A model generated the notes under the pieces. That model ran no database searches, was not told where the DNA came from, and saw only the letters and a list, made by a program, of their open reading frames with translations. From an uncultured Legionellales bacterium (GTDB lineage Bacteria > Pseudomonadota > Gammaproteobacteria > Eutrophobiales > Eutrophobiaceae), in assembly GCA_913045195.1 (NCBI GenBank), contig CAJWQR010000003.1, positions 187-64,186 of the forward strand: a stretch of 64,000 nt of DNA. The letters are read 5' to 3'. The translations under genes and the position numbers were made by a program. Numbering within the stretch: the first letter of the stretch is position 1; each line of letters opens with the position of its first letter. Below, in pieces: positions 1 to 64,000 of this stretch.

Positions 1-1
1 T

Positions 2-814
2 TTTACCAAAATCGCAAAAATTCATGATATTGATCATATTGTTTTACATCACGAATGGGGGGAAGAAATTAATCTTATCAATTTAAACAATGAACTACAG
101 TATCATAAAGAAATTTCGCATATTGCAGTAGTTCATCATGAAACAACCACTGGCCGTCTGAATAATATTGGAAAAATAGCAGCTATATGTAAACAACATA
201 CAAATATATCGATCTTGCTCGATGCTGTTAGTAGTTTTGGGGCAGAAGAAATAAAATTTGACCAGTGGAATATAATTGCCTGCGCATCAACCGCTAATAA
301 ATGCCTGCACGGCGTGCCAGGCACATCTTTTGTAATAACTAATAGAAATTCCACATCCAAAATGGATGCGACACTAGCTCGTACACTTTATTTAGATCTT
401 CTTGTTTATTTAGACGCCCAAGACAACAATAAAACTCCTTTCACACAATCAATTCAAACCTTTTATGCGCTAGATGAAGCATTAGAGGAAATAATTGAGT
501 TTGGCGGATGGAAAAATCGCCAAGAAAAATACCAAAATCTAATGAATATAGTCCGAACTGAACTAGAAAAATTAAAAATTAAACCTTGTCTTGAAGAAAA
601 AGAATCATCCTGTGTACTAAATTCATTCTATTTGCCGGAAGGAATTACCTATGAGAAATTACACGATGAACTAAAAGAGGCAGGATTCGTCATTTATGCT
701 GGACAAGGAGGTCTCAAAAAATCGTTCTTTAGGATATCTTGTATGGGTGATATTTCAGAAACAGATATAAAGAGATTTATCGTGGCAATCAAAAAAATTG
801 TATCTGTTAAATAA
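2..814 (+). CDS. phnW: 2-aminoethylphosphonate--pyruvate aminotransferase (class V aminotransferase), 5'-truncated by the window edge
   Basis: The frame is open from nt 2. The translation contains IAVVHHETTTGRLNNIG, ASTANKCLHGVPGTSFVI and FVIYAGQG...FRISCMGDI. These align with remembered enterobacterial PhnW (AMVHSETTTGMLNPID, SSANKCIQGVPGFAFVIA, FVIYPGKV..CFRIGNIG). Confidence 0.8.
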   Translation, partial: FTKIAKIHDIDHIVLHHEWGEEINLINLNNELQYHKEISHIAVVHHETTTGRLNNIGKIAAICKQHTNISILLDAVSSFGAEEIKFDQWNIIACASTANKCLHGVPGTSFVITNRNSTSKMDATLARTLYLDLLVYLDAQDNNKTPFTQSIQTFYALDEALEEIIEFGGWKNRQEKYQNLMNIVRTELEKLKIKPCLEEKESSCVLNSFYLPEGITYEKLHDELKEAGFVIYAGQGGLKKSFFRISCMGDISETDIKRFIVAIKKIVSVK

Positions 815-827
815 TAGAAATTAAATA

Positions 828-2723
828 CTAACTATTAATTTGTTCTTTCTTTTTTTCAGGTTCGCTAATTTTATGCATAATAAAATTATGTATTCCCTCA
901 TAATCTAAACCAGCATCCCTTAACATGTCATCTCTTGTACCATGCTGAATTAATCTATCTGGTAAGCCATGATTAACAATTCTTTGCGAGATACCATAAG
1001 CGGCTAACACTTCATTTACCGCAGAACCTGCGCCGCCCTGAACAACATTCTCCTCAACCGTAATAATTAAATGATGTTCCTCACATATATTAAGAATAAG
1101 AGATTCATCAATTGGTTTAACAAAACGCATATTTATTACTGTCGCATTAAGTTCTTTGCCGATACGTTCGCAGGGCTCAACCATAGTGCCAAAAGCCAGT
1201 ATGGCTATATCTTTACCCTTACACCTTACTTCCCCCTTACCAATCGGAAGTTTTGTCATTTCATGCAGTACTTTTACTCCAGGACCAGTGCCACGTGGAT
1301 AGCGAACAGCAGCAGGTTGATTAAGTTGAAAACCCGTGTATAGCATTTGTCGACATTCATTTTCATCGGATGGAGTCATCAAAACAATATTTGGTAAACA
1401 GCGCATAAAAGTTAAATCGTATACCCCATTATGTGTCGGACCATCAGCACCAACGCACCCTGCCCTATCAATAGCAAACAAGACCGGAAGATTTTGTATA
1501 GCAACATCATGTATTAATTGATCATAAGCGCGTTGCAGAAATGTTGAATAGATCGCAACGACAGGTTTTAATCCGTCGCAAGCCATTCCAGCCGCAACAG
1601 TGACGCTATGTTGTTCTGATATTGCGACATCAAAATATTTATCGGGATGCTCTTTCTCAAACCTTACCAAGCCTGAACCCTCACGCATTGCAGGTGTAAT
1701 TGCGGCAAACCGATTGTCTAGTTTGGCTATATCACAAGCCCAATCACCAAAAACTTTACTATAACTAGGACTAGATAATGATTTACTAGAAGGAATTATT
1801 CCCTTCTTGGGGTCGAATGGTGTTACGCCATGATATTTAACAGGATCATCTTCTGCGGGAGCATATCCCCTACCTTTTTTTGTAATAACATGAAGAAACT
1901 GAGGTCCCTCAAGTTTTTGAATATTTTTTAACATGCTAATTAATACGGATAAATCATGGCCATCCACTGGACCAATATAGTTAAAACCAAACTCTTCAAA
2001 TAAAGTACCTGGCACGATTAAACCTTTAACATGTTCTTCTGTGCGTTTTGCAATTTCTAGTGCGGCAGGAATATTTGACAACACTTTTTTTCCGCTCTTG
2101 CGTACACTAGAATAAAATTTACCAGATAATAATTGTGCAAAACGATTTGAAAGCGCTCCCACATTCGGAGATATTGACATATTGTTGTCATTTAAAATAA
2201 CTAACAAATCACTATGCTGAGCGCCCGCATGATTTAACGCCTCAAATGCCATTCCCGCAGTCAAACCTCCGTCACCAATAATTGCTACACATTTTCTTTT
2301 TTGTCCACTTCTAGAAGCAGCTGTTGACATGCCTAAAGCAGCACTAATTGATGTACTAGAATGACCAACACCGAAAGCATCATAGTCACTTTCGTCTCGT
2401 TTCGGGAATGGAGCCAAGCCTTTCCATTGGCGTATTGTGTTAAGACGTTCTTTTCTTCCGGTTAATATTTTATGTACGTACGCTTGATGGCCGACATCCC
2501 AAACCAAGCGATCATCAGGCGTGTTGTATAAGTAGTGTAAAGCGATTGTTAATTCAGTAGCACCCAAACTCGCGGCAAAATGTCCTCCGCTTCTACTCAC
2601 AGAATATAGAAGAAATTCTCGGATCTCATCAGCAACTTGGTCTAATTTCGATTCTGGTAGTTTTCGCAGATCAGCTGGAGAATCGATGTTATCAAGTAAA
2701 GGTGTATTAATTTCTTTATTCAT
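828..2723 (-). CDS. dxs: 1-deoxy-D-xylulose-5-phosphate synthase
   Basis: Near colinear match to E. coli Dxs ([38 protein letters not shown], the C-terminal transketolase-like domain). The start is probably the internal Met of [16 protein letters not shown]; the longest ORF extends to 2750. Confidence 0.95.
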
Positions 2724-2929
2724 AAAGATTTGGTAAGTCAAAGAGGCCATTATGAATATTGCTTAAGAACCATGCAAGAAAATTGATAAAAACATAAATA
2801 TGAAATATGGCAAATCTTTATATGTATCAATTCTGTACATTCATCTCATCATCACTTAACCTTAGTGTGGCTGAGGAAATATCAGCTCAATTTTTAAAAA
2901 CAAAATTAATCATCCGAGGTTATATTGGA

Positions 2930-4060
2930 ATGGGCGTTCCACTAATTCAGCAATACAGAGTTGGTAAATACATTATTGGGGGGAAACTACGTGGTATCAA
3001 AAAATATCCTTTAGTATTAATGTTAGAACCTCTTTTTCGCTGTAACTTAGCCTGCTCTGGGTGTGGAAAAATCGATTACCCTAAAGAAATTCTTGATAAA
3101 CGTTTAAGTTTTGATGAATGTATGCAGGCCATTGATGAATGTGGCGCTCCTATTGTTTCCATCGCTGGGGGTGAACCACTCATACACAAAGAAATGACAC
3201 ATATCGTAAATGGGTTTATAAAACGTAAGAAATTTGTGTACCTTTGCACAAATGCGATGCTTTTAAAAAAACACATAGATATGTATGAACCATCACCTTA
3301 TTTAACTTTCTCAATTCATTTGGACGGAAATAAAGAACGTCACGATGCCTCCGTTTGTTTGGATGGTGTTTTCGAAAAATGTATTAGTGTTATAAAAATT
3401 GCTCGCAAAAAAGGTTTTCGTGTCACTATAAATTGCACATTATTTCAGGGAGAAAGTGCTAGAGAAGTAGCAGAGTTCTTAGATATGGCTATGGAATTAG
3501 GTGTTGAAGGAGTAACTATATCTCCTGGCTATAGTTACGAAAGAGCGCCGAAGCAAGATGTATTTTTAAAAAATAAAGAGAGTAAGCAATTATTCCGAAA
3601 TATATTCAAATTAAATACTCATAAGACCTGGCGCTTTAATCAATCATCACTATATCTTGATTTCCTTGCGGGTAACCAAACTTATCAATGTACGCCATGG
3701 GGCAATCCAACTCGTAATGTCTTTGGCTGGCAAAAACCATGTTACCTACTAGTAGGTGAAGGCTATGCTCCAACATTTTCTGCGTTGATACAAGAAACAG
3801 CATGGGAAAATTATGGTTCCGGAAAAAACCCAAAGTGTACTAATTGCATGGTGCATTGCGGATACGAAGCAACAGCCGTTAACGATACATTCAATCACCC
3901 ATTAAAAGCGTTGGGTGTATTTTTAAAAGGACCGAAAACAGATGGTGAGATGGCTCCAGAGCTGCCGGTGTTATATAACGATGATGAAATAACTAAACCA
4001 AAACTGATAGCGAACAATGAGATGTCCAATAATAACGGCAAAAATAAACAAGTTGCCTGA
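2930..4060 (+). CDS. hpnH: hopanoid biosynthesis-associated radical SAM protein HpnH (adenosylhopane synthase family)
   Basis: KYPLVLMLEPLFRCNLACSGCGKIDYP is the radical SAM CxxxCxxC with the characteristic HpnH context. It is followed by SIAGGEPLIHKEM, FVYLCTNAMLL, CTPWGNPTRNVFGWQKPCYLL and the C-terminal CxxC MVHCGYEAT. The start is placed at the Met of MGVPLIQQ; the ORF track extends upstream to 2807. Confidence 0.85.
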   Translation: MGVPLIQQYRVGKYIIGGKLRGIKKYPLVLMLEPLFRCNLACSGCGKIDYPKEILDKRLSFDECMQAIDECGAPIVSIAGGEPLIHKEMTHIVNGFIKRKKFVYLCTNAMLLKKHIDMYEPSPYLTFSIHLDGNKERHDASVCLDGVFEKCISVIKIARKKGFRVTINCTLFQGESAREVAEFLDMAMELGVEGVTISPGYSYERAPKQDVFLKNKESKQLFRNIFKLNTHKTWRFNQSSLYLDFLAGNQTYQCTPWGNPTRNVFGWQKPCYLLVGEGYAPTFSALIQETAWENYGSGKNPKCTNCMVHCGYEATAVNDTFNHPLKALGVFLKGPKTDGEMAPELPVLYNDDEITKPKLIANNEMSNNNGKNKQVA

Positions 4061-5175
4061 TGGAACTACTATTCCTGGCAACAATGCTAGGACTTCTAAT
4101 ATGGGCAACGATTCTCTTACTGCCTTCACGCCCCTATAGCACTCGAGAATCTCTAGCAGTTCTCTCAGCAGAAAAAACAACCTTATCAGAGGTTACGGTA
4201 CTCATTCCAGCAAGAAATGAGGCATCAACAATAACCGAAACACTCGCGGCACTTAAAGCACAAGATTCCCAATTGAAAGTTATTCTGGTCGATGATCAAT
4301 CAACTGATAATACAATCAAATATGCTAATTCCGCTAAATTAGATAATTTATTGATTCTATCTGGGGCTAAATTACCTAAGGGATGGAGTGGTAAGTTATG
4401 GGCATTAGAACAAGGACGTAAATATGTTCAAACTCGTTATCTTGTCTTAGTTGATGCAGATATCATTTTAAAACCCGGCTTAATAAAAGCAATATTAACG
4501 AAAGCAAAAAAGAATGATATAAAATTATTATCATTGATGGCTCATCTTAGAATGTCATCATTCTGGGAAATAATATTAATGCCTGCTTTTATCTTTTTTT
4601 TCAAACTAATCTATCCATTTCGTCTTTCAAATTCATCCAACTCAAAAATAGCTGCAGCAGCAGGAGGATGTATTCTTCTAGAAACAGAAATTCTCAAAGA
4701 ATTGGGGGGGTTTAAATCTATTCAGAATGCACTAATTGACGATTGCGCGCTTGCAAAAAAGGTCAAGCAAAGCGGCTATAAAACTTGGCTGGGCTTAACT
4801 CACTCCGTAATTAGTACTCGTCGCTATGATAAACTTTCAATAATACGGGAGATGATTACAAGAACTGCGTACACCCAGCTCAATTATTCTCCATTATTGC
4901 TTTTGTTTTGCACAATTTTAATGATTATTGCTTTTTTAATTCCAGTTACCGCTATATTACAAACACAATCAATAATAATAATAATGGGTTTAATCACGCT
5001 TTGTATACAAGCTATATGTTATTTACCGATATTAAGATACTATTCATTAAACCCTCTGTGCGCTATCTTATTACCATTTATTGGTATGCTTTATTTATTT
5101 TTTACATTAAATTCAGCTTATTGTTACTATTTTAGTAAGGGCATATGCTGGAAAGACCGATATTACAAAAATTGA
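4060..5175 (+). CDS. family 2 glycosyltransferase with C-terminal multi-TM region (hopene-associated HpnB-like)
   Basis: VLIPARNEA...LVDDQSTDNT...GKLWALEQG...LVLVDADI is a GT2 DxD-type catalytic domain, followed by hydrophobic helices. Its start codon overlaps the hpnH stop by 1 nt (TGATG). The HpnB assignment rests on adjacency and size only. Confidence 0.65.
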   Translation: MELLFLATMLGLLIWATILLLPSRPYSTRESLAVLSAEKTTLSEVTVLIPARNEASTITETLAALKAQDSQLKVILVDDQSTDNTIKYANSAKLDNLLILSGAKLPKGWSGKLWALEQGRKYVQTRYLVLVDADIILKPGLIKAILTKAKKNDIKLLSLMAHLRMSSFWEIILMPAFIFFFKLIYPFRLSNSSNSKIAAAAGGCILLETEILKELGGFKSIQNALIDDCALAKKVKQSGYKTWLGLTHSVISTRRYDKLSIIREMITRTAYTQLNYSPLLLLFCTILMIIAFLIPVTAILQTQSIIIIMGLITLCIQAICYLPILRYYSLNPLCAILLPFIGMLYLFFTLNSAYCYYFSKGICWKDRYYKN

Positions 5176-5287
5176 AAAAAGAGCAGAAAGTAATTAAATT
5201 TGTTTCTTATTATTTATGATTACACTAATGAACAATTTCTTAAAAATAATATTGAAAAAAAAATGCTTCCGATTTATATCGAAGAGC

Positions 5288-5878
5288 ATGCTTAGTTCTT
5301 ACTTAATATTTTTTACTTTTTCATTATATGCAGGAACTCAATATGAACAAGCGATACAGGAACCTATAAACCAATTACATGAAACGCTTATTAACATCAT
5401 GGTAATCTCGGATACAACAAGCTTTGAGGAACGTTACACATATTTAGAGCCCGTTATAAATAAAAATTTTGATACAGCATTAATTTCAAAAGTCATTCTT
5501 GGTAGATATTGGAAATCAATTGACGAGAAAATCAAGGTTAGATTTATTAATCTGTTTAATAGGTTAACAATTTCTACTTATATAAGTCGTTTCAACTCAT
5601 ATGATAATCAGATATTCAAAAATATATCTATTGAGCAATTAAAAGAAAATAGATATCTAGTAAAAACTGAATTCCTAAGGCTAAAGGAAAAACCAATTTC
5701 TTTTAATTATATCATCCAAAAAAATGGCAAAAAATGGAGAATTATCAGTGTTATTGCTAATGGAATTAATGATCTTTCTCTTAAAAGAGCAGAATATGCG
5801 GCAATAATTAAAAAAGATGGGTTTGAAGTATTAGTAAAAAAGCTGGAACAGAAAATCTACGATTTACAGCCAAATTAG
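5288..5878 (+). CDS. MlaC/Ttg2D-family periplasmic lipid-binding protein (HpnM-like)
   Basis: Signal peptide MLSSYLIFFTFSLYA. VISDTTSFEERYTYLEPVINKNFDTALISKVILGRYWKSIDEKIKVRFINLF fits the toluene-tolerance Ttg2/MlaC family. A GAAGAG SD-like hexamer lies just upstream of this ATG; the longest ORF starts at 5216. Confidence 0.7.
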   Translation: MLSSYLIFFTFSLYAGTQYEQAIQEPINQLHETLINIMVISDTTSFEERYTYLEPVINKNFDTALISKVILGRYWKSIDEKIKVRFINLFNRLTISTYISRFNSYDNQIFKNISIEQLKENRYLVKTEFLRLKEKPISFNYIIQKNGKKWRIISVIANGINDLSLKRAEYAAIIKKDGFEVLVKKLEQKIYDLQPN

Positions 5879-5969
5879 AGCATAAGTCATCAAAAAAATT
5901 GTCTCAGACTTAAAGGTATGTCAATATTTGATGTAGGTTTATGTGGATTTCTATATAAAGAGGTAATCG

Positions 5970-6752
5970 ATGGTTTCTTTTTATTATCTTAAAGTATTAA
6001 AGCAAATAATTTTTCTTGCTTTGTTTTGTGTTTTGGTGGGTTGTGCGACAACACAAACCACGGATAAATATACAAAAGACGACTCATTGGAACCGGCAAA
6101 TCGAGTTTTCTTTGATATTAACGAAACACTTGATCAGGCCTTAATTAAGCCTGTCGCGGAAGTCTACGCTGATGTAACCCCAAATTTTATAAGAACTAGC
6201 ATCACAAATTTCTTCGAAAATCTCGCTTATCTTAATGTTATTCTGAATGATTTATTGCAAGGAAAGATAAACCAGGGATTATCAGATACTGTACGTTTCG
6301 TGGCTAATTCAACAATGGGAATTGGGGGTCTTTTTGATGTTGCCACGCCAATGGGCCTACCGGAAAATGATGAAGACTTTGGGCAAACCCTTGCAGTTTG
6401 GGGTGTCGATGAAGGGTCTTATCTTTATTTGCCGTTTTTTGGTCCAAATACTGTCCGCGACTCCACGGATTTTGTTCCGAGCACACTATTAAATCCATTT
6501 TTCTACATATCAAGCACAATTCTATTTCCTGTAACCGCAATTAATGCAGTAAATAAACGTGCCAATTTACTTGAAGCATCCAATATACGTGATGAAGCTG
6601 CCGTTGACCCATATTCGTTTACTCGTGAAGCATATTTACAACAACGTGAATATCTTATTCATGATGGTAATCCGCCAATTACTGGCTATGATGATGTTTT
6701 TAGTGTTGACGATGAACAAAATGATGGAAGTGGTGTATTGAAAATTGAATAA
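5970..6752 (+). CDS. mlaA: MlaA/VacJ-family outer-membrane lipoprotein
   Basis: Lipobox LVGC after the signal peptide. NRVFFDINETLDQALIKPVAEVYADVTP...NSTMGIGGLFDVATPMGLPENDEDFGQTLAVWGVDEGSYLYLPFFGPNTVRD is the VacJ signature region. An AAGAGG SD precedes the start. Confidence 0.8.
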   Translation: MVSFYYLKVLKQIIFLALFCVLVGCATTQTTDKYTKDDSLEPANRVFFDINETLDQALIKPVAEVYADVTPNFIRTSITNFFENLAYLNVILNDLLQGKINQGLSDTVRFVANSTMGIGGLFDVATPMGLPENDEDFGQTLAVWGVDEGSYLYLPFFGPNTVRDSTDFVPSTLLNPFFYISSTILFPVTAINAVNKRANLLEASNIRDEAAVDPYSFTREAYLQQREYLIHDGNPPITGYDDVFSVDDEQNDGSGVLKIE

Positions 6753-6858
6753 GATTAATACTGATTGACAATAATATCGCTCTAACAAAATTTTCCTGCA
6801 TTGAAATTTAAAGTTTGATTAATGCAGTAAGTACCTCAAGTCTGTTCTTTAAAAGTTT

Positions 6859-8403
6859 ATGAGTGAAGAAATCTTAGTTAATGTAACCACCCAAGAAACA
6901 CGTGTAGCTGTTATTGAAAATGGCGTACTACAAGAAATCCATATTGAACGTTCGCAAAAGCGAGGGGTCGTTGGAAATATTTACAAAGGGAGAGTTTCTC
7001 GAGTGTTACCAGGAATGCAAGCAGCTTTTATTGATATAGGATTGGAGCGTACTGGTTTTTTGCAAACTTCGGATATTAATAATACTAATATTGATGGTGA
7101 TTTTGAACAAATTGAAAATAATAATGAGCAAAGAATAGAATCAATTATTAAAGAGAATGAAGAATTACTTGTTCAAGTAATTAAAGATCCGATTGGAAAC
7201 AAAGGTGCTAGGCTAACAACGCGTCTTTCAATTCCATCAAGATATATTGTGCTCACTCCAAAGTATCCATTTATAGGTATTTCCAAAAAAATTGGAAATG
7301 ATGATGAAGAAAAACGACTTAAAAACATTATTTTGAGTTATCTTTCTGGTGTTGAAGAACTAGCTTTTGCAATTAAAGATAATGTAGTTTTACATAAGTC
7401 CCTATCCGAACCTAAAATATTACATAAGGGTGGATATATAATTAGAACAGCTGCAGCATTTATCCCGGCAGAAGAAATTTATAGAGATATTGAATTTCTT
7501 AGAAAGATCTGGGATTCAACACTCTGTTTATCTAAAAAATTATCATCGCCAAATAGGGTTTTTGAAGATCTACCTTTACAAATACGAGTGATACGTGATT
7601 TAGTTCAGAAAAATATTAAAAAAATAAGAATCGATTCTAAAGAAACTTATGAACAAACAATAAAATTCTCGAAAGATTTTATTCCTGAATTTTTAAATAA
7701 AATCGAATATTACAATGAACATCATCCCATACTCGATTTATACTCTGTAGAGGATGAAATACAACATGCTCTTAATAGAAAGGTAAAATTAAAATCTACT
7801 GGTTATTTAATAATTGATCAAACTGAAGCAATGACTACAATCGATGTTAATACTGGTGCATTTGTTGGTCGTAACAATCAAGAAGAGACAATATATAAAA
7901 CAAACCTAGAGGCTGCTTATACAATTTCTCGACAACTTCGACTACGTAATCTCGGTGGTATTATTATTATTGATTTTATTGATATGCAAGATCCTGAACA
8001 TAAACAACGGGTTCTAAGCACACTTCAGAAACATGTTGGTCAAGACCCTTCTAAAACGTCAATCAGTGAAATAACATCGCTTGGACTAGTGCAATTAACT
8101 CGAAAACGTACGAGAGAAAGCCTTGAGCACATCCTTTGCGAAGATTGTCCTACTTGTTATGGAAAAGGATTAATAAAAACACCAGAGACTGTGTGTTTTG
8201 AGATTTATAGAGAAATTCAACGTGAAGTAAGCCAATTCGATGCAAATAAACTACTGGTTGTTGCCTCGCAAACTGTTATTGATATCCTACTAAGTGATGA
8301 ATCAACAAATGTAATAGAACTCGAATCTGTCATTGGAAGAAAAATTAACTTCCAGACAGAAACTTCATATGCACAGGAACAATTCGATATAGTCTTACTT
8401 TAA
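6859..8403 (+). CDS. rng: ribonuclease G (Rne/Rng family, S1 domain + catalytic domain)
   Basis: N-terminal S1 region VNVTTQETRVAVIENGVLQEIHIERSQKRGVVGNIYKGRVSRVLPGMQAAFIDIGLERTGFL. Size of 514 aa and the synteny rng-yhdP as in E. coli. Confidence 0.9.
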   Translation: MSEEILVNVTTQETRVAVIENGVLQEIHIERSQKRGVVGNIYKGRVSRVLPGMQAAFIDIGLERTGFLQTSDINNTNIDGDFEQIENNNEQRIESIIKENEELLVQVIKDPIGNKGARLTTRLSIPSRYIVLTPKYPFIGISKKIGNDDEEKRLKNIILSYLSGVEELAFAIKDNVVLHKSLSEPKILHKGGYIIRTAAAFIPAEEIYRDIEFLRKIWDSTLCLSKKLSSPNRVFEDLPLQIRVIRDLVQKNIKKIRIDSKETYEQTIKFSKDFIPEFLNKIEYYNEHHPILDLYSVEDEIQHALNRKVKLKSTGYLIIDQTEAMTTIDVNTGAFVGRNNQEETIYKTNLEAAYTISRQLRLRNLGGIIIIDFIDMQDPEHKQRVLSTLQKHVGQDPSKTSISEITSLGLVQLTRKRTRESLEHILCEDCPTCYGKGLIKTPETVCFEIYREIQREVSQFDANKLLVVASQTVIDILLSDESTNVIELESVIGRKINFQTETSYAQEQFDIVLL

Positions 8404-8410
8404 TTAATAT

Positions 8411-11400
8411 ATGTTAAGAAATTCTAAAATAACTTCGCATCATTTCTTTTTTTACTCCTTAGTATTAACAATTTTACTAGCAATACTATTTGTTGTCAGT
8501 ATTCGACATACATTACCAAAAATTAACATCTATAAAAGTGAAATAGAATCTATTATTAGTGATTACATGGGTTACTCGGTTAACATTAATACAATAAATG
8601 CTGAATGGAAAGGCTGGACACCCAACTTATATTTAGAGAATATTAAATTACTGGATGAAAGAAATAATAATGAAATAATTAAATTTCACTCTGCTCGGAT
8701 TGGAATTAATCTTGTTGAATCTATCTCAAAAGGTGTAGTTACTCCATCCTATATACAAATTTCAGGATTAAATCTCAATGTTTATCGAAATAAAGATGGC
8801 GTAATCTCAATAAAAAATGATAATTCACTAAAAACTAATATGATTAATCGATCTGGTCTAGCGGAATGGTTATTTACTCAAAAATACCTGATACTCAAGA
8901 ACGTAAATTTAGTTTGGAATGATGAAAATATTAATATTGTAAGAAAAGAGTTTAATAATATTTCTCTTGAACTAAAAACAGATAAAAAAAATACTCGAAT
9001 TGAATTAAATACAGCTCTATCACAACAAGAAAAGCAATTATTTAAAATAAAGGCAAATATAACTGGAAATATATTAACATCAATGTGGCAAGGTGATATT
9101 AATTTTGAATTAATTAATATTGACCCCGCGCGACTTACTAATAAATTATATGCTTTTAGTGATGGTGGTCTATCAAATGCAAAAATATCAACTAGATGGG
9201 AAAATGCAAAGCTGATAAATTTTGATGGTGCATTGGAATATTCAAACTTTTCATCAATTACTGAAGAATCTCTTTTATTAGTAAAAAATATTAATTTTAA
9301 TCTAAATGGAAGTCGAGAATTAAATAAAGATTGGTCATTAAATTTAATTTTACATAATTTAGAAACTGCAAATGGTAAATGGCCTGCGTCTAATTATCAA
9401 TTTGAATTTATTAAAGACTCTTCAAATGATAACTATCTATATAAGGGATATCTTACTTTTTTAAGATTAGAAGATATTTTACCTTTTATTATAACAACTA
9501 ATATTCTACCTAATAATATATTTCAAAAGTTAGATTTAGAATCTATTTCAGGTGAAATAAATAATCTAAATATTGAAATTGATCATATCAACGAAGAATC
9601 TATAAAAATAAAAGATCTTAATGCAAATTTTGATAAATTAAGTATTATTTCTTATGATCAATCTAGTTCTATTAGTGGTTTAAAAGGTGCGTTGGCCGCC
9701 AATAATAACTCTATAGATGTAAGCATTGATAGTGACTTTACAAAAATCAAATTTGACAAACTCTATACTGATGAGAAGATTTTCTCTAAGTTAACTGGGG
9801 AGCTTGAATTAAATTATGATAAATTATTAATTAATAATCTTAAAATAATTTTCGATGGTATATCGCTTACTTCAAATGGAAATATTCTGATTAACGAGGA
9901 TCCTACTTATATTGATTTAAATTTAACTTTAGATGAATCAAATATTGAATATTTTTCAACACTTATACCAGATAAAACTAACCCAGAATTATATAAATGG
10001 CTTAATAATTCATTACTTGGAGGAAAAATTTTATCTGCTGATATGGTTTATAAGGGTTATGCTAAAGATTTTCTACTTAATAATTCAAAAAGTAATTTTA
10101 AAGCAATTTTTAATGTAAGTGATACAAATCTTGATTACAACAGAAATTGGCCTCCAATTGATAATCTTACTGCTGAAATAATTATTGAAAATGACAATCT
10201 ATTAGCCAATATCAGTTCTGGATATATATTTAATGCAGAAATTAGTAATACAACTGCGAAAATTAAACACATCAGCGGAAACAATCATAATGTTATTGTT
10301 AATACTCAGATATACAGTCATATGAATGATCTAAAAAAATTCATCATTCAAAGCCCATTAAATGAAGACCCAACTCTTATCAAATATATAAATAATATAA
10401 CAGGAAATATTGATATTAATCTTAATTTAGATATCCCGCTTGGTCTTGAGAAAACAAAATTTAATGGTAAGGTTTCATTAAATAATGCATCAATCGAGTC
10501 AGGTTTGCCTGGGCTTGCACTTGAGAATGTAAATGGTGATATAAATTTTAGTGTTAATGAAATATGGGCAAATGATATTGATGCAATTTATATAGGAAGC
10601 CCCATAAAACTAACAATTCCAACTATTAATTATAAAAATTTAGATTTTTTACCATTCAATATCTCTGGTGTTGCTAATAAAATATTTATAATTGATCAAA
10701 TGACAAGTTTATTTCCTAATCTTTATAATAATATCGAAAATATAAAAACCTATTTTTCCGGCGAAAGCGAATGGACTTTTTCCCTTAGCGAGTCGGAGAA
10801 CAATTCTCAATTAGATGATAAAAGAATTGAATTTAAATCAGATTTATATGGTATTGAGATTAACTTACCTCCTCCCTTAAAAAAAGATAAAAATGAATTA
10901 CGTCCCTTAATAATTGAAACTAATATTAGTAACTTATTAATAGATAAATTTAGTATATATTATAATAATGAAATATTTACTGATATATTTATTGATAATA
11001 CAAAAGATTTCTTTGTTAAAAATATAAATATTGGCTTAGAAACAAAACATCCTGAAAATAAAACCGATAATAGCATATCCATTCAAGGTAGCATGAACAG
11101 CCTAATTTTTACTGACTGGGCTAATTTTATAAATACATCAAAAACTAATAATAAAGTAAACCAGGGTAAAACTTTCTTAGGGAAAATTAATGTAAAGAAT
11201 CTAGAAATAATTAATAAAAATTTTAATGATGTTGATATTAATTTTTCTAGTTCTAATAGTAATAAAGATTGGAATATTTTATTTGATAGTGAAAAAATAA
11301 GAGGAGAAGCATGGTATAAGAAAAAATTTATTAATAAAAATGACTATCTATATCTAAATTTTGAAACCCTTTCTTTAAGCGAAAATCAAAATACTGAAAA

Positions 11401-12250
11401 TTTAACTACCTATAAAATTCATAATATTCCTGAGCTCGAGATTAGTATAAATAACTTTATATATAAAAATAATGAATTAGGACATTTAATCTTAAAAACG
11501 ACTAACTTAGATAATGTAATTAATATTGATAAATTAAGTTTTAAAAAACCTGGTGTTAATATTAATGCCAATGGATTTTGGTCAAGTATTGACGAAATAG
11601 ATAAATCTGAGCTCTATGTCAAATTAGACTCTGACTCAATAATGAAAATGTTTGATACATTCAATTATGCTGCTACTAATATAAAAGATGCTAAGACATT
11701 GCTTGAATTCAATATAAACTGGGATGATTCGCCATTGAATTTTGCGATGGAGAATCTAAATGGTCAAATAAATATGAATATAGAAAAAGGTCAATTTCTT
11801 GATATTGAACAAAAAGCTGGCAAATTATTCGGATTACTCAGTATTCAGGCGTTACCAAGAAGACTGTCACTTGATTTCGCTGACCTTTTTAACGAAGGAT
11901 TTGCCTTCGATACAATCAAAGGAAATTTTAATCTAGAAAGAGGTCAGGCTTATACTAATAATTTACAAATGATAGGTCCATCTGGAGATATTATGATCAG
12001 CGGGCGTACCGGACTGGTGACAGAAGACTATGATCAAATTGCAACTGTAATTCCCAAAGTATCTGATAGCCTACCCTTAGCAAGTGCGTTATTTGGTCCT
12101 GTTGGTGTTGGTGTTGGTGCAGTATTATTCTTTGCAGGAGAGCTATTTGAGTCTATTCCAGAAAATATCGATAAGATCTTAACTCAGCAATACAGCATCA
12201 AAGGTAGCTGGGAAAACCCAGATATTGAGAAAATAAATACGAATGAATAA
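8411..12250 (+). CDS. yhdP: YhdP-family (AsmA-like, TIGR02099) large envelope lipid-transport protein
   Basis: 1279-aa protein with an N-terminal TM anchor, Asn/Ile-rich repetitive beta-rich body and a conserved C-terminal region (GQINMNIEKGQFLDIEQKAGKLFGLLSIQALPRRLSLDF...GPVGVGVGAVLFFAGELF). It sits immediately downstream of rng as in Enterobacteria. Confidence 0.8.
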   Translation: MLRNSKITSHHFFFYSLVLTILLAILFVVSIRHTLPKINIYKSEIESIISDYMGYSVNINTINAEWKGWTPNLYLENIKLLDERNNNEIIKFHSARIGINLVESISKGVVTPSYIQISGLNLNVYRNKDGVISIKNDNSLKTNMINRSGLAEWLFTQKYLILKNVNLVWNDENINIVRKEFNNISLELKTDKKNTRIELNTALSQQEKQLFKIKANITGNILTSMWQGDINFELINIDPARLTNKLYAFSDGGLSNAKISTRWENAKLINFDGALEYSNFSSITEESLLLVKNINFNLNGSRELNKDWSLNLILHNLETANGKWPASNYQFEFIKDSSNDNYLYKGYLTFLRLEDILPFIITTNILPNNIFQKLDLESISGEINNLNIEIDHINEESIKIKDLNANFDKLSIISYDQSSSISGLKGALAANNNSIDVSIDSDFTKIKFDKLYTDEKIFSKLTGELELNYDKLLINNLKIIFDGISLTSNGNILINEDPTYIDLNLTLDESNIEYFSTLIPDKTNPELYKWLNNSLLGGKILSADMVYKGYAKDFLLNNSKSNFKAIFNVSDTNLDYNRNWPPIDNLTAEIIIENDNLLANISSGYIFNAEISNTTAKIKHISGNNHNVIVNTQIYSHMNDLKKFIIQSPLNEDPTLIKYINNITGNIDINLNLDIPLGLEKTKFNGKVSLNNASIESGLPGLALENVNGDINFSVNEIWANDIDAIYIGSPIKLTIPTINYKNLDFLPFNISGVANKIFIIDQMTSLFPNLYNNIENIKTYFSGESEWTFSLSESENNSQLDDKRIEFKSDLYGIEINLPPPLKKDKNELRPLIIETNISNLLIDKFSIYYNNEIFTDIFIDNTKDFFVKNINIGLETKHPENKTDNSISIQGSMNSLIFTDWANFINTSKTNNKVNQGKTFLGKINVKNLEIINKNFNDVDINFSSSNSNKDWNILFDSEKIRGEAWYKKKFINKNDYLYLNFETLSLSENQNTENLTTYKIHNIPELEISINNFIYKNNELGHLILKTTNLDNVINIDKLSFKKPGVNINANGFWSSIDEIDKSELYVKLDSDSIMKMFDTFNYAATNIKDAKTLLEFNINWDDSPLNFAMENLNGQINMNIEKGQFLDIEQKAGKLFGLLSIQALPRRLSLDFADLFNEGFAFDTIKGNFNLERGQAYTNNLQMIGPSGDIMISGRTGLVTEDYDQIATVIPKVSDSLPLASALFGPVGVGVGAVLFFAGELFESIPENIDKILTQQYSIKGSWENPDIEKINTNE

Positions 12251-12256
12251 TTTAAG

Positions 12257-12667
12257 TTATGGCCTAGCAAATGCATAAAACAATAAAATCATTGTTGATG
12301 CAACTGTCATCCCAACACCTAGTTCGATAAAAATAATGCCAATATGCTGGCCAGTCCTAGGGTCTTCTAAAAGAACATTATAATTAAGAAATTCACCGCC
12401 ATTTAAAACACCAGCAATCCCAACGCTAACATAAATTAAAACACCAAGAGCTGCGAGGCTTCTGATAAAACTAGGATGAACAACCTTACGAAGTCTTTCA
12501 ATCCCGTAAATAATGCCATATAAAATAAAACTTGCCGCAAAAATAACGCCTGCCTGAAACCCTCCGCCTGGGCCATAATCACCGTGAAATTGAACATAGA
12601 GCGCAAACAACATAATCAAAGGAATAAGTATTCTAGCAACAACATTCAGTACTAAATGATGTTCCAC
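12257..12667 (-). CDS. Mrp/Mbh-type cation:proton antiporter small subunit, MnhB-like C-terminal half
   Basis: HGDYGPGGGFQAGVIFAASFILYGI matches the MrpB PGGGFQgG motif. Four TM helices. Its start overlaps the upstream gene's stop by 1 nt. Confidence 0.65.
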   Translation of the reverse strand: MEHHLVLNVVARILIPLIMLFALYVQFHGDYGPGGGFQAGVIFAASFILYGIIYGIERLRKVVHPSFIRSLAALGVLIYVSVGIAGVLNGGEFLNYNVLLEDPRTGQHIGIIFIELGVGMTVASTMILLFYAFARP

Positions 12668-13227
12668 TAAGATTTCTCCCTACTAACTATACCTTTATAA
12701 TCGCCTCTGCTTCTTCCTAGAAGCATTAAAACACCAATGCATGCAGTAAAAATAACTGTAACTTCTCCTAATGTATCGTAACCTCGATAGCTCGCTAAAA
12801 CAGATGTGACTAAATTAGGTATTCCAATTTCTTTTTCAGAAGCAACTATATATCTATCGGCTAAATAGGTTTGTACTGGATTCTCTGGTGAGGCAAAGGC
12901 TGGAATATCTTGAAGACCATAAATTAATAAGCTTCCCGTCAATATAACAATAAAAAACCCTAAAAAAGAAATTTTATTTTTAATTTTTTCTTTATATTTT
13001 ATTAATGATAAAGCACCTAAAAATAATATTAACGCAATACCTGCGCCAACTGCTGCTTCTGTAAAGGCCACATCTACAGCATCGAGGCAAACAAAAAGAG
13101 AAGCAGATAATAAACTAAATATTCCTGTTAACATTGTGGTTGCAAAAAGATTATCTTGTTGATTAATTGCAATTGCGGTAATTACTAACAAGCATAATAT
13201 AATTACATTTATATACAAAACAATCAT
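12667..13227 (-). CDS. Mrp/Mbh-type antiporter subunit, DUF4040 + MnhB N-terminal half (MbhD/E-like)
   Basis: The N-terminal DUF4040-like helices are followed by NLVTSVLASYRGYDTLGEVTVIFTACIGV, matching the MrpB RGfDTlgE signature. Confidence 0.6.
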   Translation of the reverse strand: MIVLYINVIILCLLVITAIAINQQDNLFATTMLTGIFSLLSASLFVCLDAVDVAFTEAAVGAGIALILFLGALSLIKYKEKIKNKISFLGFFIVILTGSLLIYGLQDIPAFASPENPVQTYLADRYIVASEKEIGIPNLVTSVLASYRGYDTLGEVTVIFTACIGVLMLLGRSRGDYKGIVSREKS

Positions 13228-13229
13228 AC

Positions 13230-13538
13230 TTAATCGTCTTTTAAAATTGGTTTTAAATTACCATGCAATGCAGATTTTGCTAACGCATGAGCAGCTGTAG
13301 GTGTCGTAATCAGAATAAATATTAGTATCAATAATAGTTTTAGGCTGACTATGTTCAAACCATAATATAATATTAATCCAAATAAGATTAACATCGCGCC
13401 TAGCGTATCAATTATACTAGCAGCATGTAATCTTGTATAAAAATCTGGCATACGGTATACCCCGAGTAATCCTACTAAAATCGAAAGGGCGCCTGTCGTA
13501 ATGAATAAGCTACTAACAAGGCTGATAATATCCATCAA
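13230..13538 (-). CDS. mrpG: Na+/H+ antiporter subunit G (MrpG/MnhG)
   Basis: YRMPDFYTRLHAASIIDTLGAMLIL is the canonical MnhG motif. 102 aa, 3 TM. Confidence 0.8.
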   Translation of the reverse strand: MMDIISLVSSLFITTGALSILVGLLGVYRMPDFYTRLHAASIIDTLGAMLILFGLILYYGLNIVSLKLLLILIFILITTPTAAHALAKSALHGNLKPILKDD

Positions 13539-13822
13539 ATATCTCCTTGTTCATTTTTAGTAGAACTTCTGCTGATATCTCCATATTCAAAAAACTTTAA
13601 AATTGCTATTGTTGAAATAAAATTAATCAACGCATAGACTAAAGCAATATCAAGAAAATCAGGGCGTTTAGTTAAAAACCCAAATAAAGCTATAAATAAA
13701 ACAGTGACTGTCCCAAATATATTAACAGCTAGTATTTTGTCATAGACCGTCTTACCAATAATTGCTAAAACTAAAGCAAGTAGCATTGCAAATAATATAA
13801 TAAATATTGTAATTTCAAACAT
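13535..13822 (-). CDS. mrpF: Na+/H+ antiporter subunit F (MrpF/MnhF)
   Basis: RPDFLDIALVYALINFISTIAILKFF matches MnhF (rPDllDvALvyall.f.gT). The start is set at an internal Met; the longest ORF (to 13864) would overlap mrpE by 50 nt. Confidence 0.75.
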   Translation of the reverse strand: MFEITIFIILFAMLLALVLAIIGKTVYDKILAVNIFGTVTVLFIALFGFLTKRPDFLDIALVYALINFISTIAILKFFEYGDISRSSTKNEQGDI

Positions 13823-14321
13823 AAGGATTTGCTTCAGCACTAGTAATTTTTCTATCCATATCACCAGTTTTTAATCCTTCGGCTCCTATTTTTGATAGAC
13901 TATGTACTTCAATATTAGAATCATCTAAATCAATAGAGATCGTTCCTGGTGTTAAAGTAATTGAATTTGCATAAACTACCTTTGCAAAATTACTAAGCTG
14001 TGATGACCTTACAGTAACCAATCTAGGGCTTATAGGTAGTTTAGGGTTAAGTATTCGCTTACAAACATCGATGTTCGATTTTATGATTTGAAAAATTAAC
14101 CAAAAACCATACGGTATAAACCTTATAAAATAAAGCTGCAATATTGGTTGATCAAGAATTATAAGTTTCATGCGTGAGCTTATGCTAGCAACAACCAGTA
14201 CTGATAATATTCCAAGCAATAAGAGTAATGGCGTATAATGTCCAGACAACATTACCCATAGAAATGCTAAGCTTATTATTAAACTAATTTTATGAAAAAA
14301 TATATCGTAGTTTGACATCAT
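13815..14321 (-). CDS. mrpE: Na+/H+ antiporter subunit E (MrpE/MnhE)
   Basis: VYANSITLTPGTISIDLD carries the MnhE LTPGT motif. The N-terminal TM helices and ~160-aa size fit. Confidence 0.75.
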   Translation of the reverse strand: MMSNYDIFFHKISLIISLAFLWVMLSGHYTPLLLLLGILSVLVVASISSRMKLIILDQPILQLYFIRFIPYGFWLIFQIIKSNIDVCKRILNPKLPISPRLVTVRSSQLSNFAKVVYANSITLTPGTISIDLDDSNIEVHSLSKIGAEGLKTGDMDRKITSAEANPYV

Positions 14322-14392
14322 GTTTCCTAATAAAAATATACCCCTAGTTACTTATTATCCGCATACCTTCACAGACAATCAAGGCATTTAAA

Positions 14393-14836
14393 ATGCAATG
14401 GAAACCAAATACAACTGTTGCAGCAGTTATTGAAAAAGATAATCACTTTCTTCTTGTTGAGGAAGAAATCGATGGTAAGCTTGTTTTTAATCAGCCAGCA
14501 GGACATCTAGAAAAAGATGAGACGCTAATAGAAGCAATTAAACGTGAAGTACTAGAGGAAACCACCTTTGAGTTTTTGCCAAAATCACTTATTGGTATTT
14601 ACCTTTATCCAAACAAAAATAATAAAAATATTACTTACTTGCGATTTTGTTTCTTTGGTTTCTGTTCAAGAAAACATAGCGAAAGAAAATTAGACGATGG
14701 AATAGTCAGAGTAGTCTGGATGAATAAAAAAGAAATTGAAAAACAAAATAGAATACGTAGTCCCATGGTGCTATGTTGTATAAATGATTATTTAAAAGGA
14801 AATAATTATCCACTAACATTATTAAACTATTTTTGA
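14393..14836 (+). CDS. NUDIX hydrolase (NudJ-like)
   Basis: Nudix box GHLEKDETLIEAIKREVLEETT (GX5EX7REUXEEXGU). The nudJ-mnmA synteny matches E. coli. Confidence 0.8.
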   Translation: MQWKPNTTVAAVIEKDNHFLLVEEEIDGKLVFNQPAGHLEKDETLIEAIKREVLEETTFEFLPKSLIGIYLYPNKNNKNITYLRFCFFGFCSRKHSERKLDDGIVRVVWMNKKEIEKQNRIRSPMVLCCINDYLKGNNYPLTLLNYF

Positions 14837-14837
14837 G

Positions 14838-15923
14838 ATGAAAAAAGATAAAATCATTGTTGGTATTTCAGGAGGTGTTGACTCCTCTGTTGCCGCGATG
14901 CTACTAAAAGAAAAAGAATATGAAGTTGAAGCTCTGTTTATGAAAAACTGGAGTCGTCAAATAGAAAATGGAAAGTGCCTATGGGAAGATGATGTTGAAG
15001 ATGCAATGCAAGTATGTGACAAACTTGATATCCCTCTTAATGTAGTTGATCTTTCTGATGATTACTGGGAAAAAGTATTTAAAAATTTTTTAACTGAATA
15101 TAAAAGTGGCCGAACACCAAACCCAGATGTACTATGTAATAAAGAAATTAAATTTAAAGCCTTCTTAGAATATGCAGAGAATCTTGGCGCAAAAAAAATC
15201 GCAACAGGTCATTATTCTCGTAAAAATAAAAATGAAAACTACTTTCAATTACTAAAATCTATAGATAACAATAAAGATCAAAGTTACTTTTTATGTTGTT
15301 TAAATCAATCTCAATTAGATAAGGCTTTATTTCCAATTGGAGATCTGTGTAAAGATAAAGTGAGAAAACTCGCTAAAAAAGCGGGGTTAATAACTCATGA
15401 CAAAAAAGATAGTACAGGAATTTGTTTTGTTGGCGAACAGCCGTTTCGTAATTTTCTCAGTAGTTTCATAAAACCAGTAAAAGGATTAATTAAAACTACT
15501 AACGGGAAACCTATTGGTGAGCATGAAGGTATTTTCTTTTATACACTCGGTCAACGTCAAGGATTAGGAATTGGTGGAGTAAAAAATACAACAAATTCGC
15601 CTTGGTATGTAGTAAAAAAAAATATTGAAAAAAATGAACTAATTGTTGCGCAAGACCACGATCATCCTTTGTTGCATAATAAATATTTAACTACACTTGA
15701 TATAAATTGGATCTCCGGAAAAACCCCATCACTACCGTTTAAGTGCAAAGCAAAATGCCGTTATCGACAATCTGACCAAAATTGTACTATTGAGAAAAAT
15801 GAGAATAATCGTTTTTTTGTTAGTTTTGATTCCACCCAAAGAGCAATTACTCCAGGACAATTCATTGTTTTTTATGAAGAAAATATATGTTTAGGTGGTG
15901 GTATTATTGATTCTGTAAATTAA
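14838..15923 (+). CDS. mnmA: tRNA-specific 2-thiouridylase
   Basis: PP-loop IVGISGGVDSSVAAMLLKEKEYEVEALFMKNW. Full-length similarity to MnmA/TrmU. Confidence 0.95.
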   Translation: MKKDKIIVGISGGVDSSVAAMLLKEKEYEVEALFMKNWSRQIENGKCLWEDDVEDAMQVCDKLDIPLNVVDLSDDYWEKVFKNFLTEYKSGRTPNPDVLCNKEIKFKAFLEYAENLGAKKIATGHYSRKNKNENYFQLLKSIDNNKDQSYFLCCLNQSQLDKALFPIGDLCKDKVRKLAKKAGLITHDKKDSTGICFVGEQPFRNFLSSFIKPVKGLIKTTNGKPIGEHEGIFFYTLGQRQGLGIGGVKNTTNSPWYVVKKNIEKNELIVAQDHDHPLLHNKYLTTLDINWISGKTPSLPFKCKAKCRYRQSDQNCTIEKNENNRFFVSFDSTQRAITPGQFIVFYEENICLGGGIIDSVN

Positions 15924-16039
15924 TGAACTATGAAAATTGACCTGAAATTAGTATTAAATTTGCTTTATAATACCCTCCTCTCGAAAAGGGTCATCTTCAG
16001 GGAACTACCCACCACAAAAAATTCAAAAGGAGAAATGTT

Positions 16040-18658
16040 TTGCTCAATGAGTATCGTCAACATATTAAAGAACGCGCAGATATAGGTATTGTTCCTGAAC
16101 CACTCAACCCAGAACAAACTGCTGCTCTTGTTGAATTATTGAAAAGGCCTCCTGTTGATGAAGAAGATTTTATTTTAGATTTAATTACCAATCGTATACC
16201 TGCCGGTGTTGATCAAGCTGCCTATATAAAGGCAGGATTTTTAGCTGCAATTACAAAAGGAGAAACCGAATCTCCACTAATAAATAAAAATAAAGCTATA
16301 GAATTACTAGGAACTATGCTCGGTGGTTATAACATTAATCCTTTAATAGTCTGTTTGGATGATGATGTTCTAGCTGAAACTGCTGCAAAAGCACTTTCAA
16401 AGACATTGCTAATGTTTGATGCTTTTTATGATGTCAAAGAAAAAGCCGACAATGGTAATAAGTATGCAAAAATTATATTGCAATCATGGGCTGATGGAGA
16501 ATGGTTCACTTCCAGACAAAAATTACAAGAAAAAATTACAGTTAATGTTTTTAGAGTTTCAGGTGAAACTAATACAGATGATTTATCGCCGGCTCCTGAC
16601 GCATGGTCTCGTCCTGATATTCCCTTACATGCTCAGGCCATGTTAAAAATGGAACGGGATGGTATTAAACCTGATGTATCAGGTGAAATAGGACCAATAC
16701 AACAAATTAAAATACTTAAAGAAAAAGGATATCCGCTCGCTTACGTGGGGGACGTTGTTGGAACAGGTTCCTCGCGTAAATCAGCAACGAATTCTGTGCT
16801 TTGGCATATGGGTAACGATATACCTTTTATACCCAATAAACGATATGGGGGTTTTTGCTTAGGTGGAAAAATTGCTCCTATTTTCTTTAACACATTAGAA
16901 GATTCTGGTGCTTTACCAATCGAATGTGACGTAAGTAAAATGAATATGGGAGACATAATTGATATTTACCCGTATGAAGGTGTAATAAAAAATACAAAGA
17001 CGGATGAGACTCTTTGTAATTTTTCATTAAAAACAGATATTATTCTGGATGAAGTACGGGCAGGCGGACGTATTCCTTTAATTATTGGTAGAGGTTTAAC
17101 AGGGCGTGCACGTGAAGCATTAGGATTGAAATCAAATGAATTATTTCGTAAACCTTCTCCTGTAAATGACACAGGCAAAGGTTACACGCTAGCACAAAAA
17201 ATTGTGGGTAGAGCCTGTAATCTTGATGGTATTCGTCCAGAAACATATTGTGAGCCCAAAATGACAACTGTTGGATCACAAGATACTACCGGCCCGATGA
17301 CGCGCGACGAGTTGAAAGATTTGGCTTGTCTAGGATTTTCAAGTGATCTGGTTATGCAATCATTTTGTCATACCGCAGCCTATCCAAAACCCGTTGATAT
17401 TAGCACGCATCATACTTTACCTGATTTCATCCAAACGCGTGGGGGGGTTGCATTAAGACCAGGTGATGGAATTATTCATTCATGGTTAAATCGAATGTTA
17501 TTACCTGACACTGTTGGCACAGGCGGAGACTCGCACACTCGCTTTCCAATTGGTATCTCATTTCCGGCTGGCTCAGGGCTTGTCGCATTTGCTGCAGCAA
17601 CTGGTGTTATGCCGCTTGATATGCCTGAATCAATTTTAGTGCGTTTTAAAGGTGAAATGCAGCCTGGCATTACCTTACGAGATCTTGTTAATGCAATTCC
17701 TTATGCGGCAATACAGTCTGGCGATCTTACAGTTGATAAAAAAGGTAAAAAGAATATTTTTTCTGGGCGTATTCTAGAAATTGAAGGTTTGCCAAACCTT
17801 AAATGCGAACAGGCTTTTGAGCTATCTGATGCAAGTGCAGAACGATCAGCAGGCGGTTGTACTATTCGACTTGGTAAAGAACCTATCATTGAATATCTGC
17901 AATCTAATGTAACTTTATTGCGCTGGATGATAGACAAAGGATATGAGGATATAAGAACTTTAGAACGTCGTGCCCAAGAAATGGAGGCATGGCTAGAAAA
18001 TCCAGTATTATTAGAGCCAGATTCCGATGCTCAGTACAAAAAAATCTTTGAAATTAATCTAAACGATATAAAAGAGCCATTTTTAGCCTGCCCAAATGAC
18101 CCTGATGATGTTAAGCCTTTATCTGAGGTCTCAGGGACAAAAATCGATGAAGTATTTTTAGGCTCATGTATGACAAATATCGGTCATTTCAGAGCTGCAG
18201 GAAAAATGTTACAAAAATCATCGGATACACTACCAACGACTTTATGGATTTCACCGCCCACTAAAATGGATCAACACCAACTTACTGAGGAAGGATACTA
18301 TGACATATTTAAAAAAGTTGGCGCAAGGACAGAAATACCAGGTTGTTCTCTTTGCATGGGAAATCAAGCTCGCGTAAAAGCAAAATCAACCGTTGTTTCG
18401 ACTTCAACTCGTAATTTTCCAAATCGACTTGGTGATGGCGCAAATGTCTTTCTTGCGTCTGCTGAAATTGCCGCCGTTTCTTCGATACTAGGACGAATTC
18501 CTAATATGGATGAATACATGACATTTGCAGCTGATCTTAATCCGCTCGCAAAAGATATTTATCGCTACTTAAACTTCGATGAAGTTGAATCCTTCCAAAA
18601 AAGTGCCTTAAAAGCCAAATCAAAAATAGAAGAGATTCCTGTCTCTGTAGTAAACTAG
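16040..18658 (+). CDS. acnB: aconitate hydratase B (bifunctional aconitase / 2-methylisocitrate dehydratase)
   Basis: Colinear with E. coli AcnB from [22 protein letters not shown] (E. coli MLEEYRKHVAERAAEGIAPKPL) through the Fe-S ligand region. The apparent start codon is TTG at 16040. Confidence 0.95.
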
Positions 18659-18739
18659 TAAATATTAAATACATATTCCCAAAAAATAGAGGTAATACTA
18701 GCAAAATTTTTGCTGGTAAAAGAATTTGAGATTCTAGTG

Positions 18740-20260
18740 ATGACCATAATTAAACAAGATGATTTAATCGCAAGTGTTGCTGATGCATTGCAATTTATAT
18801 CTTACTATCATCCGCTCGATTTTATTAATGCTGTGAATATGGCGTATGAAAAAGAGGAGTCAAAACCAGCAAAAGATGCAATGGCCCAAATTTTGATTAA
18901 TTCAAGAATGTGTGCTGAAGGCCATCGCCCTATTTGTCAGGATACTGGAATTGTTACAGTTTTTTTAAAAATAGGTATGAATGTGAAATGGAAAACTAAA
19001 CTATCACTTAATGAAATGATTAATGAGGGTGTTAGAGCGGCCTATAATCACCCAGATAATAAATTACGAGCATCGATAATGGATGATCCTGCTGGAGTTA
19101 GAAAGAATACAGGCGATAATACGCCGGCAGTAATTCATACTGAAATTGTAGAAGGCTCATCTATTGATGTTCAAATCGCTGCTAAAGGGGGTGGTTCTGA
19201 AGCGAAGGCAAAATTTGTCATGCTAAATCCTTCAGATGACATAGTTGATTGGATTGTTAAGACGGTGCCTAGTATGGGTGCTGGTTGGTGCCCTCCAGGG
19301 ATGTTAGGGATTGGCATTGGTGGTACAGCAGAAAAAGCAATGATTCTTGCAAAGAGTGCATTAATGGAACCTATTGATATTCAAAAATTAAAAGAACGCG
19401 GTGCGAAAACAACAACTGAAAAATTACGTATCGAAATATATGAAAAGGTTAATGCGTTAGGTATAGGTGCTCAGGGTCTTGGTGGTTTAACGACCGTGTT
19501 AGACGTAAAAATAAAAGATTACCCCACTCATGCTGCCAATAAACCAGTTGCAATGATACCAAATTGCGCAGCAACGAGACATGCTCACTTTGTATTAGAT
19601 GGAACTGGTCCTTCATTTCAAACTCCGCCCGATTTGAACGAATGGCCAAAAATAACTTGGGACGTAGGCCCTACCGCTAAACGTGTTGATTTAGATACTA
19701 TTACTTCAGATGATATTAAAAATTGGAAAACTGGTGAAACACTACTTCTCTCGGGGAAAATGTTGACTGGGCGTGATGCAGCGCATAAACGTATTCAAGA
19801 AATAATTAAAAAAGGTGATTCCCTTCCAAATGGAGTTGACTTCAAAAACCGATTTATATATTACGTTGGTCCAGTTGATCCAGTCCATAATGAAGTTGTA
19901 GGACCAGCTGGGCCTACAACAGCAACTAGAATGGATAAATTTACAGAGATGATGCTAGATAAAACTGGTTTAATTGGTATGGTCGGAAAAGCTGAGCGCG
20001 GACCTGTAGCAATAAATGCAATTAAAAAACATAAAGCTGTTTATTTAATGGCTGTTGGTGGAGCGGCATATCTTGTATCAAAAGCCATAACACATTCAGA
20101 AGTTGTTGCATTCCCAGAACTCGGAATGGAGGCAATACATGAATTTAAAGTTAAAGATATGCCGGTGACAGTAGCTGTTGATTCAAATGGTAATGCAGTA
20201 CATAAGGATGGTCCGAAAGAATGGCAGAATATTATTAGAAAAAAATCTCTTAAAAACTAA
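18740..20260 (+). CDS. fumA: class I (Fe-S) fumarate hydratase, fused alpha/beta type
   Basis: CQDTGIV Fe-S hydro-lyase motif. AKGGGSEAKAKF and the C-terminal beta-subunit-like region. The ORF opens at 18710; the Met of MTIIKQ is chosen as the start. Confidence 0.85.
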   Translation: MTIIKQDDLIASVADALQFISYYHPLDFINAVNMAYEKEESKPAKDAMAQILINSRMCAEGHRPICQDTGIVTVFLKIGMNVKWKTKLSLNEMINEGVRAAYNHPDNKLRASIMDDPAGVRKNTGDNTPAVIHTEIVEGSSIDVQIAAKGGGSEAKAKFVMLNPSDDIVDWIVKTVPSMGAGWCPPGMLGIGIGGTAEKAMILAKSALMEPIDIQKLKERGAKTTTEKLRIEIYEKVNALGIGAQGLGGLTTVLDVKIKDYPTHAANKPVAMIPNCAATRHAHFVLDGTGPSFQTPPDLNEWPKITWDVGPTAKRVDLDTITSDDIKNWKTGETLLLSGKMLTGRDAAHKRIQEIIKKGDSLPNGVDFKNRFIYYVGPVDPVHNEVVGPAGPTTATRMDKFTEMMLDKTGLIGMVGKAERGPVAINAIKKHKAVYLMAVGGAAYLVSKAITHSEVVAFPELGMEAIHEFKVKDMPVTVAVDSNGNAVHKDGPKEWQNIIRKKSLKN

Positions 20261-21213
20261 AAATGTTGATAACCTTTTGATTTAAATTTGTATATTTTTC
20301 CGTTCTCATCCATTAAGTTCAATTTTGAACAAGTTTGGTCAATTTTACCTATATAATGAATTTCTACTGTAGCAATCATCTCCTTTAAATCAGATTGAGA
20401 CATATTTTGAGGAGCTGTAAAACATAATTCATAATCATCTCCCCCCGTCAATGCAAGATCGATAGCTAACTCTTTATTTAGCTTTTTTAAACTATTTGAA
20501 TAAGGGATATTTGATAATTTTATCTCTGCCCCAACGTTACTAGCCTTAAGAATGTGATTAAGATCAGAAAATAAACCATCTGATACATCAATACAACTAG
20601 TTGCAATATCTCTTAATACTATTCCTGCTTGAATTCTCGGTTCGGGTTGATTTAATTTTTTGATTTCTTCCTTAGTTGGCTCTATGTTTTTATCAGGATT
20701 TAGAAAATACCTTAAAGTATATGCGGCAGCTCCTAATTCTCCAGTCACATAGATTAAGTCTCCAGGCTTAGCTCCGCTACGACATAGAAACCTTCCTTTT
20801 GGTACGGTACCATGCATCTGAATCGTAATTGATAGTGGGCCTTTTGTTAAATCTCCTCCAATAAGCGATAAAGAATATTTAGCAGCTAAATTATTAAATT
20901 GAGATGAAAATTCTTTTATCCAATCAATGTTATTCTCGGGAAGTGTTAATGATAAAGTTATCCATCGGGGAGCAGCCCCCATAGCAGCCATATCACTTAG
21001 ATTAACTAATACTGATTTGCTTGCAATATCCCTAGGTGAGGTATCTCTTAGAAAATGAACGCCTTCCACTAAAGTATCCATTGAAACTACTAATTCTTCG
21101 CCTTCACCAATACTTATAACAGCGGCATCATCACCAATACCTAACGTAGGGACGTACTGATTATTCAGTAATTTAGGTTTAAAATAATGCTCTATAATCT
21201 CAAATTCATTCAA
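20257..21213 (-). CDS. thiL: thiamine-monophosphate kinase
   Basis: LGIGDDAAVISIGEGEELVVSMDTLVEGVHF is the AIR-synthase-related N-terminus typical of ThiL. nusB-thiL synteny. Confidence 0.9.
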   Translation of the reverse strand: MNEFEIIEHYFKPKLLNNQYVPTLGIGDDAAVISIGEGEELVVSMDTLVEGVHFLRDTSPRDIASKSVLVNLSDMAAMGAAPRWITLSLTLPENNIDWIKEFSSQFNNLAAKYSLSLIGGDLTKGPLSITIQMHGTVPKGRFLCRSGAKPGDLIYVTGELGAAAYTLRYFLNPDKNIEPTKEEIKKLNQPEPRIQAGIVLRDIATSCIDVSDGLFSDLNHILKASNVGAEIKLSNIPYSNSLKKLNKELAIDLALTGGDDYELCFTAPQNMSQSDLKEMIATVEIHYIGKIDQTCSKLNLMDENGKIYKFKSKGYQHF

Positions 21214-21219
21214 AATCTT

Positions 21220-21678
21220 TCAGCTGACTAAATCTTTAGTTTCATTGCAACGTAACTCTTTAACAACCTTATCGAGTATACCATTAATATATTTATATGA
21301 ATTTTCTGCGCCAAATATTTTTGCAAGCCCAACAGATTCATTAATCACAGACCTCCATGGGATATCATTATGATATTCCAATTCGTAACAACCAATATGC
21401 AAAATAGCACGCTCTATAGTATCAAGCTCATCAACTGGCCTATCTAACAAATTAATTATTCTTGAATCGAGTTTTTGATGATTTGTAATTGTTCCTCTCA
21501 ATAATGATTTAAAGTAATTGATATCTGTTTTGGCAAGTTTATGTTTATCATTCTCAAATTCAGCAATAACCTCGTCTACATTCTTATTTGTAATAAACCA
21601 CTGATACAGGGCTTGGACTGCATTCTGTCTTGCTTTAATACGTCCACGTATATTTTCTTTATAGGATTTTATATTCAT
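21220..21678 (-). CDS. nusB: transcription antitermination factor NusB
   Basis: ARQNAVQALYQW...RAILHIGCYEL are NusB family signatures. The position between ribH and thiL is conserved. Confidence 0.9.
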   Translation of the reverse strand: MNIKSYKENIRGRIKARQNAVQALYQWFITNKNVDEVIAEFENDKHKLAKTDINYFKSLLRGTITNHQKLDSRIINLLDRPVDELDTIERAILHIGCYELEYHNDIPWRSVINESVGLAKIFGAENSYKYINGILDKVVKELRCNETKDLVS

Positions 21679-21680
21679 AA

Positions 21681-22127
21681 CTAAATATTTTGTAATGCCT
21701 CAACCATATCTAATGCCGCTTTTGCTGCTTCAGCCCCTTTATTTCCACCTTCACTTCCAGATCTTTTTAATGCTTGGTCTTTATTATTTACTGTTAAAAC
21801 ACCAAAAATAATTGGCGTGCCACTAGTTATTGCTAATCTTGAAATTCCACGCGCACATTCATTTGCAATAAATCCAAAATGTGGTGTTTCACCTCTAATA
21901 ATAACGCCAAGAGTTATAATTACATCATATATCTTCTTATCAAGTAACGTTTTGACTGCAACTGGAATTTCAAATGCGCCAGGGACATTAATAACTTTTA
22001 TTTCCTTTTCGATTATCCCATTTTCTTTAAATGTTGCTATGGCTCCATTATACAAACGATCTACAATAGAGTAGTTAAACTTACTAGCGACAATAGCAAT
22101 CTTTATATTATATTTTTTTATAGCCAT
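21681..22127 (-). CDS. ribH: 6,7-dimethyl-8-ribityllumazine synthase
   Basis: KIAIVASKFNYSIVDRLYNGA, VPGAFEIPVA, GVIIRGETPHFGFIA and GNKGAEAAKAALDMVEAL are colinear with E. coli RibE/RibH. The start is chosen at the Met of MAIKKYN. Confidence 0.9.
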   Translation of the reverse strand: MAIKKYNIKIAIVASKFNYSIVDRLYNGAIATFKENGIIEKEIKVINVPGAFEIPVAVKTLLDKKIYDVIITLGVIIRGETPHFGFIANECARGISRLAITSGTPIIFGVLTVNNKDQALKRSGSEGGNKGAEAAKAALDMVEALQNI

Positions 22128-22177
22128 TTTAATTTTAAATATCTCAAACAACAAATTTTTATTCTATGATATCAATT

Positions 22178-23287
22178 TCAATCATTAATATACTCAACAA
22201 TCTCAAGACCAAAACCAGAAAGTGCATGTATATGTTTTGGAGCACTTAATAAGCGCATTTTTTTGATTCCTAAATCAGATAATATTTGTGCCCCCAAACC
22301 AATGGTACGAGTATCCCAGCTAACATTAGTATTCTTCTTGTCTATCATATTTTTAGAAAGTCTATATGATTCTATCTGATTAATTAATTCTATAGATGTA
22401 TACTGATTGCATAAAATTACTAATACAGCCCTTTCTTCTTGGGAAAAACGTTTTAAAACATCATTAACTGGCCAACCACGATCTTTTGCCAAACTACCGG
22501 TTAAATCAGAAATAGGATTCTCGACATGTACACGTACGAGTGTTGGCTCGTCTGAGGCAAGAACACCCTTAACTAATGCTAAATGTAATCTCTTTTTTAA
22601 TTTATCTTGGTAAGCATGAAGCATAAATTCTCCGTATTGCGTTGGTAGATTGCATTCTGTTATATGCTCAACTGTCTTCTCATTTTCTTTTCTATAACTA
22701 ATTAGATCTGATATCGTTCCAATCTTTAAATCATGTTTTTCTGCAAATTTTTCTAAATCATCTCGTCTCGCCATTGAACCATCTTCGTTTAAAATCTCTA
22801 CTATCACTGCTGATGGCTGTAATCCTGCTAGTCTTGATAAATCGCAACCAGCTTCAGTATGTCCGGCTCTAGATAAAACTCCTCCCGATTGTGCCATCAA
22901 AGGAAAAACATGTCCTGGCTGAACTAAATCTGTTGCTTTTGCATTTGGTGCAACGGCTTTTTTAATAGTAAGTGCACGGTCAGCTGCTGAAATACCTGTC
23001 GTGACCCCATCTGCTGCTTCAATTGAAACTGTAAAATTAGTTGTAAAACCAGTATTAGAATGATTAGTCATTAAGGGAAGATTTAATTTTTTACAGTGCT
23101 TATCTGTCAGTGTTAAACAGATTAGTCCACGACCATAGCGCGCCATAAAATTTATATCTTCAGAGCTAATATAAGACGCAGCAATCACTAAATCACCTTC
23201 ATTTTCACGATCTTCATCGTCCATTAAAATGATCATACGACCATCTTGAATTTCTTTAATAAGTTCCTGGGTAGTATTAAGTGACAT
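22178..23287 (-). CDS. ribB: 3,4-dihydroxy-2-butanone-4-phosphate synthase fused to a degenerate GTP-cyclohydrolase-II-like domain (RibBX type)
   Basis: The N-terminal DHBP synthase carries [12 protein letters not shown] and RAGHTEAG. The C-terminal GCHII-like fold lacks the Zn-binding CxxC...C triad; [13 protein letters not shown] replaces RVHSEC.TGD. Confidence 0.85.
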
Positions 23288-23310
23288 AATAAAAAATTCC
23301 GATATATTAT

Positions 23311-23901
23311 TTATTTTATTACTAATTTTTCTAGATAGCGTGCTATCAAATCAACCTCGATATTAACTTTAGTTCCAATATTATATTCTGAAATTATCGA
23401 TCCTGATAATGTATGAGGAATAATATTAATACTGAAGGTATTTTCCTTGGTTCCATTAATAGTAAGACTAACACCGTCAACCGAAATTGATCCCTTTTTG
23501 GAAATGTATTTTTCTAATTCTTCAGGAAACTCAATTAGTATAAGAATTGAACGGCCATCATTTCTCATTCCCTTTATAACACCAACGCCATCAACATGCC
23601 CAGCAATAAAATGACCATTAACCCTTGAAGAAAAACTCATTGCTTTTTCAAGATTTACTTTAGAATTAGCTCTCATTTCCATAAATGTTGTTAAGCTAAG
23701 GGTCTCCCTCGATAAGTCGGAACTAAATGAATCTTTTGTCTTTTCAATAATTGACAAACAAACCCCATTAACAGACATGCTATCGCCGATTTTCACATCA
23801 TCTAATTTCATTCTTCCAGCCTTAAAGACAATGCGACTATCAGGACCATTCGATTCAATCTTACTAATATTGCCTATTGCCTCAATAATTCCTGTAAACA
23901 T
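23311..23901 (-). CDS. ribE: riboflavin synthase (alpha chain)
   Basis: MFTGIIEAIG N-terminus with duplicated lumazine-binding halves. 196 aa. Confidence 0.9.
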   Translation of the reverse strand: MFTGIIEAIGNISKIESNGPDSRIVFKAGRMKLDDVKIGDSMSVNGVCLSIIEKTKDSFSSDLSRETLSLTTFMEMRANSKVNLEKAMSFSSRVNGHFIAGHVDGVGVIKGMRNDGRSILILIEFPEELEKYISKKGSISVDGVSLTINGTKENTFSINIIPHTLSGSIISEYNIGTKVNIEVDLIARYLEKLVIK

Positions 23902-23906
23902 AAGTA

Positions 23907-24998
23907 TTATTTTTTTATTACCATTGTTAATCTAATGTCTTTTCCAACTTTTCTAATGTCAGAAAATTCATATTCTCTCGCATAATTAATTTCATCTATT
24001 TTTTTTAAATTAAACAATGGAAATGATTTGTTACCAAATAATTTTGGCGCCATATATATAACTAACTCATCAACCAATCCTTCATCAATCATAGCGCCAG
24101 AAAATTTTGGTCCAGATTCTATTAGAATATCGTTTACCTCGTATTCAGTCGCTAAGTTTCTGCAAACATCATTTAACCAAGTATCTGATTTCATTAAACA
24201 GATGATATCAATATCACGATCTCTAAGTTTCTTTTTTTTTGTATCGTTTACTATTTGAGTATAAATAATTGTTCTGCCACCAAGACCAAATATTTTTGCA
24301 TTTTCTGGAACTCTAAAATTCCTATCTATAATTACTTTTATTGGCTCTTTAAAATCACACCCTAAATCTCGTGGATTTAATAAAGGATTATCTCTAGTAA
24401 TAGTCTCTACACTAGTTAAGATTGCGCTACTAGTGGCGCGTAAATTATGAGCATCTCTTCTTGCGTCAACAGAAGTAATCCACTGACTATTTCCATTAGC
24501 CAATGCAGTAGCTCCGTCTAATGATTGAGCCATTTTACATCGAATATATGGAAGACCTGTTTTCATTCGTTTAATAAAACCAATATTCAATTTCTTTGCT
24601 TCCATCTCTAACAATCCTTGTTTAATTTCTATACCTGATTTTTTAAGTTGCTCAATACCAAGCCCTGAAACCTTAGGATTTGGATCAACCATTGAAATAA
24701 ATAACTTTTTTATTTTTGCATTAATCAATGCATCAGTACATGGGGCTGTTCTACCTTGATAAGAGCAAGGCTCAAGAGTAACGTACATGGTTGCATCAAT
24801 TGCGCTATCACATGCATTAAGTGCGTTTATTTCTGCATGTGGTTCACCTGCCGTCTTATGCCAACCTTCGGCAATTACACTAGCATTCCTTGTTACGACA
24901 CAACCAACAAGTGGGTTAGGATTACAAGTATATTTTCCATATTTTGCCAACCGAATCGCATGTGACATAAATTGATAATCTTTTACTGTCCACATCAA
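23907..24998 (-). CDS. ribD: bifunctional diaminohydroxyphosphoribosylaminopyrimidine deaminase / 5-amino-6-(5-phosphoribosylamino)uracil reductase
   Basis: CMP/dCMP deaminase Zn motif HAEINAL...[14 protein letters not shown], plus a C-terminal reductase domain. Colinear with E. coli RibD. The true start may be an internal Met ~30 nt downstream of the ORF start. Confidence 0.9.
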
Positions 24999-25507
24999 TT
25001 CTCATCACCATCAGTTTGCAGAAGGTCTAGCTGATTTCTTTTCAATTCAGGTGGTAATTCGTGTTCTAAACGCTCTATTTCCTCTAGAAAAGCTCTAACA
25101 TCCTCAAAACTTCTATAAACAGAAGCAAATCTAACGTAAGCAACTTTATCAAGTTCTTTTAATTCTTCCATAACCCAATTACCAATTCTGATCGACTTTA
25201 CTTCTCTTTCTCCTATAGCACGAAGATTATTTTTTATATTAGAGATAGCGGATTCTACTCGCTCCATTTCAACGGGACATTTCTCAACAGCACGTAATAT
25301 TCCAGCTCTAAGTTTTTCTTCATCAAAGGGTTCGCGTCGACTATCAGACTTTATGATACGAGGAAGATTAAGTTCAATCGTTTCGTAAGTGGTAAATCTT
25401 CCCTTACAACCTATGCATTCACGGCGGCGGCGAATCTGATCTCCTTCGCCAACCTCACGTGAATCAATAACTTTCGTATCAAGATGACTGCAGAAAGGAC
25501 ATCGCAT
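24995..25507 (-). CDS. nrdR: transcriptional repressor NrdR
   Basis: [17 protein letters not shown] zinc ribbon followed by an ATP-cone. The acidic C-terminal extension is beyond typical length. Confidence 0.9.
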
Positions 25508-25594
25508 ATTTCAGCCCACTTATTATGATCTTAAATTCTTAATTAGAGATTGAAAAAATACAATCTCACAAGTAATAATCGTAAAAATTAAATT

Positions 25595-26863
25595 TTATAA
25601 ATCTTGATTAAATTCATATAAGGGTCTGCCCCTACAAAGCTCGAGAACTTCACCTTTCACACGTTTTATTACAGATGCATCTCCCATATTGTCCATAATA
25701 TCACAACACCAATTTGCAACTTGTTTAGAATCTGACTCATCAAATCCACGAGTCGTAATTGATGGTGTACCAATACGAATACCACTAGTAACAAAAGGTG
25801 ACTGAGGATCGTTCGGTACCGCATTTTTGTTGACAGTTATATTGGCAGAACCTAATGCAGCATCTACATCTTTACCTGTTAAACCTTTGTCTACCATGTC
25901 AACAAGAAACAAATGATTATCTGTTCCGCCAGACACAATTTTAAGACCGCGTTCAACAAATGTCTCTGCCATAACTTTTGCATTTTTTTTCACTTGCTGA
26001 ATATAGATCTTAAACTCAGGTTCCATAGCTTCTTTGAAAGCAACAGCCTTTGCAGCAATAATATGCATCAAGGGTCCGCCCTGATAAGATGGAAATACAG
26101 TAAAATTCACTTTCTTTTGAATTTCTTCATTGTCCTTACCCATAATTAATCCAGAACGAGGGCCACGAAGAGTTTTATGTGTTGTTGTTGTTGTTATATC
26201 AGCAATTTGCACGGGACTTGGGTATTCATCAACAGCAACAAGCCCCGCAATATGTGCAATATCAGATAACATAAGTGCGCCGACTTTATCTGCAATATCC
26301 CTAAATCGTTGCCAATCCACTATTCGCGAATATGCAGAAAATCCCGTAATAATAAGTTTGGGCTTAGTTTCAAGTGCTAGCTTCTCAGCCTCATCATAAT
26401 CAATTTCACCAGTATCGGCATTCAAACCATATTGTACTGCATTATATATACGGCCAGAGACATTAACACTTGCACCGTGAGTTAGATGGCCTCCATGCGC
26501 CAAACTCATGCCCATAATAGTATCCCCTGGTTCTAATAAAGCATGGAAAACAGCGCCATTTGCCTGTGAACCAGAATGAGACTGAACATTCGCCCAATCA
26601 GCGCCAAATAACTCAATAGCTCTGTCAATTGCAAGTTGCTCAGCAACATCAACAAATTCGCAACCTCCGTAATAACGTTTAGCCGGATACCCTTCGGCAT
26701 ATTTGTTCGTCAATACTGAACCTTGGCATTCCAGAACTCTTGGACTTGCCATATTTTCAGATGCAATTAATTCGATATGTTCTTCTTGACGACGCCTCTC
26801 TCCTTCCATAGCATTAAAAAGTTCATCATCAAAACCTTCAACTTTTATATTTTTACTAAACAT
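25595..26863 (-). CDS. glyA: serine hydroxymethyltransferase
   Basis: Near colinear with E. coli GlyA, including the PLP site [12 protein letters not shown]. Confidence 0.95.
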
Positions 26864-27338
26864 AAGTTTTCCTCAAATCACTTACTTACATATTTTTAAT
26901 TTTTAAAGCGAATTATTAAATACCACTATCTTAATTATTCTCAAAGGGTTTTCTTTTTTGAAATTCGCCTCAGTTTACATCACTAGCGCCAAAAGAGGCA
27001 TGGATATTAACAAAACCTAACATCTATTTCATTTTTCAAAAAGCCCCGAAATATATTTCGCTTATATCAAAAATAAGGACCGATTATTTTAAATTTTATA
27101 TATGTAAGATATTGAAAAATATATATTTTTTTGCAGTTTATATCAAAAAAATTCTCTTTTTTGAATTTTTATCACCCAAAAAAACCAACTAAAATGAAAA
27201 TCTATCAATATTATTATACAAAACAAAGGGATAATGTTGTATATATATAGAATAGTCAATAATTTGGTTAATATCTTAAAATTAGACGTATTTTAAAAAC
27301 TATAAAATCAGTTATATACCCTAAAAAGTTATTTAATC
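26864..27338. promoter_or_regulatory. 475-bp AT-rich divergent intergenic region between glyA (-) and hpt (+), with short direct repeats
   Basis: It is the longest non-coding stretch in the window. Two recurring motifs are present (tttatatcaaaaa twice; cttttttgaa(a)tt twice). Promoters for both flanking operons must lie here. No specific operator was recognised. Confidence 0.4.
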
Positions 27339-27377
27339 GTGATAAAACAAAAAAATAAGCATCAAAAAACTACATTA

Positions 27378-27941
27378 ATGATCAATCAAAAAATATCTGA
27401 TGAAAATTACCAAAGAGTGATAAATGATGCAGAGCTCTTATATACCGATACAGAAATAAATAAAACCATTGATAATATTAGTAAAGCAATTACGAAAGAA
27501 TTAAAAACAAGTAACCCTATAATAATGCCAATAATGATTGGTGGTTTAATACTGGCTGGGCGATTAATTCCAAAATTAAATTTCCCTCTACAAGTAGATT
27601 ATATCCATGCTACTCGTTATAACGGTAATACTCGTGGCGGCAAATTAAATTGGCTCAAAAAACCTAATAAATCTTTAGTAGATAAAACAATTTTATTAAT
27701 TGACGATATCCTAGATGAGGGTATTACTCTATCTGAGATAATTAAATACTGTTATTCACAAGGCGCAAAGAAAGTTCTTTCAGCTGTACTTGTTAAGAAA
27801 AATATAGAAAATAAAAAACCAGCAGAAAATGTTGACTATTTTGGCTTCATTGTTCCAAATGTATATATATTCGGATATGGAATGGATTATTGCGAATATC
27901 ATAGAAATGCGCCTGGTATTTATGCGGTTACAAAATCATGA
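27378..27941 (+). CDS. hpt: hypoxanthine-guanine phosphoribosyltransferase
   Basis: PRPP-binding motif ILLIDDILDEGITL. FGFIVPNVYIFGYGMDY is the Hpt family C-terminus. The ORF opens at 27339; an internal Met is chosen as the start. Confidence 0.85.
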   Translation: MINQKISDENYQRVINDAELLYTDTEINKTIDNISKAITKELKTSNPIIMPIMIGGLILAGRLIPKLNFPLQVDYIHATRYNGNTRGGKLNWLKKPNKSLVDKTILLIDDILDEGITLSEIIKYCYSQGAKKVLSAVLVKKNIENKKPAENVDYFGFIVPNVYIFGYGMDYCEYHRNAPGIYAVTKS

Positions 27942-28678
27942 GCATAGCAATTATTGGTGGTAGCGGACTCAGCAAATTACCAGAAGTCAAAATTAATGAT
28001 GAAATTATTATTGATACTCCATGGGGAAAACCATCAGCCCCGATAATAATTGGTGAAATAAATAAAACCAGCATAATATTTCTACCTCGCCATGGAAATG
28101 ATCATGCAATTCCTCCCCATAAAATAAATTACCGCGCAAATATATGGGCACTGAATAAAATAAATGCTAGTAAAATAATTAGTGTTAACACTGTTGGCGG
28201 GATAACAGAATTGATGAATCCGGAGACTATTATTGTGCCTGATCAAATAATTGACTATACATCTGGCAGAAAAAGTACATTTTATGAAAAAGATCTTGAG
28301 GGTGTGAAGCATATTGATTTCACAATGCCATATGCAGAAACGCTACGCGATCAATTAATTAAAGCTGCACAAGCAATCAAACTTAAAATTTTTACCAAAG
28401 GAGTCTATGGGGTGACACAGGGGCCAAGACTAGAAACAGCTGCAGAAATTTCAAGACTTGAAAGAGATGGTTGTGATGTTGTTGGTATGACAGGAATGCC
28501 TGAAGCGAGCCTTGCTAGGGAACTTGGTTTAGATTATGCCTGTTGCGGGTTAATTGTAAACTGGGCTGCCGGTAAATCTGATATGCCTATTACCATGGAA
28601 ATAATTGAGAAAAATCTAAAAAATGGACTTAATAATATAAACCTATTAATTGCTGGGGTACTGCGAAATTTTAATTAA
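27938..28678 (+). CDS. MTAP-family purine nucleoside phosphorylase (5'-methylthioadenosine or methylthioinosine phosphorylase)
   Basis: IAIIGGSGLSKLPE...FLPRHGNDHAIPPHKINYRANIWAL...VGMTGMPEASLAREL fits PNP family 2 (MTAP). The ATGA start/stop overlaps hpt. Confidence 0.8.
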   Translation: MSIAIIGGSGLSKLPEVKINDEIIIDTPWGKPSAPIIIGEINKTSIIFLPRHGNDHAIPPHKINYRANIWALNKINASKIISVNTVGGITELMNPETIIVPDQIIDYTSGRKSTFYEKDLEGVKHIDFTMPYAETLRDQLIKAAQAIKLKIFTKGVYGVTQGPRLETAAEISRLERDGCDVVGMTGMPEASLARELGLDYACCGLIVNWAAGKSDMPITMEIIEKNLKNGLNNINLLIAGVLRNFN

Positions 28679-29373
28679 GATTCTTCTATACGGCTAACTT
28701 GTAGAATTACTCCATACAGTGGATTATCAAAGTAATGTATTTCGTTTAATTTAATTTTACGTGATTCTTTAAGTTGTATAGTTAATTCTTTAAATCTTGA
28801 ATTAGAAAATTCAACCTCTTTATTAATTATTTTATTATCGTTATATAAATTCTTAAAATAGTAAATATCAAGATCAACATGTAAATAAAAATTACTTCTT
28901 ATTCTTATTGAACCATCAATAATTTTTTTTGTTTTCGTTAAATCTTCTATAAAATTAGGTTCCTCAGGTATTGCTAAAATCTCTTCTTTCGGGACTTCGC
29001 TTTCACTATCATACTTCATATGAATATAACGCGATTGCCTAAGTTTTGTTGCGGGTTGCTGCCATGATAAATGGATTAAAGGCCTATATTCTCTTGATAA
29101 CTTTAAAACTCTAAAAATACCATGCATCCGATTATTTTTTTCATCCATAATCATATATGGCGCCAATCCTTGATCATGATTCATTTCGTGATTCGGATAT
29201 AATTCGATCATATCGGGACGAATTTTAGGCTCTCCATTTACCCATTTTTCTTCCCCAAGATCAGGATTTATTCTGTCGAAAATAATAACTTCTACTTGAT
29301 ACCAGGATTCCGCAAAAACATTAAATGATATAAAGGGGAATAATAATATTAGAATATATATAATTTTCTTCAT
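28675..29373 (-). CDS. secreted CsiV-family-like protein (function unknown)
   Basis: Signal peptide followed by WYQVEVIIF, and the C-terminal HYFDNPLYGVILQV resembles the CsiV-family DHP-type motif. It lies immediately downstream of mfd, as CsiV-family genes do in other gammaproteobacteria. Recognition is from memory only. Confidence 0.5.
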   Translation of the reverse strand: MKKIIYILILLFPFISFNVFAESWYQVEVIIFDRINPDLGEEKWVNGEPKIRPDMIELYPNHEMNHDQGLAPYMIMDEKNNRMHGIFRVLKLSREYRPLIHLSWQQPATKLRQSRYIHMKYDSESEVPKEEILAIPEEPNFIEDLTKTKKIIDGSIRIRSNFYLHVDLDIYYFKNLYNDNKIINKEVEFSNSRFKELTIQLKESRKIKLNEIHYFDNPLYGVILQVSRIEES

Positions 29374-29380
29374 ATCGCTA

Positions 29381-32300
29381 TTATGCCGCCTCTTTCAAAA
29401 CTATTTCATTAAAAAAATACTCTAAAAATACTATCCTAGACACTTTTTTAGTTAATTTCTTATTAATTCTGAGTTTATCTGGACCATCAAATTTATAATC
29501 TTTTGGATTAGACTCTATTAATTCAAAAATACATTTTGGATCAATATTTGAATGCTCCCTAAAATATATACACCCTCCTTTTTCTCCAAGATCAATTTTC
29601 CGAATACCTAATGTAGATGCTTTGTGTTTTAATTTTGTAATATCAAGCAAATTATTAAGTGCCTCAGGTAAACCGCCAAAACGATCTATCATTTCTTCCT
29701 TTAGATCAATTAATTCAGATTCGTGTTTAATACTTGCTATACGCTTGTACATAATTAAACGCATATGCACATCCGGTAAAAAAGTATCTGGTATTAACGC
29801 AGGAATATGTAAATCTATTTCAGCCCCATAGTCTAAAGGTTGATCTAAATCTAATTCTTTATTATCTTTCATTGCGCGCACTACTCTGTCAAGTAATTGC
29901 ATATACAAACTAAAACCAATCTCTTGAATATGGCCGCTTTGACCCTCACCAAGAATTTCTCCTGCGCCTCTTATTTCGAGATCATGAGTCGCAAGTGTAA
30001 ATCCTATACCCAGTTCCTCCAATGCTTCTATCGCCTTTAGTCGTTTTACTGCGTCAGCAGTCATAGCTTTTTGTTCTGGAACCATTAAATATGCATAAGC
30101 GCGATGGTGAGAACGACCTACTCTACCCCTTAATTGATAGAGTTGCGCAAGCCCAAATTTATCTGCGCGATCGATAATAATGGTATTCGCAGTTGGAATA
30201 TCTATTCCTGTCTCAATAATTGTAGTGCAAACCAACACATTAAAGCGACGATGATAAAAATCTAACATAACTGATTCAAGTTGTTTTTCCGGCATTTGTC
30301 CGTGGGCAAATTGCACATGAATTTCAGGCGCGAACCTATTTACTTTTTTAGTGATTTCACCGATTGTTTTAACATTATTATGTAAATAGAAAACTTGGCC
30401 CCCTCGTTTTATTTCTCGTAGTATCGCTTCTTTCAGTAAATGATCATTCTTTTCACTAACAAATGTTTTCACAGCAAGCCGTCGTAATGGCGGTGTTGCA
30501 ATAATAGAAAGTTCGCGTAGGTCCGAAAGAGCCATATTTAATGTTCTTGGTATTGGGGTTGCCGTCAAAGTCAATATATCAATTTCGGCACGTAATGATT
30601 TCAATTTCTCTTTCTGTCGTACTCCATAACGATGTTCTTCATCTATAATAATCAAACCAAGATTTTTAAAAACGATATCATCTTGCAACAATCTATGTGT
30701 GCCTATAATAATATCAGCTGTACCCTTTCTCATTGATGATAAGGCTAAATCCTGTTCTTTTTTTGCACGAAATCGTGATAATAATTCAATCTCTATTGGC
30801 CAATCTGCAAACCGATCAATAAAATTCTGATAGTGTTGTTGAGCTAAAAGAGTCGTTGGTACCAATATACCTACCTGTTTTCCATTCTGAACAGTAATAA
30901 AAGCTGCTCGCATTGCGACTTCAGTTTTCCCAAAACCAGCATCGCCGCAGACAAGTCTATCCATAGGTTGATCACTAAGTAAATCATCAATCATTGAATT
31001 AATTGTTTCTTGTTGTCCGGGGGTTTCTTCAAATGGAAAATTCTGTATGAAAGAATAATATTCATCTTGATCCAATTTATAAGGCTCCCTTTTTTTAGCA
31101 ACACGACGAGCGTGTAATTCCAATAGTTCCACAGCAACATCGTAAACTTTCTCAGTAGCTTTACGTTTTGCCCTTTGCCACTGCCCACTCCCTAATCTAT
31201 AAAGTGGAGCCTTGTCTGGATTCACTCCTGTATAACGAGAAATTAAATCTAATGCTGAGACAGGTACATATAACTTGTCTTTATCAGCATATTCAAGGTG
31301 AATAAATTCACCGAGAATGCCGCCTACCTCGATGGTAATCAAGCCACGATAGCGACCAACACCATGCTCTTCATGCACGACAGGTGAGCCCATCCTCAAT
31401 TCAGTTAAGTTACGAACTATGGCATCAGCATCTAATCTTTGGCGTTTACGTAAACGTCGTTGCATTGCCCGTTCACCGAATAATTGTGCTTCTGTTATAA
31501 TCGCAATGTTTGGTTTTTTTATAATTAAACCATTCTCGATTGCCATAACTGCTATGGCAAATTTAATATCACTTTGTAGAAAACTATTCCAGTCTTCCAT
31601 TTCTTTTGGTATTGTTTTCTTTTTAAATAATTCTTTTATTGTTTCGAGTCGACCTTTTGTTTCGGCAGCTATTAAAACACGTCCTTTAAATTCATTTAAA
31701 AAATTTTTAATTAATTTAATAGGATCTTTTGAACGTGCATCTATTGGGATACTCGTCGGAATGCTCGAATTATATTCAATGAAATCTGTATTGGAATTCG
31801 TTTTTAGATTACTAATATGAATCTGGGTAAATCTTTCTGAAATTTTATTAAAATCATTTATATCAAGAAAAACTTTATTAGATGGCAGGATCGGTCTTTC
31901 AGTATTGCGAGATTTCTCTTGATATCGTGATGCAATATCTTCTAAAAATGATTCTGCAACTATACTTACCTCTTCATCAAATATTAATGTGGAATTATCA
32001 TCTATATAATCAAATAAAGTACTTGTCTCTTTATAAAATAAAGGTAAATAGTATTCTACCCCTGAAGGAGCAAGTGATTGACTTACATCACGATACATTG
32101 GACATTGATTTGGATTGCCTTGAAAATATGAACGCCAGTTCTCTCGAAAACGAGCGATATTCTCATCAGCTAATGAAATTTCTCTTGCTGGCAAAATGCG
32201 GAGCGAACTAATTGTCTCATTTGAGCGCTGAGTTTCAACATTAAATAAGCGTATGCTGTCAATTTCATTATCAAATAGATCTACTCTAAAGGGTTTACTT

Positions 32301-32854
32301 TTCCCCATTGGATAAATATCTATTAAGGAACCTCTTATGGCAGCTTCGCCATGTTCTGTAACTTGTGTAACAAAATTGTAACCTTGTTGAGATAATTTAT
32401 TTTTAAAATCTTCTAAATTAATTTTTTGCCCCATATCTAGTGAAAAAGCATTTTCTAGAAGATGATTTATTGGCAATAGGCGATGCATTAATGTAGTAAT
32501 TGGTACTACTAAAATACCGCTTGATAGATTGGTTAATTCAAACAAGATTTTTAGGCGTTCTGAAATAATATCCTGATAAGGCGAAAAAATATCATAAGGC
32601 AATGTTTCCCAATCAGGAAAATATCTAATTTTATTTATTTTAGAATTTCTTACATAATACTGTAATTCACTAACTAAATTTACGGCAGTTAAAGCATCTG
32701 CTGTTATTACTATAATAGGGGTTTTTATTTTTGCCAACATATTGGCAATTGCAAGAGATTTTGCACTACCATATAGTCTGGACCAATGTGTCTTTATTTT
32801 ATTTTTCTCTGGTAATACTGGAGTCAGAACATTCTGTCTAATTAATGCGGACAC
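29381..32854 (-). CDS. mfd: transcription-repair coupling factor
   Basis: 1157 aa. UvrB-homology N-terminus. Superfamily 2 helicase motifs GDAGFGKTEVA, DEEHRYG and QLRGRVGR. TRG and C-terminal D7 domains. Confidence 0.95.
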   Translation of the reverse strand: MSALIRQNVLTPVLPEKNKIKTHWSRLYGSAKSLAIANMLAKIKTPIIVITADALTAVNLVSELQYYVRNSKINKIRYFPDWETLPYDIFSPYQDIISERLKILFELTNLSSGILVVPITTLMHRLLPINHLLENAFSLDMGQKINLEDFKNKLSQQGYNFVTQVTEHGEAAIRGSLIDIYPMGKSKPFRVDLFDNEIDSIRLFNVETQRSNETISSLRILPAREISLADENIARFRENWRSYFQGNPNQCPMYRDVSQSLAPSGVEYYLPLFYKETSTLFDYIDDNSTLIFDEEVSIVAESFLEDIASRYQEKSRNTERPILPSNKVFLDINDFNKISERFTQIHISNLKTNSNTDFIEYNSSIPTSIPIDARSKDPIKLIKNFLNEFKGRVLIAAETKGRLETIKELFKKKTIPKEMEDWNSFLQSDIKFAIAVMAIENGLIIKKPNIAIITEAQLFGERAMQRRLRKRQRLDADAIVRNLTELRMGSPVVHEEHGVGRYRGLITIEVGGILGEFIHLEYADKDKLYVPVSALDLISRYTGVNPDKAPLYRLGSGQWQRAKRKATEKVYDVAVELLELHARRVAKKREPYKLDQDEYYSFIQNFPFEETPGQQETINSMIDDLLSDQPMDRLVCGDAGFGKTEVAMRAAFITVQNGKQVGILVPTTLLAQQHYQNFIDRFADWPIEIELLSRFRAKKEQDLALSSMRKGTADIIIGTHRLLQDDIVFKNLGLIIIDEEHRYGVRQKEKLKSLRAEIDILTLTATPIPRTLNMALSDLRELSIIATPPLRRLAVKTFVSEKNDHLLKEAILREIKRGGQVFYLHNNVKTIGEITKKVNRFAPEIHVQFAHGQMPEKQLESVMLDFYHRRFNVLVCTTIIETGIDIPTANTIIIDRADKFGLAQLYQLRGRVGRSHHRAYAYLMVPEQKAMTADAVKRLKAIEALEELGIGFTLATHDLEIRGAGEILGEGQSGHIQEIGFSLYMQLLDRVVRAMKDNKELDLDQPLDYGAEIDLHIPALIPDTFLPDVHMRLIMYKRIASIKHESELIDLKEEMIDRFGGLPEALNNLLDITKLKHKASTLGIRKIDLGEKGGCIYFREHSNIDPKCIFELIESNPKDYKFDGPDKLRINKKLTKKVSRIVFLEYFFNEIVLKEAA

Positions 32855-32864
32855 AATGAAAAAA

Positions 32865-33575
32865 TTAATCTAGTGAACTTATGCTTTTATTAATTGATTT
32901 TAAAATATCGGCTGGTTTAGAAGCGCCCGTTATTGGCCTCCCAATAACAAGATAATTACTACCCGCCTTAATCGCATCATGCGGTGACATTATGCGCTTT
33001 TGATCGTCACTATTTAAATCATCTAATCTAATTCCCGGAGTAACCAAACAAAAATCTTTACCTAGTTCATACCTTAATTTACTTGCTTCTATTCCAGAAC
33101 AAACAACGCCATCCAAACCTGATGATTTCGCCAATTTTGACAATAATAATACCTGATCCTCAATAGATTTAGTTATGCCTAATTCAAGTAGATCGTCAGA
33201 GGAAATACTTGTTAATAATGTAACTGCTATAAGTAATGGTGGATTTTTAGATCGTCTTGATTTTGTTAAAGATTCATAAGCTGCTTCCATCATATGTCTT
33301 CCCCCAGCAGCATGAATATTTAACATCCAGACATCTAAGTCGGCTGCCACACGGCAAGCATTGGCAACAGTATTGGGAATATCATGATATTTAAGATCTA
33401 AAAATATTTCGAAATCTAATGTCCTTAATTTCTCAATTAATTTTGGACCTTCAGCTGTAAACAGCTCTTTGCCTATCTTTATCTTACAGTGTATTGGATC
33501 AATTTTGTGACAGAATTCTATTGCTTGTTTGGCATCTGGAAAATCAAGTGAAACAATGACTCGGCTTTTACTCAC
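32865..33575 (-). CDS. pyrF: orotidine-5'-phosphate decarboxylase
   Basis: VSLDFPD...DLKYHDIPNTV...PGI...R are the OMPdecase catalytic motifs. Confidence 0.9.
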   Translation of the reverse strand: MSKSRVIVSLDFPDAKQAIEFCHKIDPIHCKIKIGKELFTAEGPKLIEKLRTLDFEIFLDLKYHDIPNTVANACRVAADLDVWMLNIHAAGGRHMMEAAYESLTKSRRSKNPPLLIAVTLLTSISSDDLLELGITKSIEDQVLLLSKLAKSSGLDGVVCSGIEASKLRYELGKDFCLVTPGIRLDDLNSDDQKRIMSPHDAIKAGSNYLVIGRPITGASKPADILKSINKSISSLD

Positions 33576-34737
33576 CAGCTACTCCATAAATAGGTTTAAT
33601 TGATTCCCATTGTTTACACCCTGGGCATTTCCAATGCAACATTTTTGCATCAAAACCGCAATTGTTACATTTATATATTGACTTCTTCTCAATTAATTTA
33701 GCGGTAAGTTTTTTAATAGTGCTGAGACGTTTGTATGTCTCACCTTCAGACTTGCTTAATGTATATTCGATTAATTTATCAACACCCTGAACTGTTGCCC
33801 TGTTTCTTAGCTCTTGGAATATAAAATTAATCGCTAAATCTTTATCCTCATGTTCAGCAATTAGTTCAGTCAAAATTAATAATATATTTATATTCCCATA
33901 TACATTTGCAATTTTTCTTAAATATTCAATAAATTGATCAACATTATCCAGCTCTTTATAACATTCATATAATGGCAATATAATTTCTGTTATATAATTA
34001 TTATCTTGTAACTCCAATCGTTGGTAAGATTCAATCGCTTGTTCTATTTTTCCCGTAAGTTTGTATATTTTAGCTTCAATTATACTGGCTCTAACGCATT
34101 TCGAATTAGCATTCATTGCGTTATGAATTTGTTCTTTTGCACTACTTAATATCCCAGCATCCAATTCATTTTCAGCAACTTCACAAAAAAACTGAGCTAT
34201 CATAGAGTTTAAATTTTTACCAGAAACAGTTTCAAATTTTTTAGCTATAATAATTGCATTTTCCCAATCCTTCTCTTGTTGATATATCTCCAATAAATTA
34301 AAGTATGCTTCATTTTGATATAAATCTAAATCTACTAATTCCAAAAATAGTTTTTCAGCTCTGTCTAATAAACCGGAACGCATATAATCCATACCAAGCT
34401 CGAGCAGAGCGTGTGCGCGTTGCCCCTGATTCAAGGTCCGTCGCGCAATTAAATTCTGATGAATTCGTATAGCACGGTCAACCTCACCTCGCCTACGAAA
34501 CAAATTTCCTAACGCAAGATGTGTTTCTACAGTTTCGTTATCGACTTCAACCATACGAATAAATACTTCAATTGCCTTATCTGGCTGTTCATTTAAAACA
34601 AAATTTAGACCTTTGAAATATTCGGGATGGATGTTTTTAGATAGTTTTTTTGTTTCTTGCGCGAATCTACCTATCCACCATCCGGATAATGCGGCAACTG
34701 GCAATAATAACCAAAATATATTTAGTTCAAGGTGCAT
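33568..34737 (-). CDS. lapB: lipopolysaccharide assembly protein B (TPR protein with C-terminal rubredoxin-like zinc ribbon)
   Basis: N-terminal TM anchor, multiple TPR repeats and the C-terminal CNNCGFDAKMLHWKCPGCKQW. lapA-lapB-pyrF synteny as in E. coli yciS-yciM-pyrF. Confidence 0.9.
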   Translation of the reverse strand: MHLELNIFWLLLPVAALSGWWIGRFAQETKKLSKNIHPEYFKGLNFVLNEQPDKAIEVFIRMVEVDNETVETHLALGNLFRRRGEVDRAIRIHQNLIARRTLNQGQRAHALLELGMDYMRSGLLDRAEKLFLELVDLDLYQNEAYFNLLEIYQQEKDWENAIIIAKKFETVSGKNLNSMIAQFFCEVAENELDAGILSSAKEQIHNAMNANSKCVRASIIEAKIYKLTGKIEQAIESYQRLELQDNNYITEIILPLYECYKELDNVDQFIEYLRKIANVYGNINILLILTELIAEHEDKDLAINFIFQELRNRATVQGVDKLIEYTLSKSEGETYKRLSTIKKLTAKLIEKKSIYKCNNCGFDAKMLHWKCPGCKQWESIKPIYGVAGE

Positions 34738-34743
34738 TTCGTA

Positions 34744-35031
34744 TTAGTCCTTCAATGCAGACACGCGAAGACTGTTTATCTCTTCTTCTATATTTTTTAA
34801 TTTTTTTTCTAACTTATGGTTGTTTTTCTTAATTCTCATAATAATAGGAAAATTGACTAAAATACCAAGCAGTACACCAACGCATATTGCTAAAATAATT
34901 ACTAAAGAGAAAGATAATTGAATTTCACCAATATAGTAATTCAAGGTAACTAATTGATGATTTTTTAAGTAGAGAGCTAAACCAAATAATAGAATAAAGA
35001 TAATAAAGATGAATTTAGGTATAAATGTCAT
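34744..35031 (-). CDS. lapA: lipopolysaccharide assembly protein A (DUF1049 inner-membrane protein)
   Basis: 95 aa with two TM helices and a C-terminal basic coiled region. Position immediately upstream of lapB. Confidence 0.7.
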   Translation of the reverse strand: MTFIPKFIFIIFILLFGLALYLKNHQLVTLNYYIGEIQLSFSLVIILAICVGVLLGILVNFPIIMRIKKNNHKLEKKLKNIEEEINSLRVSALKD

Positions 35032-35163
35032 ATCATCCCCGAAATTTATATTTTTTATAGATGAAAAGAAATTTAATAACTAAGATAAACAGTCTATGTG
35101 ATGGTGACAAGCACTAATAACGCAAAGTCTAGTGAAAAAAAATAAATGGCTGTAGATACTTCT

Positions 35164-35466
35164 TCAGTTTGTAATCAGGTTATATTTATTATTTACCTTT
35201 TCACGTAGTTCTTTTCCTGGTTTAAAATGAGGTACATATTTTGCTGGTAATGCTACCGGTTCGCCTGATTTCGGATTACGCCCAGATCTTGCAGGGCGAA
35301 AATGTAAAGAAAAACTTCCAAATCCCCGGATTTCAATACGTTCGCCGTTTGAGAGAGAGCCTGACATATATTCAAGTATAGTTTTTACAGCCAATTCAAT
35401 ATCTCTATTGGCAAGCTGTGGTTGTTTCTGAGCTAAAACTTCGATCAATTCAGATTTCGTCATCAC
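35164..35466 (-). CDS. ihfB: integration host factor subunit beta
   Basis: [11 protein letters not shown]...[10 protein letters not shown]...RNPKTGE-type HU/IHF fold. rpsA-ihfB synteny. Confidence 0.9.
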
Positions 35467-35605
35467 TGCATCTCAATTATTTTATATACAATATTTCTTT
35501 TTTAAAAATACTATTGATACTAACTATTTTCCAATATAATCATATATTTATTAACGATAATAACAATTCAAAAAATGATAAGCAATCCGTTATTTCAAAT
35601 TTTAT

Positions 35606-37276
35606 TTACTTACTTTCTAAATGCTCCTTTAAAATATCCCCAAGCTTAGAGTTTCCGCTAGCTTCCGGAGCATATTCGTTTACAGTAATCTGCTCATCAT
35701 CTGACTCTTTAGCCTTAATTGAAAGGTTGATTGTACGTTTCCTACGATCAATTGCGGTAATTTTTACCTCAACCTCATCATCTTCTTTGAAGATTGTTCT
35801 AGCGTCTGTTATTTCTTCCTCTAATGAAATCTCGTTTGCTTTTAATAAACCTTCTACCTCTTCTGCAAGATCAACAATAACAAAACCTTGGTCGACTTTT
35901 TTAATTATACCTTTAACAATTGAGCCTTTTTGTTTTTCAGAAACGTAACTTGAAAAAGGATCTTGCTCTAATTGTTTTATTCCAAGTGAAATTCGTTCTC
36001 GTTCTGAATCTACTGCCAGAACTACTGTTGTAATTTCATCTCCCTTATTAAAATTACGTATAGATATCTCTGTATCATCATTCCATGAAACATCTGACAA
36101 ATGTACTAAGCCATCGATTCCGCCTTCAAGCCCAATAAATATACCAAAATCGGTAATTGATTTAATTGAGCCTGCGACCCGATCACCTTTGTTATGTGTT
36201 GACGAAAATTTTTCCCACGGATTTGGTCCGCACTGTTTAATTCCTAATGAAATGCGACGACGTTCTTGATCAATATCAAGAATCATCACTTCAACTTCCT
36301 GCCCAAGGTGTACAAGATTAGACGGATGTACGTTTTTATTAGTCCAATCCATTTCGGATACATGAACAAGTCCTTCAACGCCTTCTTCTAGTTCTACAAA
36401 ACAACCATAATCAGCGAGACTGGTAATTTTTCCATTTAAACGGGCTCCTTCGGGATATCTGTTAGTTAAATTCAACCAAGGATCATCTCCCATCTGTTTA
36501 AGACCAAGAGAGACTCGTCTTTTTTCAGAATCAAACTTCAGAACTTTAACATCAATTTCATCTCCAATATTTACTATTTCGCTAGGATTCTTAACCCGTT
36601 TCCACGCCATATCTGTAATATGAAGAAGACCATCGATTCCACCCAAATCTATAAATGCCCCGTAATCAGTCAAATTCTTGACTATCCCCTTAACTAATGC
36701 ACCTTCTTTTAAAGATTCTAGTAATGCATCAATATCAATAGTGTTTTCAGTTTCAACAACAGCACGCCTTGAAACAACAATATTATTTCGTTGTTGATCG
36801 ACTTTTATAACTTTAAATTCTATTGGTTTGCCTTCCAAGAACGAAGTATCGCGTATAGGTCTTACGTCAACCAAAGACCCTGGTAAAAATGCACGTACTT
36901 TACCAACTTCAACAGTAAAACCTCCCTTTACTCTTTCGGTAATTATTCCTATCACAGTCTTATTATCTTCATGCGCCTTTTCCAGTTCCTCCCAAGCAAT
37001 CTTCCGTTTTGCTTTTTCACGTGAAAGGCGAGTAACGCCATAACCATCTTCAATAGATTCAAGTGATACATCAACATCATCACCAACGGTAACTTCAAGT
37101 TGACCTTCCTCATTAAGAAATTGTTCTACAGGAATAACGCCTTCAGACTTAAGTCCTGCATTTACAACAACAGAATCTGTTTTAACATCGATCACCTTCG
37201 CACTAATTATACTGCCCGGGCGCATTTTATTTTCTATTTGGCTTTGTTCAAATAATTCGGCAAAACTATCACTCAT
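35606..37276 (-). CDS. rpsA: 30S ribosomal protein S1
   Basis: Six S1 repeats; [13 protein letters not shown]-terminus is like the E. coli MTESFAQLFEES. Confidence 0.95.
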
Positions 37277-37350
37277 GAATGGTAATTCCTGAAACCTGCT
37301 TGAAACTTCAGCAAGGCTATTTGTTGTTTAGTTAATCTCAAGTTGATTAC

Positions 37351-38058
37351 TTATCGCAAGTAATCAACCACCTGTCTTGATAAATTAGGTACCCTATCAA
37401 CGACTAATTTCAAAATCTCTTCCATAACGCCTTTAACATCAAGAGTACTCGTATCGATAACAATTGCATCTTCTGCAGGTTTCAACGGAGAAACGTTACG
37501 TGTACTATCTCGTTTATCTCTTTCAGCAATTTCCGTATAAAGGTGGCGGAGATTAACACTAATGCCTCCCTGCTTCAACTGTTTGAATCGCCTTTTAGCT
37601 CTTTCTTCAATATTAGCAGTTAGAAATATCTTTAATTTTGCGTTAGGAAATACCACTGTTCCCATATCACGGCCGTCAGCAATTAATCCTGGCTCCTTAC
37701 AAAATGCCCTTTGTTGTGTAAGTAACGCTTTACGAACTGCGGCTATAGGGGCAATAACTGAGGCTGCTTTTCCGCAAGTTTCGGATCGAATCACATCTGT
37801 AACAACTTCACCGTCAAAAAAAACCTCAGCCATACTTTCAATATCATTTATATTAAATTTAACATCTAACTGATCTACTAATTGCACTAATTCATCTTCT
37901 CTTTTTATTTGGTTTCTTTCTGCTGCAATTGCGAGAACACGGTAAAGAGCTCCACTATCAAGAAAATTCCATTTCAGAAAATAAGCTAAACGGCTACAAA
38001 TTGTCCCTTTACCTGTGCCGCTTGGGCCATCAACAGTTATAACTGTTACATTAGACAT
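37351..38058 (-). CDS. cmk: cytidylate kinase
   Basis: P-loop ITVDGPSGTGKGT. cmk-rpsA synteny. Confidence 0.9.
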   Translation of the reverse strand: MSNVTVITVDGPSGTGKGTICSRLAYFLKWNFLDSGALYRVLAIAAERNQIKREDELVQLVDQLDVKFNINDIESMAEVFFDGEVVTDVIRSETCGKAASVIAPIAAVRKALLTQQRAFCKEPGLIADGRDMGTVVFPNAKLKIFLTANIEERAKRRFKQLKQGGISVNLRHLYTEIAERDKRDSTRNVSPLKPAEDAIVIDTSTLDVKGVMEEILKLVVDRVPNLSRQVVDYLR

Positions 38059-39364
38059 AATCTATATTAATGCCTAAATGTTTAGCAGTATCGATGAATC
38101 CAGGAAAAGATGTTGCTACATTTTTACAGCTATTAATAATAATTGGTGCTTTAGCAATTATACCGGCAATAGAAAAAGCCATCGCAATACGATGATCATC
38201 ATTGCTATTAATTACTCCGCCGTTATATTGGCCACCCTCGATTATCATACCATCCTCTAAAGCTTTTACTTTTATGCCTAAACTAATAAAACCATCTAGC
38301 ATTGATTGAATACGATCGCTTTCCTTTACACGTAATTCAGTAGCGCCTGATAATCTCGTTTTACCTTTTGCGCAAGCAGCAGCTACTAAAATAATAGGAA
38401 GTTCATCTATTGCAACTGGGACTAATTCCTCGGGTATATCAATTCCAGTTAATTTACTAGTCTTAGCATAAATAGTGGCAACTGGTTCACCAGATTCTAA
38501 TCGTTCATTCTTAAGCTCTACATCTGCTCCCATTGATTTCATGATTTTTATCATGGCATTACGCGTAGGATTTACCCCAACATTTTCTAAGATTATATTA
38601 GAATTGGGTGTTAATATTGCGGCTACAATAAAGTATGCTGCAGAAGAAAAATCGCCCGGAACAATAATTTCACAACCTATTAACCTATCTGCTTTTTTAA
38701 TGGAAATTTGATTACCTTTTTTTATTACAGAATGAGAAAAATTAGCAAGCATTCGCTCTGTATGGTCTCGTGTTGCCGTATTTTCGATAATTTTCGTAGT
38801 TCCCTCCGCATAAAGCCCTGCCAATAATAAACAAGATTTTAATTGTGCGCTAAAAATAGGTAGCTCATATTCAATGGCCTCTATTTTTTGTCCTCCTTCT
38901 ATTTTTATGGGTAGTGTTCCTAAATCAGTGCAATTAATTTTAGCATTCATTTTTTGTAATGGATTAATAATGCGAGACATTGGTCTTTTCATTAAAGACG
39001 CATCCCCGATTAACTGAGAACTGAAATTTTGAGCTGATAATAAACCTGAAAGCAATCTCACAGATGTTCCAGAATTGCCAAAATCTAATGTTGGATTTTC
39101 AGCACGTAAACCATGAAGCCCTACACCTTTTACTATAATTATGTCCCTATCATTTTTAATATTAACTCCCATTTTTTGGAAAACCCTAATGGTTGCTAAT
39201 GTATCTTCTCCTTGTAAAAAATTCTTGATTCTTGATTCGCCATCTGCGATTGCCGCTAAAATGATAGCGCGGTGAGATATTGACTTATCCCCCGGAATAT
39301 TTGCTTTACCTATAATAGAATTACTTGGTTCAATGCGAAAATTAGTATTGCCTTTTAGACTCAT
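38051..39364 (-). CDS. aroA: 3-phosphoshikimate 1-carboxyvinyltransferase (EPSP synthase)
   Basis: PGDKSISHRA, LGNSGTSVRLL and the RxxxR...DHRIAMAF motifs. 437 aa. Confidence 0.95.
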   Translation of the reverse strand: MSLKGNTNFRIEPSNSIIGKANIPGDKSISHRAIILAAIADGESRIKNFLQGEDTLATIRVFQKMGVNIKNDRDIIIVKGVGLHGLRAENPTLDFGNSGTSVRLLSGLLSAQNFSSQLIGDASLMKRPMSRIINPLQKMNAKINCTDLGTLPIKIEGGQKIEAIEYELPIFSAQLKSCLLLAGLYAEGTTKIIENTATRDHTERMLANFSHSVIKKGNQISIKKADRLIGCEIIVPGDFSSAAYFIVAAILTPNSNIILENVGVNPTRNAMIKIMKSMGADVELKNERLESGEPVATIYAKTSKLTGIDIPEELVPVAIDELPIILVAAACAKGKTRLSGATELRVKESDRIQSMLDGFISLGIKVKALEDGMIIEGGQYNGGVINSNDDHRIAMAFSIAGIIAKAPIIINSCKNVATSFPGFIDTAKHLGINIDYV

Positions 39365-39392
39365 TTTAATATTTATTAATCAGTTGTAATCT

Positions 39393-40265
39393 CTAGCGGT
39401 TTTTTTCTTTATTAAATTTATCTCTTGCTTCTTTAGCTCGCCTGAAAGTTTCCAATAGCTCATTGCTTTCTGATTTTTCGATTGCTACTTTTATCTTATT
39501 AATATGTGTAGAAAAAATTTCTAATGCTCGTACCAGTGCTTGTCGATTTGAAAAACATATATCATGCCACATTTCAGGGTTACTAGAGGCAATTCGAGTA
39601 AAATCAGCAAATCCTCCTGCTGCATATTTAAAAATCTCATCGCGTTCCTGCATACCAGCAAGACAATCTACTAAAGCGTAAGCAAGCATATGGGGTAAGT
39701 GGCTTGTTGCTGCAAGCACTTCATCATGATGCTGAACATCTAAGTTAACAACGTCAGCGCCTGCCGCTTTCCACATTTCAGTAATAAGCTTACATGCCTT
39801 TGGGCAAGTTTCTTCTACTGGCGTTAGTATTACGCGATGATTGACAAATAGATCTTCAAGTGAAGCCTCAACTCCATTCTTTTCAGTTCCGGCTATTGGG
39901 TGACCTGGAACGAAATTACAAAATTTTTCAAACAACGTCTGTCTAGCAGCTTTAACAATGCCACTCTTAACACTACCAACATCAGTCAGTACAGTATTAG
40001 CGGACATTGAATCTGCTATTTTCGGTAACAATTTCTCAGATATAGCTAAAGGCGTCCCTACTACAATAACATCAGATTTTTTTACCGCCTCATGTATATC
40101 CAGAGAATAATCATCGATTACACCTAATTGAACTGCTTTTTTTAAAGTTTCCTCGGAACGATTACATCCAGTAACTCGGCCAACAAACTCCGCTTTACGA
40201 AGAGCACGAGCCAATGAACCACCAATAAGCCCAACGCCGATGATTGATAAATGATCAATTAACAT
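39393..40265 (-). CDS. tyrA: prephenate/arogenate dehydrogenase
   Basis: Rossmann motif IIGVGLIGGSLARAL. HPIAGTE catalytic His region. Confidence 0.85.
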   Translation of the reverse strand: MLIDHLSIIGVGLIGGSLARALRKAEFVGRVTGCNRSEETLKKAVQLGVIDDYSLDIHEAVKKSDVIVVGTPLAISEKLLPKIADSMSANTVLTDVGSVKSGIVKAARQTLFEKFCNFVPGHPIAGTEKNGVEASLEDLFVNHRVILTPVEETCPKACKLITEMWKAAGADVVNLDVQHHDEVLAATSHLPHMLAYALVDCLAGMQERDEIFKYAAGGFADFTRIASSNPEMWHDICFSNRQALVRALEIFSTHINKIKVAIEKSESNELLETFRRAKEARDKFNKEKNR

Positions 40266-40296
40266 GAGGTCAAATTATATACATATTCAAACATAG

Positions 40297-41400
40297 TTAT
40301 TTCGCCATTATCTTCTCAAGCTCTTTAATAAACTTGATATTTTCGTGTTCTAACCCAATACTAATACGCAGATGATTAGGCATACCATAATCAGATACGG
40401 GGCGCACAATAATGCCTACTTCTAATAAAGTCGCATAAATTTGAGTTGCAGGCTTTTCAAAATTTACACATATAAAATTACCTTTTGAAGGTATATATTC
40501 CAACCCCATACGATCAAAAGCTTGTGTTAACTGTCTCATTCCCGCTTGATTGAGTTCAACACTATTTTTTATATATTGTGTATCTTGTAATGCAATTTCA
40601 GCTGCAACTAGGGCAAGACCATTATTATTAAATGGCTGTCGTACTCGATTCAATAAGTTAGCTGTATCTGAATGAGATATTGAATAACCAATACGTAGGG
40701 CTGCCAAGCCATATGCTTTTGAAAAAGTACGAGTAACAATTAGATTATTAAAATCATTTACCCATAAACTACAATCGGGATATTGTTTTTCGCTTCTTGC
40801 ATATTCAAAATATGCTTCATCGACTAACACAATTACGTGTTCAGAAATTCTCTCAAGTAAATTTCTAAGATTTTGCTTATCAACCCAAGTTCCTGTTGGG
40901 TTATTTGGGTTTGCGATAAACATTAAACGAGTACTATCATTAACTGAAGCCAACATTGCGTCCAAATCATGTCCCCAACCATCTGCTGGAATCACTGCAT
41001 GCTTCGCGCCTACAGCCTGAGTAACTAGAGGATAAACTGCAAAAGAATGCTTCGAATAGATAACTTCATGCTTACTTGTAACAAACGCACGCGTGACCAT
41101 TTCGAGAATATCATTAGATCCATTACCTAATGTGATGTTGCTAACAGGAACATTATGTTTTTCCGCAAGCTTTTTCTTTAAATTAAAACCATCTCCATCT
41201 GGGTAACGTGATAAATCTTTCGTTGTGCTGATTGCTTCTAAAACATTCTTGCTAGGCCCTAAGGGATTTTCATTAGAAGCCAGCTTAATAACTTCGGCAA
41301 AGTTGAGCTCTCGTTGTAATTCTTCGATTGATTTTCCTGGGCGATAAGGTTTAAGGCCAGCAACACCTGGTGTAGCGAGTGAAAACAAATCACAAGACAT
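40297..41400 (-). CDS. hisC: histidinol-phosphate / aromatic aminotransferase (class II PLP aminotransferase)
   Basis: ASNENPLGPS, IVLVDEAYFEY and FSKAYGLAALRIGY are HisC family motifs. The position in the pheA-hisC-tyrA-aroA cluster suggests the aromatic (HisC2-type) role. Confidence 0.85.
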   Translation of the reverse strand: MSCDLFSLATPGVAGLKPYRPGKSIEELQRELNFAEVIKLASNENPLGPSKNVLEAISTTKDLSRYPDGDGFNLKKKLAEKHNVPVSNITLGNGSNDILEMVTRAFVTSKHEVIYSKHSFAVYPLVTQAVGAKHAVIPADGWGHDLDAMLASVNDSTRLMFIANPNNPTGTWVDKQNLRNLLERISEHVIVLVDEAYFEYARSEKQYPDCSLWVNDFNNLIVTRTFSKAYGLAALRIGYSISHSDTANLLNRVRQPFNNNGLALVAAEIALQDTQYIKNSVELNQAGMRQLTQAFDRMGLEYIPSKGNFICVNFEKPATQIYATLLEVGIIVRPVSDYGMPNHLRISIGLEHENIKFIKELEKIMAK

Positions 41401-41409
41401 AATACAATC

Positions 41410-42495
41410 CTATAAAACAGCTCTTGGATATGAGCCTAATAATCTAACCATTGCGGCATGCTCTTCTAGCTCACTTAATGCTTTTTTAACTGACTCATCT
41501 TCAGCATGCCCTTCAATATCAACAAAAAAAACGTAATCCCACATTTCACGTCTGGATGGTCTAGATTCGATACGAGTCATACTGACACTATTTTTTGCAA
41601 AACAACCTAACATTCTGTGTAGAACACCTGGTTTATTTGCTGCTGAAAAAATCAAAGAAGTCTTGTCATTCCCTGAATTTGGACACATTGTTCTGCCGAT
41701 AACTAAAAAACGTGTCGTATTATCAGGTTCATCCTCAATATTTGTTGCAAGCTTATTTAATCCATACAATTTACCAGCCGAATCACTAGCAATAGCAGCA
41801 GTATGTTTTTTATTACTAGCAATCTGGGCAGCTTCACCATTGCTGGCAACAGGTATACGTTCGGGTTTAAGTAAATATGTATCTAACCAACCACGGCATT
41901 GTGCTAAGGATTGTTGATGTGAGTAAATCTGTGTTAATTCGTCAAGCGTTTCATCCTTACTCAATAAATGGTGATGAATTCTTAATTCTACTTCACCACA
42001 AACCATTAAACTGGAGTGATTTAACATATCTAATGTGTGGTTAACAATACCTTCAATAGAATTTTCAATAGGTACAACCCCATAATGAGAAGCGTTAGAT
42101 TCAACTTCTCGAAATACTTGATCAATAGTGGCAAATGCTGTTGTATTAACAGAATGACCAAAATGTTTTAGTGCTGCCGATTGTGTAAATGTTCCTTCTG
42201 GCCCTAAATAAGCAATATCTAATACTTGTTCTAATGCCAGGCATGCCGACATAATTTCTCTGAATAATCTCGCCATCTCCTCCTCTGAAAGTGGGCCACT
42301 ATTATGCTCGATTACCTTTCTTAAAATCTGAGCTTCACGTTCCGGACGATAAAATTCAAAAACCTCTGATGAAGTTGTTTTAACCTTAGCGATTAATTGT
42401 GCTAAGCTCGCTCGTTCGCTAATAAGATCAAGCAGTTGCTTGTCCAAGGAATCAATATCGGTTCGTAATTTTTCTAGTTTCTTTTTTTCGCTCAT
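41410..42495 (-). CDS. pheA: bifunctional chorismate mutase / prephenate dehydratase (P-protein)
   Basis: N-terminal CM domain (LRTDIDSLDKQLLDLISERASLAQ), PDT domain with TRF/ESRP motifs and a C-terminal ACT domain. Confidence 0.9.
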   Translation of the reverse strand: MSEKKKLEKLRTDIDSLDKQLLDLISERASLAQLIAKVKTTSSEVFEFYRPEREAQILRKVIEHNSGPLSEEEMARLFREIMSACLALEQVLDIAYLGPEGTFTQSAALKHFGHSVNTTAFATIDQVFREVESNASHYGVVPIENSIEGIVNHTLDMLNHSSLMVCGEVELRIHHHLLSKDETLDELTQIYSHQQSLAQCRGWLDTYLLKPERIPVASNGEAAQIASNKKHTAAIASDSAGKLYGLNKLATNIEDEPDNTTRFLVIGRTMCPNSGNDKTSLIFSAANKPGVLHRMLGCFAKNSVSMTRIESRPSRREMWDYVFFVDIEGHAEDESVKKALSELEEHAAMVRLLGSYPRAVL

Positions 42496-42543
42496 AAGAA
42501 ATTAATTTTTCTTAAGAAAAAATTATAATATCAAGCATAACTC

Positions 42544-45087
42544 TTAATTATCACTATATTCAATAATAGGTTCGATACTAGCTAGTTGTTCTAGTTCACT
42601 AAGATTCACTAATCTAACGCCTTGGGTATTACGTCCAAATACAGAAATATCTTTCGCTGGTGTTCTAATCAATGTTCCTTGGTCGCTTATCAGCATGATT
42701 TCATCATCATTTTCGACAGCAACTGCGCTTACAACTAGGCCATTTCGTTTTGTTACCTGTATTGAGATCACCCCGACTCCACCTCGTGATTTTTGTGGGT
42801 AATCCTCAATATCTGTACGTTTACCATAACCGTTTTGGGTGGCAGTTAACACAGTAGTGTCTGCGCCTTTGACAATAATTAGTGAAATAGCATTTTGTCC
42901 TTTAGTTAGACGAATACCGCGTACACCCTTAGCTGTTCTACCCATTGACCGAACATGAGACTCAGGAAATCGAACAACCTTGCCAGCATCACTAAATAAC
43001 ATAATGTCACGCTTACCATCTGTCAGCTCGACGCCAATAAGCTTATTTCCGCCCACAAGTTCGATTGCACGGATACCGCTCGGTCTTGGGCGTGAAAATT
43101 CAATCAGCGAGGTTTTTTTAACAGTTCCATCGGCAGTTGCCATAAATACAAACATATCCTCGACATAATCTCTTATTGATAACACCGCATTAATTTGCTC
43201 ACCTTCTTCTAATGGTAACAAATTAATTATGGGTTTACCGCGAGCCGTACGGCTAGCTTGTGGTAGATCATATACTTTCAACCAGTAAAGTTTACCTCGA
43301 CTTGAAAAACATAATAATGTGTCGTGTGTACTCGCAATAAATAATTTATCAATAAAATCCTGATCTTTAACAGAAGTTGCTGTTTTACCTCTTCCTCCTC
43401 GACGTTGAGACCGGTAAGTATTGATCGGCTGTGATTTTGCATAACCCGCATGAGATAATGTAACAACAACATCTTCTTCTGTAATTAAATCTTCCATACT
43501 TAAATCTTTTTGTGTTTGAATGATCTCAGTTCTACGTTCATCGCCATAGCGATCTTGTATGTCACTTAATTCATCGCGTATAACTTTCATTAATCTTTCA
43601 GGTCTTGAAAGAATATCTAGTAAATCAGAAATTGTTTTTAACAAATTACTATACTCTTTAAGAATCTTATTTTTCTCAAGACCAGTTAATTTTTGTAAGC
43701 GTAATTCAAGAATTGCCTGGGCTTGCTCAGGAGATAATCGATATCCATCATCATGTAGCCCAAATTCATGCTGCAAATTATCAGGTCTTGAAATCTCTGA
43801 GCCGGCATCTTTTACCATTTCAACAACAGCACTTGATTCCCATATACCTTTAAGTAATTCCACTTTTGCATCTGCTGGGCTAGCTGATTTTTTAAGTAGT
43901 GCAATGACGGGATCAATATTTGCTAAAGCAACCGCCAAACCCTCTAAGATATGTGCACGAGCACGAGCCTTACGTAACTCAAAAATAGTTCTTCTTGTAA
44001 CAATCTCACGGCGATGGCTAATAAAAGCTTCAAGTAATTGTTTTAAATTTAAATTTGCTTGTGGTTTATTATCGACTAGGGCTACAGTGTTAACACTAAA
44101 AGCCGATTGCATTTGAGTAAATTTATATAGATTATTTAATATAACCTCGGCAACCTCGTTACGACGTAACTCAACTACAACTCGCATACCGTCTCTATCT
44201 GATTCATCACGTAGTTCACGTATTCCTGTAACTTTTTTATCTTTCACCAACTCAGCAATTTTTTCTAGTAATCGCGCCTTATTAACTTGATACGGAAGTT
44301 CAGTAATGACAATTTTATTTCCGGAATCGTGCTCTTCAATTTTACTTCTAGCACGTACCTCGATACGGCCGCGTCCTGTTTCATAAGCATCTTTAATTCC
44401 CGATGAACCATTAATTATTCCTGCTGTTGGAAAATCAGGTCCCGGAATATGCTTCATTAAATCCGAAATTTCGATCTCCGGTGTTTCAATTAAAGCTATG
44501 CATGCATTTATAACTTCCGATAAATTATGCGGCGGTATATTGGTTGCCATACCAACAGCAATACCACTTGAACCATTAATAAGTAGATTTGGAATGCGCG
44601 TCGGTAAAACAACCGGCTCATGTTCAGAGCCATCATAATTTGCTACAAATTCTACCGTTTCTTTATCAATATCTTCTAATATCTCATGGGCAATTCGTGA
44701 CATCCGAACTTCGGTATATCTCATAGCTGCTGGTGCATCACCATCAACAGAACCAAAATTACCTTGCCCATCTACAAGCATATATCTAAGAGAAAATGGT
44801 TGTGCCATTCGCACAATCGTATCGTAAACAGCAGTATCTCCATGAGGATGGTATTTACCAATAACATCACCAACAACACGTGCTGATTTTTTGTAAGCCT
44901 TATTCCAATCGTTACCCATTTCCTTCATGGCAAATAAAACTCTTCGATGGACAGGCTTAAGACCATCTCGGACATCAGGTAACGCGCGGCCGACGATAAC
45001 GCTCATGGCGTATTCCATGTAGGATTGCCGCATTTCGTCTTCTATATTGATAGGAGAAAGTGCTTTTGCGAAATCAGATTCTGGCAT
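42544..45087 (-). CDS. gyrA: DNA gyrase subunit A
   Basis: AAMRYTE active-site Tyr region. QRDR-like [30 protein letters not shown]-terminal beta-pinwheel repeats. Confidence 0.95.
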
Positions 45088-45225
45088 AGATCATTTACTG
45101 AAAAGAGAACAAAAATCCTTATTTTTTAGTGATTTTTTAGTGATTCTAAAGAGATAAATTTTACCATAATATGGCTCTTTCCCCTACTAAATTCTTAGAT
45201 TTAACTAACTGATTTTAAAATAAGT

Positions 45226-46281
45226 TTAACCAAAAATTGCATGCATTTTTTTAGCGTTGGGTTCATGGATAATACCTTTTTCAGTAACGATATAATCAAT
45301 CAACGATGCAGGGGTAATGTCGAAAGCCGGATTTAGAATTTCAGTTTGATTTAAACTGGATTGGGTCTCTTGAAAATACATTACTTCCTCTGCTGGGCGG
45401 TTTTCAATAGGTATCTTTTTCCCTGAATTTATTTTCATATCAATTGTGGATGAAGGTGCCACTACCATAACTTTTACATTGTGATATTTTGCCGATACTA
45501 CATGTGAATAAGTCCCTATCTTATTAGCAATGTCGCCATTAGCTGTAATGCGATCAGAACCAACAATTAACCAAGAAATCTTTTTTGTCTGCATCAAATT
45601 AGATACAGCTGAGTCAATTAACAAACTTACAGGAATGTTATCCTGTTTTAATTCCCAGCTTGTTAGCCGAGCGCCTTGAAGCCATGGTCGGGTTTCGGAA
45701 GCATAGACTTTCTTAAGTAATCCTTTTTGGTAAGCTGTTCTTATCACTCCTAAAGCTGTGCCATATCCGCCTGTTGCTAAAGCGCCTGCATTGCAATGAG
45801 TTATAACTTCGCTATCCGGATCAATTAATTCTGCCCCAAGACGACCCATCTCATGATTAGCAGCAATATCATCATTGTGTATTTTAATCGCAAGGTCTAG
45901 TAGTTGGGTTTCAGGATCACCGTCAATCATATTAAATTGCTTACGCATCTTAGAAATCGCCCATTTTAAATTAATGGCAGTTGGCCTAGCTGCAACAAGT
46001 ACTCGAAGAATCTCTTCAATATCTTCACGCCAATTATCAGGAGAATTTTGATAAGCAGAATTTGCGGCAAGCACAACAGCATATGCTGCAGTAATCCCAA
46101 TTGCAGGAGCGCCCCGAACTACCATTTCTTTAATTGCATTAGCAACATCAAGCGCTGAACTATAATCAAGATAAACCACTTCATTTGGTAATTTTCTCTG
46201 ATCTAACAACTTCAACACTCCTGCATTCCATTTAACTGCAGTAAATGTTTCGATTTGCGGCTCTGATTCTTTGTTTTTCAA
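45226..46281 (-). CDS. mtnA: S-methyl-5-thioribose-1-phosphate isomerase (eIF-2B alpha/beta/delta-like)
   Basis: TRPWLQGARLTSWEL and VGSDRITANGDIANKIGTY are eIF2B-related MtnA motifs. Confidence 0.85.
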   Translation of the reverse strand: MKNKESEPQIETFTAVKWNAGVLKLLDQRKLPNEVVYLDYSSALDVANAIKEMVVRGAPAIGITAAYAVVLAANSAYQNSPDNWREDIEEILRVLVAARPTAINLKWAISKMRKQFNMIDGDPETQLLDLAIKIHNDDIAANHEMGRLGAELIDPDSEVITHCNAGALATGGYGTALGVIRTAYQKGLLKKVYASETRPWLQGARLTSWELKQDNIPVSLLIDSAVSNLMQTKKISWLIVGSDRITANGDIANKIGTYSHVVSAKYHNVKVMVVAPSSTIDMKINSGKKIPIENRPAEEVMYFQETQSSLNQTEILNPAFDITPASLIDYIVTEKGIIHEPNAKKMHAIFG

Positions 46282-46345
46282 TGGTGCTTTTTATAATTAA
46301 TGGATTATCATAAGTATTTAAGAATAATTAAATAATAATGTCAAA

Positions 46346-47671
46346 ATGAAGATTGATACCTTAATACATGCTAGATGGATTATACCTGTTGAGCCAGAAA
46401 ATACCGTCTATGAAAACTATGCTCTTGCTATTAAAAACGACAAAATAATAGCATTACTAAGCTCTGATGACGCTAGAAAAAAATTTACGTCAACAGAAGA
46501 ATTAGTTCTAGAACATCATGCTTTAATTCCTGGTCTAATTAATGCTCATACGCATGCTGCAATGTCGCTATTTCGAGGTATAGCCAATGACTTACCATTA
46601 ATGGATTGGTTAAATAATCATATATGGCCTGCTGAAAAAAAATGGATTGATCCTCAATTCGTCAAGGATGGAACTAAACTTGCGATCGCAGAAATGCTCC
46701 GTAGTGGAACAACTTGTTTCAATGATATGTACTTCTTTCCAGATAGCACTGCTGAAATTTGTGCAGGCGTTGGAATGCGCGCTATGATTGGTTTGATTAT
46801 AATTGATCTTCCTACTTTATGGGCAAACAGTAGCGACGAATATTTAGCTAAGGGTGAATACGTCCATGATTCTTTTAGGCATAATCCGCTTATCAGTACC
46901 GCATTTGCGCCTCATGCACCCTACACTGTCTCTGATGACTCATTAAAACGAATAGCGGTACTTGCTGAAGAACTTGATATTCAAATTCATATGCATATTC
47001 ATGAAACTAGTGATGAGATAAACCAAAGCATCAATCAATATGGAAAACGTCCACTTGATCGTCTATCAGAATTAGGATTATTAAGTTCGCGCTTAATCGC
47101 TGTACATATGACACAGTTAGAAAAGAATGAAATTGCTAAAGTAAGAAAACTTGGAGTTAGTATAGTTCACTGCCCAGAATCTAACTTAAAACTGGCAAGT
47201 GGTTTCTGTCCGGTTGGGGAATTACATGATAATAATATTAATGTTTGTATTGGAACGGATGGCGCAGCAAGTAATAATGACTTAGATATGCTTGGTGAAA
47301 TGCGCACAGCAACATTACTAGCTAAAGGTATTGCTAATGACTCTACTTGTAGTGATGTACACAAGACCTTGAAGATGGCCACGCTTAATGGCGCCAAAGC
47401 ACTAGGTTTAAGTGAGTCTATTGGCTCACTAAAAAAAGGGAAGCAAGCTGATATTGTAGCCCTAAATCTAAATCAATTAGAGACTACCCCGCTTTACGAA
47501 CCTCTCTCCCAAATTATTTATGCGAGTGATCGTCAACAAGTAAGTGACGTATGGATCGCTGGAAAAAGATTACTAAAAGATAAAAAATTAATAACTCTAA
47601 ACTCCGAGGAGTTAATAGAAAATGCTAAGTTATGGCAGGAAAAAATAAAAAATAATTATTCTAAAAATTAG
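46346..47671 (+). CDS. mtaD: amidohydrolase-family deaminase (5-methylthioadenosine/S-adenosylhomocysteine deaminase-like, TRZ/ATZ family)
   Basis: Metal-ligand motifs INAHTHAAMS, HIHETS and CIGTDGAASNNDLDM. Divergent neighbour of mtnA. Confidence 0.8.
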   Translation: MKIDTLIHARWIIPVEPENTVYENYALAIKNDKIIALLSSDDARKKFTSTEELVLEHHALIPGLINAHTHAAMSLFRGIANDLPLMDWLNNHIWPAEKKWIDPQFVKDGTKLAIAEMLRSGTTCFNDMYFFPDSTAEICAGVGMRAMIGLIIIDLPTLWANSSDEYLAKGEYVHDSFRHNPLISTAFAPHAPYTVSDDSLKRIAVLAEELDIQIHMHIHETSDEINQSINQYGKRPLDRLSELGLLSSRLIAVHMTQLEKNEIAKVRKLGVSIVHCPESNLKLASGFCPVGELHDNNINVCIGTDGAASNNDLDMLGEMRTATLLAKGIANDSTCSDVHKTLKMATLNGAKALGLSESIGSLKKGKQADIVALNLNQLETTPLYEPLSQIIYASDRQQVSDVWIAGKRLLKDKKLITLNSEELIENAKLWQEKIKNNYSKN

Positions 47672-47690
47672 TTTTATTTCAAAAGGAAAA

Positions 47691-48368
47691 CTATCTAAAT
47701 GTACTTTCAATAAGTGTATTGGAATATCTAATTTTTTCAGCAAGACTATTAGCAATAATATATCTTAATTTTTCGATAATAATTGGCTGCTTCTCTTGCA
47801 GATCATCAATATCATGCTTATTCCAAATTAATAACTTCACTTTTTCTTCTGGGCCTGTAAGAACATCTGCTGAAGTCACCTCCCCACGTAAAAAACTCAT
47901 CTCACCTAACCAAACCCTCTTTGTTAATCTAATCATCTTTCCTTTCTGAAGCCGTATAATTGGTGCGCCCTCAAGAACAAACAACAGATTTTCAAAAGCT
48001 TGATTAGCTACTATTAACTCTCCGGTACGCTCCTCTTCACCTGCCCGTTTATATAACAGTTTAAACTCCTTAGGTGATAAAAGATGAAATTCACTTTGGT
48101 AAAGATTATGTAATTCTTTTGGTAGATAACGAATCGAATTCTCATAAAAATACTGAGTTATTTTTAATCCATTAATGAGACTATTAGTAATACTAAGAAT
48201 TAATATGGCTGTCATACCTGGCTGATCAAGCCCGGTATATAGTGCTAAGAAAAAATAACCAATCTGAACTATAATAAGTGCTACGCGAATAAAGATTATT
48301 GATGAAGATAGATAACAGATTGTAATCGTCGTTGACAATACAAGCATTGCTATATCTGTAAAACTCAT
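47691..48368 (-). CDS. small inner-membrane protein with three TM helices fused to a cyclic-nucleotide-binding-like (Popeye-like) domain
   Basis: N-terminal ~75 aa forms three hydrophobic helices. The C-terminus, GELIVANQAFENLLFVLEGAPIIRLQKGKMIRLTKRVWLGEMSFLRGEVTSADVL, has the beta-roll spacing of a cNMP-binding fold. Confidence 0.6.
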   Translation of the reverse strand: MSFTDIAMLVLSTTITICYLSSSIIFIRVALIIVQIGYFFLALYTGLDQPGMTAILILSITNSLINGLKITQYFYENSIRYLPKELHNLYQSEFHLLSPKEFKLLYKRAGEEERTGELIVANQAFENLLFVLEGAPIIRLQKGKMIRLTKRVWLGEMSFLRGEVTSADVLTGPEEKVKLLIWNKHDIDDLQEKQPIIIEKLRYIIANSLAEKIRYSNTLIESTFR

Positions 48369-48422
48369 AATTTTTATTGCTCCAAGTAACGCCCTTAATT
48401 ACTTAATTTTAATATAATTTAC

Positions 48423-49049
48423 TTAGAAAATATTAGAGTACCCATTCCACCTATTTACAATCTCGCAGAATAGAATTGCAGTTTGTTCTGCATCATAACG
48501 TGCTGAATGTGCCTCCTTTTCGTTCCAGTCTAAACCAGCAGCTATTGCTGCGCGTGATAACACTGTTTGACCATAAGCAAGACCAGCTAATGTTGCTGTA
48601 TCAAAAGTACTAAATGGGTGAAAAGGATTGCGTTTAATATTATTTCTTTCTACACAAGCATTCAAAAAACTTAGGTCAAATGACGCATTATGTCCGACGA
48701 GTATAGCTCGGGTACATTCACTATCTTTTGTCTTTTTTCTTATTGTGCGAAATATTTCATTAAAAGCATCAGTTTCGCTAACTGCGATCTGCTTACGAAA
48801 TGGGTGTTCGGGGTCAATGCCAGTAAATTCCAGTGACGCGATGTCAAGATTAGCGCCTTCAAATGGCTTAATATATTTAGCTATAATTTCATCAATACAC
48901 CAGTGATTTTCCATATTAAGGGTTAATGTTACAGCGGCAATCTCTAATAAAGCATCTTTTGATGCATCAAATCCAGCTGTTTCTATATCAATTATAACAG
49001 GGAAAAAACCACGAAATCGTTTTGCAATAGTTTTCTTCGTATTACTCAT
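48423..49049 (-). CDS. rnt: ribonuclease T (DEDDh 3'-5' exoribonuclease)
   Basis: FFPVIIDIETAGFD (Exo I), ILVGHNASFDLSFL (Exo II), HSARYDAEQTA (Exo III). Confidence 0.9.
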   Translation of the reverse strand: MSNTKKTIAKRFRGFFPVIIDIETAGFDASKDALLEIAAVTLTLNMENHWCIDEIIAKYIKPFEGANLDIASLEFTGIDPEHPFRKQIAVSETDAFNEIFRTIRKKTKDSECTRAILVGHNASFDLSFLNACVERNNIKRNPFHPFSTFDTATLAGLAYGQTVLSRAAIAAGLDWNEKEAHSARYDAEQTAILFCEIVNRWNGYSNIF

Positions 49050-49054
49050 TTTAA

Positions 49055-50089
49055 TTAAAACTTAACTTGCCATGAGCAAGCATTGCCAGCACATAAAGGA
49101 ACTAATTTATCATCGCCAAAAGGTATCGCCTCTGGAATACGTGTTTCTTTTTTTACTAATGTAGTTTTTTCATGATTGCGATTAAGTCCATAAAAATCTG
49201 CCCCAAAAAAACTTGTAAATGGTTCAACTTTGTCTAATTTATTTTGGTTATCAAAAATTTCAACATAAAGTTCTAGAGCATTATAGGCGGAAAAAATACC
49301 TGCACATCCGCAGCCACTTTCCTTTTTTGAGCGCGAATGTGGTGCACTATCTGTTCCCAGAAAAAATTTAGAATTTCCACTAGTCGCGGCATCTAAAACT
49401 GCCAAACGATCATCCTCTTCTTTAAGTACAGGTAAACAATAATTATGTGGCTGGAATGATTCATTAAATAAATCATTTCGATTTAAAAGTATGTGTTGCG
49501 GGGTAATTGTTGCGGCAACATTACTACTTGCATTTAAAACAAAATCAACAGCTGCCTTAGTAGTAATATGTTCAAATACTATCTTCAATTCACAAAAGTC
49601 ATCAACTAATGGTTCTAAGACTTTCTCAATGAATACCTTTTCTCTATCAAAAATATTAACTTCTGAATCAGCAACCTCTCCATGTATCAATAGAGGTAAT
49701 TTGTTCTTCATCATTGCTTCTAAAACCGAATAAATTTTTTTAATATCTGTAACTCCACAATCAGAGTTTGTTGTTGCTCCTGCTGGATAATACTTTAGAG
49801 CCTTAATTGATTCCGTTTGTGCGGCAATATTTATTACATCAGGTAGCATATTATCAGTTAGATATAAAGTCATTAAAGGCTCAAAATTATATTTTTTATC
49901 GACGCTATCTAGAATACGTTCACGATAAGATAATGCCATATCTACGGTTGTAATCGCCGGTCTTAGATTTGGCATCACAATCGCTCTTGAAAATTGTGCT
50001 GCACTATAATTAACTATACTAGCCATAGCTGCTCCATCACGAAGATGAAGATGAAAGTCATCGGGCTTTGTTATGGTTAATGTCTGCAT
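49055..50089 (-). CDS. pyrC: dihydroorotase (class II, homodimeric type)
   Basis: DFHLHLRDG metal site. FLGTDSAPH. ~345 aa like E. coli PyrC. Confidence 0.9.
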   Translation of the reverse strand: MQTLTITKPDDFHLHLRDGAAMASIVNYSAAQFSRAIVMPNLRPAITTVDMALSYRERILDSVDKKYNFEPLMTLYLTDNMLPDVINIAAQTESIKALKYYPAGATTNSDCGVTDIKKIYSVLEAMMKNKLPLLIHGEVADSEVNIFDREKVFIEKVLEPLVDDFCELKIVFEHITTKAAVDFVLNASSNVAATITPQHILLNRNDLFNESFQPHNYCLPVLKEEDDRLAVLDAATSGNSKFFLGTDSAPHSRSKKESGCGCAGIFSAYNALELYVEIFDNQNKLDKVEPFTSFFGADFYGLNRNHEKTTLVKKETRIPEAIPFGDDKLVPLCAGNACSWQVKF

Positions 50090-50216
50090 AAATTTGGAGA
50101 ATTCATTAAATTTTCTTAAATAAAAGGTATCATATGCACCGTTATTTGTCCGCGACTATGTTTTTTTATTTAAAATATTACTAATATGCTCGAAAAAATA
50201 TTAAATAGGGGTAACT

Positions 50217-51257
50217 ATGAAATACAATAAACTTGGGCAAACAGGCATTGAAGTGAGTCAAATTTGCCTAGGAACTATGACTTGGGGAGAGCAAAATACT
50301 GAGAAAGAAGCGCATGAGCAATTAGATTATGCCATCGAAACTGGTATCAATTTTATTGACGTCGCGGAAATGTATCCCGTCCCGCCACGTGAGGAAACTT
50401 ATGGGCTTACTGAATCCTATGTTGGTAATTGGTTAAGCAAAAGAAAGGGCCGCGATAAAATAATACTTGCAACAAAAGTCAGTGCCAAAGCTGAATGGCT
50501 ACCATATATTCGTAATGGTCAGATAAAACTAGATAAAAAAAACATTGTACAAGCCTTAGATGATTCACTAAAACGCCTTAATACAGACTATATTGATCTT
50601 TATCAGATGCATTGGCCTGACCGTGATACCAATTTTTTTGGAAAATTAGCCTATTATCATGTGCCAGACAAAGATGGTGTGCCTATAGCTGAGACTCTAG
50701 CTGTACTTGTTGAACTCGTAGAGCAAGGAAAAATTCGAACAATTGGTATATCAAATGAAACCCCCTGGGGTTGTGCTGAGTACTTACGTGTATCAAGAAA
50801 AGAAGGGGTACCTAGAATTGTAAGTATTCAAAATCCATACAATTTATTAAATCGTACTTTTGAAATCGGTCTTTCAGAATTTTCACATCGTGAACAAATT
50901 AGCCTTCTCGCCTATTCTCCACTAGCATTTGGTGCGCTAAGTGGCAAATACTTGAATAATCAAAAACCTGAAGGTGCGCGTCTAACGCTTTTCGAGCGGT
51001 TCGACCGCTACCTTAACCCGAAGGCACAAAAAGCAACCGAATCTTATGTCAACCTTGCTAAGGAAAATGGTTTAGATCCGTCACAAATGGCACTATCTTA
51101 TGTTTCTAGCCGACCATTCTTAACCAGTAATATTATTGGGGCAACATCGATGGAACAATTAAAAACTGATATTGAAAGTATAAATATTGAACTTTCGAAA
51201 GAGATCATTAATCAAATCGAATGTATACACGAAAAAAATCCAAATCCCGCACCGTAA
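50217..51257 (+). CDS. NADP(H)-dependent aldo/keto reductase (Tas/YajO-like)
   Basis: LGTMTWGEQNTEKEAHEQLDYAIETGINFIDVAEMY and LYQMHWPD AKR signatures. 346 aa. Confidence 0.85.
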   Translation: MKYNKLGQTGIEVSQICLGTMTWGEQNTEKEAHEQLDYAIETGINFIDVAEMYPVPPREETYGLTESYVGNWLSKRKGRDKIILATKVSAKAEWLPYIRNGQIKLDKKNIVQALDDSLKRLNTDYIDLYQMHWPDRDTNFFGKLAYYHVPDKDGVPIAETLAVLVELVEQGKIRTIGISNETPWGCAEYLRVSRKEGVPRIVSIQNPYNLLNRTFEIGLSEFSHREQISLLAYSPLAFGALSGKYLNNQKPEGARLTLFERFDRYLNPKAQKATESYVNLAKENGLDPSQMALSYVSSRPFLTSNIIGATSMEQLKTDIESINIELSKEIINQIECIHEKNPNPAP

Positions 51258-51284
51258 ACGCAGTTTCTGAGATTCTATCTGCGT
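51258..51284 (+). terminator. weak stem-loop immediately after the aldo/keto reductase stop codon
   Basis: acgcag-N15-ctgcgt inverted repeat (6-bp stem) starting 1 nt after the TAA. No downstream U tract, so at best a leaky terminator. Confidence 0.25.
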
Positions 51285-51298
51285 CAATACATGTATAA

Positions 51299-52702
<1,404 letters not shown>

Positions 52703-52726
52703 ATAGATAATCTGGAAATAATAAAT

Positions 52727-53242
52727 ATGCATGATCTTTCTAAATTTAGATTGGGCAGATCTCCTGATGAAATACTAACTATAGAAACTAGGCAGGAAAC
52801 CATTAATTCAGCACTAGAACTTACAAAACAATCAACACATAAACTCACAATTTTTTCTAAAGACCTTGAGCCTTGTGTTTATAACCAACCGGATTTTCTA
52901 GAAGCTCTAAAAAATTTAGCACTTATTGGGCGTCATGTTCAAATTCGTATCTTAGTTTCGAAGATTGAGTCTATTATAAGTGTGGGGCATGGACTACTAA
53001 ATTTAGCATCAAGACTACCTAGCTATATTGAATTACGTAAGATTTCACTGGAATATAAAAACTTCAACAAAGCAATTCTTATTGCAGATGAAATTGGTTA
53101 TCTCTATCGTGAAAATGCTGGCCGCTATGAGGGTAATATTAATTTTAATAGCAGGCGGGAATGCAAAAACTACTTAGATACATTCCAAGAGATGTGGGAA
53201 ACAGCATTACCTGATAAAAATTTACGTAAAATACATTTATGA
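52727..53242 (+). CDS. hypothetical cytoplasmic protein, no recognisable family
   Basis: 171-aa ORF with good coding character and no signal peptide or TM helix. Its stop overlaps the next gene's start by 4 nt (ATGA), so the two are translationally coupled. Confidence 0.5.
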   Translation: MHDLSKFRLGRSPDEILTIETRQETINSALELTKQSTHKLTIFSKDLEPCVYNQPDFLEALKNLALIGRHVQIRILVSKIESIISVGHGLLNLASRLPSYIELRKISLEYKNFNKAILIADEIGYLYRENAGRYEGNINFNSRRECKNYLDTFQEMWETALPDKNLRKIHL

Positions 53243-54102
53243 AAATCTCAACCTTAATTATCCTTTTTTTACTTGTAATAAGTACCTCTCTATCCTTCGC
53301 TGAATCAATGAAAATTGAAATTATTCCCATGAAAAACCGAATGGTCGAGGAAGTTATTCCGATTATTAAACCGCTTATTGTAAAAGGAGGTACGGTAACT
53401 GGAATGAACAATCAATTAATAGTCAAAACAACACTTTCTAATATTCGACTAATAAAATCTATTCTTATACAAATAGATAATGCTCCGCGTAAATTACTGA
53501 TTAGTGTGACAAGAAATAATAATAATAAATTTAATAATGAAGAAGGAGGATTCTCGATAAAATATGATTCGAAGAATATTAATATCACATCTCCCGACAC
53601 AGGTGAAAAGGGCATTGTAGTGCAAAATAAAAATGATAAAGGAGATGTGATTCGTTATAGAAAATCACATGAAGAAACTGAGAGCCAAGAAAATAATATT
53701 TTCTACGTCAATACGCTTGAGGGAAATCCTGCTTTTATTAATACAGGTCAACTAATACCTATTAGAAACCAAACGACTGTTGTTACATCTGGAGCGGTTG
53801 TTGTTCAGGATAATATTGAACATCGTAATGTTAGTTCGGGTTTTTATATTACACCAAAACTACGAGGTGATAATGTAGTGCTTACAGTTTCTCCTCGCTT
53901 TGCGCAACTTAACCAAAACGAAAAGAATACTATAAATGTCCAAAATATCGATACTACAGTGCACGGTAAACTTGGTGAGTGGATATCGATAGGTGGAATT
54001 GACCGAAGTCTTAGAGCCTCAGACAAAAGAAACCTCATTAATAAGGAACAATATAATGAAGAAAAAAGTAGTATTTTGATTAAAGTTGATGAGATTAAAT
54101 AA
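53239..54102 (+). CDS. exported protein with secretin-N (NolW-like) domain and a short secretin-like beta domain (mini-secretin-like)
   Basis: Signal peptide MKISTLIILFLLVISTSLSFA. IPMKNRMVEEVIPIIKPLIV...NNQLIVKTTLSNIRLIKSILIQIDNAPRKLLISV parallels the secretin N3 domain and the N3-to-secretin junction (..LD.PRRQVLIEA..). The later SSGFYITPKLRGDNVVLTVSP...HGKLGEWISIGGI resembles core secretin-domain strands. It lacks N0/N1 and the C-terminal vP.LgdiP.lG.LF motif. Confidence 0.5.
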   Translation: MKISTLIILFLLVISTSLSFAESMKIEIIPMKNRMVEEVIPIIKPLIVKGGTVTGMNNQLIVKTTLSNIRLIKSILIQIDNAPRKLLISVTRNNNNKFNNEEGGFSIKYDSKNINITSPDTGEKGIVVQNKNDKGDVIRYRKSHEETESQENNIFYVNTLEGNPAFINTGQLIPIRNQTTVVTSGAVVVQDNIEHRNVSSGFYITPKLRGDNVVLTVSPRFAQLNQNEKNTINVQNIDTTVHGKLGEWISIGGIDRSLRASDKRNLINKEQYNEEKSSILIKVDEIK

Positions 54103-54177
54103 AAAAATAGTTTTCGCGTGAGGCTGAAAGAACTGATAAAATAATGCTCTTCCTTTATTCAAGAAAAGAAAAAATAA

Positions 54178-57100
54178 ATGTTGATACTGCAAGGTTGTAA
54201 TGCACTATCTAAATTTCGTGTTAATAAATTACTTTCAACAGTACAAGCTTACATACCCGAAATAATTTCACTCCAAACATGCTTTATTCACTTTGTGAAT
54301 GAAAATAAGCCTCTAAATGAAGATGAACAAGCGCAGCTTGAGGTATTATTAAATTCTAGAATAGATGGTGATGTTTCAAAAAACCACAATCAATTAATTG
54401 TCATTCCCAGGCCAGGAACAATTTCTCCATGGTCAAGCAAAGCAAGTAATATTATCCATAATTCTGGTTTAAATAAAATAATACGTGTCGAACGTGGAAT
54501 AATTTATGTATTCGATATATCTAATGGAGAAAATTTAACAAGCGAAAAAATTAAAAAGATAGCTCATTTTCTTCATGACAGAATGACCGAAATTATTATT
54601 GAAAAAAAGAATAAAGCAGAAGAATTATTCTTAACAACTACACCAACTCCACTAGAAAATATTGATGTTTTAAACAAAGGTATAGATGAGCTGAAAAAAG
54701 CAAACTTAAATATGGGTTTAGCTTTATCAGAAGATGAAATATCTTTTTTATTCTTTGCTTTTGAAAAATTAAAAAGAAATCCAACCGATGTAGAGCTAAT
54801 GATGTTTGCGCAAGCCAACTCAGAGCATTGTCGTCATAAAATTTTTAATGCTAAATGGATAATAGATAATATTGAAAAAGAAAACTCTCTGTTTTCTATG
54901 ATTCGTCAGACATATAATGAAAATTCAAAAAATATTCTTTCTGCTTATCATGATAATGCCGCTGTAATGAAAGGTTTTTCTGGTTTACGATTTTTTGTAG
55001 ATCCCAATAAACACGAATATCAGTATAAAAACGAAGCTATTCACTTGCTCATGAAAGTTGAGACGCATAATCATCCGACTGCAATTTCACCTTACTCTGG
55101 TGCTGCAACCGGTTCGGGAGGTGAAATACGAGATGAAGCCGCAACGGGGCAAGGAGCCAAACCAAAAGCTGGTCTAACTGGTTTTGCTGTTTCAAATCTA
55201 AATATTACAGGTTACGAACAACCCTGGGAAAAAGATAACGGAAAACCCGAACGTATTGTTTCTGCGCTCGATATTATGATTCAGGGTCCAATTGGAGCCG
55301 CATCTTATAATAACGAATTTGGTCGTCCTGCTCTTTGCGGTTTTTTTCGCACCTATGAGCAACGTGAATCTAGTTCTCTTGTCTATGGCTATCACAAACC
55401 TATTATGCTTGCTGGTGGATATGGAATGATTTGTGAGTCTCATGTTAAAAAACAAATTATACCAAATGGGGCAAAATTAATTGTACTAGGGGGACCAGCT
55501 ATGTTGATTGGTCTTGGTGGTGGTGCTGCTTCATCAATGGCTTCAGGAATCAGCGATGCTTCACTTGATTTTGCTTCAGTTCAACGAGGTAACGCAGAAA
55601 TGCAACGTCGTTGCCAAGAAGTAATTGATGGATGTTGGTCACTTGGCAATAACAATCCAATTCTTAGTATTCATGATGTTGGTGCGGGAGGCCTTTCAAA
55701 TGCTATGCCAGAACTGGTTAGTGCAAGTAGTCGTGGCGCAAAACTAAAACTTCGTGAAATACCTAATGATGAATTAAGTATGTCGCCAATGGGTATTTGG
55801 TGTAATGAATCTCAAGAACGTTATGTATTAGCGATTACTACTGAAAAAATTGAACAATTTGAACAACTTTGTAAACGAGAACGTGCGCCATATGCGATTA
55901 TTGGTGATGCTACAAAAAATCAGGAATTAATTCTAGACGATTCATATTTTGATAATCAGGCAATTAATATTCCAATGTCCATACTGCTTGGTGAAATGCC
56001 AAAAACAACACAAAATGTTGTTAGTAGATCTGTTTCGCATAAAAATTTTGAAATATCATCATTAAAAATAAAAGAGGTAATTAATCGCATCCTTCGATTA
56101 CCAGCAGTTGCTAGCAAAAGTTTCTTAATTACAATTGGTGATCGCTCTATCTCTGGTTTGGTTGTTCGTGATCAGATGGTAGGCCCTTGGCAAGTACCTG
56201 TTGCTGATTGTGCTATTACCAGCTCGTCATATTACGACTATGTTGGAGAGGCAATGGCAATTGGTGAACGTAGTCCTATTGCCATAATTGATGCCCCTGC
56301 TTCAGGCCGAATGGCGTTATCAGAGGCTATCTTAAATATAACGGCAGCGCGCATTCTCAAAATTGAAGATATTAGTCTTTCTGCAAACTGGATGGCGGCA
56401 TGTGGTGAACCTGGAGAAGATGTAAAATTATATAATACCGTGTCGGCTATCAGCGAGTTATGTAAAGAATTAGGTATCTGTATTCCCGTCGGAAAAGATT
56501 CTCTTTCAATGAGCACTGTATGGTCAGATGAGCAAAAACAAAAAAAAGTAGTAGCGCCTTTATCATTAAACATATCCGCGTTCGCAAAAGTAATCGATGT
56601 TAGGCAATCATTGACACCGCAATTACTAAAAGATGAAAGTTCAGTATTACTATTTATAGATTTGGCCAATGGTAAAAAACGGCTTGGTGGATCAGCTTTG
56701 TGCCAAGTATATGGAAACACAGGTAGTGAAGCTCCGAATCTAGAAGATACAAAAATATTAACTGGATTCTTTCAGTCACTACAGATTCTCAATGAATCAA
56801 GTTTAATAAATGCCTACCACGACCGCTCCGATGGTGGTCTCTTTATTACTTTATGTGAAATGGCATTTGCAGGGCATACCGGAATTAATATCGATCTTAA
56901 TTTATCTGGAGATTTAATTGAGAACTTATTTAATGAAGAATTAGGGGTGATTATACAAATAAACAAAAGTAATGAGGAACATGTAAAAAGAACATTTGTA
57001 CAATCGGGTATAAATGAAAAAATGATCCACACTATAGGATCAATAAATAAAGATTATAAATTTAATCTAAAATTTAATGGTAAAAAAATATTGAACGCTT

Positions 57101-58038
57101 CGATAGCTGAATTCCATAAAAAATGGACAGAAACAAGCTACCAAATACAAGCACTCAGAGACAATCCTGAATGCGCTAAACAAGAGTACGAAAATATTAC
57201 TAATAAAAATGATTCCGGAATTTCTATTAGTACAACTTTTAGGCTTGAAAAAAATACAATATCTATAAACAAAGGTGTCAATCCAAAAATAGCTGTACTT
57301 AGAGAACAAGGAGTAAATGGACAGCTTGAAATGGCTGCTGCTTTTGATCGTGTCGGATTTGATTGTATTGATGTTCACATGCAAGATTTGATAGATAATC
57401 AAATAAAACTTAATTCATTTAATGCTCTAGTTGCTTGCGGAGGTTTCTCCTATGGTGATGTTCTTGGCGCAGGTGGTGGCTGGGCAAAAACCATTCTATA
57501 TAACGATGAACTCAGAAAAATGTTTGAAGATTTCTTTAACCGCAAAGACACATTTGGGCTCGGGGTATGTAATGGCTGTCAAATGATGTCTCAACTCCGT
57601 AATTTGGTGCCTGGCGCATCTTCATGGCCCGACTTTGTAAAAAATTACTCAGAACAATTTGAAGCTAGACTCGTAATGGTAGAAGTGATGGACTCTCCTT
57701 CTGTATTTTTCAAAGACATGGCTGGCTCTCAAATCCCAATTGTAGTCGCTCATGGAGAGGGGCGTATTCTGAAAGCGCCTATGAAAGAACACTCGTATGC
57801 GGTTATGCGTTACATTGATAATAGGGGAAATATGACCGAAAAATACCCACATAACCCTAATGGATCGAAATATGGACTTACTGCTTTTACCAATAAAGAT
57901 GGACGTTTTACAATAATGATGCCGCATCCAGAGCGCGTTTTTTTAACTAAACAATTCTCTTGGTTTCCACAAGAATGGAAAAATGAATATAGTCCTTGGA
58001 TAAAATTATTTCTGAATGCAAGAGAATGGCTAAATTAA
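54178..58038 (+). CDS. purL: phosphoribosylformylglycinamidine synthase (single-chain large PurL)
   Basis: 1286 aa. N-terminus colinear with E. coli PurL ([10 protein letters not shown] ... [13 protein letters not shown]). C-terminal glutaminase domain with the GVCNGCQMM active-site Cys. Confidence 0.95.
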
Positions 58039-58042
58039 TAAA

Positions 58043-58585
58043 ATGAATAAATCATCAAAAATTTCAGATAAAGATAAAAAATTATTTCGAGATACAATAG
58101 GTGATATCGAGAGAATCAAGGATAACAATATTATTATCGATAAACCTAAATCATCATCTTATCCCAAAAGAAATAAAGAAAATGAGCTCGATTTTAGCCA
58201 TACAATAAATGAGAGCGGACTGAATGAAGACTTAGTCGATGGCAATGATGAAATAAAATTTTGCAGCGCCGGTGATAGTGACTCAAAATTTAAACGACTG
58301 CGCCAAGGGAAATACAAAATTGAAGATGAATTAGATTTACATGGCATGAAAATAGAGGAAGCAAGAAAGGAGTTAGCTATGTTTCTTGAGCAATGTAAAC
58401 ATCGAGCAATATTTTGCGTTCTAATTATTCATGGAAAAGGATACGGATCAAAAAACAAATCTCCCGTTATTAAAAATAAACTAAACCAATGGCTAAGACA
58501 TCATGATATGGTTTGGGGGTTTTGCTCAGCACAACCAAGTGATGGAGGCACTGGAGCAATATACCTTTGTTTTAAAAGCAGTTAA
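58043..58585 (+). CDS. smrB: Smr-domain protein (SmrB/YfcN-like endonuclease)
   Basis: LDLHGMKIEEARKELAMFLEQCKHRAIFCVLIIHGKGYGS is the Smr domain. Similar in size and layout to E. coli SmrB. Confidence 0.8.
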   Translation: MNKSSKISDKDKKLFRDTIGDIERIKDNNIIIDKPKSSSYPKRNKENELDFSHTINESGLNEDLVDGNDEIKFCSAGDSDSKFKRLRQGKYKIEDELDLHGMKIEEARKELAMFLEQCKHRAIFCVLIIHGKGYGSKNKSPVIKNKLNQWLRHHDMVWGFCSAQPSDGGTGAIYLCFKSS

Positions 58586-58600
58586 AGTAACCAAAACTAA

Positions 58601-59092
58601 TTAAGCAGAGCATAACAAAACAACGGCATGTGCAGCAATACCTTCACAGCGACCAATAAACCCCATACCTTCGGTTGTTGTTGCTTTGATATTGATAAGT
58701 GAAGCCTTACTATTTAAATCGTTCGCAAGATTTTCTTTCATTGCTGAAATATAATCAGCCATCTTCGGCTCTTGTGCCAAAATACTGATATCTGCATTAC
58801 CTACGGTATAGTTATTCTCTTTCATTAAATTGCAAGTTTGCTTTAACAGAACCCGACTATTGATATCTTTTAATTTCATATCGGTATCTGGAAAATGCAC
58901 GCCAATATCCCCCAAACCCATAGCACCGAATAACGCATCACATAATGCATGTATAACCACATCAGCATCCGAATGGCCATCAAGACCTTTTGAATAAGGA
59001 ATAGTTACGCCACCCAGAATTAAAGGTCTGCCCTCTACAAGGTGATGAGCATCGTATCCATGTCCAATTCGCATTTTACGTTTCTTTCCCAA
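58601..59092 (-). CDS. ispF: 2-C-methyl-D-erythritol 2,4-cyclodiphosphate synthase
   Basis: RIGHGYDAHHL...GHSDADV are the IspF Zn/CDP-binding motifs. Confidence 0.9.
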   Translation of the reverse strand: MGKKRKMRIGHGYDAHHLVEGRPLILGGVTIPYSKGLDGHSDADVVIHALCDALFGAMGLGDIGVHFPDTDMKLKDINSRVLLKQTCNLMKENNYTVGNADISILAQEPKMADYISAMKENLANDLNSKASLINIKATTTEGMGFIGRCEGIAAHAVVLLCSA

Positions 59093-59777
59093 GAAATAAT
59101 TCTAAATGTTTAAGATCGCTTATATGAGTTATTTTAATATTGTCACGATGCCCCTGAATAAGCATAGGTTTATAATTTGATAACTCCATCGCCATTGCCT
59201 CATCTGTTACAGTAATATTTTCATTCATTGTTTTTTCAATTGCAGTTAAAAGTTTTCTATATTTAAACATCTGTGGTGTCTGTGCATGCCAAATAAATTC
59301 TCTGTCGACGGTTTCTTCTATTTCATTTTCTTTATTTGCCTTTTTCATTGTCTCAAAACAGGGTAACGCCAATACTCCACCAACATCATGGCAATTTAGA
59401 ACACTAATAAATTGGTCTATTATTGATTTTGTTATGCAAGGTCTTACAGCGTCATGAACTAGAACCCAATCATTATTATCAACTCTATCTTTCAAACCAC
59501 ATAAACCATTATAAACAGATTCACATCGTTCAGTGCCGCCGATTACTGTTATTATTTTTGCATTTCTCGAAATTGGTAATGTTGGCCAATAATGATCTGA
59601 CTTTGAAATTGCAACGCAAATACTTTCGATATCGTTACGATCAATAAAGTTTTCTATAGTATGTTCAATAATTGTTTTCCCACAAACAGAGATATATTGC
59701 TTGGGTATATCGCTCCCCATACGCTGTCCAATTCCAGCAGCTGGGATTACTACCCAATACCTATTACTTTTTGGCAT
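59076..59777 (-). CDS. ispD: 2-C-methyl-D-erythritol 4-phosphate cytidylyltransferase
   Basis: VIPAAGIGQRMG...PKQY N-terminal motif. It overlaps ispF by 17 nt. Confidence 0.9.
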   Translation of the reverse strand: MPKSNRYWVVIPAAGIGQRMGSDIPKQYISVCGKTIIEHTIENFIDRNDIESICVAISKSDHYWPTLPISRNAKIITVIGGTERCESVYNGLCGLKDRVDNNDWVLVHDAVRPCITKSIIDQFISVLNCHDVGGVLALPCFETMKKANKENEIEETVDREFIWHAQTPQMFKYRKLLTAIEKTMNENITVTDEAMAMELSNYKPMLIQGHRDNIKITHISDLKHLELFLGKET

Positions 59778-59782
59778 ATATC

Positions 59783-60079
59783 TTAATTCGAATTAGATTG
59801 TTGGTCTGCATTATCAATGATTTGATAAAAGGTTTCGCCGTCCTTAATCATTCCCATCTCACTACGCGCAATTTCCTCAATAGCTTCGTGACCCTGCTTA
59901 AGATCAAAGACCTCTGCTGTTAACGAAAGATTACGTTCTTTAAGATTCTCATTCTCATTTTTTACTTTTTCAATTTCGTCTTTAAGAAGATTCACTTCAA
60001 CTAAACTACCATTGCCAGTCCACAAACGATACTGCAATAAAAGTAGTAAAAATACTATTATGACAGTTAGTAATTTCAT
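59783..60079 (-). CDS. ftsB: cell division protein FtsB
   Basis: 98 aa with an N-terminal TM helix, followed by the coiled coil LKDEIEKVKNENENLKERN. eno-ftsB-ispD synteny. Confidence 0.8.
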   Translation of the reverse strand: MKLLTVIIVFLLLLLQYRLWTGNGSLVEVNLLKDEIEKVKNENENLKERNLSLTAEVFDLKQGHEAIEEIARSEMGMIKDGETFYQIIDNADQQSNSN

Positions 60080-60110
60080 TGGCGTATCCTAGTTAAATAA
60101 CGTCACACAC

Positions 60111-61394
<1,284 letters not shown>

Positions 61395-61417
61395 TTATAA
61401 AATCTCCAAACACTAAA

Positions 61418-63890
<2,473 letters not shown>

Positions 63891-64000
63891 TTAAAAAGAG
63901 AAATTTTAGGGGGTAATGATTTGCTCGGCCCAGAAGAGCCGACTTTTCGGGTAAAAAGTATCCTAAATAGTTTCATATTCAGGGATATCAATACTATCAG

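Follow-up and report, generated by a model that had tools for sequence, protein, structure and literature searches.

What would a secretin do between purB and purL, among genes of core metabolism and at a distance from any export apparatus? To our knowledge, the secretins studied all form the outer-membrane port of some larger machinery, be it a T2SS, a T3SS, a type IV or Tad pilus, a competence system or filamentous-phage export. The window analysed here, i.e., the whole 64-kb stretch of DNA around the two genes of interest, holds core housekeeping genes of low GC content (about 0.29-0.40). No T2SS, T4P or Tad gene was present among the approximately 40 ORFs of the window that were checked against Pfam (about a dozen short ORFs lay outside the scan), in agreement with the sequence-only reading of this DNA that the present analysis followed up.

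Gene order from purB to purL

The purB gene (51323..52702, + strand), recognised by its Lyase_1 and ASL_C domains in Pfam, is followed after a gap of 24 nt by a gene coding for a 171-aa protein of the DUF7931 family (52727..53242, + strand, ATG start). The stop codon of the latter and the ATG start codon of the next gene (53239..54102, + strand) share the sequence ATGA (53239..53242, + strand). This second gene, named mini-secretin here, codes for a 287-aa precursor, of which about 266 aa would remain in the mature protein, and is separated by 75 nt from purL (54178..58038, + strand; FGAR-AT domains in Pfam). The two overlapping ORFs reported earlier are present in both the ORF list and the sequence, and the peptides quoted from the second one, DNAPRKLLISV, SGFYITPKLRGDNVVLTVSP (residues 200-219) and GEWISIGGI (residues 246-254), are found in the 287-aa protein.

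Consensus scans detected neither promoter- nor terminator-like sites in the gaps between purB and DUF7931 and between the secretin gene and purL, which is weak evidence either way, and purB, DUF7931 and the secretin gene follow one another without a terminator-like site. Furthermore, no PurR-box-like site was found with up to three mismatches allowed, no Rfam family, riboswitches included, was detected anywhere in the window, and neither protein matched a defence system in PADLOC. When compared with a relative sharing 93-94% identity (L007), dN/dS values of 0.18 for DUF7931, 0.32 for the mini-secretin and 0.14 for purB were obtained. These values, together with hundreds of homologues of the same length, indicate that both ORFs are genuine genes and not chance ORFs.

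A very small member of the secretin superfamily

The Pfam Secretin profile (PF00263) matches the mini-secretin with 37.5 bits, above its gathering score of 27.5, and aligns residues 157-257 with profile positions 16-125 of 169; by our own reading, the unmatched C-terminal quarter of the profile corresponds to the part holding the motif of the amphipathic helical loop (AHL; see below). With the AF2 model as query, all 34 Foldseek matches in the PDB at E <= 1e-3 were secretins (InvG, PilQ, GspD, pIV and MxiD; best E = 4.8e-8), and a search that might have assigned the protein to an unrelated family thus returned this one only. The low TM-scores of these matches (0.32-0.39) are due to the extended shape of the monomer model and to its no more than moderate confidence, the pLDDT being 60 and falling below 50 in the lip and linker. 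A profile of the mini-secretin family also matched the GspD, PilQ and pIV chains of the PDB, the core match in GspD spanning residues 430-543, while NCBIfam gave sub-threshold matches to PilQ and NucS only. Homologues are named 'GspD/PulD' or 'HofQ' by their sources. From these profile and model comparisons, the 287-aa protein, rightly suspected to be a small secretin-like protein, is assigned to the secretin superfamily, of which it is a very small member.

With regard to size, f1 pIV has 405 mature residues (PMC8563730), and the E. coli HofQ and GspD proteins have 412 and 650 aa, respectively. The claim that the protein is smaller than any characterised secretin holds against these three, but it has to be qualified by truncated forms already known. 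The GspD of jakobid and heterolobosean mitochondria, which lacks N0-N3 and the S-domain, has been characterised and oligomerises (PMC8134430). In addition, the engineered PulD28-42/259-660 variant (N3+C+S) assembles normally in vitro and is sufficient for multimerisation and insertion, and truncation of N0-N2 leaves the assembly of PulD in vivo unaffected (PMC4604470).

Elements retained in the mini-secretin

The protein starts with a predicted Sec signal peptide (residues 1-21; 53239..53301, + strand), with cleavage after SFA. The N-terminus, MKISTLIILFLLVISTSLSFA/ES, resembles a Sec signal peptide, and a hydrophobic N-terminus is kept across the 82 related loci examined, followed in many of them by A-E-S/x-M, which agrees with the export signal proposed earlier. 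Straight after it comes a single N1/N3-type Secretin_N ring-building domain (residues 24-83; 53308..53487, + strand). The Pfam Secretin_N score of the window protein, 23.8 bits, lies under the cut-off of 28.2, and the domain is recorded for most homologues. The family profile matches XcpQ with a whole-chain E of 2.7e-10, the best-matching stretch being the N1 domain (108-170), and in the AF2 model, the domain (pLDDT 80-89) displays the order strand-helix-strand-strand-helix.

DNAPRKLLISV (residues 80-90), which had been taken for the junction at which the core starts, is indeed paired with the first barrel strand when the protein is aligned by profile to pIV. In the same comparison, Gate 1 extends from G170 to G201 (53746..53841, + strand), two glycines that are invariant across a 30-sequence alignment and correspond to pIV Gly267 and Gly297, the hinge residues of Gate 1 (PMC8563730). 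The Gate 2 equivalent, whose boundaries are approximate (about residues 220-236; 53896..53946, + strand), aligns with pIV Asp321-Asn335 (PMC8563730). The protein ends with a conserved strand, SSILIKVDEIK (54067..54099, + strand), the family ending being ..[LF][IV]KV[DE]E[IV]K; AF2 predicts a strand at residues 277-286, and we read it as the counterpart of pIV ..STLYVLVKATIV. The alignments show a compact core in which the predicted first barrel strand, Gate 1, Gate 2 and last barrel strands are kept.

Elements lost or altered

Canonical secretins are docked onto an inner-membrane platform by their N0 domain. As read previously, the mini-secretin possesses one secretin-N domain and no N0, its mature form beginning two residues ahead of the N3-type domain. 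The S-domain and the lipobox, which serve pilotin or lipid targeting in secretins, are missing too: the protein ends at its last barrel strand, the lipobox cysteine is absent from the window protein, and only 4 of the 401 family members carry a motif resembling a lipobox. The AHL motif, searched as P.[LIVMF]..[LIVM]P.[LIVMF]G.[LIVMF]F and in loosened forms, was found in none of these 401 members, and the same search detected it in pIV, GspD and HofQ; it is the C-terminal P.LG.LF motif whose absence had been noticed. In its place stands a polar linker of 22 residues (255-276; 54001..54066, + strand), with a median Kyte-Doolittle hydropathy (KD) of -1.55 and 27% charged residues. The AHL (VPxLxxIPxxGxLF) is described (PMC8134430, PMC6532946) both as a family signature and as indispensable for membrane insertion. 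It may be that a protein lacking it forms no membrane pore at all.

The region equivalent to the beta-lip (residues 95-152; 53521..53694, + strand), where AF2 confidence is below 50, is unusually polar, the lip of secretins being a hydrophobic belt for insertion into the outer membrane. It contains 34% charged residues and has a mean KD of -1.52 in the window protein, with family medians of 30% and -1.01 (383 members), compared with 14% and +0.11 in pIV, 10% and -0.24 in GspD, and 21% and -0.20 in HofQ, these three being the only comparators.

Such losses might be those of a functionless, decaying remnant of a full-length secretin, all the more as the protein is short and its dN/dS exceeds that of purB (0.32 versus 0.14). 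However, length is constant at about 287 aa over hundreds of divergent clusters, the gate glycines are invariant, the C-terminus is conserved, no reading frame is broken, and dN/dS remains far below 1. The decayed secretin contemplated by the sequence-only reading is contradicted by this constant length, by the invariant hinge glycines and by purifying selection; family-wide conservation effectively refutes it, and we regard it as scarcely credible.

Comparison with known secretins

Like pIV of f1/M13 (PDB 7OFH), the mini-secretin has an N3 domain followed by a compact core with a short lip, without cap gate or S-domain. The two proteins can be aligned from N3 up to the final barrel strand ahead of the AHL, and they share the hinge glycines of Gate 1. 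In contrast to the mini-secretin, pIV possesses an N0 domain and a 19-residue linker docking to pI/pXI (PMC8563730), carries the AHL motif VPFLSKIPLIGLLF, and has a much less charged lip; moreover, pIV is phage-encoded, whereas the mini-secretin is chromosomal and about 140 residues shorter. That the gene could be a domesticated or remnant filamentous-phage pIV gene is suggested by PHROG_1012 (M13 protein IV), which is the best of the full-length profile matches (residues 23-259, E = 7.6e-14), by f1 pIV giving the top target-normalised TM-score in Foldseek, and by a lip length similar to that of phage secretins (PMC8563730). This origin is nonetheless very improbable, given that no family member is found on IMG/VR viral contigs, that no Zot/pI-like or other phage gene is adjacent, that the gene occupies a stable chromosomal place among core genes across classes, and that the N0 domain and AHL of pIV are absent.

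With regard to the GspD/PulD/XcpQ group, the N-domain of the mini-secretin matches XcpQ N1 and its core matches GspD, but GspD has N0-N3, a pilotin-binding S-domain, an AHL, often a cap gate, and a gsp operon, none of which is found for the mini-secretin. The mitochondrial GspD is likewise naturally truncated, without N0 or S-domain. However, it co-occurs with GspE, GspF and GspG, and the mini-secretin family is its reverse, having retained N3 and a complete core but no AHL.

The DUF7931 partner

The 171-aa protein, to which no family had been attributed, matches Pfam DUF7931 (PF25559) with E = 2e-41 and 141.6 bits for a cut-off of 27, over residues 22-168 and profile positions 2-148 of 149. 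It has no signal peptide and is taken to be a cytoplasmic protein. Its AF2 model (pLDDT 89.7) was matched by Foldseek to the TrmBL2 C-domain, NucT, Nuc, FAM83 and Zucchini (E = 5e-8 to 1e-4, TM about 0.6-0.7, probability 1.0), and further to PLD and PssA, and a comparison with PDB sequences gave noise only, without a chain matched at the sequence level. As modelled, DUF7931 has a phospholipase-D-superfamily fold, common to the catalytic Nuc, NucT and Zucchini and to the non-catalytic TrmB/TrmBL2 C-terminal domain and FAM83. This HKD-less PLD fold, together with the neighbouring secretin gene, would represent the first structural assignment and the first genomic association for the family; a literature search for 'DUF7931' returned nothing, and PHROG gave no match.

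Unlike the catalytic PLD enzymes, DUF7931 lacks the HxK(x)4D(x)6GSxN motif, the equivalent strand reading F-N114-K-A-I-L-I-A-D121. N114 stands at the position of the HKD histidine and varies across the family (S, T, H, L, D), while the Lys position, A116, is occupied by Ala or Val; these positions were assigned by visual comparison of the motif with the secondary structure, and not by superposing structures. The protein has conserved residues of its own, H88, D121 and R128, which, together with L47, P49, F140 and W157, are at least 95% conserved in 76 diverse homologues. Most probably, DUF7931 would serve the mini-secretin as a non-catalytic partner that binds a ligand or a protein.

Distribution and genomic context

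Relatives of the mini-secretin were found in at least 546 stretches of a reference collection containing one genome per species. Furthermore, 802 clusters (50% identity) match it at E <= 1e-30 and are about 260-310 aa in length, and 259 homologues of near-constant length were found. The order purB-DUF7931-secretin-purL is kept in Gammaproteobacteria down to about 31% identity, and a 4-nt NTGA overlap is present in about 67 of the 82 loci with both genes (30-100% identity). The description of the pair as 'orphan' and 'inserted' has to be abandoned, since it forms a conserved unit in related genomes, found at this position in dozens of Gammaproteobacteria, both related and distant, without any composition or repeat signature. 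A recent insertion or island was rejected on the same grounds, the GC content (0.29-0.40) showing no step, the flanking repeats being at chance level and synteny being conserved. Plasmid sequences in PLSDB gave no tblastn match. These genome comparisons show DUF7931 and the mini-secretin to be a vertically inherited, conserved chromosomal pair.

In Gammaproteobacteria, the two genes co-occur between purB and purL as expected, but this does not extend to Betaproteobacteria, where the secretin gene has no adjacent DUF7931 and lies away from the pur genes, or to two loci harbouring DUF7931 without the secretin (L092 and L116). The two genes are separable, each occurring without the other at some loci, which counts against their coupling. 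At another locus (L074), the secretin gene overlaps lysA in the same 4-nt manner, so that the overlap with DUF7931 may reflect genome compaction and not partnership.

No conserved third partner was found, and the neighbours vary between classes, with NlpC/P60, DinG, patatin and MltB in Burkholderiales, AFG1 in Rhodocyclales, and lysA and M48 in Arenicellales. The mini-secretin might be an accessory or alternative ring of a T4P, competence or T2SS machine encoded elsewhere, with N0-type docking provided in trans. All characterised secretins serve such machines, the homologues bear the labels 'GspD/PulD' or 'HofQ', and a split architecture has a precedent in the mitochondrial GspD, separated from its N-domains (PMC8134430). 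Yet none of the more than 100 related loci examined had T2SS, T4P, Tad or other genes of such machines in the 7-10 kb or so around the secretin gene, the neighbours are housekeeping genes that differ by class, and the gene has been kept in a low-GC window of core genes, which makes an accessory ring unlikely.

Its position could also point to nucleic-acid or purine scavenging, in which a secretin-type pore would admit DNA or nucleotides and a PLD/Nuc-like partner would handle them, the pair being kept for purine supply. HofQ and PilQ admit extracellular DNA, and E. coli HofQ is annotated as a 'DNA utilization protein'; in addition, the pair keeps its place next to purB and purL across Gammaproteobacteria, no terminator-like site breaks the run from purB to the secretin gene, and the fold of DUF7931 matches the nucleases NucT, Nuc and Zucchini. 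However, DUF7931 has neither an HxK motif nor a signal peptide, and its best fold matches include the non-catalytic TrmBL2 and FAM83. Neither a PurR box nor a riboswitch was detected, and the secretin of Betaproteobacteria resides away from the pur genes without DUF7931. Moreover, toxin-antitoxin genes have been inserted on the opposite strand in the gap between the secretin gene and purL in relatives, which argues against a tight pur operon. Scavenging is accordingly held to be improbable.

Proposed role

Taken as a whole, the data are in our opinion best explained, with moderate confidence, by an autonomous gated ring of the cell envelope having DUF7931 as a non-catalytic partner. By analogy with other secretins, about 12-15 subunits of the mini-secretin would probably assemble into a gated ring with a double wall, the engineered N3+C+S form of PulD being already enough for correct assembly. 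Lacking an N0 domain and adjacent secretion or pilus genes, this ring would probably work alone, as a conduit or gate of the outer envelope that is closed by default, and would not provide the exit of a T2SS, a T3SS, a T4P, a Tad system or a phage machine. As both canonical membrane-contacting elements are missing or polar, it may sit beneath the outer membrane or only peripherally in it. DUF7931 would be made in fixed proportion with the secretin, and would be dispensable in some lineages, e.g., Betaproteobacteria, whose loci have no adjacent copy.

The mini-secretin family, in which the gate persists but the docking domain, pilotin handle and AHL are gone, is located among core housekeeping genes and conserved across Gamma- and Betaproteobacteria, and points to an undescribed envelope function. 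A bolder and rather doubtful proposal is that it constitutes a new functional class, that of a machine-independent housekeeping secretin-fold ring, periplasmic or peripheral, associated with a cytoplasmic pseudo-PLD partner in Gammaproteobacteria and found in hundreds of species, among which P. aeruginosa (PA2633) is probably to be counted. Such a ring, having lost the AHL and the hydrophobic lip, would not be a conventional outer-membrane pore. If a ring does form, it would represent a natural case near the minimal secretin assembly unit and would test whether the AHL is truly required.

A candidate member in Pseudomonas aeruginosa

A search of the literature on minimal, orphan, truncated or atypical secretins found no functional study of the mini-secretin family, and the term 'Secretin N-terminal domain-containing protein' led to one unrelated Vibrio transcriptome paper. 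In two related loci (L005 and L055), the gene order is purB-JmjC-GNAT-DUF7931-secretin. The purB gene of P. aeruginosa is, we assume, PA2629, and PA2633 would be found four genes after it by locus number. As this position would match the above order, PA2633 is a probable member of the family, a candidate designated by gene order. No Pseudomonas protein was among the best 120 matches listed in a homology search seeded with the GC-rich L055 relative. PA2632, PA2633 and the UniProt entry Q9I0K5 were encountered in lists only, no functional study being found in the literature. PA2633 (Q9I0K5) is reported as a 'Secretin_N domain-containing protein' in a table of surface-shaving proteomics (PMC8959810), and if it is confirmed as a family member, genetics and cryo-EM could begin immediately.

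The gene pair in its genomic context

The DUF7931 gene (52727..53242, 171 aa) and the mini-secretin gene (53239..54102, 287 aa) are both located on the plus strand and have the ATGA at 53239-53242 in common. The two overlapping ORFs described by the sequence-only reading are borne out by the ORF list and the sequence, in which all the peptides it cited were also found. purB (51323..52702) ends 24 nt before the DUF7931 gene, and purL (54178..58038) starts 75 nt after the mini-secretin gene. The purB start is ambiguous (window 51323-51331): the longest ORF, from a GTG at 51323, codes for 459 aa, and the gene is called as 457 aa on an identical metagenome contig, placing the start two codons further in.

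About 40 window ORFs were compared with Pfam, and all are housekeeping genes. Window positions 2807-12250 form a stretch of envelope-lipid genes, coding for a radical-SAM protein with DUF3463 and a family-2 glycosyltransferase, then MlaC and MlaA homologues, RNase G and YhdP, the rest of the window being housekeeping. The DUF3463 protein presumably resembles the hopanoid enzyme HpnH. A search of all 64 kb with Rfam gave 0 families at gathering score, so that neither a riboswitch nor any further curated RNA family scores above threshold in the window.

The pair had been taken for an orphan insertion between purB and purL, a candidate that we reject in view of the conserved purB-DUF7931-secretin-purL order and the lack of an insertion signature: there is no GC step at the pair, no meaningful flanking repeat, and no copy was found on viral contigs or plasmids. 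An identical mini-secretin is present on 12 metagenome contigs, each with the order AKR-purB-DUF7931-secretin-purL-smr-ispF-ispD-ftsB, and the same arrangement occurs in relatives with 43-47% identity (contigs of 2.3 and 4.4 Mb). When one genome per species was scanned, at least 546 stretches encoded a relative; among the best 80 of these (tblastn), about 45 loci, all gammaproteobacterial and with identities as low as 31%, show purB-DUF7931-secretin-purL(-smr). In some gammaproteobacterial loci, JmjC/RoxA and GNAT genes separate purB from DUF7931. A DUF7931-seeded metagenome scan returned 32 loci, almost all with the secretin immediately downstream. In a representative library of 1.84 billion proteins, the secretin family comprises 802 clusters at 50% identity (E <= 1e-30), with lengths mostly of 260-310 aa in the best 150. 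The pair represents a family that is large, conserved and unstudied. This conservation makes a decayed gene, a rival explanation of the mini-secretin, very unlikely. Against a 93-94% identical relative (L007), dN/dS is 0.14 (purB), 0.18 (DUF7931) and 0.32 (secretin).

A secretin core without the usual membrane elements

The 287-aa protein begins with a typical Sec signal peptide (MKISTLIILFLLVISTSLSFA/ES). Pfam Secretin (PF00263) matches residues 157-257 (profile positions 16-125 of 169) with 37.5 bits, compared with a gathering score of 27.5, and Secretin_N falls slightly under threshold on residues 27-84. A family profile, built from a 30-member alignment and searched against the sequences of solved structures, matches the N1 domain of the T2SS secretin XcpQ with its N-domain (whole-chain E = 2.7e-10) and GspD 430-543 with its core (148-259); PilQ and f1 pIV give weaker matches. 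The AF2 monomer is moderately confident (pLDDT 60 overall, 80-89 in the N-domain), and all 34 of its Foldseek matches in the PDB at E <= 1e-3 are secretins (InvG, PilQ, GspD, pIV, MxiD). Together with PHROG_1012 (M13 protein IV), which matches residues 23-259 (E = 7.6e-14), these results sharpen as well as support the initial secretin assignment. The PHROG match would also suit a phage remnant, a rival explanation that is unlikely in view of the want of viral copies.

The family profile was further aligned to M13 pIV (from V00604) and read with the published domain map of f1 pIV (PMC8563730). In this alignment, PRKLLISV is the first outer-barrel strand, residues 95-152 (58 residues) correspond to the beta-lip region (about 56 residues in pIV), and the Gate 1 hinge glycines Gly267 and Gly297 of pIV are G170 and G201, both invariant across the 30-sequence family alignment. 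Gate 2 corresponds to residues ~220-236, GEWISIGGI aligns with pIV GQTLLLGGL, and we read the C-terminal SSILIKVDEIK as the counterpart of the last pIV strand. Since the strands and both gates map on pIV, the mini-secretin retains an essentially complete secretin core.

The amphipathic helical loop (AHL) is reported to occur in all structurally characterised secretins, to constitute a family signature and to be essential to membrane insertion (PMC6532946, PMC8134430). Its motif, P.[LIVMF]..[LIVM]P.[LIVMF]G.[LIVMF]F, was found in pIV, E. coli GspD and HofQ, and in 0 of 401 family members, even in loosened forms; a polar 22-residue linker fills the position (median Kyte-Doolittle hydropathy (KD) -1.55, 27% charged). 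The lip-equivalent region is unusually charged, with family medians of 30% D/E/K/R and KD -1.01 (383 members) against 14% and +0.11 in pIV, 10% and -0.24 in GspD, and 21% and -0.20 in HofQ, the three comparators. Both membrane-contacting elements of canonical secretins are thus absent or hydrophilic, and the protein, judged by its sequence, departs from the defining membrane-insertion features of secretins. There is no S-domain and no lipobox, a lipobox-like motif occurring in 4 of 401 family members.

PulD engineered down to N3, C and S domains multimerises and inserts correctly, which brings the mini-secretin architecture near the smallest unit known to assemble. By analogy, we infer that the mini-secretin would form a homo-oligomeric gated ring, closed by default. 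Given the missing AHL and the charged lip, conventional outer-membrane insertion is doubtful, and the ring may well be periplasmic or attached only peripherally. The mature protein starts two residues ahead of its N3-type domain, with no N0 domain, and no secretion, pilus or phage machinery genes lie near it in more than 100 loci; the ring would therefore most likely work independently of T2SS, T3SS, T4P, Tad and phage assemblies. The rival explanation of an accessory ring would place the machine that it serves elsewhere in the genome.

DUF7931, a phospholipase-D-like protein

The 171-aa protein has no signal peptide and matches Pfam DUF7931 over its full length (E = 2e-41). Its confident AF2 model (pLDDT 89.7, pTM 0.87) has a phospholipase-D-superfamily fold (Foldseek probability 1.0, TM ~0.6-0.7), with matches to the TrmBL2 C-domain, H. 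pylori NucT, Salmonella Nuc, FAM83, Zucchini, PLDs and PssA; no match was obtained with the PDB at sequence level, nor with PADLOC or PHROG. The HKD signature is missing: the strand expected to carry HxK(x)4D reads F-N114-K-A-I-L-I-A-D121, a correspondence that is our own reading from motif and secondary structure rather than from structural superposition. Among 76 diverse homologues, position 114 varies (S, T, H, L, D), and L47, P49, H88, D121, R128, F140 and W157 are conserved at >=95%. Non-catalytic PLD-like modules (TrmB family, FAM83) are among its closest structural matches, so that DUF7931 probably has a binding rather than a hydrolytic role.

Linkage of the two genes

A 4-nt stop/start overlap (NTGA) is found in about 67 of the 82 loci with both genes and is consistent with translational coupling. 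The overlap by itself is no proof of a partnership, nor specific to DUF7931, since in an Arenicellales locus (L074, 5745-8703) a 300-aa mini-secretin overlaps by 4 nt each the gene before it, lysA-like by eye, and the M48 peptidase gene after it.

The two genes are separable. In 31 loci, mostly from Betaproteobacteria (Burkholderiales, Rhodocyclales; L047-L085), the secretin occurs without DUF7931, purB and purL, accompanied by DinG (23/31) and NlpC/P60 (20/31); a module for scavenging purines or DNA, a rival explanation that the purB-purL setting would suit, has to accommodate these loci. In Burkholderiales, the conserved neighbourhood reads [MltB-like lytic transglycosylase]-[patatin-like phospholipase]-NlpC/P60 peptidoglycan endopeptidase (opposite strand)-secretin-DinG-like helicase, several of the genes next to the secretin thus coding for hydrolases of the cell wall or of lipids. 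Conversely, one locus (L092, 4001-4599) keeps DUF7931 without the secretin, purL following directly after an 82-nt gap, and another (L116, 3962-6153) has purB, DUF7931, Nudix-like and mnmA-like genes and no secretin (by eye from translations), the near-invariant His88 of its DUF7931 being replaced by Asn.

In several relatives, the secretin-purL gap holds opposite-strand toxin-antitoxin-like pairs (L011 9234-9824, L017 7890-8486, L100 5549-6139, L018 9000-9583, L025 4664-5247), which, by eye and without a family library, look MazF/PemK-like with antitoxin or HicA/HicB-like over the five loci. Insertions seem to be favoured at this junction, and such opposite-strand insertions suggest that purL is probably transcribed independently, from its own promoter. 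Of note, a 305-aa family member after purB and DUF7931 (L120/L121, 5946-11666), carried on 16 contigs, adjoins a convergent cluster with a single TonB gene, two ExbD genes and a single ExbB/MotA gene.

Homologues on record

We found no paper mentioning DUF7931, and no literature on secretins that are minimal, orphan or devoid of the AHL. Homologues are named only 'secretin N-terminal domain-containing protein', 'GspD/PulD', 'HofQ' or 'hypothetical protein', named carriers being Thiobacter aerophilum and, from metagenome-assembled genomes, Sedimenticola sp. P. aeruginosa PA2632 and PA2633 may be a DUF7931/mini-secretin pair, with purB, which we take to be PA2629, ahead of them; PA2633 is a lead, a suspected family member by its name and gene position. 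PA2633 (Q9I0K5) is tabulated as 'Secretin_N domain-containing protein' by a surface-shaving proteomics study (PMC8959810); its other mentions in the literature are confined to gene lists and to the name given to an adjacent sRNA, PA2633.1.
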